Shown here: in pieces, positions 1-64,000 of the stretch | How positions within the stretch are numbered: the stretch's first letter is position 1 | Layout: each line of letters opens with the position of its first letter | NCBI GenBank assembly: GCA_963514005.1 | Contig: OY740812.1 | Span: 10,602,001 to 10,666,000, forward strand | From: Raja brachyura | Lineage: Eukaryota | DNA length: 64,000 nt | Reading direction: 5' to 3' | Notes under the pieces: model-generated | Databases searched by the model: none | What the model was told of the DNA's origin: nothing | What the model saw: the letters and a program-made list of their open reading frames with translations, nothing else | Program-made: the position numbers and the translations under genes

Positions 1-1296
1 TTTAATGTTTCTTGGATCTTCTTCTATTAGTTGTGCAATTATAAATTCAAGATTCACAGTCACAAGGGAGACTACCTTAAATAGAGTATAATTAATTTGT
101 ATATTTTTAATAGTTGAAGTTTGGTTGCCTTTATATATGTGGTTATTTATCTGTAAATGTTAAATTATTTGTACTTATTTCAAGTGAAATTCTTAAAAGT
201 CACTGAGAGTGCTCCTACTTGATCAGTCTTGGCTGGATTTAAGTCTAGATGTTTGGTGAAAGGTACAAAGTCTAACTCGCTGCACATTCAGATCCCCCAA
301 GTAGAATTGTTAAGCAAGAGTCCTGAGTCATTCTTCATTTAATTGTTGTTTTGGCTGGAGAGCTTTGTAAATTCCAATGTACTCATCAGTTTTTGGCTTA
401 ACCATAGAAAGTCCACATCATCTTAAAATTGTTCAGCTGTTTTCATCTTGTATTTTCTGCATGCATTTTAACTCCTAATATTGTATAGCATTCTCTTACA
501 GTGCACCCATTGCTAGCCTTGAGAATCACTTGCTTTTGATCTCATATCCTTGATGATGAAACATAAATGTCATAATTTCAGTAGCGGAAATTATTCAAGT
601 ACATAAATTGCATTTTGGAGGCAAATTATTTTTGGGGATTTGTTGATTATGATTGAAACTATTAAACAAATTTCCTACATAATTACCTTTGAATTTAATG
701 TAGCAAAATTAATTAGTTGCTTAAATGTAAAATAGATTGTTTAAAAATAATAAAAGGTAAATTCAGTATATTTAGTAGTTTCAAATATATGATTTTTTGC
801 TCCTTTGAAATGAGTGGAATTTTTCTCTCTAGTTTCAAGCTAATTGTCTTTCTCAAAGAATTGTAGAGTGGCCAGGTAAAGCTACCTGCAATAATTGTCC
901 ATCGGCAGTAATTGATGGTCTAGCTTAGATGTGTCAATGAATGGTTGAAATAGCACAGCGCTCCCTCTGCAATAGGAATTAATGGCTTGTTCCCCTCAAG
1001 TCTAAGATGGTGCTTTATCTGGTTCAGGAGAACTGATCACGTCAGTAATGGTCTCTGCTACTCCATTGAAATGTGTCGAGCCCCTACGTTAAGAAGAGGG
1101 GAGCAGATAGTCAGTAGAAATCATTGGGCATTTTTACTCCAATGCATTGTCTAGTGGTTCTTGCTACAAAGTACGTATTATATACTCGTGCTATATCTGT
1201 ATAGCCAGTTATTAGCATAACAACCATAAGATCAATCAATATCTTGGCAACATTCCCTTCTCATGCACACCATGTACCAGACAAGCTGTTATATCT

Positions 1297-1497
1297 AAGA
1301 TAGACACAAAATGTTGGAGTAACTCAGCAGGACAGGCAGCATCTCCGGAGGGAAGGAATGGGTGACGTTTTGGGTCGAGACCCGAAACAGCACCCATTCC
1401 TTCTCTCCGGTGATGCTGTCTGTCCTGCTGAGTTACTTCAGCATTTTGTGTCTGTATTCGGTTTAAACCAGCATCTGCAGTTCCTTCCTCCACATTT
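1297..1497. mobile_element. Penelope-like terminal repeat, fold-back insertion in NSF intron
   Basis: ~80-bp inverted arms centred on gggtcgagaccc, plus a one-sided tail. TSD caagctgttatatct (1282-1296) / caagctgatacatct (1498-1512). Confidence 0.8.
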
Positions 1498-2032
1498 CAA
1501 GCTGATACATCTGTCGGTTTCCCACTAATGTTCGGATTTGCACTTCAACATTAATCTTTACTACTTCTATCACGGTTACTAAAAAGTAGTATTGTAGTCA
1601 TGTCTGTTTGCCTTATGTGTGGAATGCCTTCATCTCTGACAGCTGAAATTCAGTTGATGGCGTCAGAATGCCTTTTAGTTAGAACTGATGCCATTAGAAG
1701 AAGAGGAGCAAGTAGGGAACATTTGGGAGAAGACTTCACTAAAAAGTTCCAGTTTGCTCCTCTGTGTAAATATTTGTTGTCAACACCTTTGGCACAAGTT
1801 ACCTCAGCCACCATTGAGTTGGTGTTTTAACCTTTAGCTCCAGAATTCAGGGTAGAGGAATGTGAGCTCAATGTTTAAGGATGTTAGTTCCTTAAACTCC
1901 AGGGCTTGATCAGTGCTTTCTGAATGTAGGTTTTCATTTGTTGCTCTTCACATTGGCTGATCACATCAGCAGATTATGCTACTTTGTTTATTTACAGGCA
2001 GTAACATCATATCTATCTTGGTTATGTTTCAG

Positions 2033-2088
2033 ATGGGACCTGAATACCGTGTTAACAAGTTTCTGTCTCTCCTGAAAGAAGAAGGAAG
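2033..2088 (+). CDS. NSF: NSF (N-ethylmaleimide-sensitive fusion ATPase), penultimate coding exon, 56 nt
   Basis: Acceptor gttatgtttcAG at 2031-2032 and donor GT at 2089-2090. Translates MGPEYRVNKFLSLLKEEG, matching the vertebrate NSF C-terminus (human MDPEYRVRKFLALLREEG). The position tail-to-tail with WNT3 matches known NSF-WNT3 synteny. Confidence 0.9.
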
Positions 2089-2342
2089 GTTGGTTTCTTT
2101 ATTTTTGTTTATGTAACCCTACCACCTTGCCGCCCATTTCTTGACTAACTTCTATGTATTGTGGGCAGCAAAATATTTTGGATTGACTGAAATGTGTTGA
2201 GCAAACTGGGTGTAAAAATGCTCGGGAAAAATATTGAAATAATTGATTCGGAGTTAACAAACAACTTATGAATTGCCCAATAACTGGAAACTACTTCCCT
2301 ATAATATTTCTCAGTGCGCTTTCTCTTGGTTGTATCTTACAG

Positions 2343-2373
2343 TGACCCTCATCGCCGGGACCATTGGCAATAA
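2343..2373 (+). CDS. NSF: Candidate NSF terminal coding exon A (adds SDPHRRDHWQ*)
   Basis: Pyrimidine tract gctttctcttggttgtatcttacAG (AG 2341-2342). Phase-2 join gives a short tail ending at TAA 2371-2373, followed by AT-rich UTR-like sequence. No recognisable protein homology. Confidence 0.4.
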
Positions 2374-3496
2374 AAACAGGAAAGACCATTTGGTCATCAC
2401 TGTGAATCACATCTAACGAAGAGGCACCAATTGGTCATCTAAGAAGAAAGGAATCTTGAGTCTAAAGACCCTTAGCATTTTGCATGCTCCTTGCAAAGAA
2501 ACTTCTCTTAAATGTCTTAAATTAAAACAAAAAATATATATATATATATACAACATAGACATCAGCATTCTTGGTTTTATTGATTTTAGTATTGGACATG
2601 CACCAGGCATTTTTAAGGATATTTTCACTTGTTACGATGCAGATCAGGGATTCCTCTTCACTGCACTTCAAATCTTAGACCTTTTAATGTGAACATTGTT
2701 TTGTTCAATTGTGCACTTATAAACTAATTGACGTTGTCGGAAAGATAAGCATTGAAATTTGCAATATGTTGGATTGGTCTGTACGTGTACGATAAAAATG
2801 TATTGTTTTACTGGGATTGAGAGAGGCAGAAAATCACACAACAGGGATTTGCATGCAATTTTATTCCCATATGTACGGCTTGGCTGCAATGGTGCATCCT
2901 TATGTGTGTGGTATTGCTGAACTCCCTTTGATTCTCACAAACTGAATTTACTTCAGACAGCACCTGTTTGATGCTGGTCAGAAGTTTGACTTTCTATAAG
3001 TAAAATTCCAGAGATGGTATCAGTCTTTCATCCTTGTGTGTTCTTAAAATGTCTGCAATATTGTTTTAAAATCTAATGAACTTACATTTTTCTTCTCAAA
3101 ATTCTGTCCACAATTTGATGGAGCCTACTTTTTTTTTCAAATGTACAATATAAATCAAAGCATTATTTTTGACACACTTAAATATTCCAACGCTTTTGTT
3201 ATTGTCGTTCTGCCTGTGTGATTGCAATGAATTGTGACTATGCTATTTGGGGCCATCTGTGAAAAATGTTATGCACTTGACCCTTATTTTTCTGTCGCTC
3301 CTCTTCCCTCCCACTCCTGCATTTGTGTGAATCAGATTCAGTGCAGATCTCAATCACGAGAATAGATTCTCTCACCTATCCAGCATGTACAGCTGCAGTC
3401 TAGGTGGACAGGACAAATCACAATTGATGCAACTCTGGAAATATAGAGTAAGCTAATTAGAATTGTATTCTATTTCTGGTTCCCTGTGCACTACAG

Positions 3497-3530
3497 GAGC
3501 CATGGGTTGGAAAGAGGATTCATTGTTTGA
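3497..3530 (+). CDS. NSF: Candidate NSF terminal coding exon C (adds RSHGLERGFIV*)
   Basis: Acceptor ttctatttctggttccctgtgcactacAG (AG 3495-3496). Phase-2 join ends at TGA 3528-3530, followed by ~1 kb of repeat-free UTR-like sequence ending at AATAAA 4555. Confidence 0.4.
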
Positions 3531-4554
3531 TTTGGGTAATCATCACATTTGTTTTTGGGTTCCAGAAATATTTTAGCAAAACTTTCATGTTTCAAACTTT
3601 TTTTGAAAGAAAATTTGAAGAATAATGCAGATCTTCACTGCATCTCTCTTGGTTGGCTGCGTGCAAAAGTAGTTACAGCTCCTAATCATAACACATTTCC
3701 TGATGCGTCAGATGGCACTGGGAAATCAGTGCCCAGCCAGGCTTGGTATATCCGTACATCTGCATCCAAGCACTTTGGAATGTTATGGTGCTTTCAGGCT
3801 GTGTAAATGATTATCCCCTTCTGCAACCATTACTTTCAGTGACCAACAATGATACGATGCAAATGTTGCTGTGAAGAGAAATCATGATCCAGTATTTGTG
3901 AGTGTGCTTCTGGGCTGCTGGAGGATAGTTAGGTTGCTTAGTGTCTTCTCACTTTATCCTCGATCTTCAGCCCACAATCTAGGATCTGTCATTTTATAAT
4001 GCTGCAGATTCTACACAGGTTAATTATTATACTCAAATTACAGTGTAAACCAATAGGTGAGTCACAGTATTACACTGTGAACAAAATCCACCAGAAAAGA
4101 TTGGGCCAAGACATTTTCTTTTAGCATTTTCCAGCATTCTGTGATAACCAATTGAAGTTATTGTCCATTGAGCAAGTTTGAAAATGATACAATGGAAGTG
4201 ATCAAACTAAAACCTTGAATGCAGATATCTACTGATAAATGTTTTGACACCTTGTTTGGAGAAATGCAACTTTATTTCATGACTATTTATTTCTGTGCTG
4301 TTTCCAATCTGTAAGTATTTAAAAAAAAGAATTGTTATAAAAAAGCTTCTGTGTTGAGGTGAAATATTGGTGTAAATTAATGGGCATAAGCATGGGCATC
4401 GTTTGATGGTGCTTAAATAGTCTCATAGATCTATGGCTCATCCAATGTCCCAAGTTATAATGAATTCTGTTCTACCGTGATGTAAATCTTTTTACAGTGA
4501 AAATGTACTGTTATTGAAAGCTGTTTAATGTAGAGTTGAATGCAGCTGTGATGC

Positions 4555-4560
4555 AATAAA
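4555..4560 (+). promoter_or_regulatory. Candidate NSF polyadenylation signal
   Basis: AATAAA closing an AT-rich, TGTA-rich, repeat-free stretch. A second AATAAA lies at 4645-4650. Confidence 0.45.
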
Positions 4561-6574
4561 GATTCAGATGACAGATTTTGTTGGATACCTTCTGTTTGAA
4601 GCGTCACCAAAGCTGTGAACAAAAGCGCAGAAATTTGAAATAGAAATAAATAGCACATGACAAAGAATCTTGAAGTACAGTGTAGATTAACCAAAATGAC
4701 ACCTGGACTCCAAATACTCAGTTAAAGTGAGATTGCATAAACTACGATTATATTCTTGAACTTCGAGTGCTTAAGAAGTGATTTGAAGTTTAGCGCATGA
4801 AGGAGTTGTGTTCCTCGAAAACCGTCCAGTCATTTTCACAACACGCACACATGGAAAGAATTGACATTTGGTTGGCTTACCGTGTTTGTTTCTCAAATTG
4901 TTTCTCAAATTCCATAAATGTGAATTTTTATGTCATATCTCAATTTCTTTTTACTTGTGATTTGTAATTTCCATAAGGGTATAATGTTCCATTACCCAAA
5001 TTGCCATTACACAAAAAAACAATACTATGGAGTTTCAGTCTAACTGTCCTATTCCTGCAGGTTGGAAAGTCTAAAACTACAGGGACTCATCTAAAGATTA
5101 GAGCCATATCTCACGGACTTGAAGTTGCGCCAGAATTCTTCACAAAGATATGGATGTTTAAATGTTCATGAGTCTATTGGCAATCTGTGACCTTTTAACC
5201 CAGGTCAAAATTGTTCACTTTGGTGAAGATGGTACTGCAGAGAAAAAAGGCTGTTGTGCTTCCAGTTCGGTATAGTTTGTCGGAAAGAGTTTAATCACTA
5301 ATAGTGATGGAACTGCTTACATTTATTTCTGTATAGAACGAAAGTTGATTGTCCTCCATTCATATATGGAAGTTGTCAGGGCCTTCAGATCTTGCAGATG
5401 GAGGTAGGGATTAAAATCTTAATTGCCACATAACAGGGAAAGAGATGAAAGGGTCTGATTGACATTTTCAAGAGTGTCAAAGATTAGGCCAAAGAATCTT
5501 AACAATGGAAGTATACGTTTAAATAAATGTTATGTACTTATGTGGTAGATAATAAACTCATATAATTCATGGCACCAGGAATCAGTGCAAATGGTTTCTT
5601 GATGGTCAGTCTGGTCTCAGTTGGCCAGAAAGCATGTTTCTGTGCTCCATGATGATGCTAAAGACTAAGGACACATGCAAGCTGCTCTCATAAGAAACAG
5701 GAATAGATTCCAAGAAGCACCATCTTGTGCAGATGCAAGGTGGGTTGGTATAATGCCAATGAATAGGTTTGTGAGACTGGAATTAACTTTGCCTGGTAGA
5801 GTGGGTTCTTCACAATCCTCCCAAGCAAAGGTGCATGCTCATAGATTTGTGTGGTTCTGTGCAATATCTGCAAACTGATTTATTTAAAACTGCAAAACCT
5901 CAAATCATTAGTGAGTTGTGCAATGGGAAATTCCATTTTTAGTTGTTCCATTAATGTCTGCCTTTCTCTTGGATGTAACTGGTCAGTAATCTCAAAGCTG
6001 TCTGTGGTACTTTGCTACCGCAGAATCGGTGCCATTTTGAGCTGGATATGTTTCTACACTTCATTGCCAACACACTGTACACTCATTTTGTATTTCACTG
6101 AAAGGAGCCATGCAAATGGCAGCAAATACTGATACCCACTGCTTGTTAGCCCCTAACAGTACTGAAACAACCAGGGAAGCCGAGTATTGAAAGAAATTCT
6201 ACAAAGGCGAAAAAAAGAGCAAATCAAATTAATTGCCAAAACAAAAGGCTGCAGGGCATGCAGGTGCTATTCTGTTCCACTTGTGCAGTTCATCTGTTGT
6301 TATTGCCAGTGGCAAATATTTCAGAAAATATTCAGTAGTAACGTAATGAGGCTGGAAAATCTGTGTCCAAATAAGGCCTGCTTTTTAAAGCCAACCTTTT
6401 TCAGACTGTTTGCATTTTAGTTACATACAAATGAATCGGTACAAATCCTCAGCTTGATGTTAACGCATTTGAATCCAATGTAGTATTTGCATTTACCCTT
6501 TGAAGAAGCAGTGTGGATCTTAGCCAGAGGTCTGTCACTGAAGAGAAGGTTATAAAGAAAAGAGCCACAAAATG

Positions 6575-6777
6575 TGTAGGAAGGAACTGCAGACGTTGGT
6601 TTAAAACTAAGATAGACACAAAATGCTGGAGTAACTCAGTGGGACATGCAGCATCTCTGGAGAGAAGGAATGGGTGATGTTTTAGGATTGAGGGTCTCAA
6701 CCCAAAACATCACCCATTCCTTCTCTCCAGAGACGCTGCGTGTCCCACTGAGTTACTCCAGCATTTTGTGTCTTATC
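6575..6777. mobile_element. Penelope-like terminal repeat, fold-back insertion
   Basis: Inverted arms plus tail. Perfect 14-bp TSD agagccacaaaatg at 6561-6574 and 6778-6791. Confidence 0.85.
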
Positions 6778-7949
6778 AGAGCCACAAAATGGTTTAGAAT
6801 CAATGTACGTTCATGAGGAAAATTTGATCCTAGTTTTTGGGGGAGATTTTCAGACCAGTCATACTTTATAGGTGTAGAAAATATTACATAAATAATTTAA
6901 ATTTACATTGCATCTTTACTGAAGTGAAATGTTCCAAGGCAGTTAACACAGGTGTTAACAGTAACATTTGACACTAAGCTGAAAAGTTATTAAGAAAGTT
7001 TACTGGGAAGCTTAGTCAGTGCCAATTATGAAAGAGAAGAGGGAGAACATGATGGCGTGGTTCAGGGAAAGAATTCCAGAACTTGGTGCTTGGCTGCTTG
7101 ATAGGTAGCCATTGGCTGTGTGATTTAAAATGGTGGATGTATGAGGGACAAGAATTGAAAGATTGGAGATAGTTCATAGGTAAGAATACTGGTTTAAATG
7201 AGTTATTCAAATCGGTGAGCATGTGAGTACTTGGTGAACAAGACTTGATCAAGTGGAAATACAGATTAAAATGTTCATGAGCTCAAGTTGAGAGAGGGTG
7301 GAAGATAGGAGTCAAACCAGGATGGCATCCGAAAATAACTTGGAGCTAACAAACGCTGTAGCAAATGAAACAGAAATGGAGTCGGATGCATTTATGAAGA
7401 TGGAAATAAGAAGCAATAGTCATGGCAAATATGAGTTTTGAGATCAGTCAAATTGAATTCAGATTTGGAGAAAACAGAACAAGTCACCTGCACAGGTTTG
7501 ACCAAGAATCTAATACAGTTCTTCGCTACAGTGAATCCAGAGGGAGGAGGTTACCTTTTCCAGGTGGAAAGTAGAGGAACATGTATTGTTCTTCATAAGA
7601 TTGCAAGGAAGCTTAAAAGACATGTGTTAGTAATGATAGTCGTACCATTTGGCTAACCCAAGGTGAAAGCCGAATTCCAAAAAGTTGGAAGAAGTACACC
7701 ATGTTTGTTGTGCTTCAATAGAACTGTATAACAAACATCAGCAGTCTTCCATTGAGAAAATAAAAGATCACCATGCACCAGGAACTAGATGAGAGCGCAG
7801 AAACCGTGGCTGAATTAATTGGCAGAGGTATGAAGGAGAGGAAATAACACTGGCGTATTGGAGTTGGGATAAGAGTAAACAACTGAAAATGTTCCAAAAG
7901 ACATGTTCTTGCTGATGACTAAGAGGAACTGAACTGAGGTGGAAGGACA

Positions 7950-9320
7950 GATGGAGGGAGCGATCACCATACCAGTGGAATTCCCAATAACCCATGTTAT
8001 CCAGCTCGAGATATGCAAATAGCCAACATGATGAGGCATTGCACAATCTGAATATGGCGCTGAAGACGATTGAAGATGTTATGTCAGATCTGAGCAGCAC
8101 AAAGGTTTTCATTGTGCTGGATGTGAAGAATGGATATTGGTAAATTGGGCATGACAGCGGTTTGTTTCTAACGACTTTCAGACACCTCTTGGGAGGTATT
8201 GGGAACAGAGGAGTCTGTTTAGATTGATACCCCATCCAAAGATTTCCAGTAAAAACTATGTCAGGTGTGTGAAGGACTTGCTGGTGAGAGGACCATTGTG
8301 CTTGATGTTCCAGTCTTTGGAGAAGACAAACTGGTGTACAGCCAGCAATATACCTGAACAGAAGCAGGGAGAGACGCAATTGAAGAGCAATCTGCTGTTT
8401 GCATGGTGAGCCATGTGGTCTCACAGAGGGACAGCAACCAGTCCTCATGAAGGCAGTAATGGAAATACAAAGTCTGATGGACATTGGTGGAGTCCACCAT
8501 TTCACAGCGTTTATCAACTGCATAACCAAATTGCTGTTCCATTTGGGTGAGGTGAACATTGTCTGAGAAGGAATGAGATTGGGTGGTGTTGGATGGGCAT
8601 CCAAGGTCCCAAGGAATCAGAGATGGCTACAGATTAATTGTACTGATTCAATTAGGGAAAGAACTAATGCGTCAAACACCATAGAAAAAGGCCTGGAAGC
8701 AGCTAATCTTTCACAATGGCCAACCAGTGAGTGTACACATGTTAAGGTCTGATAGCTGCTGAGGCACACTGGTTGAATTGTCAAGCCCAAACGTGTCTGA
8801 CATTTGTGCTTGACAGGTTCATCAATACACATGGAAGACGTGCACATTGCAGACGGATCACAAGCCCCTGCAAGTGAGGGATCTTCGTCTCATGTAGTTT
8901 CCCTGGAATCTGATGTTAGTGGTTGCAGACATAAAGTACTCAGACTGTCTACAGCCCAGGCAGTGAAGTGTACACCTAGAATATGGAGTTGTTCATATCC
9001 TGCAGAAAGGAAAGTTCAAAGGTATTCAAGTTCACAGAGTTTTCGTTAACGAACACTGAAGGGACGCCCTTTTACAAAGCCATTGATAAAGAAGCTGTAA
9101 GAATTGGATGCATTTATGAGAGAATTAGCAGAGAAGTGATCCTAACATGTCCTGCAATTCTATATGCAAGATGAGCACAGAACTTATGAGGGATTGTCTA
9201 CTTTCAGAAAAACAGTGGTGGTTCCAAATCCAGGACATTTGCTCAATACAGTACATCTGGAAAAGGCATTGAGGTGTTTGAGAAGAGCTTGTGAATCTCT
9301 GTACTGACCAAGAATGATGG
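7950..9320 (+). mobile_element. Decayed Ty3/Gypsy LTR-retrotransposon pol remnant
   Basis: Interrupted + strand motifs in Gypsy order: RT (TIEDVMSDLSSTKVFIVLDVKNGYW* and LTTF-TPLGRY, ~8060-8200), thumb-like (~8450-8550), RNase H TDHKPL (~8850-8870), and integrase zinc-finger-like CLRRACESLY*P (~9275-9310). Many stops and frameshifts; no LTRs identified. Confidence 0.75.
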
Positions 9321-9529
9321 ACCCCAGGGCTTGTGCATTCATTTGGTTTTCCTGGAGTTCTAGCAGCAATAATAAATAATTTTGTTGTAATAAAAGTCAA
9401 AATCTGAACTCTAATAAAGAAGTGGATATATAATGAAAGAGGTGAAATTACAGAGGTTCTGAGCATCAAATTTCAGTCACTACCAGCTACATGTGTGATG
9501 TATAGGATTGGAGGATTGGGAATTATCAT

Positions 9530-9810
9530 GGAATTGTACAGCACAGAAAGAGACTAACCAAGTCCATGCCAACTCTCAAGCACCCACATGCATTAATCTC
9601 AAATTATTTTCACAGAAATTCCCTCCGCATTCTAATACTCACCCTATACTCTTGCCGACTTATACTCTTGCCAACTTATACTCACCCTATACTCTTGCCT
9701 TTTACCAGCTGATGAGGATGACTTTGGGATGTGGGAGGAAATGGAATAACTGGAGGGAACCCACACAATCATGGGAAGAAGAACATGCCAAAGTCCACAC
9801 AGATATTGTG
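9530..9810 (-). mobile_element. Degenerate SINE (same family as 36680 and 49405) with internal tandem (tatactcttgcc) expansion
   Basis: ctttgggatgtgggaggaa...ggagggaacccac...aaagtccacacaga resembles the SINE core. Short duplicated units at 9634-9700. Confidence 0.5.
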
Positions 9811-11520
9811 CTGTTTAAAGAAGGAGAGAAGGAAGTAAGAACAGACCAGTTAGCCTAACTTCTGTGATGGGTAAGTGCATGGAAGTAATTCTGCAAGGTG
9901 GTTTGAAAGTGTGGTAGGTGGCAAGAACGCTGAAGGGTTCTGGGACATGGAATTCTGGCAAAGATGCCCAGATCGTGTTCAAGAAAGTGGTTTGTGAGAT
10001 AGGTCTTTTTTTTAAATGCAATGGATTTGATAGAAGACCCTGGTGCTGGGCTTTTCTTTTGCCTGGGGAAATCTCCTCCCTACATCCAATGTGGCACTGA
10101 GCTGCATTCCTGTTGATGATCCTAGAACTCATGAGTTTGAGTTGACCCCAGTTTGCGTACCTGAAGTGGTGAGAAACTGTTTAACTCCAAACAACAGAGA
10201 GTGCCTCTGTTTGATAAAGAGGTTGGGAAGGGCATGCATTCGTTTTCTCAGTTGGCTTCAAGTTTGAGGAATGTCTGATCTTCTAATAATACAGTCTGCG
10301 CTGTGGGCTCATTTGGTGTCTGAGGATAGACTTTTGGTCTAAGGATTTAAATATTGGTACTTAATGTCCACAGAACGCTAATCAGAACAGACAATTCAGA
10401 TTCAGGATAATTTATTGTCACATACACCAGGGTGCAATGAAATTCCTAGTTCACATGAAGCATATAAGAATGCTCCTGGATTTGGTGCCAGACCTGGTAT
10501 TCTTATCAATGAGTTACAGCCCAGGATCCTGTGTCACAGGAACCAGGACACCCACCAGACATCCTTTGGAAGAGTCTGGCAGGAGGTGGCTCCAGCTATC
10601 CCCTCCAGCTGTGAGAATGTTCACTCATTTGAGCAAGATTTATGCCCTCATGATACAGCACAGCTGGAAGCAGTTCTACCGAGCAACTTCAGTGAATGGA
10701 TCAGGGGTTCAGTCATTGCGGTGATATGATAAGTACAGGTGGTCCTACAGAAGCATGTGAGGGATGATTAGGTGATACCTGGGCTTTGGGCTGATTAGTG
10801 TTGGTGTGCAGAGAGGGTAATTCTGCCTGGATTGGAGTCCTTGATTTAATATCTTTATGAAAAGGCTCTGTCGCACAGTCCCTTATTGCCCAGGCACTAA
10901 ATGCCTCCCTCTCCTGTTATTTTGGGAGAGGTGGCTGTTGGCATTCAGCTGGGAATTCCACCGGCTGCCTTCCTCATCCTTTGCCTGTTTCCGCTCTTAA
11001 GCCTAAGCATCAGGTCCCTCAGGCGTGAATTTGTGAGGATGTGCAGCTTACAGCACACAGTCCGTGATGATGAAAACTTCCCCACCAGCTGGGCATGCAG
11101 TGCAGAGCAATCTCTGACAAGCTGCTGGAATCACAGTCTCATTTCCAGAAGTTCAGTCACATTCTCCAGAGGATCTGGTTGTAGCAGAGATCAGCAACTG
11201 CCGGAGGACTGAGAGTTAGACAGAGGAGTCGGGGAGGTAGAGGGTGACCATTGTCTCCTGTGAACCATCCTCCTGATGGGGTTGGTTGGGGAAAATGTCC
11301 AGCGGTTTCTTTTCTCTGTGGAGGAACGTGTCTAGTACATTCCCGGGAAGTGAACGTTTTCCATCGGAAAGTTTTGTGATGATCCACAATTAAAGTAACT
11401 TAGAGGGAGTCCGGTAGATCAGGGCAAGGGCAATCTGGCAGAGAGATGAAGCTAAGGGTTGATCACCTACAATAGCATTGAAAAACAGTATTGAATTGGA
11501 GGGATTGAAGACTGGTCACA

Positions 11521-11614
11521 TCTGAAGAAGGCCCTCGACCCGAAACGCACCTATTCCTTTTCTCCAGAGATGCTGCCTGACCCACCGAGTTACTCCAGCT
11601 TTTTGTGCCTATCT
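11521..11614 (+). mobile_element. Penelope-like terminal repeat fragment
   Basis: tctgaagaaggccctcgacccgaaacgcacc...gatgctgcctgaccc...ttactccagc. Confidence 0.75.
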
Positions 11615-11702
11615 CCTCTTCTTGCGTTCTCCTGTGGGAGCGGAAACCTTTTCTGTTGAGGAAAGGGGCGTTTCATTTTTAAGGGCAGCCCTTACAGATA
11701 CT

Positions 11703-11798
11703 GTCTGAAGAAGGGTTCCTCGTCAAAACCCCATCTGTCCATTTCCCTCCACAGATGCTGCCTGACCTGCTGAGTTCATCCAGCGGTTTGTTTTGTGC
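11703..11798 (+). mobile_element. Penelope-like terminal repeat fragment (divergent subfamily)
   Basis: gtctgaagaaggg...ccacagatgctgcctgacctgctgagttcatccagc. Confidence 0.65.
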
Positions 11799-12324
11799 GA
11801 GAGGCCAGGCAGTGGCTGTCCGCACTTGCAGGAAGCCCGCAGTGCTGAAGCCTTTCCTGCAGTGTTTCACGTATCTCAACCATCCACAGTCCAAGTATAT
11901 GTCTCATTATCTGGTTAGAACGTGGTGTCTCTGAAGACTCATGGTCGGTGCTTCAGAGATAGCCACATCTCTGCCTCCTTCTCCAAAGTCCTCAAACTGT
12001 CCTGAGTCATTGCCAAGCTGATGCGACCAGAATTGCCAGCGGGGTCACCTCTGAGTGAGTATCAATACTCACCCATTGAATATCTGCTGCTGAATGCTGC
12101 AAAACCCGTTTCCTATTCATCTGACAAAACTCTGTGAACTTTGGAAGGTGTTTCAGCAGCCTGCAGTTGGGTTTAAAACAGTCCTGTCAAGTGACTCAAT
12201 GTTAGGAGATGTAGAGTAAATGCTGAAAATACAGCGGCTGCTGAATACCGGTTGTGTTTTAAAGCCCCAGTTTATGATAACATTTGAGAGTGAGCTGGGT
12301 CTACCTAGCAATGTCATCACGTCA

Positions 12325-12432
12325 AAAATAGACACAAAAAGCTGGAATAACTCAGCAGGGTCAGTCAGCATCTCTGGAGAAATGGAATAGGTGACGTTTT
12401 GGGTCGAGGCCCTTCTTCAGACTTCCTACACA
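12325..12432 (-). mobile_element. Penelope-like terminal repeat fragment
   Basis: Reverse-orientation copy with caatgtcatca duplicated on both sides. Confidence 0.75.
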
Positions 12433-12785
12433 CAATGTCATCAAGTGCCTGGTTTGAACCTGACAGAGTATTTGAGATTCCCCACCAGAGTTGATGCTCC
12501 AGATTAGTACCCCATTGGCATTAGTGCAAAGACAGTCGATAGGAACAAGACCAGGCTCATCAGTTAACCAGCCAGCTAACATTCCCTGCCTCTCCTACAT
12601 GTGAAGAACAGCAACTTCAAACAAGGGCAACCAGTTGCAGAAGACCTGTAGAGGAGTTGGGAGTTAAAAGTCTACCAGTTCAATGGGACTGAGAAGAGCA
12701 GTAACATTATGTTCAATCACAATCAATGAGTTTGGGTGTCCGGGTAAGAAAGAGCAGCACACCAGAATACACTACATGAATAAAT

Positions 12786-12791
12786 TTTATT
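12786..12791 (-). promoter_or_regulatory. Candidate WNT3 distal polyadenylation signal
   Basis: tttatt on + strand. The minus strand continues tgtagtgtattctggtgtgctgctctttctt, a GU/U-rich downstream element. Confidence 0.55.
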
Positions 12792-13979
12792 TCTTTGTTT
12801 GTTGCTATTTCTAAATACTAAAAGAAGAATATGTACACTGAGTGACAGGAGAGATTATACATTTAACATCCGCTTCCATAGAACTCACTCTGGATCCTGC
12901 GCTGTGAAGCATGATAGTAAATGTAGCTCACGCTGCCTTCAAGCCACCATGGCAAGTTTATAAACTAGAAACAGCAGATAAGACACTTTCTGCAAATATA
13001 TAATCTCAGTTGAGTCATATATATACACATTGTGCAATAAATAATTATAAAAACATAGGCTTTAAGAATATAAAATCAAAGGGTCAAACATCTAATTTGT
13101 ACAAAACTTTGGATATAGCAACTTGCAATACAGGTTCAACTTGGAGCTAGTAATTCCAGGCTACAAGGTAGAAAAATGCTACGATAAATGCTGCAGACTG
13201 TTGGTTATTTTTAGAGCATAGGATGTCAATGCCCATTTGCTTGAAGTAACTACTCGCTCATTCAGGAAAGCTATCCATGGGGCTCAACAATGAATTCCCA
13301 CCTTGCTTCTTTATCTCATCCAACATTGTTTGTTTCTTTCACAGAAAGAAGGCACATTTGTATGTCAGTAGAATTGCTCTTCAGTGGGTGGTGGATGCAA
13401 GGTCCCTGTAAGGGGAAGGCATGTCTGCATCAGTCGAACCAGAAATCCACTCAAATCTCAACTTTCAATCATATGATAAAGGTGCAACTGATAGGTGAGA
13501 AATACAGGCAGTATTAATACTTAAGTCGATGTGTAGAATGTGATATAGTCACCGTCCTAAAGAACTAGGAATTTTTGTAACCAGGATTTTGTCTGATATC
13601 CTTTGACTTGGGGATATAATAAATGTACAGCTGAAATATTAAGCTGTTGTTACGATATTAATACCACAGCTTGTATCTTGAGCCCTGTGGGGTTTTGCAT
13701 TGTGCAATGCATTCTGGAGGTTGTAGTCATTCCTGTCAAGGTGACAGTATTTAAATTCAGAAACATAAAAATTGGGCCTGAACAAAACTAGAATGGAACT
13801 GATTTAAAGACGCCCTCGGTGGCTTTCCTTTCTGGGGAGCTTTATTTCAGATTAGATTAATGTTTTATCAAATATTCAAAAATAATTTCATATACAAAGC
13901 TCTTCAAAGCCGGCGTACTAGGGGAAATTTTTAAACATGTAATTGTTGAAGTATTTCAAAGGTCTATTGTAAACCCTTC

Positions 13980-14350
13980 GACCTGGAACATCAGAGGCTG
14001 AGGAGAGAACTGATAGAACTATATAAAGTTATGAGAGGCACAAATAGGATAGACAGTCAGAAACCTTTTCCCTGGGTGGGAATGTCAAACACTAGATAAG
14101 AGGGTCAAAGGAGATTAAAGCCAAGTTTTCACGTGGAGAGTGGTGGGTGCCTGGAATGTGCTGCCAGGTGTGTTGGAGGAGGCAGATACGATAGTGGGAT
14201 TTAAGGGGATTTTAGAAAGGCACAAGGATATGCAGGGAAGGGAGGGATATGGATGACAAGCATGCAGATGGAACCAGTTTAACTTGGCATCATGTTCAGC
14301 ACAGACATTTGTGAGCCAAAGAGCCAATTCCTATGTTGTACTATTCTATG
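13980..14350 (+). mobile_element. Old CR1-clade LINE 3' fragment inside the putative WNT3 3' UTR
   Basis: cagaggctgaggagagaactgatagaactatataaa (RLRG.LIE.YK-like), gagagtggtgggtgcctggaat and a ttctatg-type tail. Confidence 0.7.
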
Positions 14351-15066
14351 TTTTATGTACCCAAGTTCTTCCAAACTTCCCAAAGGCATATCCTGAATTT
14401 AGTTCTGTGTACCTTTACTACGCTATCAATGTTTTGCATGGTGGTTCAGTTTACTTGAGTGATGACCATTTCCCAAGAACAGCACCCTCCTCCCCATCCC
14501 TTCACCTCTATCCTGATGACAATCTAAATCCCAGAGAAGATCACACAAATTGGCGTTCCATTTGTCACTTCTAAAATAACAAAATACAAAGCCACTTAAC
14601 CTGTGATCCTTCAAAGTTATGATCATTGGCAATGAGCTATAATTCTTCCAATTATTCATTATCATTATTAGTCATAATTACTTATCAGGTTGCTGGGATA
14701 CAATAAACCAACCCATAATAGTTAAAACTATGGGATAAGCAATTTTGTCTAATAATGATAATGAATAAATGTTACTGAAATTAAGTGACACAAAATGGCA
14801 GCTGCTCAAGTGTACGAGCACTCTGGGAAGATGGGAGCAAGATATGGTGGGTAACAAGATAACATTATTGTACAGAACTTGTTTGGGGTGCAATGAGAAA
14901 TGTCACCTCTTTCCTCAATCATTTTAAATTATGACCTAGTATTTGAATAAAATAATAAATTTGATTAATTAGAGACTACATTCCCCAGAATTCATTTTTG
15001 ACAATGTATGTGAAAACCAAACTTCACATATCTTGCTTTGCCCAACAGTGGCTGGATGGTGCCAGT

Positions 15067-15176
15067 CTGTCTGCGTGTGTATGTGTCTATGTGTCTGTGC
15101 ATAAGTATGCATGTTTGTGTGTGTGAGTGCGTGTGTTTGTATGTGCATGTTTGTTTGTGTGCGTGTATGCATGCGA
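15067..15176. repeat. Degenerate (TG/CA)n microsatellite just downstream of the WNT3 stop
   Basis: Alternating purine-pyrimidine run gtgtgtatgtgtct...gtgtgtgtgagtgcgtgtg. Confidence 0.85.
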
Positions 15177-15212
15177 GTTTATTATTGATGTTCGGGAGGA
15201 TTGTGTGTCCTG

Positions 15213-15692
15213 TTATTTGCATGTATGTACATCATATACACGAACACACTCCTGACAACTGACATAACAACACCAGTGGAATATGCAGTGGCACTTCTCC
15301 TTGCGTTTCTCCGTCCTGGTGTTGTGTCCACGGCCGCAGCACAGCAAGTCGCAACCGTCGATGCCGTGAGATGTGACGTTGCAGATCCTGTCCCTGGTCC
15401 CAAAAGAGCCAGTCTCGGGGTTTGGCTCGCAAAAGTTTGGCGAGTTTTCATAATAGACAAGGTCCCTCTCGGTCGGCGGTTTAAAGAGCTCGTACTTGGC
15501 ACGAAGGGTTTCCACCCAGCCCCGGGACTCCCTGTGCTTCTCCACCACCATCTCAGATGCACTGTCGTATTTATCTTTCAGATAATCCCCAATCACCCGG
15601 AAATCCGGCTGGGCCCACCAGCAGGTCTTCACCTCGCAGCTCCCAGATAAACCATGGCATTTGCATTTCAGGTGCATGTGGTCCAGGATTGA
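15213..15692 (-). CDS. WNT3: Wnt-3, last coding exon (exon 4, 480 nt)
   Basis: [32 protein letters not shown]...[26 protein letters not shown], including the CKCHG.SGSC lipidation motif. Acceptor ttgttgcAG at 15694-15693, phase 0. [19 protein letters not shown] and [11 protein letters not shown] fit WNT3 rather than WNT3A. Confidence 0.97.
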
Positions 15693-16009
15693 CTGCAACA
15701 ATAATTAAGTGACACAATTAGCAAACACTCTTCAGAACAGGACAAAATTGTCATGATATTGTGTATCTTTCTCGTGAGAGAATATTTTGAATTGTCTGTG
15801 ATATTCTAATGAATGATAATTTTGGCAGCTTGTTGAAGTACTCTACTTGTTAAAAAATGTTGTCTTTGTAGATGCCCTTGTCTCATGTGATCATGGATCC
15901 TCCCTATGTTAACCACACTGGGTGTTTGCAATCTCCAGCTAATGGTGACCTACCATGTATCAGTGCCGTGGCCCCCGCAACTGCCTGATTACTCCACCAT
16001 AAGAGTTAT

Positions 16010-16295
16010 AGATTTATAACGCATGGAAGCAGGCCCTTCAACCCAACCTTTAATGCCGATCAAGATGCCCATCTACGCTAGACCACATGCCTGCATTTTG
16101 GCCTTTTCCTCTAAAACTCTCCTATCCACGTACCTGTCCAAATGCCTTTCAAATGCTGTTGTAGTACGTACTGTGGCAGCTTGTTCCATATACGCACTAC
16201 CCTCTATATGAAACAGTTGCCCTCAGGTTCCTATTAAAACTTTCTCCTCTCACCTTAAACCTATGTCCTCTAGTTCTTGATTCCCCTACTCTGGC
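16010..16295 (-). mobile_element. CR1-clade LINE 3' fragment
   Basis: Reverse of the recurring ...ggtttaaggtgagagg...ggaacctgagggcaac...gggttgaagggcctgcttcc tail. Confidence 0.7.
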
Positions 16296-16619
16296 CTTAA
16301 TGCAAGATCAATTAATTAGATTAAGTAAAGCATAGGATTTTTATGTTGCAAATGGAGCTTAATCTTTTCTCTGTATTCTTATCCAATTGCTACCCATTAT
16401 ATCATTTTGCCTCCAGTCTTTTAAATTTTACATACACATTCTATTAGCACCAAATCAATGGTGTTAAATGTGCATTTAGCACTTCAACTACATCCTCAAA
16501 CCAAACTTATTCTGTTAAAGCTCATAATTGACTTGTGACTCCTTTAAATAATCTTTGCATTCTGAAATAACCACCACCATTAGCCAGGAATATAACTCAA
16601 AATAAACACTGTACAGTCA

Positions 16620-16930
16620 AAGTCACACTGCACTAAAAGAACCCTTTAGGTTCAACTTGTCCATACCACCCAAAATGTCCCATCCAGTTCCATTTGCCTG
16701 CACCTGGCCCATATCCCTCCAACTTTTATTATTCATGTACCTGTTCAGATTACTTTTTAATGTGTTATTGTACCTGACTCAACTATTTCACCTGGCAGCT
16801 CGTTCCATGTATCCACTACCCTCTGTGTCAAGAAGTTGTTCCTCGGGTTCCTATTAAATATTTCCCCTCTCTCCTTAACCCTAGGCTTTTTAGTTCTTGA
16901 TTCATTTACTCTGGAGAAAAGTACTCTGTA
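16620..16930 (-). mobile_element. CR1-clade LINE 3' fragment
   Basis: Minus ORF remnant ESRT...FNRNPRNNFLTQRVVDTWNELP (CR1 ORF2 C-terminus). Confidence 0.75.
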
Positions 16931-18181
16931 CATTGACCCTGACAATATGGTGCCAGCTTCCTCTTCTGGAGAACTTTGTTTCATCTTAAATTAGGCAAAA
17001 ATTACTGCCAGGTGTCATTAACATACACTTGAATTTCCAAGGCATAGAAGACTAAGGTTGGAAGATAGGATTTATGCAGATGGGTATCGAATTGCTGGCA
17101 CGGACATGGTTGGCCGAACGGCCTGTTTATATGCTTATATGTGTTTATGGGTCTATTACTTAATGGAAACTAGCGTTAAAGTGATATGAAAATTATTGAG
17201 TGTGAACTGACCGCGTATGACAAATAAATTTGAAAGGCCAAAGATGAATCCTTGTGGACACTAGAGTGATAGTATAGACAGGGGGATAGAAGCTATTGTA
17301 GGTAATTCCCTACATAGGACTGGATAGATATGGTGGAACCAGAAGTCAGTTTCACACAGCTCAATGAAAGTGGGAGGTACTGGAGAAGACGGAGTTGTGC
17401 AGTCAATCACACCAAGGAAGCAGACAGCTCAGGAAAAATAAGGACAAAGTAGGTTGCTTTTGTCAAAACATAAGATGACATCAAAGACTTTGGTCAATGC
17501 CACCGTGATACACTAGCAGGAAGAAAGGGGTTGTGCTTTGGGAAATTCCAACAAGGAGTACCATGAAAGGTATTTTTTAGCGTTGTTTTGGCCTGAGGGT
17601 TTAATGTAAGCCGCAGTGGTGATGTTCTCCGGTTTCCTCCCAACTCAGTGACTCATGGGTTCAAGTGCCACTGTAGTGCATTCTATGGTGAGTTCCACAG
17701 TGACACCAGGACAGTGGTTTGGATGGATGAAATGTTATACTGAGGCTCTGCATGCCTTTCAAAATCTTACCAGGCCTAACTAAAACTAAAACCTCAATCA
17801 ACATTACTACAGAGCAGATTATCTGAGGATATCAAATTATTGCTCAAGAGCCTTTGCTTTGTGCAAATTTGGTTGCTGTGTTTCATGCATTTCAACGCCA
17901 TTATTGCCTCAAATGCTCCAAAAAGAAATCCCCCATTGATTGTGTTTTGGGATGTCTTGAGATTACAAAAGACATTATCATTTTTTCTTCTTAATGAAAT
18001 GGACCCAAAAACATAATGCAAATGTCAAGTCCTTGCTAGGAATTTCTTTGCATTTGATGTTTCACACATAGAAAAAGGGAAAGACATTACATCGAGTAGA
18101 ATAGCTGGTCATACACCCATATCTTTCCTTGGGGCTGCTTTGAACGTTGGACTGGAGGTTGTTGAGGATGGGAGTTAAATC

Positions 18182-18420
18182 AAAGGTAGACACAAAATGC
18201 TGGAGTGACCCAGAGTCTGAAGTGGGGTTTCGAACCGAAACATCACCCATTTCCATCTCTCCAGAGATGCTGCCTTTCCCGTTGAGTTACTCCAGCATTT
18301 TGTGTCTACCTCCTGACCCAAAATGTTGGCTGTCCATTTCCCTCCACCACCGATGCTGCCTGATCTGACTTCCTCCAGCAAATATTAATCTCAGGATTCC
18401 AGCATCTGCAATCTCCTGAA
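18182..18420. mobile_element. Penelope-like terminal repeat, asymmetric fold-back plus adjacent fragment
   Basis: aggtagacacaaaatgctggagt ... actccagcattttgtgtctacct inverted ends, with a hammerhead-like remnant at ~18215-18245. Confidence 0.7.
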
Positions 18421-20109
18421 TCTCTGAGGTATATTTGCAATTCTCTTTTGGAAATTAGGGATAGATTTATGGCTTCAGTATTTGAAATGGATTCTTTGTT
18501 GATGATGCGCCAAGGAGCTCCATAATCTGCTGGAATGTGAAAGTGCGAAGCGAATTGTAGTGTTATATTTACAATAATTGAGGCTTTCATTTGACATAAT
18601 AATACTGGATCCAGCACACAAACATTGACAAGGTTGCTGATGGAGGCGCCTGATCTGTTTAGTGGCTGTGTTGTGAACGTTGTTCCTGAGGTTTGAGTCA
18701 GGAGGGAACTGAAGGGTACAAATTGGATGTAGGCCAAGTCTTTGAACATGATGACAAAATGTCATCTGAAAACGTAATAAAATAAAAATAAAGATTCACA
18801 TTGTACATGCCGTTTATAGCCTCGGGTAATCCCAATGATACAGAAGGGTTGTCAATGGTACAATATAGAACATAAGGCACCCTGCAAGATCCCATGAACA
18901 TCACTCTGATAATGCCACATACAGTAACCCAGTTTAGTGATGTTAATTGATGGGATAAATATTTGATATAACACTGAGGAAAGCTTCTCTGATTTTCTAC
19001 AACTTAGTCCTGCACAATCTTATTATGTTCTCCTGAAAAATCAAGGTAGTGCCTCATTTAATGTGGCATCCATAACATGCCTTCTCTTTCTGTACAGTTC
19101 TCCTTCGTGCATCAATCTGCCAGATAGCTTCCTCTTTGGAGCGTGTCCAAAACCCAGCGTAAACACAAGGCCACCGCATGGTTCTCACTTGCCAACAAAT
19201 GTGAGAAGTTGTTGCAGATGGAGACGCTGTTGATTTACTGTCTGACGAAGACCAGAGAAACACACCACTGTTGGGCAACTTCACAGCTCGCATAAATGCT
19301 ATTGTAATATCTGGAAATCCCATTTCCCAACACTCGCTCAAGGAACTGATGAAATGTCAGAAATGCGCAAGAAAAATTGGTAAAGCACATGATAATTATA
19401 AATCCATGAACTCACCCTTTCTAATGTAGTTTCTCCCAATTGACTGATCTTTTTTGAATCATTTATATTAATATCAGTTCTTCACCTAAAATAATTTAAC
19501 TGTTTGTACCACTGACTCAGTTTTTGACCACGATGAGTAAAATCATGTGGTCAGCTTAATTATAGTATTAAATACATAATACATGGTCATGAAGTTATGG
19601 TTAGTACCTCTAGCTCTGAACATACTGTTTAACGCAGCCTTGATAACACTTTCATATTCCACAGAAATCGTTATTAGAACACTTCAGTTACGGAGTCATA
19701 GCTATCAGTTTTGTCATCTATGTTTTGACTTCAATTTTGACGCTGAAATAAGCAACTGTCACCAAGTCAACGACAAATTGTATCAAGCAATTGTGTGACT
19801 CCTGGCTGAACAGTATTCTCTGCAGCTTATTCCAGTCTTTAACGAAAATCTAAAACCAGATTTGTGCAACTGTCTGATAAGTTCCTATCTTACCACCAAC
19901 ACACTCTGATCTCAGAATGCCCCACAGTGCTTACAGCCCATGACAGGCATTTGGAAGAGTGGTCACTACTCCAGAGCAGGGAAGTGTAGCAGCCAATTCG
20001 CACACAGCCACTCAATCAGTGAATCCTGTTCAGTGCCATTGCCTGAAGAGAAAATAACATGCATTGCTTGCATCTTGCTGAGTCAGGAATTTTGGGGAGA
20101 AGGCCGGAA

Positions 20110-20545
20110 AATGGCGTTGAGGGAACGATGGATCAGCCATGATTGCATGATGGAGTAGACTTGATGGGCCGAATGGCTTAATTCTGCTCCTATCACTTAT
20201 GAACTTCTGAACATTTCTTTGGGTGAATGCACAGTCTTTTATCCAGGTTAATTAAGAACGAGAGGACATAGGTTTAAGGTGAGAGGGGAAAGATTTACCA
20301 GGAACCTGAGGGGCAACGTTTTCACACAGAGGATGGTGAGCACATGGAATGAGCTGCCAGAGGAAGTAGTTGAGACAGCTGTTTAACAATTTTTTAAAAG
20401 GCACTGGATGCATGGATAGGAAAGGTTTAGAGGGATATGGACTAAATGTGGGCATTTGCGACTGGCTTAAATGGTGCATCTTGACCGACACTAACAGGCT
20501 TGGCTGATGGGCCTGTTTCTATGCTATCTGACACCGTGACTCTAG
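20110..20545 (+). mobile_element. Two adjacent CR1-clade LINE 3' fragments
   Basis: ggatcagccatgat...gggccgaatggc tail, then aagaacgagaggacataggtttaaggtgag...ttttcacacagaggatggtg...tggaatgagctgccagagg. Confidence 0.7.
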
Positions 20546-21028
20546 TGTCACAACGTTCTTCATGTCTCCAAGATGCTCAATAGCACCTTGATTTTACCCC
20601 TCATCCAAAAAGCAACATCTCCGATATCAAAGCACTCTCTCTATGTTACATTGGAATATCAATTGAGATTCAGAGTGAGACATAAACCCACGTACCTCCA
20701 ACTCAAAGCTTCATCTATCCTCTAAGCTATGACTCTTTGGTGCTATGAGCTACAGTATGAACACTTTCGAAGACCCATTATGTTCAATGATCCACTGATC
20801 CATGTACCTTGCACTGTGCATTAGCTCTGGTGATCAGGACCATTCGCCAGAACACTTATTAATCAAACAGACTTAACATTACATTATACTGGGAATTTTC
20901 ATAGACTAGGAGAAGGCATTATGAATACTAAACCAGAAAACCAGAGATGATCAAAAGACTGTTGAGAAGATTGGTTCTCAAAGAAGGATGAAAAGATGGA
21001 GTTAGAATCAGTCTTACAACATCTACGT

Positions 21029-21088
21029 GGCAGCATCTCTGGAGAGAAGGAATGGGTGATGTTTTGGGTCAAGACCCTTCTTCAGACA
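21029..21088 (-). mobile_element. Penelope-like terminal repeat fragment (CpG-decayed)
   Basis: ggcagcatctctggagagaaggaatgggtgatgttttgggtcaagacccttcttcagac. Confidence 0.75.
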
Positions 21089-21764
21089 TATCTTGATAGC
21101 CAGGAAACTGCCTATCATAACCAATGTAGGAAAGATGCATGTCGAAGAGTACTAATATACCCTAGAATCTTAGAATATCCATTCTCCTTCTTGTCAATAT
21201 TCAGTCTGGATTGGAAACCATGGATTGCCAACTCTATGGACCCTTTGAGTTCCTGTCTCTCACTTTCCATGGAAGAGAAGCAAACTCCAATATAATTCAC
21301 AATATGACAGCACTGTTGGGTAGTGAGTTGCTGAGATGACTGCAATGGCTGCAGGGTAACAGCCCCTCCCCCACACAATCCCATTGCACTCAGAGCTTGA
21401 CAGGACTTGTTGAATTGTTGCGTCTGTATCAGAAGGCAGTGAATTCAGTCCCCTAGCCAGCACATGTATGCCTGATGTGCCTTATTCCCTGTGTGGAGTA
21501 CAAAGGGAATGCTGCATTGTCAGATATGCTCTCCTGAGGCTATACTGGAGCCTCAAATGACTGGCCTGATGTAATTTAAATAACATAGCGAATATTAACC
21601 ATCTTCCGTGCAAAAAAAAAATATTCTCCATTAGAATGTTCAAACTAGACTACAATCTAAAATAACGAATAAGATAAATGGTGTTTCGATCAAATCTCAC
21701 ATCCCATTCGATCTGATATGAGAGGAATGCATTGCATCAAGACCAGATCAGTTTTGTCCCTTAC

Positions 21765-22030
21765 CGTCCGTCCAGCCTCGTTGTTATGTCGGTTCATGGC
21801 AGACCTGGCATCGGGCCTGTTCTCCCGTGCGTCAGCAAACTCCCTGGACACCAGCACGCCAAACTCGGCATCCTCGCTGCAGCCCCCCCACTTCCAGCCC
21901 TCGCCCGGCGGACCCTTGTGGTGCGAGTCGCAGCCACAGATGGTGTTGGAGCCCTCGGCACAGGAACGTGTCACGGCAAAGGCCACTCCAGCTGAGGCAA
22001 TGGCATGGACAAAGGCAGACTCCCGGGTGG
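21765..22030 (-). CDS. WNT3: Wnt-3 exon 3 (266 nt)
   Basis: ATRESAFVHAIASAGVAFAVTRSCAEG...CDSHHKGPPGEGWKWGGCSED...HNNEAGRT. Acceptor caacttccAG at 22032-22031 after a long pyrimidine tract, donor GTaagg at 21764. Phases fit exons 2 and 4. Confidence 0.97.
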
Positions 22031-24289
22031 CTGGAAGTTGAGACAAAAAGGAGAGAAGGGGATCAGGACATGGACAGATTTCAACACTGCCACAGAAAAG
22101 AAGCCAATGATTCATGTTTTGTAATCTGAACTAATGACATGATGCATCTGTAAACTATTGTGAAGATGTCTGTTGTTAATGTTTGTGTTTCTTTGATCAT
22201 TAGACATGTAATTAATATATATTACATTAAATAGCAGACAATATATTGTGGTTTAAAGAACGTTTTGCCAATAGGACCTCTTCTGAGTATCTGTGGCTGA
22301 AGTCATAATGAATTGAGGCAGTAATGATATTTTACTATCTGATCACCTTCATTTTGTTTACAACAACCTGGCTTAGAAATAATTTTGGAAAACTCTCCTA
22401 TGATTTGTCACTGAACCTGAGAGTTACATTAATTTAGTTCACACAAGTGATTCGGGATTAATTACAATGTTTGTAGCCAGTTGGATAGTCTACTCCTGAA
22501 AACATTTTAAATGAAGCTGGAATGAAATGTTCCTTTAAAATGTTTTTATCTTCATTGTAAATTTGCAAGTATTTTTTAGGAGAGGGGGGGTTGCTGCTAC
22601 GTTCTCTCTTACAAATCTCTTGTAGGGATATTCAGATCTACCACCCTTACTTTTTCATTTGTAAGCTATTTTACTGAGGGGGCATCACAGCCAAAACTAA
22701 TCTTAGATTCTTCCTCATGTGAAAATGCATGCATAATTTCAGCAAGGGTTAATGAATACTAATCAGGAGTGGGGCCTCTGGGTTATTTATTTCCTTCCCA
22801 CTCAGAGACAATAAACGCATTCGTAGGATGGTGCATTTTTTTGCTGATGTTATTACATACTGCTGGAGAAACTCTTCAATTAAAAAAGGGAAGCTGATGA
22901 TGAGATTAGCTCTTTAAAAAGAAGCATTTATATTGTCAATCATCTTTGAAGGTGAAGATCTCCAAATAAAGAGGTCATTTGCGATGAAAGCTCCCTCTTT
23001 AAAGATGATGAGAGTCACTGCATAAAAATAATAACCCTCCCATATTGAAAGGATTGTTGACAACATTTCTGTTAAAAGAGGTGCTTATGGTGCGATTCAC
23101 TCGTTAAAAGTGACACATTAAGAAGAATTATTACCAATGTACTATATAGAATTATTGTCATGCTAAATCTTCCCCGTATAAGAGGTTTGCTGATTCCAGG
23201 CGTTTGCCTTTAAATTGGGATGTACGTGAGATTTCCCCATTAAAAAAAGGCACTGATTATTACCCACACTTCATTAAGACGAGCACCAATGGTCGCAGCT
23301 AGGCATTAAAATAAATTTCAGTGGTTTACTGATAATCTTCAGCTCTCTTTTCATGACATCAACAAACCCCAGCCATTGAGTTGCACACTGGGGACTCCTG
23401 TCAAAAGCATCCATTATTATCTTGCCAGTTGGCAGGGAGATCAAATTAGATGGAATCACATCTCATTTCTATATATTGAATTAGAAAACAGTTAAGTAAT
23501 AACATGAAAACATTAATGGCACTGTATGATATTTCTTTGTGCTTTTCTAGAGTGCTGGAAATCCTTTTACATTTTGGTTATTATCTCCTCAGTTGAAAAG
23601 AAAACTAGTAAAATGTAATTAGGATATGATCATGTTTTTATATTATCAGTGTGATTCCCCCACCCATTTATATATCTATTGCTTTTGGTTGAGGGGGCCA
23701 CACTGAGTTTAAATCTGGTTGACCACTTCTAATGAACAGTCCGTATCCATGAGAGTGTTCACTGTTGGTTGTGTCCAATGTGAAGATGTCCAGAGTACAT
23801 GAAATGGTATTTCTACATACAAGCCTTTGCTTCTCCATTTACTCATATTGGCTCCATGACCCTTTAATAATCTTACCTAACAAGATCCCAGCAACCAAAT
23901 TGGATCAGCAAACCAGCACAGTTCGGAGAATGATCCGACAACCTTACGGGCTCTCATGCTCTGTTCTATAATGGACACATTCACTGTCTCCCTTCTAATT
24001 AGTTGCATTTCCCTATCCAGCACAGATAATGCCATCAATCATCACTGACAAGCTACTTTCTAGTTTTGTGTCAATGTGTTCCGTAACATATGATCCAAAC
24101 TTAGAAATCTGCTCTATGTAAAGGAAAGGAAAGACATAAACAGAAGCAAACTAAAAAAAAAAAGACTTACACTTATAGGATGCATTTGTAAGATCAGGGA
24201 ATCCTAACGTACCTAACAATTAATACGGTCATTTGAAATTGGAGGTAGTCATTGAAGTCAATTTGCACACAGCAAGTTTAAAGAAAGAA

Positions 24290-24465
24290 ATTTAGTTTTG
24301 TTTATTCCATTGTCACGTGTACCAAGGTACAGTGAAAATCTTTTGTAACATCCTAACCAGTCAGCGGAAAGAAAATACATGATTACAGTCGAGGCATCCA
24401 TTGTGTACAGATATATGATAAAGAGAATAATGTGAATAATGTTTAGTGCAAGATAAAGTCCAGTA
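24290..24465 (-). mobile_element. 3' end of a non-LTR element (possibly Rex1/Babar-like); second copy at 32517-32603
   Basis: Shared ...aaggtacagtgaaaa...ctaaccagtcagcggaaaga with a (tttag)n-type tail. Clade assignment is tentative. Confidence 0.55.
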
Positions 24466-26326
24466 GATGTAGAAAGGAGTGGGTGTAGATTGTGGCAGCA
24501 GCCACCTTCACCCTGGTTTACAGAATGGATGTTGCTCAAAGGATAAATGTTGGCGAGAATACAAGGACCACTACCCTGGTCTCCATCGTTTTAACCATCT
24601 GAGGGTACAGACAGTTTAGCATTGCGAACAAAAGTGATATATTTTCATTAATCTGCTGCAGAGCTATAAGAGATATGAGCTTACATATTATTGTACATTT
24701 AAGTTGTGAATCCCCTGGTGCTGTTTGCTGGAAAGTTCATTACATGTACTTCAGAACCATAATAGAATTTTTACTGGGGGTAATCACGTTGAAATTTGAT
24801 TTAACTGTCATCTCCTGAATTTTTAGCATAAAGAAGGAAATCTAGCTTTATTTTCCCTGAATCTAACAATGATTAAAAAAAAACACAATGCATGTCATAA
24901 ATACTCAATTGGGTCTTGGATGTCCCTCACAGAAAGAAACTTGCCACCTCCTTCTAACCTAAAGAAACTTGATGGTGTTGTTGGCTTTTAATGTCCATGG
25001 GAAAACTAGATGTGCATGATGCTTAACGATACCCTGAAAACAAACAAACAATTATATATTTCTGCTTAACCCTGGTCCTCTAAATGTAAAAGAAACACGA
25101 TGGGTGAAAGATAAGAGGGTTGCACTGAAAGGTCAATGCTGAATATTTAGCGAAGTACAGACGCCAGGAGTAGAACAAGGAGCATGGTGTTAAAGTAATT
25201 GTGAACGAGGGACTCACCAAAAGAGCAAGGGCAATGGACAGTGATGTAGGATACACAATCAGTGTGTCCTGGGACAGTTTAAAGGTGTGGGATGGTCCTG
25301 GGATTAAGTATGAGAGAGTGAGTGTGAGAGTGTAATGTCGGAGGTGTGGGAATGCCCCGTGACAGCTCAGGACAGAGGCCGACTCTCTTGCCTGGAAAAT
25401 GAGTTGCATTACCTGCTGAGTGTCTGAATCTGCCTTTGTTAGCTCGGTGTCACACTGTATTATTAATACAATAGAGAGAGTTACTTCAGGCAACGTTACC
25501 CACTGCAGAGTTCTGGCATTCCCTGACAAATCGTAGCAACAGCCAACTATTCTTAATTCTAGTGTGTCCCCAATCGGGTGGGGTGGACTAGGAAATCCCT
25601 ATTGAAACACTTTCATCAAAATGACTAAAGGGCGTGTGAATGGCACAGCTATGGCCCTAATCACTAGTTCGCGCTGATATAGTTTGCCCTCTCTCGCAGT
25701 GGGGTAGAAGCTTAACTCTTTTTCTCAGTATAAGCTTATTTTGCTCTTTTTAATCCCTTTAGCTCATGAAGCATCAAAACTGATCCTGAGCATTTCAACT
25801 CAGAAGCAAATAATGTTTTTTTTTTTTTTTAAAGAAGATATGGTTTAAAACTTTAATTTAATTGGCAGTAATGGAGGAACCAGGTCGTAACATCTTGTCG
25901 GGTCTGCTGACCTGGTGCTAAGAGGGGGGGTGAGTAGAGGGGGCGTCGCGGATCAGGGTAAAGGTGTCAGCGAGTGCGACAAGCACACACTCCACTGTAA
26001 TCTCAATGCTCCCAACTCACCCACCACCACCACCCCCCCCCCCCCCCCCTCCCCACCTCCCCGACTTGATTGAATAGCGAGAAATTTCGAAACCTACTGA
26101 ATCTCCGAAGAGAAAGGGGAGAGGGGGTAGAACCACAGGGGCACAAATCAAAAAACAGAGAGCAGCTAAAGTTAAAAATGAATAAACATTTTTAAAGCAG
26201 GACTTCGAATACAGTGCCGGTTAAAATTCCTTACACGGAATTCTCGGTTAATTCTATGATTAATTAATTTGTTCATTCAATTCTTAGGAACGAATAATTC
26301 TTTAATTCATTCGTTGATTTATTTTG

Positions 26327-26425
26327 AAGATAGACGCAAAAAGCTGGAGTAACTCAGCGGGTCAGGCAGCATCTCTGGAGAAAAGGAATAGGCGACGTTT
26401 CGGATCGAGACCCTTCTTCAGACTG
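26327..26425 (-). mobile_element. Penelope-like terminal repeat with intact hammerhead core on - strand
   Basis: Reverse complement of 26394-26421 is ctgaagaagggtctcgatccgaaacgtc. Confidence 0.8.
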
Positions 26426-27822
26426 ATTTAAATCGAATGCTTACTCCATTGATTTAAAAATTCACACATTGTGGGCTGTGGAGAGCTGAGGTCGGCCAAA
26501 TCTCAATTTAAACAAAACCCGTAAAGGCATTGTGTACCAAGTGTGATCGGTCATCATAAACCGATCATGAGTTGACCTGGTTGAGGATTTAGACCCGAAG
26601 TATGAAAGCCAACATCACATTGAATGTGAGGGTATTTTAGTGGTCAGGTAACAATGGCTCAGAATACCACGCATTACTTGTAAAACGCTCCCATTGTTGC
26701 AACAGAAAGAGCAGGGCCAATATAACAGTAATACCAAGCCCCCAAATCAGTGGCCCCGTGCACTGTAAACCGTCCTGAATGGAAGATGTTTTCGTTCTAA
26801 TAAAAAATCTGATAGAGAATTAACCCGGTATTTTCTCCTCTCTCTGACATTCTCGCCAAATTACATTTCGTGGAAATCTAATACCACCAGCTCAATTCAG
26901 CGAATGTTGGAGAGAAAGAATCTATTTTGAGATTTAGTTCTCAAAAACTCATCTCCTCCGGGACTTGGTGCGAATTGGTTGTGGACAGCGGGAACCGAGG
27001 CAGGGAGAGGATTTGGCAAGGAGCAACGGGGAGGTGCAGGAAGTTACAGAGCGCCGTGGTTTCTGTGTACCGTTCAGCGTTAAAGGTTGCCGAGGGCAGA
27101 AAACTCCACTGCGTTTTCACTTCTGGAGACGTGTGCACAGAATCGGGGCTGGGGTTTCTTCGCAGTGGTTAAAATAAAGTGTAAGAAGTGTCTATCTTCG
27201 GTGTAAACCAGCATCTGCAGTTCTTCCTACATATAAAATATTCTTAATAATGAGTCGTGCAACATCATAACAATTTCTCCAGATTAAAATATACGAAAGC
27301 CAGAGGTGATTCGTTTTTTTTTCTCCCTTGACGTGCTCTGCTGTGAAAAGTGACTGCAGACGTGCTCCAGAACTCCTTCTAAGCGAAATCAAACAAGTCG
27401 TTTCGAAATGACCTAATGGGCCGTGCACTCTATTCATTCCACTGCACCTTCGGGTGCATTTGACGAATAAAATTGACTTTGACTTTGACTCAAGGAGCTG
27501 GGGTACAGAACGTGCACACGAGTTTGTAGCTGGTTTACGAAGTGGCATTCCACCTTTGCGAATGGGCTGAGTGCCAGGGAATTTCAGTCTGGAGGCGTCA
27601 TGCAGGTCTCAACACTTTAGGTAGAAAGTTGCTGCCGATTAGTCACAGTCAATACAATATTGTGCAGAATCATGTGGAAAGCAAATTCAGAAACCTCTCT
27701 AAATATCCCCCATAACCTACATTAAACACTTCTGGCAAGATTTTTATGGAATCTAAAAAATATATATATTTTAAATTCATTCAGGGAACGTGGGCGTTGC
27801 TGACCAGGTTAGGATTTATTGT

Positions 27823-28034
27823 TAAAGAAGGAACTGCAGATGCTGGAGACTCGAGGGTTACACAAAAAGCTGGAGAAACTCAGCGGGTGCAGCAGCATCT
27901 AAGGGGCGAAGGAGATAGGCGACGTTTCGGGTCGAGACCTTTCTTCAGACGTCTCGACGCGAAACGTCGCCTATCTCCTTCGCTCCTTAGATGCTGCTGC
28001 ACCCACTGAGTTTCTCCAGCTTTTTGTGTAACCC
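27823..28034. mobile_element. Penelope-like terminal repeat, fold-back insertion (young subfamily)
   Basis: Near-perfect ~80-bp inverted arms plus tail. TSD ttaggatttattgt at 27809-27822 and 28035-28048. Confidence 0.85.
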
Positions 28035-28048
28035 TTAGGATTTATTGT

Positions 28049-28197
28049 GTAGGAAAGGGTAGGGTTTTAGGGTTCGGGGCTGCAGATGCTGGTTTCCACT
28101 AAAGGCAGGCACAAAATGCTAGAGTAACTCAGAGGGCCAGGCAACATCTCCCAAGAAAAGGAATCGGTGATGTTTTTTTGGGTGGAGACCCTTCTTC
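28049..28197 (-). mobile_element. Second, older Penelope-like terminal repeat at the same target site
   Basis: Family motifs gctgcagatgctgg...gagtaactcag...gagacccttcttc, followed by a third aggatttat at 28198. Confidence 0.7.
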
Positions 28198-29460
28198 AGG
28201 ATTTATGGTCATTCCTGAGCTGAGCTGGTTAATAGGTTGCCTGCATGTGCACTGAGAGTACTCCCACAGTAGCAGGGAGCTTCAGCAGTTTGAATGTAGA
28301 CCACAGACTGGTGATCAAGGCAGAGTGGTCATCTTTTTTGAAGGGGAGAAAGGATAATTGTACAGGCAGCTGATTGGGGTTGGTGGGGGTGTGGGGCCAC
28401 AGGTGTGCGTGGGTATGTGCTTGGAGTACATGTTGCAGGAGTACATCTTGTTGATGTCGAGAAGAGTGTCAAACACCCTGCTTTGCCATGGTGTGAACTT
28501 TTATGAGTTTTGATGGAGCTGCGCTGATCCAGAGGGATGGATAGTTGGGATGTCATCTACTCACTGTGGAAAACCTATATCAAAATATGTGTCCAGTCAA
28601 GCTGTTCATCAACGGTGTCGCCTCGATGTTGTCCAAGTGGTTTGGATGATGTTTACGTCATTGAATGCCTTTGGAAGGTTATTGAACTTTCTTGTGCTGG
28701 AAATGGTTCACGCCTGTTACTTGTATAGTATGAAAGTTACTTGTTGAGTTTCAGCTCAAAGCTGAATATTGGTCCAGACTTGTACAAATCCGAGAAATTG
28801 GGAATGGACCCAGATTGCGGAATTATCAGTGATCTTACACAATTCTGACCTGATGGAAGGAGGAGCAGCTAAATGAGATGGTCCACACTGCCTGAGGAGC
28901 TCCTGGGGTGATGACTTCAGTTTGATAATTGACTTCCATTCATATAATCGTCCTCTTATCATGTGTATGAGCTAATGTTAGACAAGAATTTTCCTTTGAT
29001 TCCTATTGACTTCAATCTTTTGTGGATCGATTTGATGTAACCTCTGGTCAAATAATATCTTCATATCAAGTGCCATTGTAAGTGCCATCTTACATATGAA
29101 ACTCAGAGACTTTGCCCCAGTGTGGATTAATTCTGGTAAAGAGGTCTGAAATTATGATTCTGGTGGAACACAAACCATGCAATGTTGATAGATTAAGAAG
29201 TGTAAATATCTCTTGATGACATCTCTCATGATCTGCTGATGATTAAGAGTGGACAACTATAACAGCATTTGGCCAGATTAGAATTGTCCATCTTTAGTAA
29301 GCAGCAAAGTTTTCCACTTTGTTGGTTACACAGGGAAACATTCCTGTTTGCTGCCTGATTCTACGCTTCAAGGATGAATAGAATTCAGAAAATTAGAGAT
29401 CTCATTCATGTAATTTAGGAGTTCATGAACTAAATACATAAGAGAATGGATATAATGGAT

Positions 29461-29599
29461 GCTTCTCCATGGATTGTCACCTTGTCGTGGTGGAGAAGCC
29501 CGTGTGGTCCTGAGATCGAAGCCATCTGGAGCTATGCCCCTGGTAGGGCCACCCATGGTGGTAGGGTCGAGGGGGATGTCCCTGACAAAGCACAATCCA
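29461..29599 (+). ncRNA. Predicted HDV-like self-cleaving ribozyme
   Basis: P1 GCTTCTCC 29461-68 / GGAGAAGC 29492-99. P2 TGGATTGT 29470-77 / ACAATCCA 29592-99. P3 ACC/GGT closing L3 TTGTCGT 29482-88. J4/2 C-A-A-A 29586-89. Long P4 region containing CCACC/GGTGG and CCCCT/AGGGG. Confidence 0.65.
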
Positions 29600-29864
29600 A
29601 CCAAGACCTCAACGGTGGAACAGGCGGAGGATGATAGCTTACTTTAGTGGAGCGTCACACCGGCTGGAAGGCGGATGAAGGCTGCAGCAGAAAAGTGTCA
29701 CCGGTCGTCTTGAACTCCATGCCACTGGATCTTGACCCAGATCTGTCAAGAACCGTGTGGTGGCTGTCTGTGCACCAGTCTCCCCATGTTAAACAATGTC
29801 ATGCACAGGTGTCCTCAGGAGAGGACAGTCATACTCGTTTTGAGTGACTGCTGATGATGATGAT
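29461..29864 (+). mobile_element. Non-autonomous RTE-type short retroelement (RTE 5'-UTR-like head, (GAT)n tail)
   Basis: TSD gaatggatata at 29444-29454 and 29865-29875. GC-rich body with no substantial ORF and a (GAT)4 tail. Head motifs ccttgtcgtgg / gagctatgcc / tagggccaccca / ctgacaaa resemble RTE (BovB/Expander-type) 5' UTRs, recalled from memory. Confidence 0.75.
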
Positions 29865-31859
29865 GAATGGATATAGATTTTGACTATCCGATCTACCTAT
29901 ACATTTTGTGCCAAGGTTAACCTGAATCAGAACTTCATAACATTCACAGGATTCCTTCAGGATGTCGGTTTCAATCTCAATTTAGCCCATAGTACAATCT
30001 GGGGCTAGTTTTGCCCTGTGTTTGGTCTCACGTTGAAGCCTGTTTCATTGGGGTTAGAGAACACAGATGGAGAGGTTCAAAAGGATGGTGTTTCACACCC
30101 AATGAAAGGTTTGGGAGGGAATCTTTGCGACTGCTAATTTGGGGCACAGTGTAGCTCAACAAACACCAAGCTGATAGATAACGTGTTCAGAGGTTTTGGG
30201 TGAATCGATGTTTATGGAGGGTGGAAGATTGTAGTCTGGCCAGAAGACATCTGAAATAGTTCTGTCCAGATGTAAAAACATAATGGGTGAAGTTTTTCGC
30301 ACCAGATAATTTGAAGCATACACAAAACTAGGCAATATTTAAACTACCTATATTGGACCATTTATTTGCTGAATAAATATAATTTCTAGTGGAATCATCA
30401 GATGCAACTACCATTAGACTTGACCTGATCCCAATTCTATTGTCTGATATATGAGGTTAAGCAGAGTAATGGACAATTATCAAAGAGACTTTCTTCAAAT
30501 AAGGCCACAGATGGTAAAGTCGTCAATAATTACCAGCAACATTAAATGAAATACGCTCTTCCATGTATTATTTTTACGGTACGACTTTAGGCTCATTTTG
30601 AATCTCCACTGGCCTTAGCCTTCCCTTATTGACAGCCAGCAATGATCTAGGTTTTGTTTCATTAATTTTAGCAGTTCCACACTTACTACTGGTACAAAAA
30701 TTATATAATCCTGTGAATTGTCTGTGAGACCTTTGGTCAAGAGTGCCACCCCATCCAGACAGAACCAAGTGCAGGTAATTTCATAACTTCATACCACATA
30801 AGTAACTGAAGTTCAATTTAATTTGCAGTGACTTAGATTTATTTGGCCACAAAAAAAAATGCGTACTAGGAACAGATAATAAAACAATGTTCTGATTTTG
30901 TACAAATACATCCAAAAAAAAGTCTTCTAACGTAATGTTTGATAATTAAGGATCAATGACGATAAACTTCTGGTATCGAGCTTTGAATCCAGTTCAAACA
31001 AATGGGGGTGAAAATTGCTTTTATTAATGGATGATAAGATGTGTGTGAAGTTACTTTGGTTTGTACTATACCCATTAGCCTCAGGCATGACACCACAGGA
31101 TAATGAACCATACCCTTCATTACAGCTGCTGTGGGACATGGAATACATTTCTCCAAGTTTAGGTGGAGGTTGGCAGATGGGAAAAATTCTAACATGCATT
31201 ATCCACTCGACATGGACTCTACAATTTGACCTGGAACGTTACCTCGGTTTCTCTTTCCACAGATACTCCTTGGCCTCCTGAGTACTATGACTATATTCTA
31301 TTTTATCTCAGATTTCCAACATCAGCAGCCTTTTGATTTTTAACTCTGTTACATAATTGTGAAAGGGAATTAATCTGTAATACATTCCATTTCTTTTCAC
31401 TGGCATAAATTGAATGTGGAGAAACAGGACTGATTTTCTTAAACTATTGCTAGTCTAATTTTTTTCAACCAAATTCCACCAATTCAATTGCTATTTAGGC
31501 AGTATAACAAATGGGGATTGAACAGTAACTCTGTTTCATATATGGTTCAATATCATAAACCCACACATTAAGCAATCTAATTTTTATTGTCTGTTCCTCA
31601 ATGTCATGCAGAATTGAAAGACCTGTTATCTAAGCCTTCACATCACTGCATGGGACACTAAAAGAGAAAATAATGACACATTTGCTTTGATGATCGTTGT
31701 GATCAGTACCTCAGCAATTCAGTATCTCATTATAGTAGTCTCCAGCCTGCTGACTTTGACAAATCATATAAACCAACATAGACATGAGGCTGGCTTAATA
31801 TTAAGACTAACAAATCACTGACTTAAAGTTAACACATCATAGAGATGGCAGATGCATGG

Positions 31860-32180
31860 AGTCTCATGCCCAGAATCGAGGACCAGTGGACATAGGTTCA
31901 AGGAGAAGGGGAAAAGATTTAACAGGAATCTGAGAGGTAACCTTTTCCACACAAAGAGTGGTGGGTGTATGGAATAAGTTGCAAGATAGTAGTTGAGGCT
32001 TGGACTATCCCAACATTTAAGAACCAGTTAGAGAGGCACATGGATAGTGCAGGTTTGGAGGGATGTGGAACTAGCGCAGGTAGGTGGGACTAGGGTTGCT
32101 GGGACATGTTGGCTGGTGTGGGCAAGTTGGGCCGAAGGGCCTGTTTCCACGCTGTATCACTCTATGACTATGACTCTAGA
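31860..32180 (+). mobile_element. CR1-clade LINE 3' fragment
   Basis: ccacacaaagagtggtgggtgtatggaataagttgc...gggccgaagggcctgtttcc...(ctatga)n tail. Relatives at 35570-35695 (+), 52855-53080 (-), 53445-53710 (+) and 61285-61525 (+). Confidence 0.75.
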
Positions 32181-32516
32181 TTGTGCAGCTGAAAATTTAT
32201 CAGAATTAAAGCATATTTATATCAGAATAAAGTATATAGTTCTTACTTTGCTCCTTTTTCCTTTATACACAATATACATTTTACACAATTTAAAGTTTTT
32301 TTTGTGATAATTTGTTGTTTCCAGTGGTATGGAAATCCAGCATTTAATTGCTAAGGGAAGATGATTGGGAAATGCGAACTTGAACTGTTTCAGCTCTGGT
32401 GGCGATGGAATTCCCTAGTAATATTAGGGAGGATGTAAACAAAAAGGAATGGTTATGAACTTCTAATTATGGTGTGTGGTAAGCAGGGATACTGGCAGAC
32501 ATCAGTGTTTCCTTGT

Positions 32517-32603
32517 GTTTAGTTTAGTTTATTATCACATGTACTAAGGTACAGTGAAAAGTTTTTGTTGCATGCTAACCAGTCAGCGGAAAGACAATAT
32601 ATG
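32517..32603 (-). mobile_element. Short copy of the 24290-24465 element end
   Basis: gtttagtttagtttatt...aaggtacagtgaaaag...ctaaccagtcagcggaaaga. Confidence 0.55.
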
Positions 32604-34464
32604 TGCCCCCTATTCCCGTGTTTCTAGGTGACAGAGACTGGAGTTTGGAAGGTACTGCCATGGAAGCGTTTATGAATTGCTGCTGTGAATTTTATAGCTG
32701 GTATGTAATAGCTGTAGTGTGCAAGTGGTGGAAGGAGTAAATATTCTGAGTGTGAGGTTTGAACCCAGTTAAATAGATTGCATTATCCAGGATTGCTCCA
32801 TTGCTTGGGTATTGCTGCTTCAGCTCTCATCCAAACAACTAGAGACTTTTTCCATCACAGTTCCGACTTGTGCTTTGTGAATGCTTTGAAAAGTCAGAAG
32901 GTTAATTATTTGCTTCAGGATCTTTCACCTACTCTCATAGCCACATGAAAGTTAGCTGTGGTCTAGATAAGTTTCAGATTAGTTGTAGATCATCCCAGAA
33001 TGATGATTCAACAGCTGAAAGATTGTAATTTTCTGCCACATATTTATTGCTAGCATCCCATATTAGCATCAATGATCCCAGTGTAAAGGTTAGATGGAAA
33101 TTAAATTCCATCTCAGAAATATAGCCAGACCACAATCAATTGAGGTAATCTACACAATGCCAGAGTCATAATTTCCTTAAAAAGTGATCAATTTTCATTC
33201 CATTAGGTGGGGTCAGTAATTCAGTGAGTATGAGGGACCTATTTGATATCTTTCTAGAAAATTAAACATGCCTGCTCAAAAAATATATTTGAAGAATCTC
33301 CAGCAGCTGGCTGGCAGATAAATTTTAACCCTTCAATCTAGGCTGTATTTAAATCTAGAATCTGAAAATAATGCAAGTATTGTAATCCATGATATCCTCT
33401 TTAACAATAAAAAAATAATACCTGATGGCAACTTGAATTAACCTTTAAAGAAGCACATTAAAACAAATGATGGCAAGCTGAAGGACTGCGTTGAGGAGCT
33501 GTGGTCAAATATTTGATCATTGATTTTAAGAAATGTTGTAAGCAGAGGTGACAGGTCAATGAGTTTTCATGCTTTATAATGTAGTATTTATCTGTTTAAC
33601 AGGTCATCACAGAAAGTTGTAAACAAACAAAACGAGTAAGAAAGTGAAAGCCACAACCTTATGGGAGCATTAACAGACACATTATGAAACTACTAAGGTG
33701 CAATCCTTCATCAAACGGTCCCTCTTTGTGACCATATACAAAAATAGCAAACAATTCTTTGATTAGGTGATGGAGCAGCTGCAAATGGAGGCTTGAATTT
33801 ACAATGATGCTGACAGCCATGCTCTTACTTTTATCCAATGTTTTCTATTGTCTGCTGTCGACTGTTTCCTTGGCTTCCTTGCTATTCCTCCCTTCGTTTT
33901 TCCCCAATCCTCAATTGTTCATTGGTACTTTTTAGTTACATGTGCCTAGGGAGAATTACATTCTTTTTTCTGCAAACAATTCAGTAAACTCCTACTATAC
34001 ATGGGCACAATTATAACAAAGTGCAAGAATAAGAATAGTAGATATGACCAAGGCAGTACACAAGAATCACCACTTAAGCTCATAACATAGTTTCCGACAG
34101 TCCTAGTCCATCCAGTACATCACAACAGAAAGACCTTTGAGAAAGACCAGTTTCAGTTGCTCCCAGGCCCACATGCTCCTATTACCCCACAATGCTCCAA
34201 AAACCCCTTGGTGTACACCAGATCCTGAATTAGATGATTTGTGTTGGGAATACCAGGAGATAATAATAACTGCGGTACAATTCATCCATAATACATTATC
34301 AGTGGTAGAGTGCAGAAATAAACAGACCTGCACAATCAAATTTCTCAGTCACAGGGTGCAAAGTGATTCTTGTTGTATTCTGTACTGAAAGCTGTCTGTG
34401 CTGGATATAGGAGAACTTTACACCAGAGGGTGGATCTGTGGCATTCATGTATTAATATAAAAAT

Positions 34465-34890
34465 AGACTGAAGTAGGAGTAGGCCATTTGGCCCCTTACC
34501 TGCTCCTGTTCTCAATGAGATTGTGGCTAATCATTTAACTGAACATGACTCCCCTGTCCTAACCCCATAACCATTACTTTACTCACTATCCAAAAATCTA
34601 TCAATCTCTAAATTGAATGCACTCCGCAAATGTCCTTCCCCACAACCATCTTGGGTAGATAATTTCAAAGACTAACCATCTTCTGGATGAAGAAAGTGTT
34701 CGTCTAAGTCCTAATCTCCTTCTTTTGTAACTGGTTTCGGAAACTCCAGCCATGGAAACGCCATCCCAGCATCCACCCTCTTAAGTCCATAAGAATGTCT
34801 TTGTTTCAATGTCATCACTTCTCATTCTTTTAAAGTTGAGACTGCAGACGGGCTCAGTCTGCTTAAGGTTTCCTCACAGGATAATGTTCC
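34465..34890 (-). mobile_element. Old CR1-clade LINE 3' fragment
   Basis: gtaggagtaggccatttggcccc... is a diverged version of the young CR1 3' end at 48250. Confidence 0.6.
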
Positions 34891-36679
34891 CCACACCCTG
34901 CTTGGCTTCTCATGGGCTTGGAACGGAAAGTCCTGAAGAGTGTGTGATTAATTTTCTCATTGTAGTACAAATCTGCATTGTATCTCCATGTTACTTTCTA
35001 TACTGCTATTAGCCTCATAAGTCCCAACCACAACAGTGTTTCTGTTTCCCATCCGAGGCTCTTATAAATCCGCTGACTGAGATTTGAGGCTTTGTGTGGT
35101 GTTTTTCTATGTGGATCTTGGGCAGTAGGTTCTGGACTTAAGAGACAGGAGAAGTCTCACCACTTCATTTTTTTCTGCCATTCCTGCCAGTTCACCAAAT
35201 GAGAAACCCTAACGTTCAACAAAATCTCAAATAGCTACATATCTTAAACCTTGCAGAAGCAACTGTTTCTTTCTATAACTAAAGATCAAGGTGGTACCAG
35301 GAATAATTTAAAACATGGAAAAATATAGCATTATAATCAAGCATAATACACCTCCAGTTACTGAAACTAGGGGCAAACGCTTAATAAATGACAGTTGAAC
35401 TAAACTAATTTGAGGAAATGCAAAAGATTGAATGGAAAGAACAGCAAAAAAAACTAGGATATCACCATGGGACTTGTGGGAAGGAAGGGCAGGTAAGACT
35501 TGAATGTTCACCAATTTCTAATGCACAGCAAGCTGCCATCAACAAGCAATAAATGTGTCAATGCTTTACAGGTAACTAGACAGATCTAGAGGGATATAGG
35601 CCAAATGCAAGCAGGTGCGACTAGTGTAGCTGAGACTTATTGGCTGGTGTGGATAGGTTGGGCCGAAGGGCCTGTTTCTACACCGTATGACTCTAAAGGG
35701 TGTCATTTCTGGCTCAATGGCAGCTCTCCTGCGTCACTAATAGCACAAGGGCAGACAAGTTTTAAATATATTGAGCGTTCAGAGGGGTTGTGTTTGGAAT
35801 GTATGCCTTCGACTGGGAGCATCATTCACCAGGAAAATCTATTGTATCACTATGGATGAGCTTGCTATGAATTTTCATTCATCCAGTGTATACGAGACTG
35901 CTGCATAGACACTGGGGCTTCATGCTGAGAGCACTCAGTCAAAAAGACTAATGTTGCATGATACAACCAATTTGATCAGAGTAGAAATCCACCATACAAT
36001 GCAGATTTAACAACACAGAAATGTTTAAGAAATGATATACAAATTGCATAAAATGAGATGTATTCCAAAAATGATAAAACTATTTACCAAATGCATATCA
36101 CATCACATGTTTCATTGTGGGAGTTACAAAATTGTGTTCCAGATCTTTGCCTCTAGTTTTGCCTTCGGTGTTAACATATTTAAAATAAAGGGATCTAAAA
36201 CGTTATTAAAATAACTAAAGAAGAAACCTCATCTAAATTCTTTAAGCATTTGTAATTGGTTTCCCATGGCTTTATCTCAAAACCAACATGTTTATACACC
36301 CTACTTAGTGTAGTAATAGATAGGATTACAGTTGTATATGAATCCACGTTTTAGACCACCATATTATAATTTTACACAACAAATCGTAATATGAAATCCA
36401 GTAATCCACCACAGCATTCTTCATTTCCTAGACTTAGAATAGGTTCTCAAATGTCCGAGACTTGATACTCAGGAGTAGCTGAATCCAAGCCAGAGCCGGC
36501 ACATTTAGCCCGATATCTTCCTGGCCAAGATCTGACAGGTCCTAAATATTCAGCAATTGCAATCAAACCTCAGATTTATGAAGCCAAGATGGATCAATTT
36601 TACACTTGGCAATATAGCAGGGAAAGAAAGACTTTTAATTATAAAGTGCCATTCATGTTCTTTGGAAAATTTAAACTGT

Positions 36680-36955
36680 ATTATAGAGTTTAGAGATACA
36701 GCGTGGAAACAAGAACCTTTGACCCACCTAGTCCATGCCGACCAAGAATCACCGACACTAGTTCTATCCTATACACTATGGACAATTTACAGAAGCCAAT
36801 TAACCTAGAAACCTGCATATCTTTTTGACGGGAGGAAATCGGAGTACCTGGAGAAATCCCATGCGGTCACAGGGAGAACATACAAACTCAGTACAGACAG
36901 CAGCCATAGTTCAGGATTGAACCTGGATCTCTACCACTGCACCACAGTGCCGCCC
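36680..36955 (-). mobile_element. tRNA-derived SINE with CR1-type tail (HE1-like elasmobranch SINE)
   Basis: Minus strand begins gggcggcactgtggtgcagtggtaga (A box) ...ccaggttcaatcctg (B box). Core matches the copy at 49405 and the tail matches local CR1 3' ends. Confidence 0.75.
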
Positions 36956-37066
36956 TGTTAATTAACAATGCACAGAGGTATTCTTACTGATATAACATAT
37001 GAATGCCCTGCATTCTCTTGTGGCCTGCAATGTCATAAAGACGACAATCTGGGTTTTCTTGAGTCA

Positions 37067-37202
37067 TGTGTAGGAAAGAACTGCAGAAGCTGGCTTAAAT
37101 AAAAGGTAGGCACAAAATGCTGGAGTAACTCAGAGGGACAGGCAGCATCTCTGGAGAGAAGGAATGGGTGATGTTTTGGGTCGAGACCCTTCTTCAGACT
37201 GA
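37067..37202 (-). mobile_element. Penelope-like terminal repeat with tail
   Basis: tgtgtaggaaagaactgcag...gggtcgagacccttcttcagactga. Confidence 0.8.
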
Positions 37203-38159
37203 ATATTGCTGAATGTTGGGTGGGACGTTGGGAGAAATTCTTCAGAATTCTATCATGGGATTTTGTTAGTTCATCTAAGGGGACCTGGGTCAAATGTCTC
37301 ACCCATAGAGAGCTCTTCTGCAGTTCTCTACGATTAGTTGTGCCCGGGTGGGCTTTTAACCCATGACCCGAATCAACGGAGGCTAAGTTTCTGAGTGGAT
37401 AGCTGAGTTTCTCCAGCCTTTTGTGTACCCATGTTTATCACTTGTTGATCTGTCTGCATGAAGTCACCAGTTCATCCCGTGCTCTCTGCATATAAATTTA
37501 ATCAAAAATGGCCTTAGGCGGCTGAAAATGCAGGAGATATGCAATGTGCGGAGGCAGATGGAAAGCGAGATGTCATCAAGCAGAATGTTCCCTCAACTGA
37601 CACATATTTTGGTAGGGAGCCAAGCAATGAAAGAAATGTGGTGATAATTAGTAAACTCAACTGGGGTAGTCAGGCGTGTGGAAACCAACATATATTTAAC
37701 AATATAATTGAAAAGGGCCTGCTGATATGATATTTCAGCTCATTATTACCTTAGAGATTATTTTCCTTTTGTGTAGATAGCTCACCAACTTTGGTGATAA
37801 AAGTCCTGATATAGGTCCCCACCCAAAGCCTTTCACTTGCACATTCTGACAAAGGTATGGAAATTATTTCAGCACCCTAAAACTCCTTGCGTTTTGTTTT
37901 GTTTGGAACGCTATCTGCAAAGAGAATCCTACACTGATTTTCAATTTACCCTCTCCTCAGTGTTTCCAAAAATTCCTTCAACGGTTATGTTCAAACTTAT
38001 ACCGTGTGCCAGTGAAGCCTTATACTTTACAACACCACATATATTTTATATGATTTTATTGGATAAATCTGTGCAGATTCACAGTATTTCATCCAAGTAA
38101 CCTTATAGTGTGATGTGCAGGTTAGTTTACTGATTCTTAACATGGCTAGTGTAACTGTT

Positions 38160-38286
38160 AAAGAAGGAACTGCAGATGCTGGAAAATCGAGGATACACAA
38201 AAGGCTGGAGAAACTCAGCGGGTGCAGCAGCATCTATGGAGCGAAGGAGATAGGTAATGTTTCGGGCCGAAACCCATCTTCAGACT
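38160..38286 (-). mobile_element. Penelope-like terminal repeat with tail
   Basis: 17-bp TSD tggctagtgtaactgtt at 38143-38159 and 38298-38314, with an extra partial copy at 38285-38295. Confidence 0.8.
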
Positions 38287-38419
38287 AGTGTAACTAGTGG
38301 CTAGTGTAACTGTTTGGAACATATCAATATTGGATGAATTTGGGCATACATAGAAACTTCACAGAATTCCAACATTAATGATTTGATTATGAAGTGAAGT
38401 CAATAACATAATATCAGAG

Positions 38420-38545
38420 TGTTAAAGAAGGAACTGCAGATGCTGGAGAATCTGAAGAAGGGTCTCGACCCGAAACGTCGCCTATCTCCTTCGCTCCTTA
38501 GATGCTGCTGCACCCGCTGAGTTTCTCCAGCTTTTTGTGTAACCC
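38420..38545. mobile_element. Penelope-like terminal repeat with internal inversion
   Basis: ~31-bp tail in - orientation joined to the body in + orientation. TSD aacataatatcaga at 38405-38418 and 38546-38559. Confidence 0.85.
38452..38479 (+). ncRNA. Minimal type I hammerhead ribozyme motif (PLE-type)
   Basis: CTGAAGA-A-GGGT(CTCG)ACCC-GAAA-CG-TC: both conserved boxes, stem II, a GUC triplet and the self-complementary ACGT in place of stem III. Stem I is very weak. Confidence 0.6.
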
Positions 38546-38634
38546 AACATAATATCAGAAATGGGCAGATAGTTTGCACATGGAAATGTCCCACATAAAA
38601 CGATGCAATAATAACCACATTATGTGTGTCAGTG

Positions 38635-38731
38635 AAAGACACAAAATGCTGGAGTAACTCAGTGGGCCAGGCAGCATTCCTGGGGAAAATGCATAGATGA
38701 CATTTTGGGTCGGGACCCTTCTTCAGACTGA
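38635..38731 (-). mobile_element. Penelope-like terminal repeat fragment
   Basis: gacacaaaatgctggagtaactcag...gggtcgggacccttcttcagactgaag. Confidence 0.75.
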
Positions 38732-38914
38732 AGGGCATCCTCCTCTTCTTCAGAAACACATATCTGCATCCTCTAGTCATCCAAATCTTACTTAAAATAC
38801 AACATTTCTAATATTGGATATCTCACTCGATAATATTTGGGAATAATGGATTTATTGATATACAAGTCTCTGAAAGGTAACCATGATGCTTTAATATATT
38901 GACTCAATGACACA

Positions 38915-39403
38915 ACCAGACTGATTCCTGGGATGTCAGGACTGTCTTATGAAGAAAGACTGGATAGACTCGGTTTATACTCTCTAGAATTTAGGAGATT
39001 GAGAGGGGATCTTATAGAAACTAACAAAATTCTTAAGGGGTTGGACAGGCTAGATGCAGGAAGATTGTTCCCGATGTTGGGGAAGTCCAGGACAAGGGGT
39101 CACAGCTTAAGGATAAGGGGGAAATCCTTTAAGACCGAGATGAGAAAGACTTTTTTCACACAGAGTTTGGTGAGTCTCTGGAACTCTCTGCCACAGAGGG
39201 TAGTTGAGGCCAGTTCATTGGCTATATATAAGAGGGAGTTAGATGTGGCCCTTGTGGCTAAGGGGATCAGAGGGTAAGGAGAGAAGGCAGGTACAGGATA
39301 CTGAGTTGGATGATCAGCCATGATCATATTGAATGACGGTGCAGGCTCGAAGGGCCGAATGGCCTACTCCTGCACCTAATTTCTATGTTTCTGTGTTTCT
39401 ATG
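38915..39403 (+). mobile_element. Young CR1-clade LINE, 5'-truncated (ORF2 C-terminus plus 3' UTR)
   Basis: GLSYEERLDRLGLYSLEFRRLRGDLIET...RTRGHSLRI...FFTQ...WNSLP, ending in a (tttctatg)n tail. Confidence 0.92.
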
Positions 39404-41599
39404 ATAACTATGCCATTATTCGCAGATAGTTGATAGCATGACTAGTACATACTGAATTAGTTAAAAATGCCAATTTATTAAAATATAAATAATTGGCATT
39501 TTATACATTATGGAATTGTATGTTGTTGTTTTCAATCCAATTACTTCAGGTGATACAGTAACTAAATGCCAGTTTTTGGCTGTTCATCTAGAACTACTAA
39601 AGCTACACTATATTTTACAAATCTATGTAATATGATCTTTAGGTAAATTGTGCAAATATAAATAGTTTACATTGCATTCTTATATATCTCAATGAATTAT
39701 CCTTTCCAAATCTACCAAACATCATCCGGAATGAAATTTGGGAGATACTAACATTGAAACGGTTAACAGATTGATGCGTTAATTGCCTTACTAGCCTCAC
39801 TAATTGCTCTGCATATTGTGGATTCATGCAATTGCAGGGTGGCAGAAGCAAAGTGTGTCACTACCGTCTTTCAATTAATGCAATATTATGAGAGTTTGAC
39901 TTTATTTTTTTTTAATTGCTTCCAATATTACACATGCTAATACAGAGTAATTCAGAACCACGTGGTCAGATTGAGAAGGATGGCATCGATGGCTGTATTG
40001 GGAAACTGAATAAATAGATAATGGAGAATAAAACAAAGGGTTATGTTGGTACAACGAGAGAAAGAAAAGCAGGAGGTAGTTTGTATGGAATAAAATCTAT
40101 GTAAGTTTATTGAAATAGATACTGTATCTGTTGAAAAACTAATTGATGTAGCTTTAAAGCCAGAGACTGCAATAGAGGCAACAGAGAACATGGCCAACAT
40201 TACGTGTCTGAAACCCTGCTACCATACTACAATGCATCATACCATAAACAGTCATCATATACTGTGTTTATAATATATTTGGAAGAATTTGTTATCAATC
40301 CAAACTTTGACTCACCAAACCCTAACTGGTATTATAGATACATAAAAGCACTATTTGTGACTCAAACATAAAGCATCCAAATACACATGATATGAAAAGT
40401 AGTGCAGCATGCAAAACTGCCACCAACATATATTGCTCTACATAATCCTATAAAACCTTAAGAACCAATACTTACATGTGAATATTTTTCACATATTTGC
40501 AATATCTATCATGCAGTTTGTTGAAGTTGAAGTGTTTTTCCTACACTACCTCATCCTCTTCCAGGATCCCAAAATGAGTCACCTCACCATCCCAGTATTT
40601 CACTTCCGACTGCTGTTTATAGTTGTGTTGGCAAACAACACCATTTCTATATGATTTACCTTGTAGTTTTTGCACCTATGATAATAATCCGCATTATGGA
40701 AATTGTTCCTTTGCAAAGGTTTGTTCAATTTTAAAAATAAAGGACATTAAACAAATCTCCAAGCTTCAAACTTTAACATGTTGACAATTGCACTGGTGAC
40801 CATTAAAATAAATTATGGAATTGTCTTCTTTACAGATAACCTTGATTAAAAACATTACATTAATTTTTAAAAACTCAATTTCATTAGTCTTTAATTGCTA
40901 ACTCAATAATTTCCCATAGCAAATTGAACTAAATTTTTACTTACTCTATTTTATGAAACTAAATTTGATGTTTAAAAATAACTCAAAAGACATTTATTTC
41001 CATTTAAATCTCAGTTATTGTCTATCTTAAGTGCTTTTCCAAGTATAAATAAGAAAAAAATACCCTTGGATGCAGTAGGGTGAATTTAATGTTGAAAGAT
41101 AAAACTAATGGGTTTCCACTCCTCTTTACTTGAATCCATGATTTGACAAAAAGTAAATGGACTAGAATGTGGTAGCATTATCAAATTGAGTTATTCTTAT
41201 CCCTTCTCAATTATAATCATGGCACCAAGTCTAAAGTAAATCTTAGACTTGTAAGTGGGGGTGATTTCTGTTTATGTTGCCACAAACAAAATTATGATTC
41301 AGCCAACCATATAACAAGGCCAAATTCAAGAACAATTTACCAGTATATGTCCCAATGAAAACTCAGTTTGACACATTAATTTTGTTTCACGTTCGTTTAA
41401 GTACTCGAGTATTGAGCATGGTGCTTAAGGTGAAATGGGAAAGATTTAAAATGGATCTGAGTGGCAATGTTTTCATACAGAGGGTAGTACATAATATGGA
41501 ACGAGTGCTGGAGATTATGGTGCATGATACATGGCTTGAAAAGGTTCGGAGGCATATGAAGCAGGTACAGGAACTACCTTGGTCAGGCAAAATGTAATA

Positions 41600-42070
41600 A
41601 CAAGGAACTGCAGATGTTGGTGTACCAAAGAAAGATACAAAATGCTTGAATAACTCAGAGGGTCATGCAGCATCTCTGAAGAACATTGATAGATGTTTAG
41701 ACCTTTCTTCAAATTAATTGCATGGGGAGTGGGAAGGAAAGCAGGTAGAGAGGAGGGGCGGACAAGCATGGACAGTAATAGGCGAACACCGGTGATGGGG
41801 GTGGTTGATAGGCAGAATGGTGTACAAAGGCCAGAGATTAAAAAAAACAGGTGCAAGCCTAAAGGATAAAATTTTGCAAATTATGAAGCCAGAGGATAGA
41901 AAGGCTGCAAATTGGGTAGCTGGAGGAAGGAATGTAGGTAGAGGGGGAGAGGGGGGGGGGGGGGGAGAAACTACTGCAAGGACAGCCAGGGTTCAGGGAA
42001 AGAGGGATGAGTTTGTAGAAGTTAACTAAAATTGGAGAATTCAATGTTCATACCATTGGGTTGTAAGCTG
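41600..42070 (-). mobile_element. Penelope-like element 3' end (endonuclease C-terminus, UTR and terminal repeat), second subfamily
   Basis: Minus strand at ~42070-42025 reads SLQPNGMNIEFSNFS*, then a pyrimidine-rich UTR and the terminal repeat at 41600-41712. Confidence 0.7.
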
Positions 42071-42322
42071 GATCAACTGAACCTAAAAAATTACCTAATC
42101 TTGTTCAGGCAACTTGGTCGGCATGGACAAGTTAGGGAATAGGACCAGTTTCTAAGCTATAACGCTCCAGGACTCCTTTCTAGTATTTGATTCCTAATTT
42201 CCAGCATCACAGTGTATTTCTTCAGTGCTTGCATTTCTGTCATGTTCAATGAAGGAGCATATGGAAAAGCACCTCACAAAAGTGTAAGCAGCCAAAAATT
42301 AACATCAATGCCAAGAAACTAA

Positions 42323-42430
42323 TGTGTAGAAAAGAATGGCAGATGCTGGTTTACACTGCAGATAGACACAGAATTAACTTAGAGGGTCAGGCAGCATCTC
42401 TGGAGAAAAGGAGTAGGTGACGTTTCAGGT
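42323..42430 (-). mobile_element. Penelope-like terminal repeat fragment
   Basis: gcagatgctggtttacac...gggtcaggcagcatctctggagaaaaggagtaggtgacgtttc. Confidence 0.7.
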
Positions 42431-42921
42431 GTAACTGGAAAGGTGTTACTATAGACTTGCAGGAGGAAGGAATGCATGATGAGGTGGATTTTCAGGGGTT
42501 AGAACCTAGATGGTGAAGAAATGTTTACCAATAATGGATGGAGGGAATAGAAGTTATGCAAGAATTAAAATTTGGTTAAAATCAAAGATTTCGAGGTTTG
42601 TTGGGCTGGGTGAGTTTGAGAATTAGAGAATGGAAATGAAATTATTTGAACAGAATTGAAAATATATTCAATTAGAAGATTTGAAGAGCAAGCTTAATCC
42701 TTAAACAAAGTTATTATCCAAGTACATTTGAACACTAAAACGATGCTACAATATCATATGGACCATTGGAGATTAAGTGTTCAGTCTGTGGAACCAGTTC
42801 CCTATGTGGTCAGTGTGTTTTATGCTGATCATTTAAATACAAATTAGATGGCTTTCCCTTTGAAAGTAATATTTTTGATACAGTGAATGAATAATCTGAG
42901 ATATAACATATGGTAAAAGCA

Positions 42922-43143
42922 GGTAGACACAAAATGCTGGAGTAACTCAGTGGGACAGGCAGCATCTCTGGAGAGAAGGAATGGGTGACGTCTCGGGTCG
43001 AGACCCTTTTCTAGACTGAAGAAGGGTCTCGACCCAAAACATCATCCGTTCCTTCTCTCCAGGGATACTGCCTGTCCCGCTGAGTTACTCCAGCATTTCG
43101 TGTCTACCTTCGATTTAAACCCGCATCTGCAGTTCTTTCTTAT
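42922..43143. mobile_element. Penelope-like terminal repeat, full fold-back insertion
   Basis: ~90-bp inverted arms meeting at ...cttttctagactgaagaaggg..., plus tail. TSD acatatggtaaa(a/t)gca at 42906-42921 and 43144-43159. Confidence 0.85.
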
Positions 43144-43529
43144 ACATATGGTAAATGCAACTTGGTTGTGAGGAGCAGGTGACTATTGACATATAACTTC
43201 CAAAAAGTTTTCCCTCACCTCAAGGCTGGGTCTATTGTAAACTAGTAGATAGAGATTAATTGCCAAGATTATTCAACAGTGCTCTTTATTGTGGATTTGT
43301 GCAATGCAGGGTGGCAGATGGTCAACTAGATACACAGTTGACTTGCTTATCACCGATTCCACTGCTAGTACCCAAGTACCATTGTAGCATTAAACGTGAC
43401 AGTGAAACGAAATTAGCACCATCCTACAATGAATTTAGCTACTGTCACACAGATTCAATGGAACATATAACGATTTGAGGAATTTGGTACATGTCCCTTT
43501 GAAGATTTCATTGTGGTGTTTCTGGTAAC

Positions 43530-43761
43530 AGAAATAGAAACATAGAAAAACATAGAAACATAGAAAAATAGGTGCAGGAGTAGGCCATTCGGCCCTTCGA
43601 GCCTGCACTGCCATTCAATGTGATCATGGCTGATCATCCAACTCAGTATCCCGTACCTGCCTTCTCTCCATACCCCCTGATCCCTTTAGCCACAAGTGCC
43701 ACATCTAACGCCCTCTTAAATATAGCCAATGAACTGGCCTCAACTACCTTCTGTGGCAGAG
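43530..43761 (-). mobile_element. Young CR1-clade LINE 3' end
   Basis: Nearly identical to the 3' ends at 39190-39403 and 48246-48455, with a (catagaaa)n tail. Confidence 0.9.
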
Positions 43762-43872
43762 TACACAGTAAATCTGTCGTTATTGTGTAGATTCTAATGC
43801 TAGTTTTGTTTTTATTTCAATACCGTACAATCACAAAAATACTATGCCAGCGGTTGCTGGAATGAGGTTGCT

Positions 43873-44200
43873 GCATCTCATATTTTGCATGGGAAGCTTA
43901 CAACCCAGTGGTACAAATATTGATTTCTCTAACTTCAAGAAACCTCTGCATTCCCTCTCTCTTCATCCCCCCCCCACCCAAATTTCACCAGCTTCTCATT
44001 CTCACCTAGAAAACAGCTAACAATGGCCCGTTTCCATTATCATTGTTTCTTTTTGCATATGTTTCATTCATTTGTTACATATCTCTCTACTTCATCTATA
44101 TCTTGTTTCCTTTTCCCCTGACTCTCAGTCTGAAGAAGGGTCTCGACTGGAAATGACACCCATTCCTTCTCTCCAGAGATGCTGCCTGTCCTGCTGAGTT
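43873..44200 (+). mobile_element. Penelope-like element 3' end linking the GIY-YIG C-terminus to the terminal repeat
   Basis: HLIFCMGSLQPSGTNIDFSNFK, then a UTR homologous to 63860-64000, running directly into gtctgaagaagggtctcgac...gatgctgcctgtcc. Confidence 0.8.
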
Positions 44201-45562
44201 AATTGATATTGCACTGCAAGATGGTCACATTTGAGCTAACAAAGGCACACTGAAGAGAACAAGATAACGGGGAACTTAATGTCTGCCACCAGTTAACCAG
44301 TGCGCTTCTTAGAATGAAGGAGGGAGAGGGAGACAAATGATCAAGAAGGAAACATGGTACATTAAGAGTACAATTGGCCAAATAAGATATAAGGAGAGGG
44401 GAAGGTTAAATTAAACGAGAACCAAGGAATTTAGGATTTTTTTTAAATATTTATAAAAAACAGACAAGAACAACTGTTTTGGTGGGATGGTGGGATTGCA
44501 CTCATGCATGGTATGAAGTGTACCGAGATAAAGATTCTTACTTTATCTCACTACACGTGACAATGATGTCAATATCATTACTTGAAGGAGAAGAACTCGG
44601 TCGTTTTACTTGTTCACGTTATGAGTCTCTGAAGGTAAGTGGCAACGCGGCCGCATCACAATCTCAATAGTATCATCACGACGTGGTTAGAAACATCCCA
44701 ACCCTCTGAAGATTTAGCTACATGCCTCACAAACACAGCAACAACCCCCTCCCCCTCACACACACGCGCAATTTTGTTTTTACATATACAGTGAAGCTGA
44801 CCCTGGATTGGAAGAGCACAAATCCCCCAACAATTTGTGGGAATTCACGACTCACCAGGGACCCCTTCCTCAGCCCCATCCCAGACAGAAAAGATTCTTA
44901 AACTTGTATTTCCCTGGTAAATTCGGGGCTGTTGATACAGCGGCAAGTGACCGATGGAGGCTTTAAATTTGGAAATTAGGATAACGTGCCACGGAATTTT
45001 GCACTAAACGAAGTTGACGCTGACTAACAAATTCCAATTCCCTACCAATTCTCCATTTCAATGCAACCACGCATAAAAACAAACTGTTCTAATCTCCAAT
45101 GTGACCATTGGTTTGTCCATTGAAATTGATAACAATGAATAGATGTGATGTTCCTCCATTCCAGATTAGTCATCCTCAAACTCCTGAGAATTCCAGTTTA
45201 GCATTGACCAACATATAATTTCATTAGCAGTAAATAGTTATACACTATCGAGTGATTTGACAGAAAACGGTTTAACATTCCCGATGACACTTGCTATTTC
45301 AAATGCATGTATTTGGATTGGTTATACAAACAATTACATTTGTTTTTGGAGGGTAGAGTTATTCTAACCATAAGTTTACCCTGCCCATTTGGTTAATTTT
45401 ACTTGGGGCTACTCAGTAAAAGATTGTGTGTTTTCATAGTGTAAGCATTTCTGCAAAAAGTCTTTCTTTTTCGGTTTTCACTCCCTCCGCCCCTCCCCTG
45501 AATGGAAGGTGTGTTAGTATTCCGCCATTCTGATCTTGCCTGGGAGTGTCAGCTTGAAATAC

Positions 45563-45804
45563 CTTTATCCAGAACTGGCCCGAAGATGGCCAGGTTGTCA
45601 TTGACAGTGGTGCAGTTCCACCTCCTGCCCCGGAACTGGTGTTGGCACTCCTGGATTCCGATCTTGACTCCCTCGGCCACACTGGGCATGATCTCGATGT
45701 AGTTCCTGCAGAAGCGGAGTTGCTTTGGGACTAGACCCGGGATACTACCGCAGAGGATGGGTTGGGAACCGAGAGACGAGTACTGATGCCCCAGAGCCAG
45801 AGAC
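45563..45804 (-). CDS. WNT3: Wnt-3 exon 2 (242 nt)
   Basis: SLALGHQYSSLGSQPILCGSIPGLVPKQLRFCRNYIEIMPSVAEGVKIGIQECQHQFRGRRWNCTTVNDNLAIFGPVLDK. Acceptor ctcttatcttgtccAG at 45806-45805, donor GTattt at 45562. Confidence 0.97.
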
Positions 45805-47403
45805 CTGGACAAGATAAGAGATGGTCAAACCAATGCAATTAAGGAATTATTTGTTTTAAATTACTCATTATTAGTCAGAAACAAAAACAAAATATTGAAC
45901 CGGCATTCTTAGTTCATTCTTATTACAATCGTTGACATGTATTCGTTCTCAATTAGCAGGAAAGGCTAAATTTCCTCCGGCGCTCTTCCCCGCCTGAGCA
46001 CGAGTACTTGTGAATCTTGCAATATTCTCGTCAAATATTCGGTTAGAATTATTCATTTTTCAATTTCTAATGCAATTACTTTTCCACTTAATTATTTTTG
46101 AGGGGTTTCGTATACGGCAAGATTGCCGGCGGTTTTTCTTTTGTACTGAACTTTTTTCTGCACAGCGCTGATGTGCTTTTTATTGGGACGTTTCCATTTT
46201 TAATAAACATTCTGCGTGAAATAATTTTACAAACATTACACTAACAACCATTTCCGACCTTTCGGAAGTTAACGAATTTAGGGTAATATTTGCAAGATAC
46301 AGAGTGCCAGGGTTGCAGAGGTTTACAGATCCAGTTACCCAATGTCAATTTTTTGCCAATTCTGGATATAGTCTCAAAACTCGCGAGTGGGTGGGGGTTA
46401 AAGGATCTTGCCGGAGCAATAAATATTAAATTACTCCTGGCCCGAGCCAAAAAATAAATAGTGACTTACGTTTAAATAATAAATATATTGATAGGTCAAT
46501 AATCGCCTCATAGAAGACAAATGCAGTAGGAAAAAGTAGACTTCTGACAGGAATTAATTCGCGAGACAATCGACATTATTAAATTAATCAGAACTGGCCA
46601 ATGCAGATCTTCAAGCCTTAAGCACCAAGTAGATGAGAATCAGAGTTTACACCCCTGCATCTTAGCCCTGCGTACATATCATTCACTAAATATCTTAAAA
46701 CGTCAACAATATAAACATTCTGTCGCCCGAGATGCCATTCACACTCTCCTCCCAAATACAGACCCTCGCGGGGAGCATTCCCGTTCGCTGTAATTGTACA
46801 TTTCGAACTGTTTTGCATTCCAATAAATGTCCCTGGTCATGATATCTGGCCAGTTTCCCTGGCTGAATTCCTCGTGTTGATAAATTCCTCACTCCGGCAA
46901 AATAAAACATATTGAAGAGGCGCCAGATAATTATTACACCAAGACACAAGGACCTGCACATGCCGGAATCTTGAGCAAAACGCAGCACTCAATTATTATA
47001 ACGTTACTGATAGCCGATCAGATCCCAGATTCTGGCCTTGTGTCTGTAGCACCTTTTGATTTAAACAGTGCTCAGTTAAACGTGATTTTGACAGTTTGTT
47101 GAAACACGTGTGCACGTCCCGGGCCCATCTGTCAACAAACACCGACATCCAACGTCGCTGTTTACAGGAGCTGACAACGCCACAAGGTCAATTACCAACG
47201 TTGATTGTACAAGGAATTCCACTTAATCTAAACAGAATCGAACTCGATGGGGTATGAGACCCCGTCATTGCCTTCCAAGGTAACTACTTTGAACGTGTTT
47301 CATAATTGTTAATCGTTTTATAAATTGAAATTAATTAGATCCAATGATAAATGCACGTAGTGAACAAAAACGTGCTTGCTAAAATATAAAACAGCTAAAC
47401 TTA

Positions 47404-47435
47404 CACTCATGGAGTGACTTTAACAGCGAGGTGAC
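47404..47435 (+). repeat. Copy 1 of an exact 32-bp direct repeat
   Basis: cactcatggagtgactttaacagcgaggtgac, identical to 49671-49702. Confidence 0.9.
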
Positions 47436-48245
47436 TAAATTTAATAGGCCGCTACACTGCCGAAATCAGAAACTCTTTGTATTGTCAACAATAAAATAAC
47501 CACACTAGCAGAAATGCATCTAAATCTGATCAAGTGATGCAAATAAATTATCGATATTGAAACTAAAACTAAAATGGGGACCTGACTGGAAGCACTGATG
47601 GCCGATGGAGACTAGGTCAAAACATTTACTCTGACCCATAAGTAAGTCGATGTAAACATATAGATCATAAATAGCCTCGACGTGACAGATGCACAATGCA
47701 CTCCCTCATGGCAAAACCCGGCAGATGATGGTAATCCGAAATAAAATAACAAAATACTGGAAGTATTTTTTTTACTAAAATACCAGAAGCCATTCAGTCT
47801 CTGATTAAAGATGAGCCGAATGTTTCAGATTCGTGGCGTTTCATTAGAATAAACGGCTCCAAGATACAGCGAAAGATGGTTTTAAGCAACATCTTACAAT
47901 CTTGTACTTTTTCCACTTCTGATGGAAGGTGGTGGACTTCAAAGGGTAACTTTTTGCTCCACAGATGCTATTTGATCTACTATTTCCAGATGTTTCTGTT
48001 TGTTTTGCAAATACCATCCTGGTCATTCACACACATGTAAATGCAGCCAATTGATATATTAGTACATATTTTCGACTAGATAAAGTATGTAAGTGATAAT
48101 TATCTATGGATAATTTGTGCATTTGATATATCCACAGATTTTGGAGAGTGTAATAAAATCAAAAGATGGGAAGAGACTGTTTCCCCTTTTATTTTTTGTA
48201 ACTTATTTTCCAGAAGAATTTTGATGCTGGTGGACAATCTCTTAG

Positions 48246-48899
48246 ATAGAAACATAGAAATTAGGTGCAGGAGTAGGCCATTCGGCCCTTCGAGCCTGCA
48301 CCGCCATTCAATATGATCATGGCTGATCATCCAACTCAGTATCCCGTACCTGCCTTCTCTCCATACCCCCTGATCCCCTTAGCCACAAGGGCCACATCTA
48401 ACTCCCTCTTAAATATAGCCAATGAACTGGCCTCAACTACCCTCTGTGGCAGAGAGTTCCAGAGACCCACCACTCTCTGTGTGAAAAAATTCCTTCTCAT
48501 CTTGGTCCTAAAGGATTTCCCCCTTATCCTTAAGCTGTGACCCCTTGTCCTGGACCTCCCCAACATCGGGAACAATCTTCCTACATCTAGCCTGTCCAAC
48601 CCCTTAAGAATCTTGTAAGTTTCTATAAGATCCCCTCTCAATCTCCTAAATTCTAGAGAGTATAAACCGAGTCTATGCAGTCTTTGTTCATAAGACAGTC
48701 CTGACATCCCAGGAATCAGTCTGGTGAACCTTTGCTGCACTCCCTCTATGGCAATAATGTCCTTCCTCAGATTTGGAGACCAGAACTGTATGCAATACTC
48801 CAGGTGTGGCCTCACCAAGACCCTATACAACTGAAGTAGAACCTCCCTGCTCCTATACTCAAATCCTTTTGCTATGAAAGCTAACATACCATTCGCTTT
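48246..48899 (-). mobile_element. Young CR1-clade LINE, 5'-truncated, open ORF2 C-terminus
   Basis: KANGMLAFI...LLQLYRVLVRPHLEYCIQFWSP...IEGVQQRFTRLIPG...FFTQRVVGLWNSLP, with tail at 48246-48260. Confidence 0.93.
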
Positions 48900-49404
48900 G
48901 TTTAATTGGGAGTGAGAACCTGTGGGTATTTCATTGCTGCCCCCTGTGAGACAACAAGGTAGAAGTGGCATGAAAAGCAAAAGGCAGGGCATTTTACTCA
49001 ACCTGACTGGTTGAAAACAAGATGCATTTCACAAAGTGTATTGATGAAAGCAGAGAGTAAGTTTTGGAACAGAGAAGTGGAGTGGGGCAGAGGGTCTGTT
49101 GGGGATGGGAGTGTGGGAGAGGTAATTGTTGTTGATGGTGTGGGTGCCATGGTTTTGGGAAAGTCAGCAGAGTAGAGTTGAGAGGTGTAAGTAACACCGC
49201 TGAGAATGATTGGAGTGAGTTTATGAGCGAGATAACAGCAGAGAAAATGAGAATGAGTTTCACTGGGTAGTTCCAGGGGAATGAAGCAGCAGAATCAACG
49301 TTCCAATGGTGTAAGTGAATGGGAATTGACACAATGTAGATTGAATTAGAACACCAGGCGGGGAGGTCCCACTGTGTTGACAAACTCTGGGAGCTACATC
49401 TTCT

Positions 49405-49670
49405 ATAGACTTTAGAATTTTAGAGATGCATCATGGAAATAGGCCCTTCGGCCCACTGAGTCTGTGCCGACCAGTACACTCACTAGTACTGTCCTACACG
49501 CCTACAAACCTGTAGGTCTTTGGGATGCAAGAGGAAACTGGAGTACCCAGGGAAAACCCATGTGGTCACAGGGAGAACGTACAAACTCCATACCGACAGT
49601 GCCCGTAGTCAGTATCAAACCCGGGTCTCTGATACTGTAAGGGAGCAACTCTACCGCTGCGCCACTCTGC
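49405..49670 (-). mobile_element. tRNA-derived SINE (HE1-like), full length
   Basis: Minus strand begins ggcagagtggcgcagcggtagagttgc (A box) ...ccgggtttgatactg (B-box-like), followed by the shared core and a CR1-type tail. Confidence 0.8.
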
Positions 49671-49702
49671 CACTCATGGAGTGACTTTAACAGCGAGGTG
49701 AC
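49671..49702 (+). repeat. Copy 2 of the exact 32-bp direct repeat
   Basis: Identical to 47404-47435 and abuts the SINE 5' end. Confidence 0.9.
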
Positions 49703-50659
49703 AGCTGAGGAAATCTTCCTTCAAGAGCCACCTGAATGTGTAGCAATTAGTAGATCGGTTCCCCATCACAATGCTGTACAACATCAACCTCCACCCTGAA
49801 AGGAAAAGCAAAGAAGAACTAGAGAAACAGATCAAATGGTATTTGTAGCGGGAACGTAAAAGGCAAAGAGTAGGACATAAAAAGAAGAGGAGAAAACAGC
49901 AGCACGCAGAGCAGAGAGTGAAGCAACAGACAATATTCTTTGTGTAGCCTTCCACGTATGATGTCATAGGAGATTTGTGGGCAGATATGGAAATATATAA
50001 ATTCACACATACTCTGAATGAACACATACATTTCCGCGTGTGCAGGTATAAGGTGCACACGTCCAACTACAAATACAGATAGAGAGCTATGCACATTGAT
50101 CGCATACATTTCCTGTCAATGTGTTCTTCTAATGTCCATGTTGTTGGCTCTGCTCTCCTTTGCATTTTTAAACAATATTAATATTTAAACTATCAAGATG
50201 TTTGGACCACTTGAATACACAGTTTCACAAAACAAATCCCATAACATTTACTAGGTGGCATTTTTATAATCATTGTGAATTCAAATTTCCAAAGGTGATA
50301 GGCAATTTTTAAAAAGCTCATATATTTTTCTTATACCTTAACAAAGCAGAAGTGGAGATGTTGTTATTGATGCCAGGAGCGAGGGGGAGTGGAGATAAAC
50401 AGGTTTAGTAAGACCAGAACTAGCAATGGAACAGGTTTGATGATTCCCTTTATTTCAATGGACATGAGACAGAATGTTTCTGTGACAGAATAGCAAGTTT
50501 GAAGTATTTTACGTTTATTAATCAATTATATTAAGAAATATATTTAAATGTGTACTGTTATTTTATGAGATTATGCCATATTTTAATATTAATTGTGAAA
50601 TATGTTTAAAGATTTTAACAGTATGATTAACATCTTTAACAGTATGATTAAAAGCAGAC

Positions 50660-51125
50660 ATTGAGAGGAGACCCCATAGAAGTCCATACAATTAGATGAT
50701 GCATAGATGGGGTGGACAGTCAGAACTTTTTCCCTTGGATAGAAATGTCAAAGAGCATAGCTTTAAGATGAGAGAGGCAAAGTTTAAAGGAGATGTATGG
50801 GGCAAGTATTTCATAGGTGGGCATTGGTATGGAGTTTGTATGTTCTCCCTGTGACCACATGGGTTTTCCCTGGGTACTCCTGCATCCCAAAGACCTACAG
50901 GTTTGTAGGCATGTATTCCAGGTGGGTGCCTGGAATGCAGATACAATAATGACATTTAAGAGTCTTTTGAATTGGTGCAAGGATATGCAGAGAAAGGATG
51001 GATATTGATCCCGTGCAGGCAAACGAGATTAGTTTATCTTGGCACCGTGTTCAGCACAGATATTGTGGATCAAATGGCTCATTTCTGTGCTGTACTGTTC
51101 CATGTTCTATATTTTATGTTCTATT
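50660..51125 (+). mobile_element. Old CR1-clade 3' fragment interrupted by a SINE core (50820-50910)
   Basis: Similar to 13980-14350. The insert ggagtttgtatgttctccctgtgaccacatggg is the reverse of the SINE core at 49500-49590. Confidence 0.65.
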
Positions 51126-52854
51126 AATTTGTAATAGATCAGATTAGTAGGAATTCTGCTAATATTCGGTGTTCTAATAGCTAATTTCACCTGGGGCATG
51201 TCTTATCTGATTGTCAAAGCTCTGCTGGCCCTTGCTTTTGAAGATGAAATTTCAGGAACTTGTTGGTATTCTTGAGCTGTATTTGTTCATCATGAAAATC
51301 ACTGTTAGCAAATGGCAGCCAAACTGGCACTTCACCCACCCTGATGGGTACTTTATGTATTGGTGGGTTTGGGAGCGGAATGTGTCTCCAGCTCTGTGTT
51401 CATTGAGGCAGGACCAGTAGAGCTGTGCAGTGGACTCTATGTTGTGCAATACTGGACTTTGAAGAGGTTGACTGCATGCATTGGACTGAGGGGTGGTGGA
51501 AATCGAGAAGGATAACAGCCGAGAGCTTTATCCTGAGTTTCATCCAAAGGCCCGAGTGTAAAATGTGACAAACAATATTAATGGCTTGTTGTCGGCCTAC
51601 CATAGTATGGAAAAATGTTCACAAGAGGAGAGAGGGCGGAAGAAAAACCACAAGAAAACATGGAACATAAGTTAAAGGGAGGAAAAGAAGAAGAGGAAAT
51701 GAATATGAAGGTGACCAAGGTCAATTTGACAAAAGAGAGTAATATGAATGTTGGAAATCCAAAATACATATATATGCACATCAAATATAATTCATAACCC
51801 CCTGCAAAATATATATATATATCATGGACAAATAGACATAGCTTTCACACCTTATGTATTATATACTACATTTAGAGTTGGTGGTAATAGACTTTCTAAT
51901 ATGTTGCTTTGGTTATAAACATTAGCCACATACTTGTGAAGTAGTTGCAGGTGTTTGCTCGACCAGCTCAGATTCAACATTAAACAATGGAATATCCTGA
52001 GTGTCTGCCATCAATCATCAAAACTTTAGATTTAAGAAATCCATTCTGAATTATTAGAAACAAGAACAATGCATTGGGAAATTAACGATGGGATTCTGAG
52101 GCCACAGTAAACAATTAACGCTGTCGGCAAAATCCCTAAAGTTATGTTTAAGCAACAATAGTACAATTGCTTGTTATTATGATGAGCCGCGGATGAATTT
52201 CCTAATACATGTCCTTGCTAAAATGGCTATTTGTGCAGATTCTGAAATGGGGAATGGCTGTGGTAAAATAGAATTGGGCAGAATGGGACATTGCGATTGA
52301 GTTAATCGGATGGCTGAGCTCCGTTACACATCGACCAGGGCAGTATCCCGCCTTTTCCCGAATGCACAGTTCAGGGACAGTTGACAAACGCCTTCCACTT
52401 TAGAGCTTTCTTGATTAGTATTTGGGCAGTTTGACTCTATTATCAACGAAGACTATTGTCTTTAATAATTCACATAATAAGTAATGTTTCCCTTGAATTA
52501 AAATGGCCCTGAAAGGTAAAGTCCTCAACATTTAAAATTCTCTTTTGAGTTGATGCCCTTTTTATAATAAAAAATATATAATCCCAGATATGTATCAAAC
52601 CGAAGTTTGAAGACCAGAAAGCCACGCTGATCAGCAACCGAGTGACTAGATCTGTGTCAGGCCAAAAGTGTGACATATTAATATTGTGAGGGTCAATTTC
52701 CACCTGTAACACCTCGACAATAACCACTCGTTACTTCCAAAGGAAACAATGATGGCAGTGGGCTGAGGAGCGAATTCAACACAATTCAGCGCACTTTGTA
52801 TCTGCTTGGTTTGGGTGTGAGAGGGTATAGGGGTCAGGCCGCCACTGTGTTATA

Positions 52855-53080
52855 GTCATATAGTGATACAGGGTGGAAACAGGCCCCTCGGCCCAACTTG
52901 CCCACACCGGCCAACATGTCCCAGCTACACTCGTCCCACCTGCCACCGTTTGGTCCATATCCCTCCAAACCTGTCCTACTCATGTACCTGTCTAACTGTT
53001 TCTTAAATGTTGGGATAGTCCCTGGCTCAACTACCTCCTCTGGCAGCTTGTTCCATACATCCACACCCTTTGTGTGAAAA
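52855..53080 (-). mobile_element. CR1-clade LINE 3' fragment
   Basis: Minus ORF remnant VWNKLPEEVVEPGTIPTFKKQLDRYM. Confidence 0.8.
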
Positions 53081-53444
53081 ACATTTGTTAGACTGACAGA
53101 TTGTTAAAAGAAAATTGTCTAAATCGATAACAACATAATTTTACAACCATTGTTATTTAATAATAGTTTTGGAATTAAAGTAAACAGAATATGCCCATGG
53201 ATTAATCCGTGTCTACGCAGGTTAGGCAGACCACGGTCTACCTGTCGCCTTCACTTCGCTGTCAAGATTTCCCCTCTCACTCAACATTCAGTGTTCCATC
53301 GGCTTTCGCTCTCGGCCATGGCGCTCAGCTATAGATCTTGATTTTGACATTTAAAGCAACTAAGAAAAAAATCAGATCCATTGTCTTCGTTTTTATACGG
53401 ATGCAAAATGCTGCGAGGGGCCTAAGTATTAAACTAATAACCGA

Positions 53445-53710
53445 GACAGGTACAATAACAACATTTAAAAAACAGGTACATAGATAGGAAAGGTTTAGAG
53501 CGATGTGGGAAACATCTCCTATTCCCTTTCTCCAGAGGTGCTGTCTGACCTGCTGGGTTCCTCCAGCTTTCTGCGCCTATCTTTGAAAAATATAAAGGTT
53601 CACAGCGATGAGGCCAAATGCAGGCAACTGCGATTCGGTTAGATAGGGCATCTTGGTCGCCAGTGGCTGATGGGCCTGCTTCTATGCTGCATGGTTCTAT
53701 GTACGACTCT
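53445..53710 (+). mobile_element. CR1 3' fragment with a nested Penelope-like terminal repeat (53510-53583)
   Basis: Insert flanked by aaaggtttagagcgatg / aaaggttcacagcgatg. Confidence 0.65.
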
Positions 53711-53897
53711 ACCACATGGAATTGAACGAATTGGCTGTTGGTTTGGTTGGTGTTTAGGGCGATACCTGGCAGACCGTACATTTTAGTTTGGGACAGAAAT
53801 GGGCACCGTTGTGGGACAGTGTTTGCGCTGCGACTGGGATTGATCCTAATACTCAGCGAGAACCCCTGATCTTTCCTCCCGCCTCGACCTTAACCAT

Positions 53898-54013
53898 GAC
53901 GTAAAACGTCGCCTATTCCTATTTTCCAAAGATGCTGCCTGACCCGCTGAATGACTCCAGCATTTTGTATCTCTCTCCGGTGTAAACCAGCACCTGCAGT
54001 TCCTTCCAACACA
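53898..54013 (+). mobile_element. Penelope-like terminal repeat with tail
   Basis: aaacgtcgcctattcc...gatgctgcctgacccgctga...gtaaaccagcacctgcagttccttcc. Confidence 0.75.
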
Positions 54014-55005
54014 TACCCGTGATAACTCCTCGATTCTAAGTAACGCGAGGACTGCTAAATTTCCTTGGACCTCGTATAAGCCGAGTGGGACGGGTAGATG
54101 GCGGATCCCACCTTGGGGTCAAAGCTGAAAATGATTTTGCTTATTCTATTAAGGCTGAAACTGCTGGTAATTAGGTGCACACCAATAAAATTAACATTTG
54201 TGTGCCGCTGCGACCCGCCGTCCAAAAGCCAACTGATGAAATGGAGTGAGAGCGAGCACTATTTGCGCAGTTACAGGTAAACAATGCAAACGGTATCATC
54301 GACCAAAATCGGACTTCATGGGTTTTCAGACCCACCGTGTAACTCGAGCCGTCTTTAACAGGTGAGACTCGAATTATACTTTGAGGGCACGTGGCAAGAG
54401 GCAGGGTCGCGCTTGAATAACTTTTACCTGGATGTTTAAACATTATTGTTTACGTTTCGATTTCAATTGGTTGGCCTTGGATTATATTTGGCGACAGTGT
54501 TACATATGACAAGGTGTTTCAATGAGGGACTGATTAATCTCATTAATCGAGGCTATTTGATAATGATTTCTTTTCTAATCCGTCTAGGAATCCGTTCAGA
54601 CGTCCTACATGTTCTGTGAGGTTAGTCTCGGCTCCTTTGGGCACACTCTCTGAAGCTATTAACAGCCAAGCATAAATCACGTTGCTCTCCCTCCGGCTCT
54701 GTATCAGGCTCTGGTTCACTTTTCTCATTCTCTCCCTTGTAATATGACAACGTGTTTCAAGTCTTTGCTTGATACAACATTGCTGAGCTTCACAGCCTGT
54801 CGTTGCTACTGAATAGATTATTTGGGACATGTCTGAGAGAATAGAGTGTGTTACAACCACGCACACAAATATAGTTTCTTGCATTCACGTGTAAAATTGT
54901 TAATACAGAATTGCTTCTTTCAATATATCATATTTATATATATGTATATATACAAGGAAGCAATTATCTTTTAACAATTATATACGTCTGTGTGTGTGTT
55001 TTTTC

Positions 55006-55278
55006 NNNNNNNNNNNNNNNNNNNNNNNNNNNNNNNNNNNNNNNNNNNNNNNNNNNNNNNNNNNNNNNNNNNNNNNNNNNNNNNNNNNNNNNNNNNNNNN
55101 NNNNNNNNNNNNNNNNNNNNNNNNNNNNNNNNNNNNNNNNNNNNNNNNNNNNNNNNNNNNNNNNNNNNNNNNNNNNNNNNNNNNNNNNNNNNNNNNNNNN
55201 NNNNNNNNNNNNNNNNNNNNNNNNNNNNNNNNNNNNNNNNNNNNNNNNNNNNNNNNNNNNNNNNNNNNNNNNNNNNNN
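55006..55278. other. Assembly gap (273 N)
   Basis: Run of n. Confidence 1.
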
Positions 55279-56414
55279 AATATTTCCAGCAATATTATTA
55301 GATAAACGAATACGTAGGAAACTGAGTGCTGGAGCAAACCGTTATATAACTAGAAACACGAATGTGTGAATACTCAGGGAGGTTAGTGATGTGTTACACT
55401 GGCAGACCGGCTAAACAGATCATAGGTACATGAACATTTGGACACACGCACATTTAGCCAAGCAAAAACAGACGATGCGTATGTGCAATGCATGCTTGTT
55501 CTAAGGTAGGGCAATACTCTATTGGACTGTATGTAAGAAAATACTGAGGTGGCCATAGTTATTTGTTGCCGATATTACCTATCCAGTGGCGTTCAGTCTC
55601 CCCCCCCCCCCCCCTCCACCCCAAAGAGGTGACAAAGATCGGAGGTGCTTGGTGTGACAATCATACATTTAACTCTGCTCTTCACAAAGCCCCACTGATG
55701 TCAATGCCTTCACCATGCCTTCTTCTAACGAGCACAAACCTGGGCCGACTATAATCAGGGAGAATCGCGTCCTCGCTTTCATGCCTCCTCACACCTCCCC
55801 AACAAGAAAAAAAAGTCTGAGTTCATAAAATCCACATTAATGACGTGTGGAAAGTAGAGCTGCAGGAACCTGAAAGAGCAGCTGCTTGAAAGAGCTTCTG
55901 GGTGACAGCTTCGAGAACTGCCCAGGATGATTTACATTACACTGAGCAATGTTATACAGCTTTTAACTGGCACGTTTGCTATGTTGATGGAGCGCTGTCG
56001 CTTCTGGTCTTTTCTCTCTTTATTTACTTTATTTTCTCGCCCCCCACCCCCCATTTCTCCCCTCTATCTCGCTATTCCTACAAGTGAGTTCGTTTTCAAC
56101 CGAAGCTCGGCTCTCTGTCCCAATATCAATTAGTAACGAGCGCTACAACCTCCTCCCCGGGAGTTCTGTGCCCCGCAGTCAGAAATGTCTTGGACACTCA
56201 GTAAAATCGAATTCCATTCCATTTCCATTCCACCGAGAACATGTTGGCATTTTTCACATTTCCTGAAAAACATCTGCAAAAGTCTCTTTACCAGGGATAT
56301 CTTGCAGTACAAGGGACCGATAACCCTCTATTACAACAATGTAGTTATTAGTTTAATCTAAATATTTTGTTTCCTGCTAAATTGTCATTGACAGGTCCGT
56401 CCATCTTTGCTGTA

Positions 56415-56538
56415 AAAAACGACACAAAGTGCTGGAGTAACACACCGGGCCAGGCAGCATCTCTGGAGAACGTGAATATGAGTTATTCCAGCAGTAGGTG
56501 TCTTTCTTTGTGAACCAGCATCTGCAGTTCCCTGTTTC
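56415..56538. mobile_element. Penelope-like terminal repeat, short fold-back
   Basis: gacacaaagtgctggagtaac...gagttattccagca...gtgtc...aaccagcatctgcagttcc. Confidence 0.65.
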
Positions 56539-58997
56539 TTCGTATTTCTGATATGTCATTTGTTATGTTAAAGCATATCAGTACAATTCCTATCGATCTC
56601 AATTCGGTTTAATTGCACTCGAGTTAATGATCCACCCTCGCGACGTTGCGAAGGCGTGCACAAGTTGAACGTTGAATTGGCGCAGGGACACGGAGAATGG
56701 GGAAAGGGTGGGATAGGATGGGACTGCGCCACTCCTTTGGAGGATTAATTAACCAACTAGTATTAATTCTCACCCAGGGCGATTGTGTCACGGTCCGCTT
56801 GCTGGGCAGTGATATATGTTACCTAAATAGGGGACACTTGGGTGTTGTACCCCGATAACTAACGAGGGATATCTGGCGATTATCCGTACAGTTTCTCTCC
56901 TCCACCCCCTAATAATATCGCACTGATCTTGGATCACATTGAACTTGCAGACATTACTCATTGTTTCTACGTTAAAGATAAAAATTGAAACGGGGCAAAT
57001 CACAGAATGCCGGAGGAACCCAGAGGTCAGGCGGATCTGCGGAGGGAATGGACGGATAACGATTCGGGTCGGGACTTTTCAAGTGGAGATTGTGTTAGAA
57101 ACACTTTCTTTTATCCAATTCATTGTGACCTGCAGCCATCCAAATTTGTACTGATTACCAAAATGCAATAAAATGCTTTACATTTCAAAGGCAATGCTGG
57201 CACATAAAAATGCCATTTTATGTGCATGAAATAAATCTTGCCTCTCAACACAACTATCTGGTGTATATAGAATATCTTATTGCCATTGTTCTTTTCTAAA
57301 GACACCTTAGAGGGAATCTTCTTAACCCGGTGAATCGATCGGTTAGTACCATTAAAAAAATGCCACTGTTAAGAACATAAATCCATCACAAAGTGAAGGG
57401 ATTTTGTAATAAGATCGAAACAACGGCATAATGGTCCGAATGCGGGTCCCTTTCTTAAACCTCGTCTATCCATTCCCTATGCAGATGTTGCCTAACCCGC
57501 TGAGTTCCTCCAGCACTTTGTGTTTTGTGCAACATTCCAACATGTGCTGTTCCTTGTGTTACTATGTTCAGACGAAGTTTATTTACCGCTAGAATAAGAT
57601 TTACGGAGGTTAGAAACGAGTTACAATAAAATGAACTAACTTTCCGTCCTAACTTAAATTCCTAGTGCTTCTCCGGAAGTCTTGTTCTGATAACTCAGTC
57701 TCACAGCGATCGTTACTCTATCTTTCCCAATGTTGCCTGTTTTAGATTTTACGACTAACACTTACTATTTTAATAGTTGTAACTTCACACAGGACAAGCA
57801 AGTTCATGAAGGTTGGTGGCGGAGTAGCGGAAGGGCGTGACTTGGGGTAATTCCTCTACTGCAAAATATGTCTGCAAGGATGCCTCTGGCATTTGGTGAG
57901 CTGGCACCGGTTTCCAAAAACCATCAGGACTGCAAGGACACAGAGTCAAATTAGTTTGATCCCCTCCGTTATCTGTTTGGTACAACAATTAGTTAATAAC
58001 GAATTGTTTACAACCCGCTTTCTTATGCGCATTGCGCGGAATATATCATCAGGATATCGCATCTGCCATGGTATTTGCTATGAGTACCAAAAGGATTTCA
58101 TAATAGTCAAATCAGGAATCAATTAAATCGCCATTTAGGTTCCATATTCGCACATTTTTTAATTATTAATATCCACTTCCCCAGTGTCTGACTAAGTAAT
58201 ATAGAACACTTTATCATGACAATGGGCAACTTTAATATTATTTAGCAAATCTTATCTTCAAACTGTTTAAACTCATCGTGTTTATTGTGTGTACGCCAAC
58301 GTTAACATGTAGACAGCACACGGGTAAAAAAGGGGTTATTGAGCGATGATTGACCACAATTTGCACAGTTCAAATGTCCTTCATTCAGAACGGTTACTTG
58401 AGTCTTTTTTGTTTGTTGCAAACCTGCATCTGCAGTTCATTGCATCTCCTCCACCAACACAGTTTCTGTTCCATAAATTGGCATTCTGATGTGATTAGTA
58501 CTGTAATTAATTGAATAATTATTTTATCACAAAATTACTTTAAATATTTAAGTGAGCTTTTGTTTGTTTCAGGAAGACAAAATTGGGTTTGCATTAATCT
58601 TGTTTTTGCAATCTTCTTTCTTCTTTAATGCCTTGCATAATTTTACGTGTAAATTATGTGTACGTGTGTTTATCTGCGTCTATGTGCCTGTGATGCTGTT
58701 GCAAGTAAGATTTGTATTGCACCACTACCTCACTGTACGTGTGCGTATGATAATTAACACAACTTGATTTGATGCAGTTAATCATTATTGGGGAATGACG
58801 GTGGTGGTGGTGGAGGAGCGGGTTAGTGGGGAGGCGAGGGCACTAGATTTCTTCTACCCTTTACTCCAACCAGTGGTTCCAGATAATCGCGTTTGTCCAA
58901 TTTTAGGAACTCTACCACCAGGGTAAAACCCCATCAACCTGTCAACTCTGCCTTAATATTCTGTTTGGGGAACTCAAGTCTAGTCTATACAAAATAG

Positions 58998-59172
58998 GAA
59001 GATAGGCACAAAATGCTGGAGTAACTCAGCGGGTCAGGCAGCATCTCTGGAGAAAATGAATAGGTAACGTTGTGGCCAAGGCCCTCCTTCAGACAGCATC
59101 CACCTCCAAAATATTCCAGCATTTTGTGTTTATCTTCGGTGTAAACCAGCATCTGCAGTTCCTTCCTACACA
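58998..59172. mobile_element. Penelope-like terminal repeat, asymmetric fold-back
   Basis: Minus-orientation body followed by the plus-orientation end and tail. Confidence 0.75.
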
Positions 59173-59925
59173 TCCAGTGTACACTGACCCTGTTCTTTGT
59201 CGCAGTTTATCCATGGCCCTAGACCACTTTGGTCTTGACGCTCTTTATCTGAAAACTGTTAGACTTTTTGGATCTGAGACATTTAGAACTATTCGAATGT
59301 TTGTCACTCTAACCCGTAACTAATTCTCATAGAAAGCATCTTCTGCTCAGTTGTCACCGTGTTTATTCCACGTTACTAATACTAGTCGTTTGGTTATTCA
59401 GCAAATAAACGACGTGGCTTGAATTTAGTATTGTCACCTATGGAATTTTGCACATTTTATTTTTGAAACGGAACAAGTCCAGATGACCACAGTCATTGCA
59501 CAGAACAGAAAACTTCCAACATCGACGAAGAGCATCGATCTTTTTACATGTTTTTACAGGAATAGAAATACAGCATCTTATGAACGACTTAAATATCCAT
59601 GGCACAATCTCAGTCAATTCAAAGATATTTGGTGCCTGGCACAATGCCACCTTTACAGAAATATATATTTTTTAAATTGAAAAAAACAAGTTTGGCACCT
59701 CTGTGGAAAGACAGAGAAAAGGTAATATTTTAGGTATAAACATTTGCAACGAAACTTTCCTTCCGTTGGAACTGTTTTTCTCTCTCCACAGATGTTGCCT
59801 TACACGCTGCGTACTTTCACCATTTCCTGATTATATTTGTCATTTTTCTTGGAAAGTTGAAAACCTGGAAATATTTGAATTAGTATTTCAGTGATTTGCT
59901 GTGCCCAACCACAGTTACTGGCAAA

Positions 59926-60106
59926 ATGTGTAGGAAAGAACTGCAGGTACTGGTTTAAATCGAAGGAAGACACAAAATGCTGGAGTAACTCAGCGGGACA
60001 GGCAGCATCTCCGGAGAGAAGGAATGGGTGACGTTTCAGGTCACCCATTCCTCCTCTCCAGAGATGCTGCCTGTCCCGCAGAGTTACTCCAGCATTTTGT
60101 GTCTAC
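59926..60106. mobile_element. Penelope-like terminal repeat, fold-back insertion
   Basis: ~65-bp arms around gtgacgtttcaggtcac. Diverged TSD ccacagttactggca / ccacggtcattagca. Confidence 0.8.
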
Positions 60107-61284
60107 CCACGGTCATTAGCAGTTGGATATTATCACCTACCCGGATCCCCATGACTTGTATGACTTGTCCACTTGTCAGTTGTGAGGCGTTTGTTACACG
60201 TGCCCAATGGGTATCTTGCTGACAAAGCAATGGGTTGTATTGAATCCTGTATGGTTGACCAGAGCTGTGTGAAGTTCACATATAAGACATTACCACCTCC
60301 ACAGTTGAGGAGATGATTTGCTATTTTCTAATGGGTCCAAAGAGACCGAGAGAAACTGCCAAAGCACAGACTGTGTCCCGCACCCTCGCGTATCTCATAG
60401 TGGTGGCGGTAGATGGAGGGGGGGGGGGGGGGGGGGGGTCAAGTGGAAAGAAAGGAGTACAAACATGGAGTTGGACCAGGGTGGGGAGCAATATGGAGGG
60501 TAGAATAAAGTTGCATTGTTGTTGCGCCGAATAGGCCCACGTGTGATAATATTAACCGATTATAGAATAACTGGTCAGAATGGCTGCACGTTCCGTCCTT
60601 GGTTTGTTGCTGGGAAGCACATAACAACGTCCGATAAAATATAATGCTTATTTAATGTAATTAAAGTTAATGGCCATGTCGGTTTTGAGGGAGTGGTATG
60701 CGTATGTGTGGAGGGTGGGTGAAGAAGTGCGAATACTGAAGGGACTTGTAGGAGATGTGATTATGTGATTAGTCGCCAGATTGAGATTTGGTTGTAATTT
60801 TATGTAATCATTTTGAGGTCATTTTTGAAAAGAATAATATTCTGACGCGGAAGGGAGGAAACCCGCGCGTCGTCATATCCTATCCTAGGTATAGCCCGGA
60901 CCACAAAGCATTTGTCGTTTTATTTAACATGGCGCAGGTCGGGGAGTTATTGCTGATGGATCACTGGGCCAACTCGGTGCCTCTTCAAATTGTGCCTTGT
61001 TAGATAAGGCAAAGTCAGCTCCATTCAATTCCTCGCGTGAACGGCGATGACATGGACCACTCAGTTCTCCATGAGTACTGAAGTGGTGAAGATTGAAAGA
61101 ATAACTCCAACGGGGGAAAATGACGAGGAGAAGGGTGAGGGGGGGGGGGGGGGGGGTAGATTGAGCGTGCAAAGGACTTGATGAAAGAAAATAAAGGGCC
61201 CTGATAACTAATAGCAGATAGAAGAGGATTTTAATATTTATTTTTTAATAACAGGTTATTAAAGGTATATTAAAGGTTCACATA

Positions 61285-61525
61285 ACAGGTATCTGAGGGG
61301 GTAACCTTTCCACACACAGGGTGGTGGGTGCACGGAACGAGCTGCCAGAGGAGGTAGTTGAGGCGGGGACTATACCAACGTTTAAGAAACAGTTAGACAG
61401 GTACATGGGTAGGATAGGTTTGGAGAGATGTGGGTCAAACGCGGGTAGGTGGAACTACTGTAGACGTGACATGTTGGCGGGTGTGGGTAAGTTGGGCCGA
61501 AGGGCCTGTATGACTACGACTCTAA
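61285..61525 (+). mobile_element. CR1-clade LINE 3' fragment with CpGs retained
   Basis: RVVGARNELPEEVVEAGTIPTFKKQLDRYM. Confidence 0.8.
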
Positions 61526-62366
61526 GAAATTGGGAGCGAAGTTAGGAAGGGCATGAAGGCACGTCGATATTTTAAACCTTTTCTTCCTGAGTGGCCGCTA
61601 CGTGTAAATTTTGACATCCTACGAAACCTCGCCATGCATTGTACAGAAAGGGTTTAACTTTCGTCGCATGTATCCGGTGTTCAGGGAATCCCACAGACAT
61701 TCACAACAATGAAGGTTCAATGTTAGTTTAGCCACAGTTCAGGCAAAGTGGCAGCCAATTTGCTAACGGAACAGTTTGCCAAGGAATCCCTTACCAAACA
61801 CCTGTGTCCTAGTACTAGTAAACACATTCATGGTGGAGTTGGATTAGTAGAATATCCAACCTGTGTCAAATAGGTTGTGTAGAAAGGGATAAAACGAGTG
61901 TTGTCCAAAACGGTTTGTAACCTGAATATAATGCAACATGACACCTATAGCCAACAAGCCATAATGATATGACAACTTTAAGTGCCTCACATTATCGTGA
62001 GGCGCAGGAACCTGTAGAGCAAAGCATGAATGCAACATGTGTTACATTTTCTATGGATATCCTTTACAGATATTTTATACACTTCACATTTAACTGCCTT
62101 TCCCTCCCCACGACAATAAATTGTGATCTGAGTGAACTTGTTTTCTCCATTTCCCGTCCATCTCAATGCCACCGGCATCCCCCCCATGTTCCACAGCGCT
62201 CCGCCTCCATTACCCGACCCAGCACATTCAATGTTCGCAAGTTCAGTATTGGCTGCACATTCTGACGCTTTCACCCTTAGATATATCACACTGCGAAGCA
62301 TCCTTTGCTCAGTATCTTTATTCTGCCAATTCCTCTGGATTGATGTTAGTCAGGTACTTCCCAATC

Positions 62367-62965
62367 TGTGCAGAAAGACACCGCATATGCTACTTTATAC
62401 CGAAGGTAGATACAAAGTGCTGGAGTAACTCAGAGGGTCTCGGAGCATCTCTGGAGAAAAGGGATGGGTGACGTTTCGGGTGGAGACCCTTCTTCAGACG
62501 TTTGACCAGAAACGTCAACCACCATTTTTCTCCAGAGATGCTGGGTGACCCGCTGAGTTACTCCAGCACTTTGTGTCCATTTCCTTAAACTGTCTGGCTT
62601 GGAATAAACATCAATTTCTTCAGTATCTTTATTATGCTAATTCCTCGGCATTGATGTCACTCAGCCATTTCCTTAAACTGTGAGAAAGAAACCGCAGATG
62701 CTGGTTTATCCCGAAGAATGACACAAAATGCCATGGCAACTCCGCGGTACAGGCAGCATCTCTGGATCGAAGGTATGGGTGACATTTCAGGTCTAGACAC
62801 AAGGACCTGCAGATGTTGGACTCTTGAGCAAAACAGAAAGCCCTGGAGGAACGCTGCGGGTCAGGCAGCATCGGGGAAGTTTGAAGAAGTGTCCCGACGG
62901 GAAACATCGCCTGCCCATTCCCTGCCCAGTCAAGAATTGACCCGATGAGTTCCTCCAGGACTCTG
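62367..62965. mobile_element. Cluster of Penelope-like terminal repeats (fold-back 62367-62577; further pieces 62680-62965)
   Basis: Family motifs in both orientations. Intact minus-strand hammerhead core at 62470-62497. Confidence 0.75.
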
Positions 62966-63652
62966 TATTTTAAATTCAATGTTGCCTCATGCGGGATTTT
63001 GCATAGCTTGCATAAGGCGGATACGTGCACTGATGATAGACACGCGCCTCGATGAGAAACATTAAATTAGTACACATACCCAGGCACGAACATGCATCAA
63101 TGAACACATACATTCATATGTGCAAAGGTAAGACATACACCACAAGTGCACGATACACGCAATGCAAATGTAGGCGGGCATGCATAATCTATGTAAACAT
63201 AGACAAAACACATACATATCCAATGGCACGTGTTTGCAGGCACGCTTATCGCACAAAGAATGATTGTTCTTTTAAACAGATGACAATATAAACATTTGTG
63301 TTATTTCCGCTGCAAAGAAAGTAAAATGCGAACTTTTTAAAGTATCAAATTGTGATGAATGCACATGTCAGTGATGCTCAGGGACTTCCAGCATCGCTGA
63401 CCGGATGACATATCTTGATGCCATTTGGGTGAAGATGCCCATTAACATTTGCCAATTCACCGAATGAGTCACCGAACACAATTCCTAGCATGTAACAGGC
63501 GGACGACTCATCGGAAATTCCCCCAAAATGATGAACGTTAACAAGTAATAGGAATGGCTACTTCGCAGCAACCATAATAGGAATGCTGCCTTCAGCTCAT
63601 GAGGCACAGGTCTCCCATTCTGTTTTAGTAACATGTGGCTACCAGATGCAGA

Positions 63653-64000
63653 CGCCTTCGCTCAGCCCGCGTGAACCAACATGATCTCCCGGTTGCTGGA
63701 CACTTTAATTTTCCTTCCCATTCCTACACAGACCTTTCTGTCCTAGGTCTCCTCCATTGTCAGAGATAAGCTAAACGCAAATTGGAGGAACAGCATCTCA
63801 TATTTTGCATGGGCAGCTTACAGCCCAGTGGTATGAATACTGATTTCCCTCACTTCAGGTGGCACCGGCATTCCCTCTCTCTCTATCCCTCCCCCACTCA
63901 AGTGGCTCTAGCTTCTCATTTTCACCCTACAAACAGCTTACAATGGCGTTTCCTTTATCATCGTTACTTTTTTGCATGTCTTCATTCATCGTTCTTTATC
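63653..64000 (+). mobile_element. Penelope-like element 3' part: GIY-YIG endonuclease C-terminal half (pseudo) plus UTR, running off the window
   Basis: RLRSARVNQHDLPVAGHFNFPSHSYTDLSVLGLLHCQR*AKRKLEEQHLIFCMGSLQPSGMNTDF carries the PVA.HF / R...E...I / L.P.G.N pattern of PLE GIY-YIG domains. In-frame stop at 63767-63769. Confidence 0.8.

Follow-up and report, generated by a model that had tools for sequence, protein, structure and literature searches.

The insert at positions 29462-29864 of the window (the whole 64-kb stretch of DNA that was analysed) has a two-part origin, belongs to a family of high copy number, begins at a boundary that falls on the first base of the P1 helix, and carries at its 5′ end a fold that covaries across lineages. 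In our reading, to which we give a probability of about 0.8, it is a decayed copy of a high-copy non-autonomous element that arose from an RTE by internal deletion, and the predicted HDV-like ribozyme at its head likely freed the RNA of the family just before C29462. The coordinates of all features are given in Table 1.

The insert lies antisense in an intron of Wnt3, since three minus-strand Wnt coding frames were found, the last of which is closest to Wnt-3, and the intron separates the first two of them (45549-45824 and 21690-22130). As an earlier note on this DNA had pointed out, the motif is antisense to the host gene, and therefore that pre-mRNA would not be cut by the predicted ribozyme. 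The 11-bp target-site duplication (TSD) and the (GAT)4 tail reported in the earlier note are both present, and an ORF check found no long ORF in the insert, again in agreement with it. The window copy shows no sign of a host function.

Table 1. Positions of the insert, its predicted ribozyme and the host gene in the window
Feature	Position	Strand	Basis
Insert, bipartite non-autonomous RTE-derived element, 403 nt	29462-29864	+	sequence, family and parent comparison
Left TSD, 11 bp	29444-29454	+	read in sequence
Right TSD	29865-29875	+	read in sequence
Spacer between TSD and element, 7 extra nt: partial re-copy of target plus G	29455-29461	+	
Head, first ~364 nt of the parent RTE 5′ UTR (86.5% to L284)	29462-29816	+	
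Tail, last ~46 nt of the parent RTE (93.5% to L284)	29817-29864	+	
(GAT)4, end of tail	29853-29864	+	read in sequence
Predicted HDV-like ribozyme, first 138 nt; predicted cut between 29461 and 29462	29462-29599	+	
P1 5′ strand, pairs with 29492-29498, first pair C-G	29462-29468	+	
J1/2, single base	29469	+	
P2 5′ strand; 29470-77 with 29592-99, C29478 with G29590, 29591 bulged	29470-29478	+	
P3, 29479-81 with 29489-91; 7-nt L3 at 29482-88	29479-29491	+	
P1 3′ strand (29492-98) plus C29499, the one-pair P1.1 partner of G29484	29492-29499	+	
P4 region; window copy has T>C at 29500 and 29501 and is without 8 family columns after 29507	29500-29585	+	
J4/2 (C-N-A-A) with predicted catalytic C29586, plus P2 3′ strand	29586-29599	+	
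Host Wnt3 gene	15213-45824	-	coding exons inside three stop-to-stop frames
Wnt3 stop-to-stop frames with coding exons	45549-45824, 21690-22130, 15213-15704	-	

Family size and parent element

The insert gave 3,585 first-look candidates in the 2.7-Gb genome, and the best 39 matches other than itself are near full length with 88-90% identity. A 22-mer of the core occurs 1,346 times in the genome and its reversed control 0 times. Since the exact 22-mer is present in 28 of 77 copies that were chosen by their 3′ sequence and reach the 5′ end, extrapolation suggests ~3,700 or more 5′-complete heads. The many copies are dispersed and have the same junction, TSDs and a microsatellite tail, that is, the family spread as a unit. 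At 7.9% of sites the window copy departs from the column majorities. For 121 other copies, a sample weighted towards conserved ones, the median divergence is 4.1%.

When the 3′ part was used as a DNA query, only short copies came back, and the parent was reached through a pattern made from the tail only. Exact matches to the tail motif have a decayed RT body upstream in place of the head in 15 of 30 cases, and head, body and tail stand in line in 2 of the 40 longer stretches fetched (L284 and L304). The parent copy L284 is 3.6 kb long, begins at the same first C with a 12-bp TSD adjoining it, and has broken APE and RT frames. Nucleotides 1-364 of L284 correspond to 29462-29816 of the window at 86.5%, and nucleotides 3565-3610 to 29817-29862 at 93.5%. 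Both ends of the insert come from one autonomous element, with the ORF deleted. Among the best 20 endonuclease matches the head was found upstream in 15, with 10 of those starting at the first bases of the head.

A single ORF encoding APE and RT is the architecture of RTEs. Relatives in the protein database have single APE+RT ORFs of ~1,000-1,100 aa, and the parent follows the same plan, with single-ORF APE+RT, a length of 3-4 kb and a short-repeat tail; the assignment to the RTE clade rests on this architecture and on known motifs. The insert had been proposed to be a non-autonomous RTE derivative, and the two-part origin from an L284-type element, RTE by its architecture, agrees with that proposal. 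An autonomous RTE sharing both ends, which was to be sought as a check, is represented by L284, with its frames broken, and by L379. Since the matches listed, which come from 150 of the 682 scored candidates, have open frames of 475 aa at most, the parent family appears to be extinct.

The head also occurs with another tail. When 30 loci with the core 22-mer were taken in genome order, 17 had tail B, 7 had tail A (that of the window copy), and 6 were left unclassified by the regular expression. Exact counts of the tail motifs are 258 for B and 137 for A, and this head is present in 29 of 30 tail-B loci. Tail B matches the 3′ end of a different RTE family at 84-96% (7 of 40 fetched loci). The endonuclease of this donor family is ~40% identical to that of the parent, and no ribozyme was recognised at its 5′ end. 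From these sequence comparisons, the head is likely to have switched drivers, acquiring its other tail from another RTE family. About 13 nt at the tail-B junction are left over in the driver-switch reading.

Start of the element and predicted ribozyme fold

The first base of the element is C29462, and G29461 is position -1, outside the family. In the 112 copies that reach the start, the base at the position of G29461 is G in 17, T in 37, A in 44 and C in 14, positions -8 to -1 are random, and the next base (+1) is C in 84. Because the base at -1 is random among copies and +1 is mostly C, G29461 was derived from the flank. Head matches in 116 loci selected by their 3′ sequence reach the first 13 nt in 78 cases; 40 start at +1 (C29462) and 57 at +1 to +3. 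Of 125 copies that extend to the 5′ end, 47 have a detected TSD, which adjoins +1 in 15 and is one nt off in 8. Two public DNA runs contain 89 and 92 contigs that diverge from the reference just before 29462.

The earlier note had placed the start of the element at G29461, as G1 of a P1 helix of 7-8 bp opening with G1-C. The random -1 base and the copies starting at C29462 rule out this G1 and the 8-bp P1 that goes with it; P1 consists of 7 bp, formed between 29462-68 and 29492-98, and C-G is the first of them. The 5′ ends of copies do pile up at the first base of P1, as a test of that proposal would have it, but the base is C29462 and not G29461. It follows from this start that the spacer after the left TSD, thought to be only a short stutter of the target, is 7 nt long; the stutter is there, but G29461 has to be counted with it. 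We infer that the 7 nt were added during insertion. A second cluster of 5′ ends, at +9, was artefactual: a mismatch in the query taken from the window produced it, and it was gone when another natural copy served as reference.

The hallmarks of HDV-like ribozymes include U20, C24 and G25 (HDV numbering) in L3 and a C-N-A-A motif in J4/2. The window copy retains every core pair and C29586. A 7-bp P1, P2, a 3-bp P3 and a one-pair P1.1 (1-2 bp in the class) follow each other in HDV order as a nested double pseudoknot, the 7-nt L3 carries the equivalents of U20, C24 and G25, and J4/2 reads C-N-A-A. By structure, then, the head would qualify as HDV-like. P2, P3, L3, J4/2 (C29586-AAA) and the 3′ strand of P2 are in the order and at the places first described. 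The P1.1 pair had been given as G29484-C29500. We reject this pair since T stands at 29500 in 114 of the 121 other copies and in 19 of the 20 representatives, and it is 29499 that covaries with 29484; the partner is C29499. Of what had been listed as deviations from HDV, the bulge in P2 is real, but the features on that list are common to the subtype.

A descriptor search had also been proposed. The descriptor (7-bp P1, 3-bp P3, 7-nt L3, one-pair P1.1, C-N-A-A and P2) has exactly one match in the window on both strands, at the insert (P3 at 29479, C at 29586), as compared with 1 match in 40 Markov-resampled windows. Neither the stretch searched in the window nor six homolog loci gave a match to an Rfam HDV-type model; since each Rfam model covers a single lineage, such a match is no requirement for the class. 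The single-strand folding energy is ordinary (z -0.17), by a model that has pseudoknots outside it.

A search with an 18-nt core pattern returned 99 metagenome stretches, many of them chance matches. An alignment was made from 13 metagenome stretches, chosen by hand for their flanking layout, to which the window copy, the parent and another RTE family of this genome were added; its rows are hand-picked and several are mutually related. P3, L3 and four bases of the P1 3′ strand are no evidence in the metagenome rows because the search pattern fixed them, and J4/2 was left free by the pattern. In 16 homologs, 97.5% of the 199 cells of P2, P3 and P1.1 pair, versus 76.5% after shuffling and 33-44% with slid partners. 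Changes on both sides are seen, over several lineages, at 8 of 9 P2 pairs and at P1.1, which is G-C in 11 homologs, A-U in 4 and G-U in 1; among 20 representatives it is G-C in 13 or A-U in 6. RNAalifold recovers P2 and P3 unaided. P1 was scored apart from the other helices because the length of J1/2 varies, and 6-7 Watson-Crick pairs were found in 15 of the 20 representatives as against 0 of 80 flank controls; the opening pair is C-G in 15 of 20. Most rows of the alignment have a 1-nt bulge in P2, and throughout the alignment the C of J4/2 and the last A of C-N-A-A are invariant, with variation at the base after the C. Homolog L226 has the same core and a short hairpin for P4.

Four protein fragments were used as queries on the sequence that follows the metagenome heads, and neither RT nor endonuclease was matched there. 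By eye, endonuclease-like peptides are seen at the termite-type loci L184, L208 and L250. A search of G000 for a family with the A-U variant of P1.1 gave a single match, a mutated copy of the same family.

Within the family, conservation of the core is 0.96 against 0.97 for the rest of the head, with no common compensatory variant, and all core features are kept in 31 of 121 copies, a set that includes 5′-clipped copies. Such a lack of excess conservation is as expected of neutrally decaying copies. Covariation, which had been suggested as a check among genomic copies, is uninformative there because there were few source copies followed by neutral decay, but the fold does covary across lineages.

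Transcription and cleavage

We envisage that the RNA of a sense-oriented source copy would come from read-through or from initiation upstream of +1, and that the ribozyme would fold in this RNA and cut at +1. The APE-RT protein of the parent would then bind the 3′ tail and use target-primed reverse transcription to copy the RNA into a newly made nick, which would produce the TSD and the (GAT)n tail, and re-priming on the target would account for the 7 extra nt at 29455-29461.

No tRNA was found in the insert by ARAGORN, no match to 5S, 7SL or tRNA in Rfam, and neither a TATA nor family-wide Pol III boxes. The small-RNA head and the A and B boxes of a Pol III SINE are lacking, and the head is the own 5′ end of a LINE. 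In the window copy, loose regular expressions do pick out an A-like box at 29488-98 and a B-like box at 29514-22. The B-like match is private to this copy, since it depends on letters at 29516 and 29520 that 114 and 117 of 121 copies, respectively, do not share. The absence of A and B boxes claimed in the earlier note is thus true for the family, but loose matches exist in this copy. A pile-up of 5′ ends would be expected from an internal promoter as well.

A more unlikely account is that the head is dual as in L1Tc/NARTc, where an internal Pol II promoter would make most of the RNA and the ribozyme would only trim the 5′ end. The Pr77 sequence of L1Tc and NARTc is described as promoter and ribozyme together (PMC3185411, PMC3383444), and the review-level label "promoterless" is applied to RTEs in general terms (PMC6765202). 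In addition, ~355 nt of 5′ UTR are kept in both tail classes, 215 nt beyond the needs of the ribozyme. Against a dual head are the lack of TATA and family-wide Pol III boxes, and the position of the 5′ boundary exactly on the first base of P1, for which cleavage accounts without a promoter. A dual head is compatible with an active ribozyme, and the dispute is only over the word "promoterless".

For cleavage itself, the fact that genomic copies begin at the first base of P1 is an indirect sign. A polyA RNA run from another organism was also used (~6% read; 465 and 292 reads); no start shared by many molecules was seen at +1, and 73-82 reads cross +1 into one flank. Most of the reads come from one copy, which has two changes in P1 and whose read-through is probably antisense. 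The window copy is itself likely to cut poorly or not at all, as predicted from four of its features. G(-1) can pair with C29499 and would compete with the one-pair P1.1, position 29500, at which 19 of 20 representatives keep T, has C, the predicted fold allows the upstream stutter to pair with 29466-70, and J1/2 is 1 nt. In L1Tc, a G(-1) that extends P1 and disrupts the one-pair P1.1 was proposed to lower cleavage (PMC3185411), and drz-Agam-2-1 constructs with a 1-nt J1/2 spacer gave little cleavage (PMC4908430).

It is improbable, but worth stating, that the fold was kept as a 5′ module that does not cut and serves RNA protection, protein binding or the start of translation in the parent, with the 5′ end set otherwise. 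The 1-nt J1/2, the pyrimidine at +1 and the lack of cut ends in the RNA reads would fit, and according to a review R2 templates are protected by the HDV-like fold much as by a cap (PMC13708176). However, neither the catalytic C nor the last A of C-N-A-A varies between lineages in which P2 is freely exchanged, and trypanosomatid ribozymes with C at +1 do cleave (PMC3185411, PMC4035085). A chance fold in an ordinary repeat, for which one could cite the missing Rfam match and the ordinary folding energy, can be set aside with near certainty, being largely refuted by the covariation in 16 homologs, and further opposed by the coincidence with the 5′ end and by the descriptor counts.

Comparison with known systems

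The preferred reading, a deleted RTE with a self-cleaving head, follows a design that is already published for R2 SIDEs, NARTc and bipartite RTEs. A literature search, which had Repbase and Dfam outside its scope, returned no paper describing this family. The R2 SIDEs of Drosophila are reported likewise to consist of a 5′ HDV-like ribozyme and the 3′ end of an autonomous element, with an internal deletion (Eickbush and Eickbush 2012, PMC3414825), and in R2/R1 hybrid SIDEs the ribozyme of one element is on the tail of another, as in the tail-B subfamily here. SIDEs are described there as rare, rDNA-specific and dependent on 28S co-transcription, whereas the present family is dispersed, has thousands of copies and comes from an APE-type RTE.

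NARTc/RIME/SIDER with the L1Tc ribozyme are likewise dispersed non-autonomous derivatives, with +1 as the cleavage site (PMC3185411), and NARTc is reported to have at +1 an active HDV-like ribozyme that is also a promoter (PMC3185411, PMC3383444). L1Tc/NARTc and the insert both have a one-pair P1.1, C at +1 and a G(-1) able to extend P1; for L1Tc, the C at +1 is taken from a primer in PMC3185411 and from the mismatch named "C1A39" in PMC4035085. As described, L1Tc/NARTc belong to the Ingi clade of trypanosomatids and have a 77-nt ribozyme and a proven internal promoter, whereas here P4 is ~85 nt and the ribozyme is predicted.

The bipartite RTEs RTESINE1/2, MAR4_MD, WALLSI3, RTE-N2_Lch and Bov-A similarly have an RTE 5′ end joined to its 3′ end, no ORF and no tRNA head (Kojima 2018, PMC5786205). 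Their intact 5′ ends were tied in that paper to a predicted 5′ ribozyme, and tail exchange was described; its main text gives neither a ribozyme structure for bipartite RTEs nor a cartilaginous-fish example. Citing papers attribute RTE-associated HDV-like ribozymes to Ruminski et al. 2011, and this paper or its supplement may already show the present subtype. In drz-Agam-2-1, as described, J1/2 is a large domain and P2 is 12 bp long (PMC4908430), whereas the subtype here has a J1/2 of 1-3 nt, a bulged 9-bp P2 and a long P4.

A wider interpretation can be offered tentatively, at somewhat less than even odds. The ribozyme 5′ module would be a portable, promoter-independent head that replaces the Pol III head for a family of SINE scale; it would have outnumbered its parent RTE, taken the tail (and enzyme) of a second RTE, and represent one compact, catalytically active C1-G subtype with a bulged P2, which RTE-like elements of insects through to fishes would have in common and which was missed by Rfam.

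The family provides a large vertebrate example of the SIDE design, and its tail swap carries hybrids of the R2/R1 type over to dispersed elements. It also provides a testable structure for the ribozyme at the 5′ end of RTEs, with natural covariation and a corrected predicted cleavage site. This would allow a direct test of the suggestion that RTE, Ingi/Vingi and R2 form bipartite derivatives as the ribozyme removes the need for a promoter (Kojima 2018, PMC5786205). Because RTE UTRs are reported to be in use as templates for gene insertion (PMC13708176), the question of self-cleavage in the 5′ UTR is also of practical use. By analogy, the element would work like an R2 SIDE or NARTc, and its place would be with the bipartite non-autonomous RTEs.

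Likely change of 3' end in the ribozyme-headed elements

The predicted HDV-like ribozyme head of the window element, which there precedes the 3' end of its RTE-type parent (tail A), also occurs on a 3' end (tail B) that belongs to another RTE family (loci L152-L181, L353, L362, L364, L368, L372, L374, and L376). This tail-B subfamily is the commoner of the two, its members terminate in GAA/TAAGAA repeats, and the junction between head and tail occurs in two variants. The subfamily likely represents a switch of driver by the ribozyme head. At the apparent 5' end of the tail-B donor family no ribozyme was recognised (loci L360, L364, L370, L374, and L378), and one segment of L158 seems to be a bipartite derivative of the donor family itself.

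The genome also contains a second RTE family with a distinct version of the predicted ribozyme (L341, L346, L348, L356, L363, and L365), in which P1 is compensated and P2 requires no bulge.

Coordinates of the features discussed
Feature	Location	Strand or orientation
Element compared with RNA run X16	window 29462-29865
LINE 3' fragments within the Wnt3 gene, 478 bp, 96% identity	window 38915-39392 and 48248-48725	inverted pair
Stop-free frame, 282 aa, in a purine-skewed stretch	window 7768-8616	minus
Putative bipartite derivative of the donor family	L158:1050-1540	oriented
Parent protein, compared with named relatives	L379:3930-4547

RNA reads and other features of the window

In X16, a polyA RNA run of another organism, most reads matching the element come from one copy with two P1 changes and are predominantly of one orientation; this copy is probably part of a host transcript. 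Elsewhere in the window, the purine-skewed stretch that holds the minus-strand frame could be part of a LINE in plus-strand orientation.

Relatives in other organisms

Teleost fish sequences are among the named relatives of the parent protein; their identity to it, 57–68%, is high for such a distance and may reflect horizontal transfer.

Among homologs in metagenome contigs, L226 is compact, with a short hairpin as P4; the open frame of 449 aa downstream of it looks unrelated, and the surroundings are not recognisable as RTE. In L184 and L258, which lie on unrelated contigs, the ribozyme head is tandemly duplicated, the two cores being ~157 nt apart. Short ribozyme-headed elements of ~300–360 nt with microsatellite tails (L237, L260, and L197), located in other animals' DNA among the metagenome contigs, suggest that the same design exists elsewhere.
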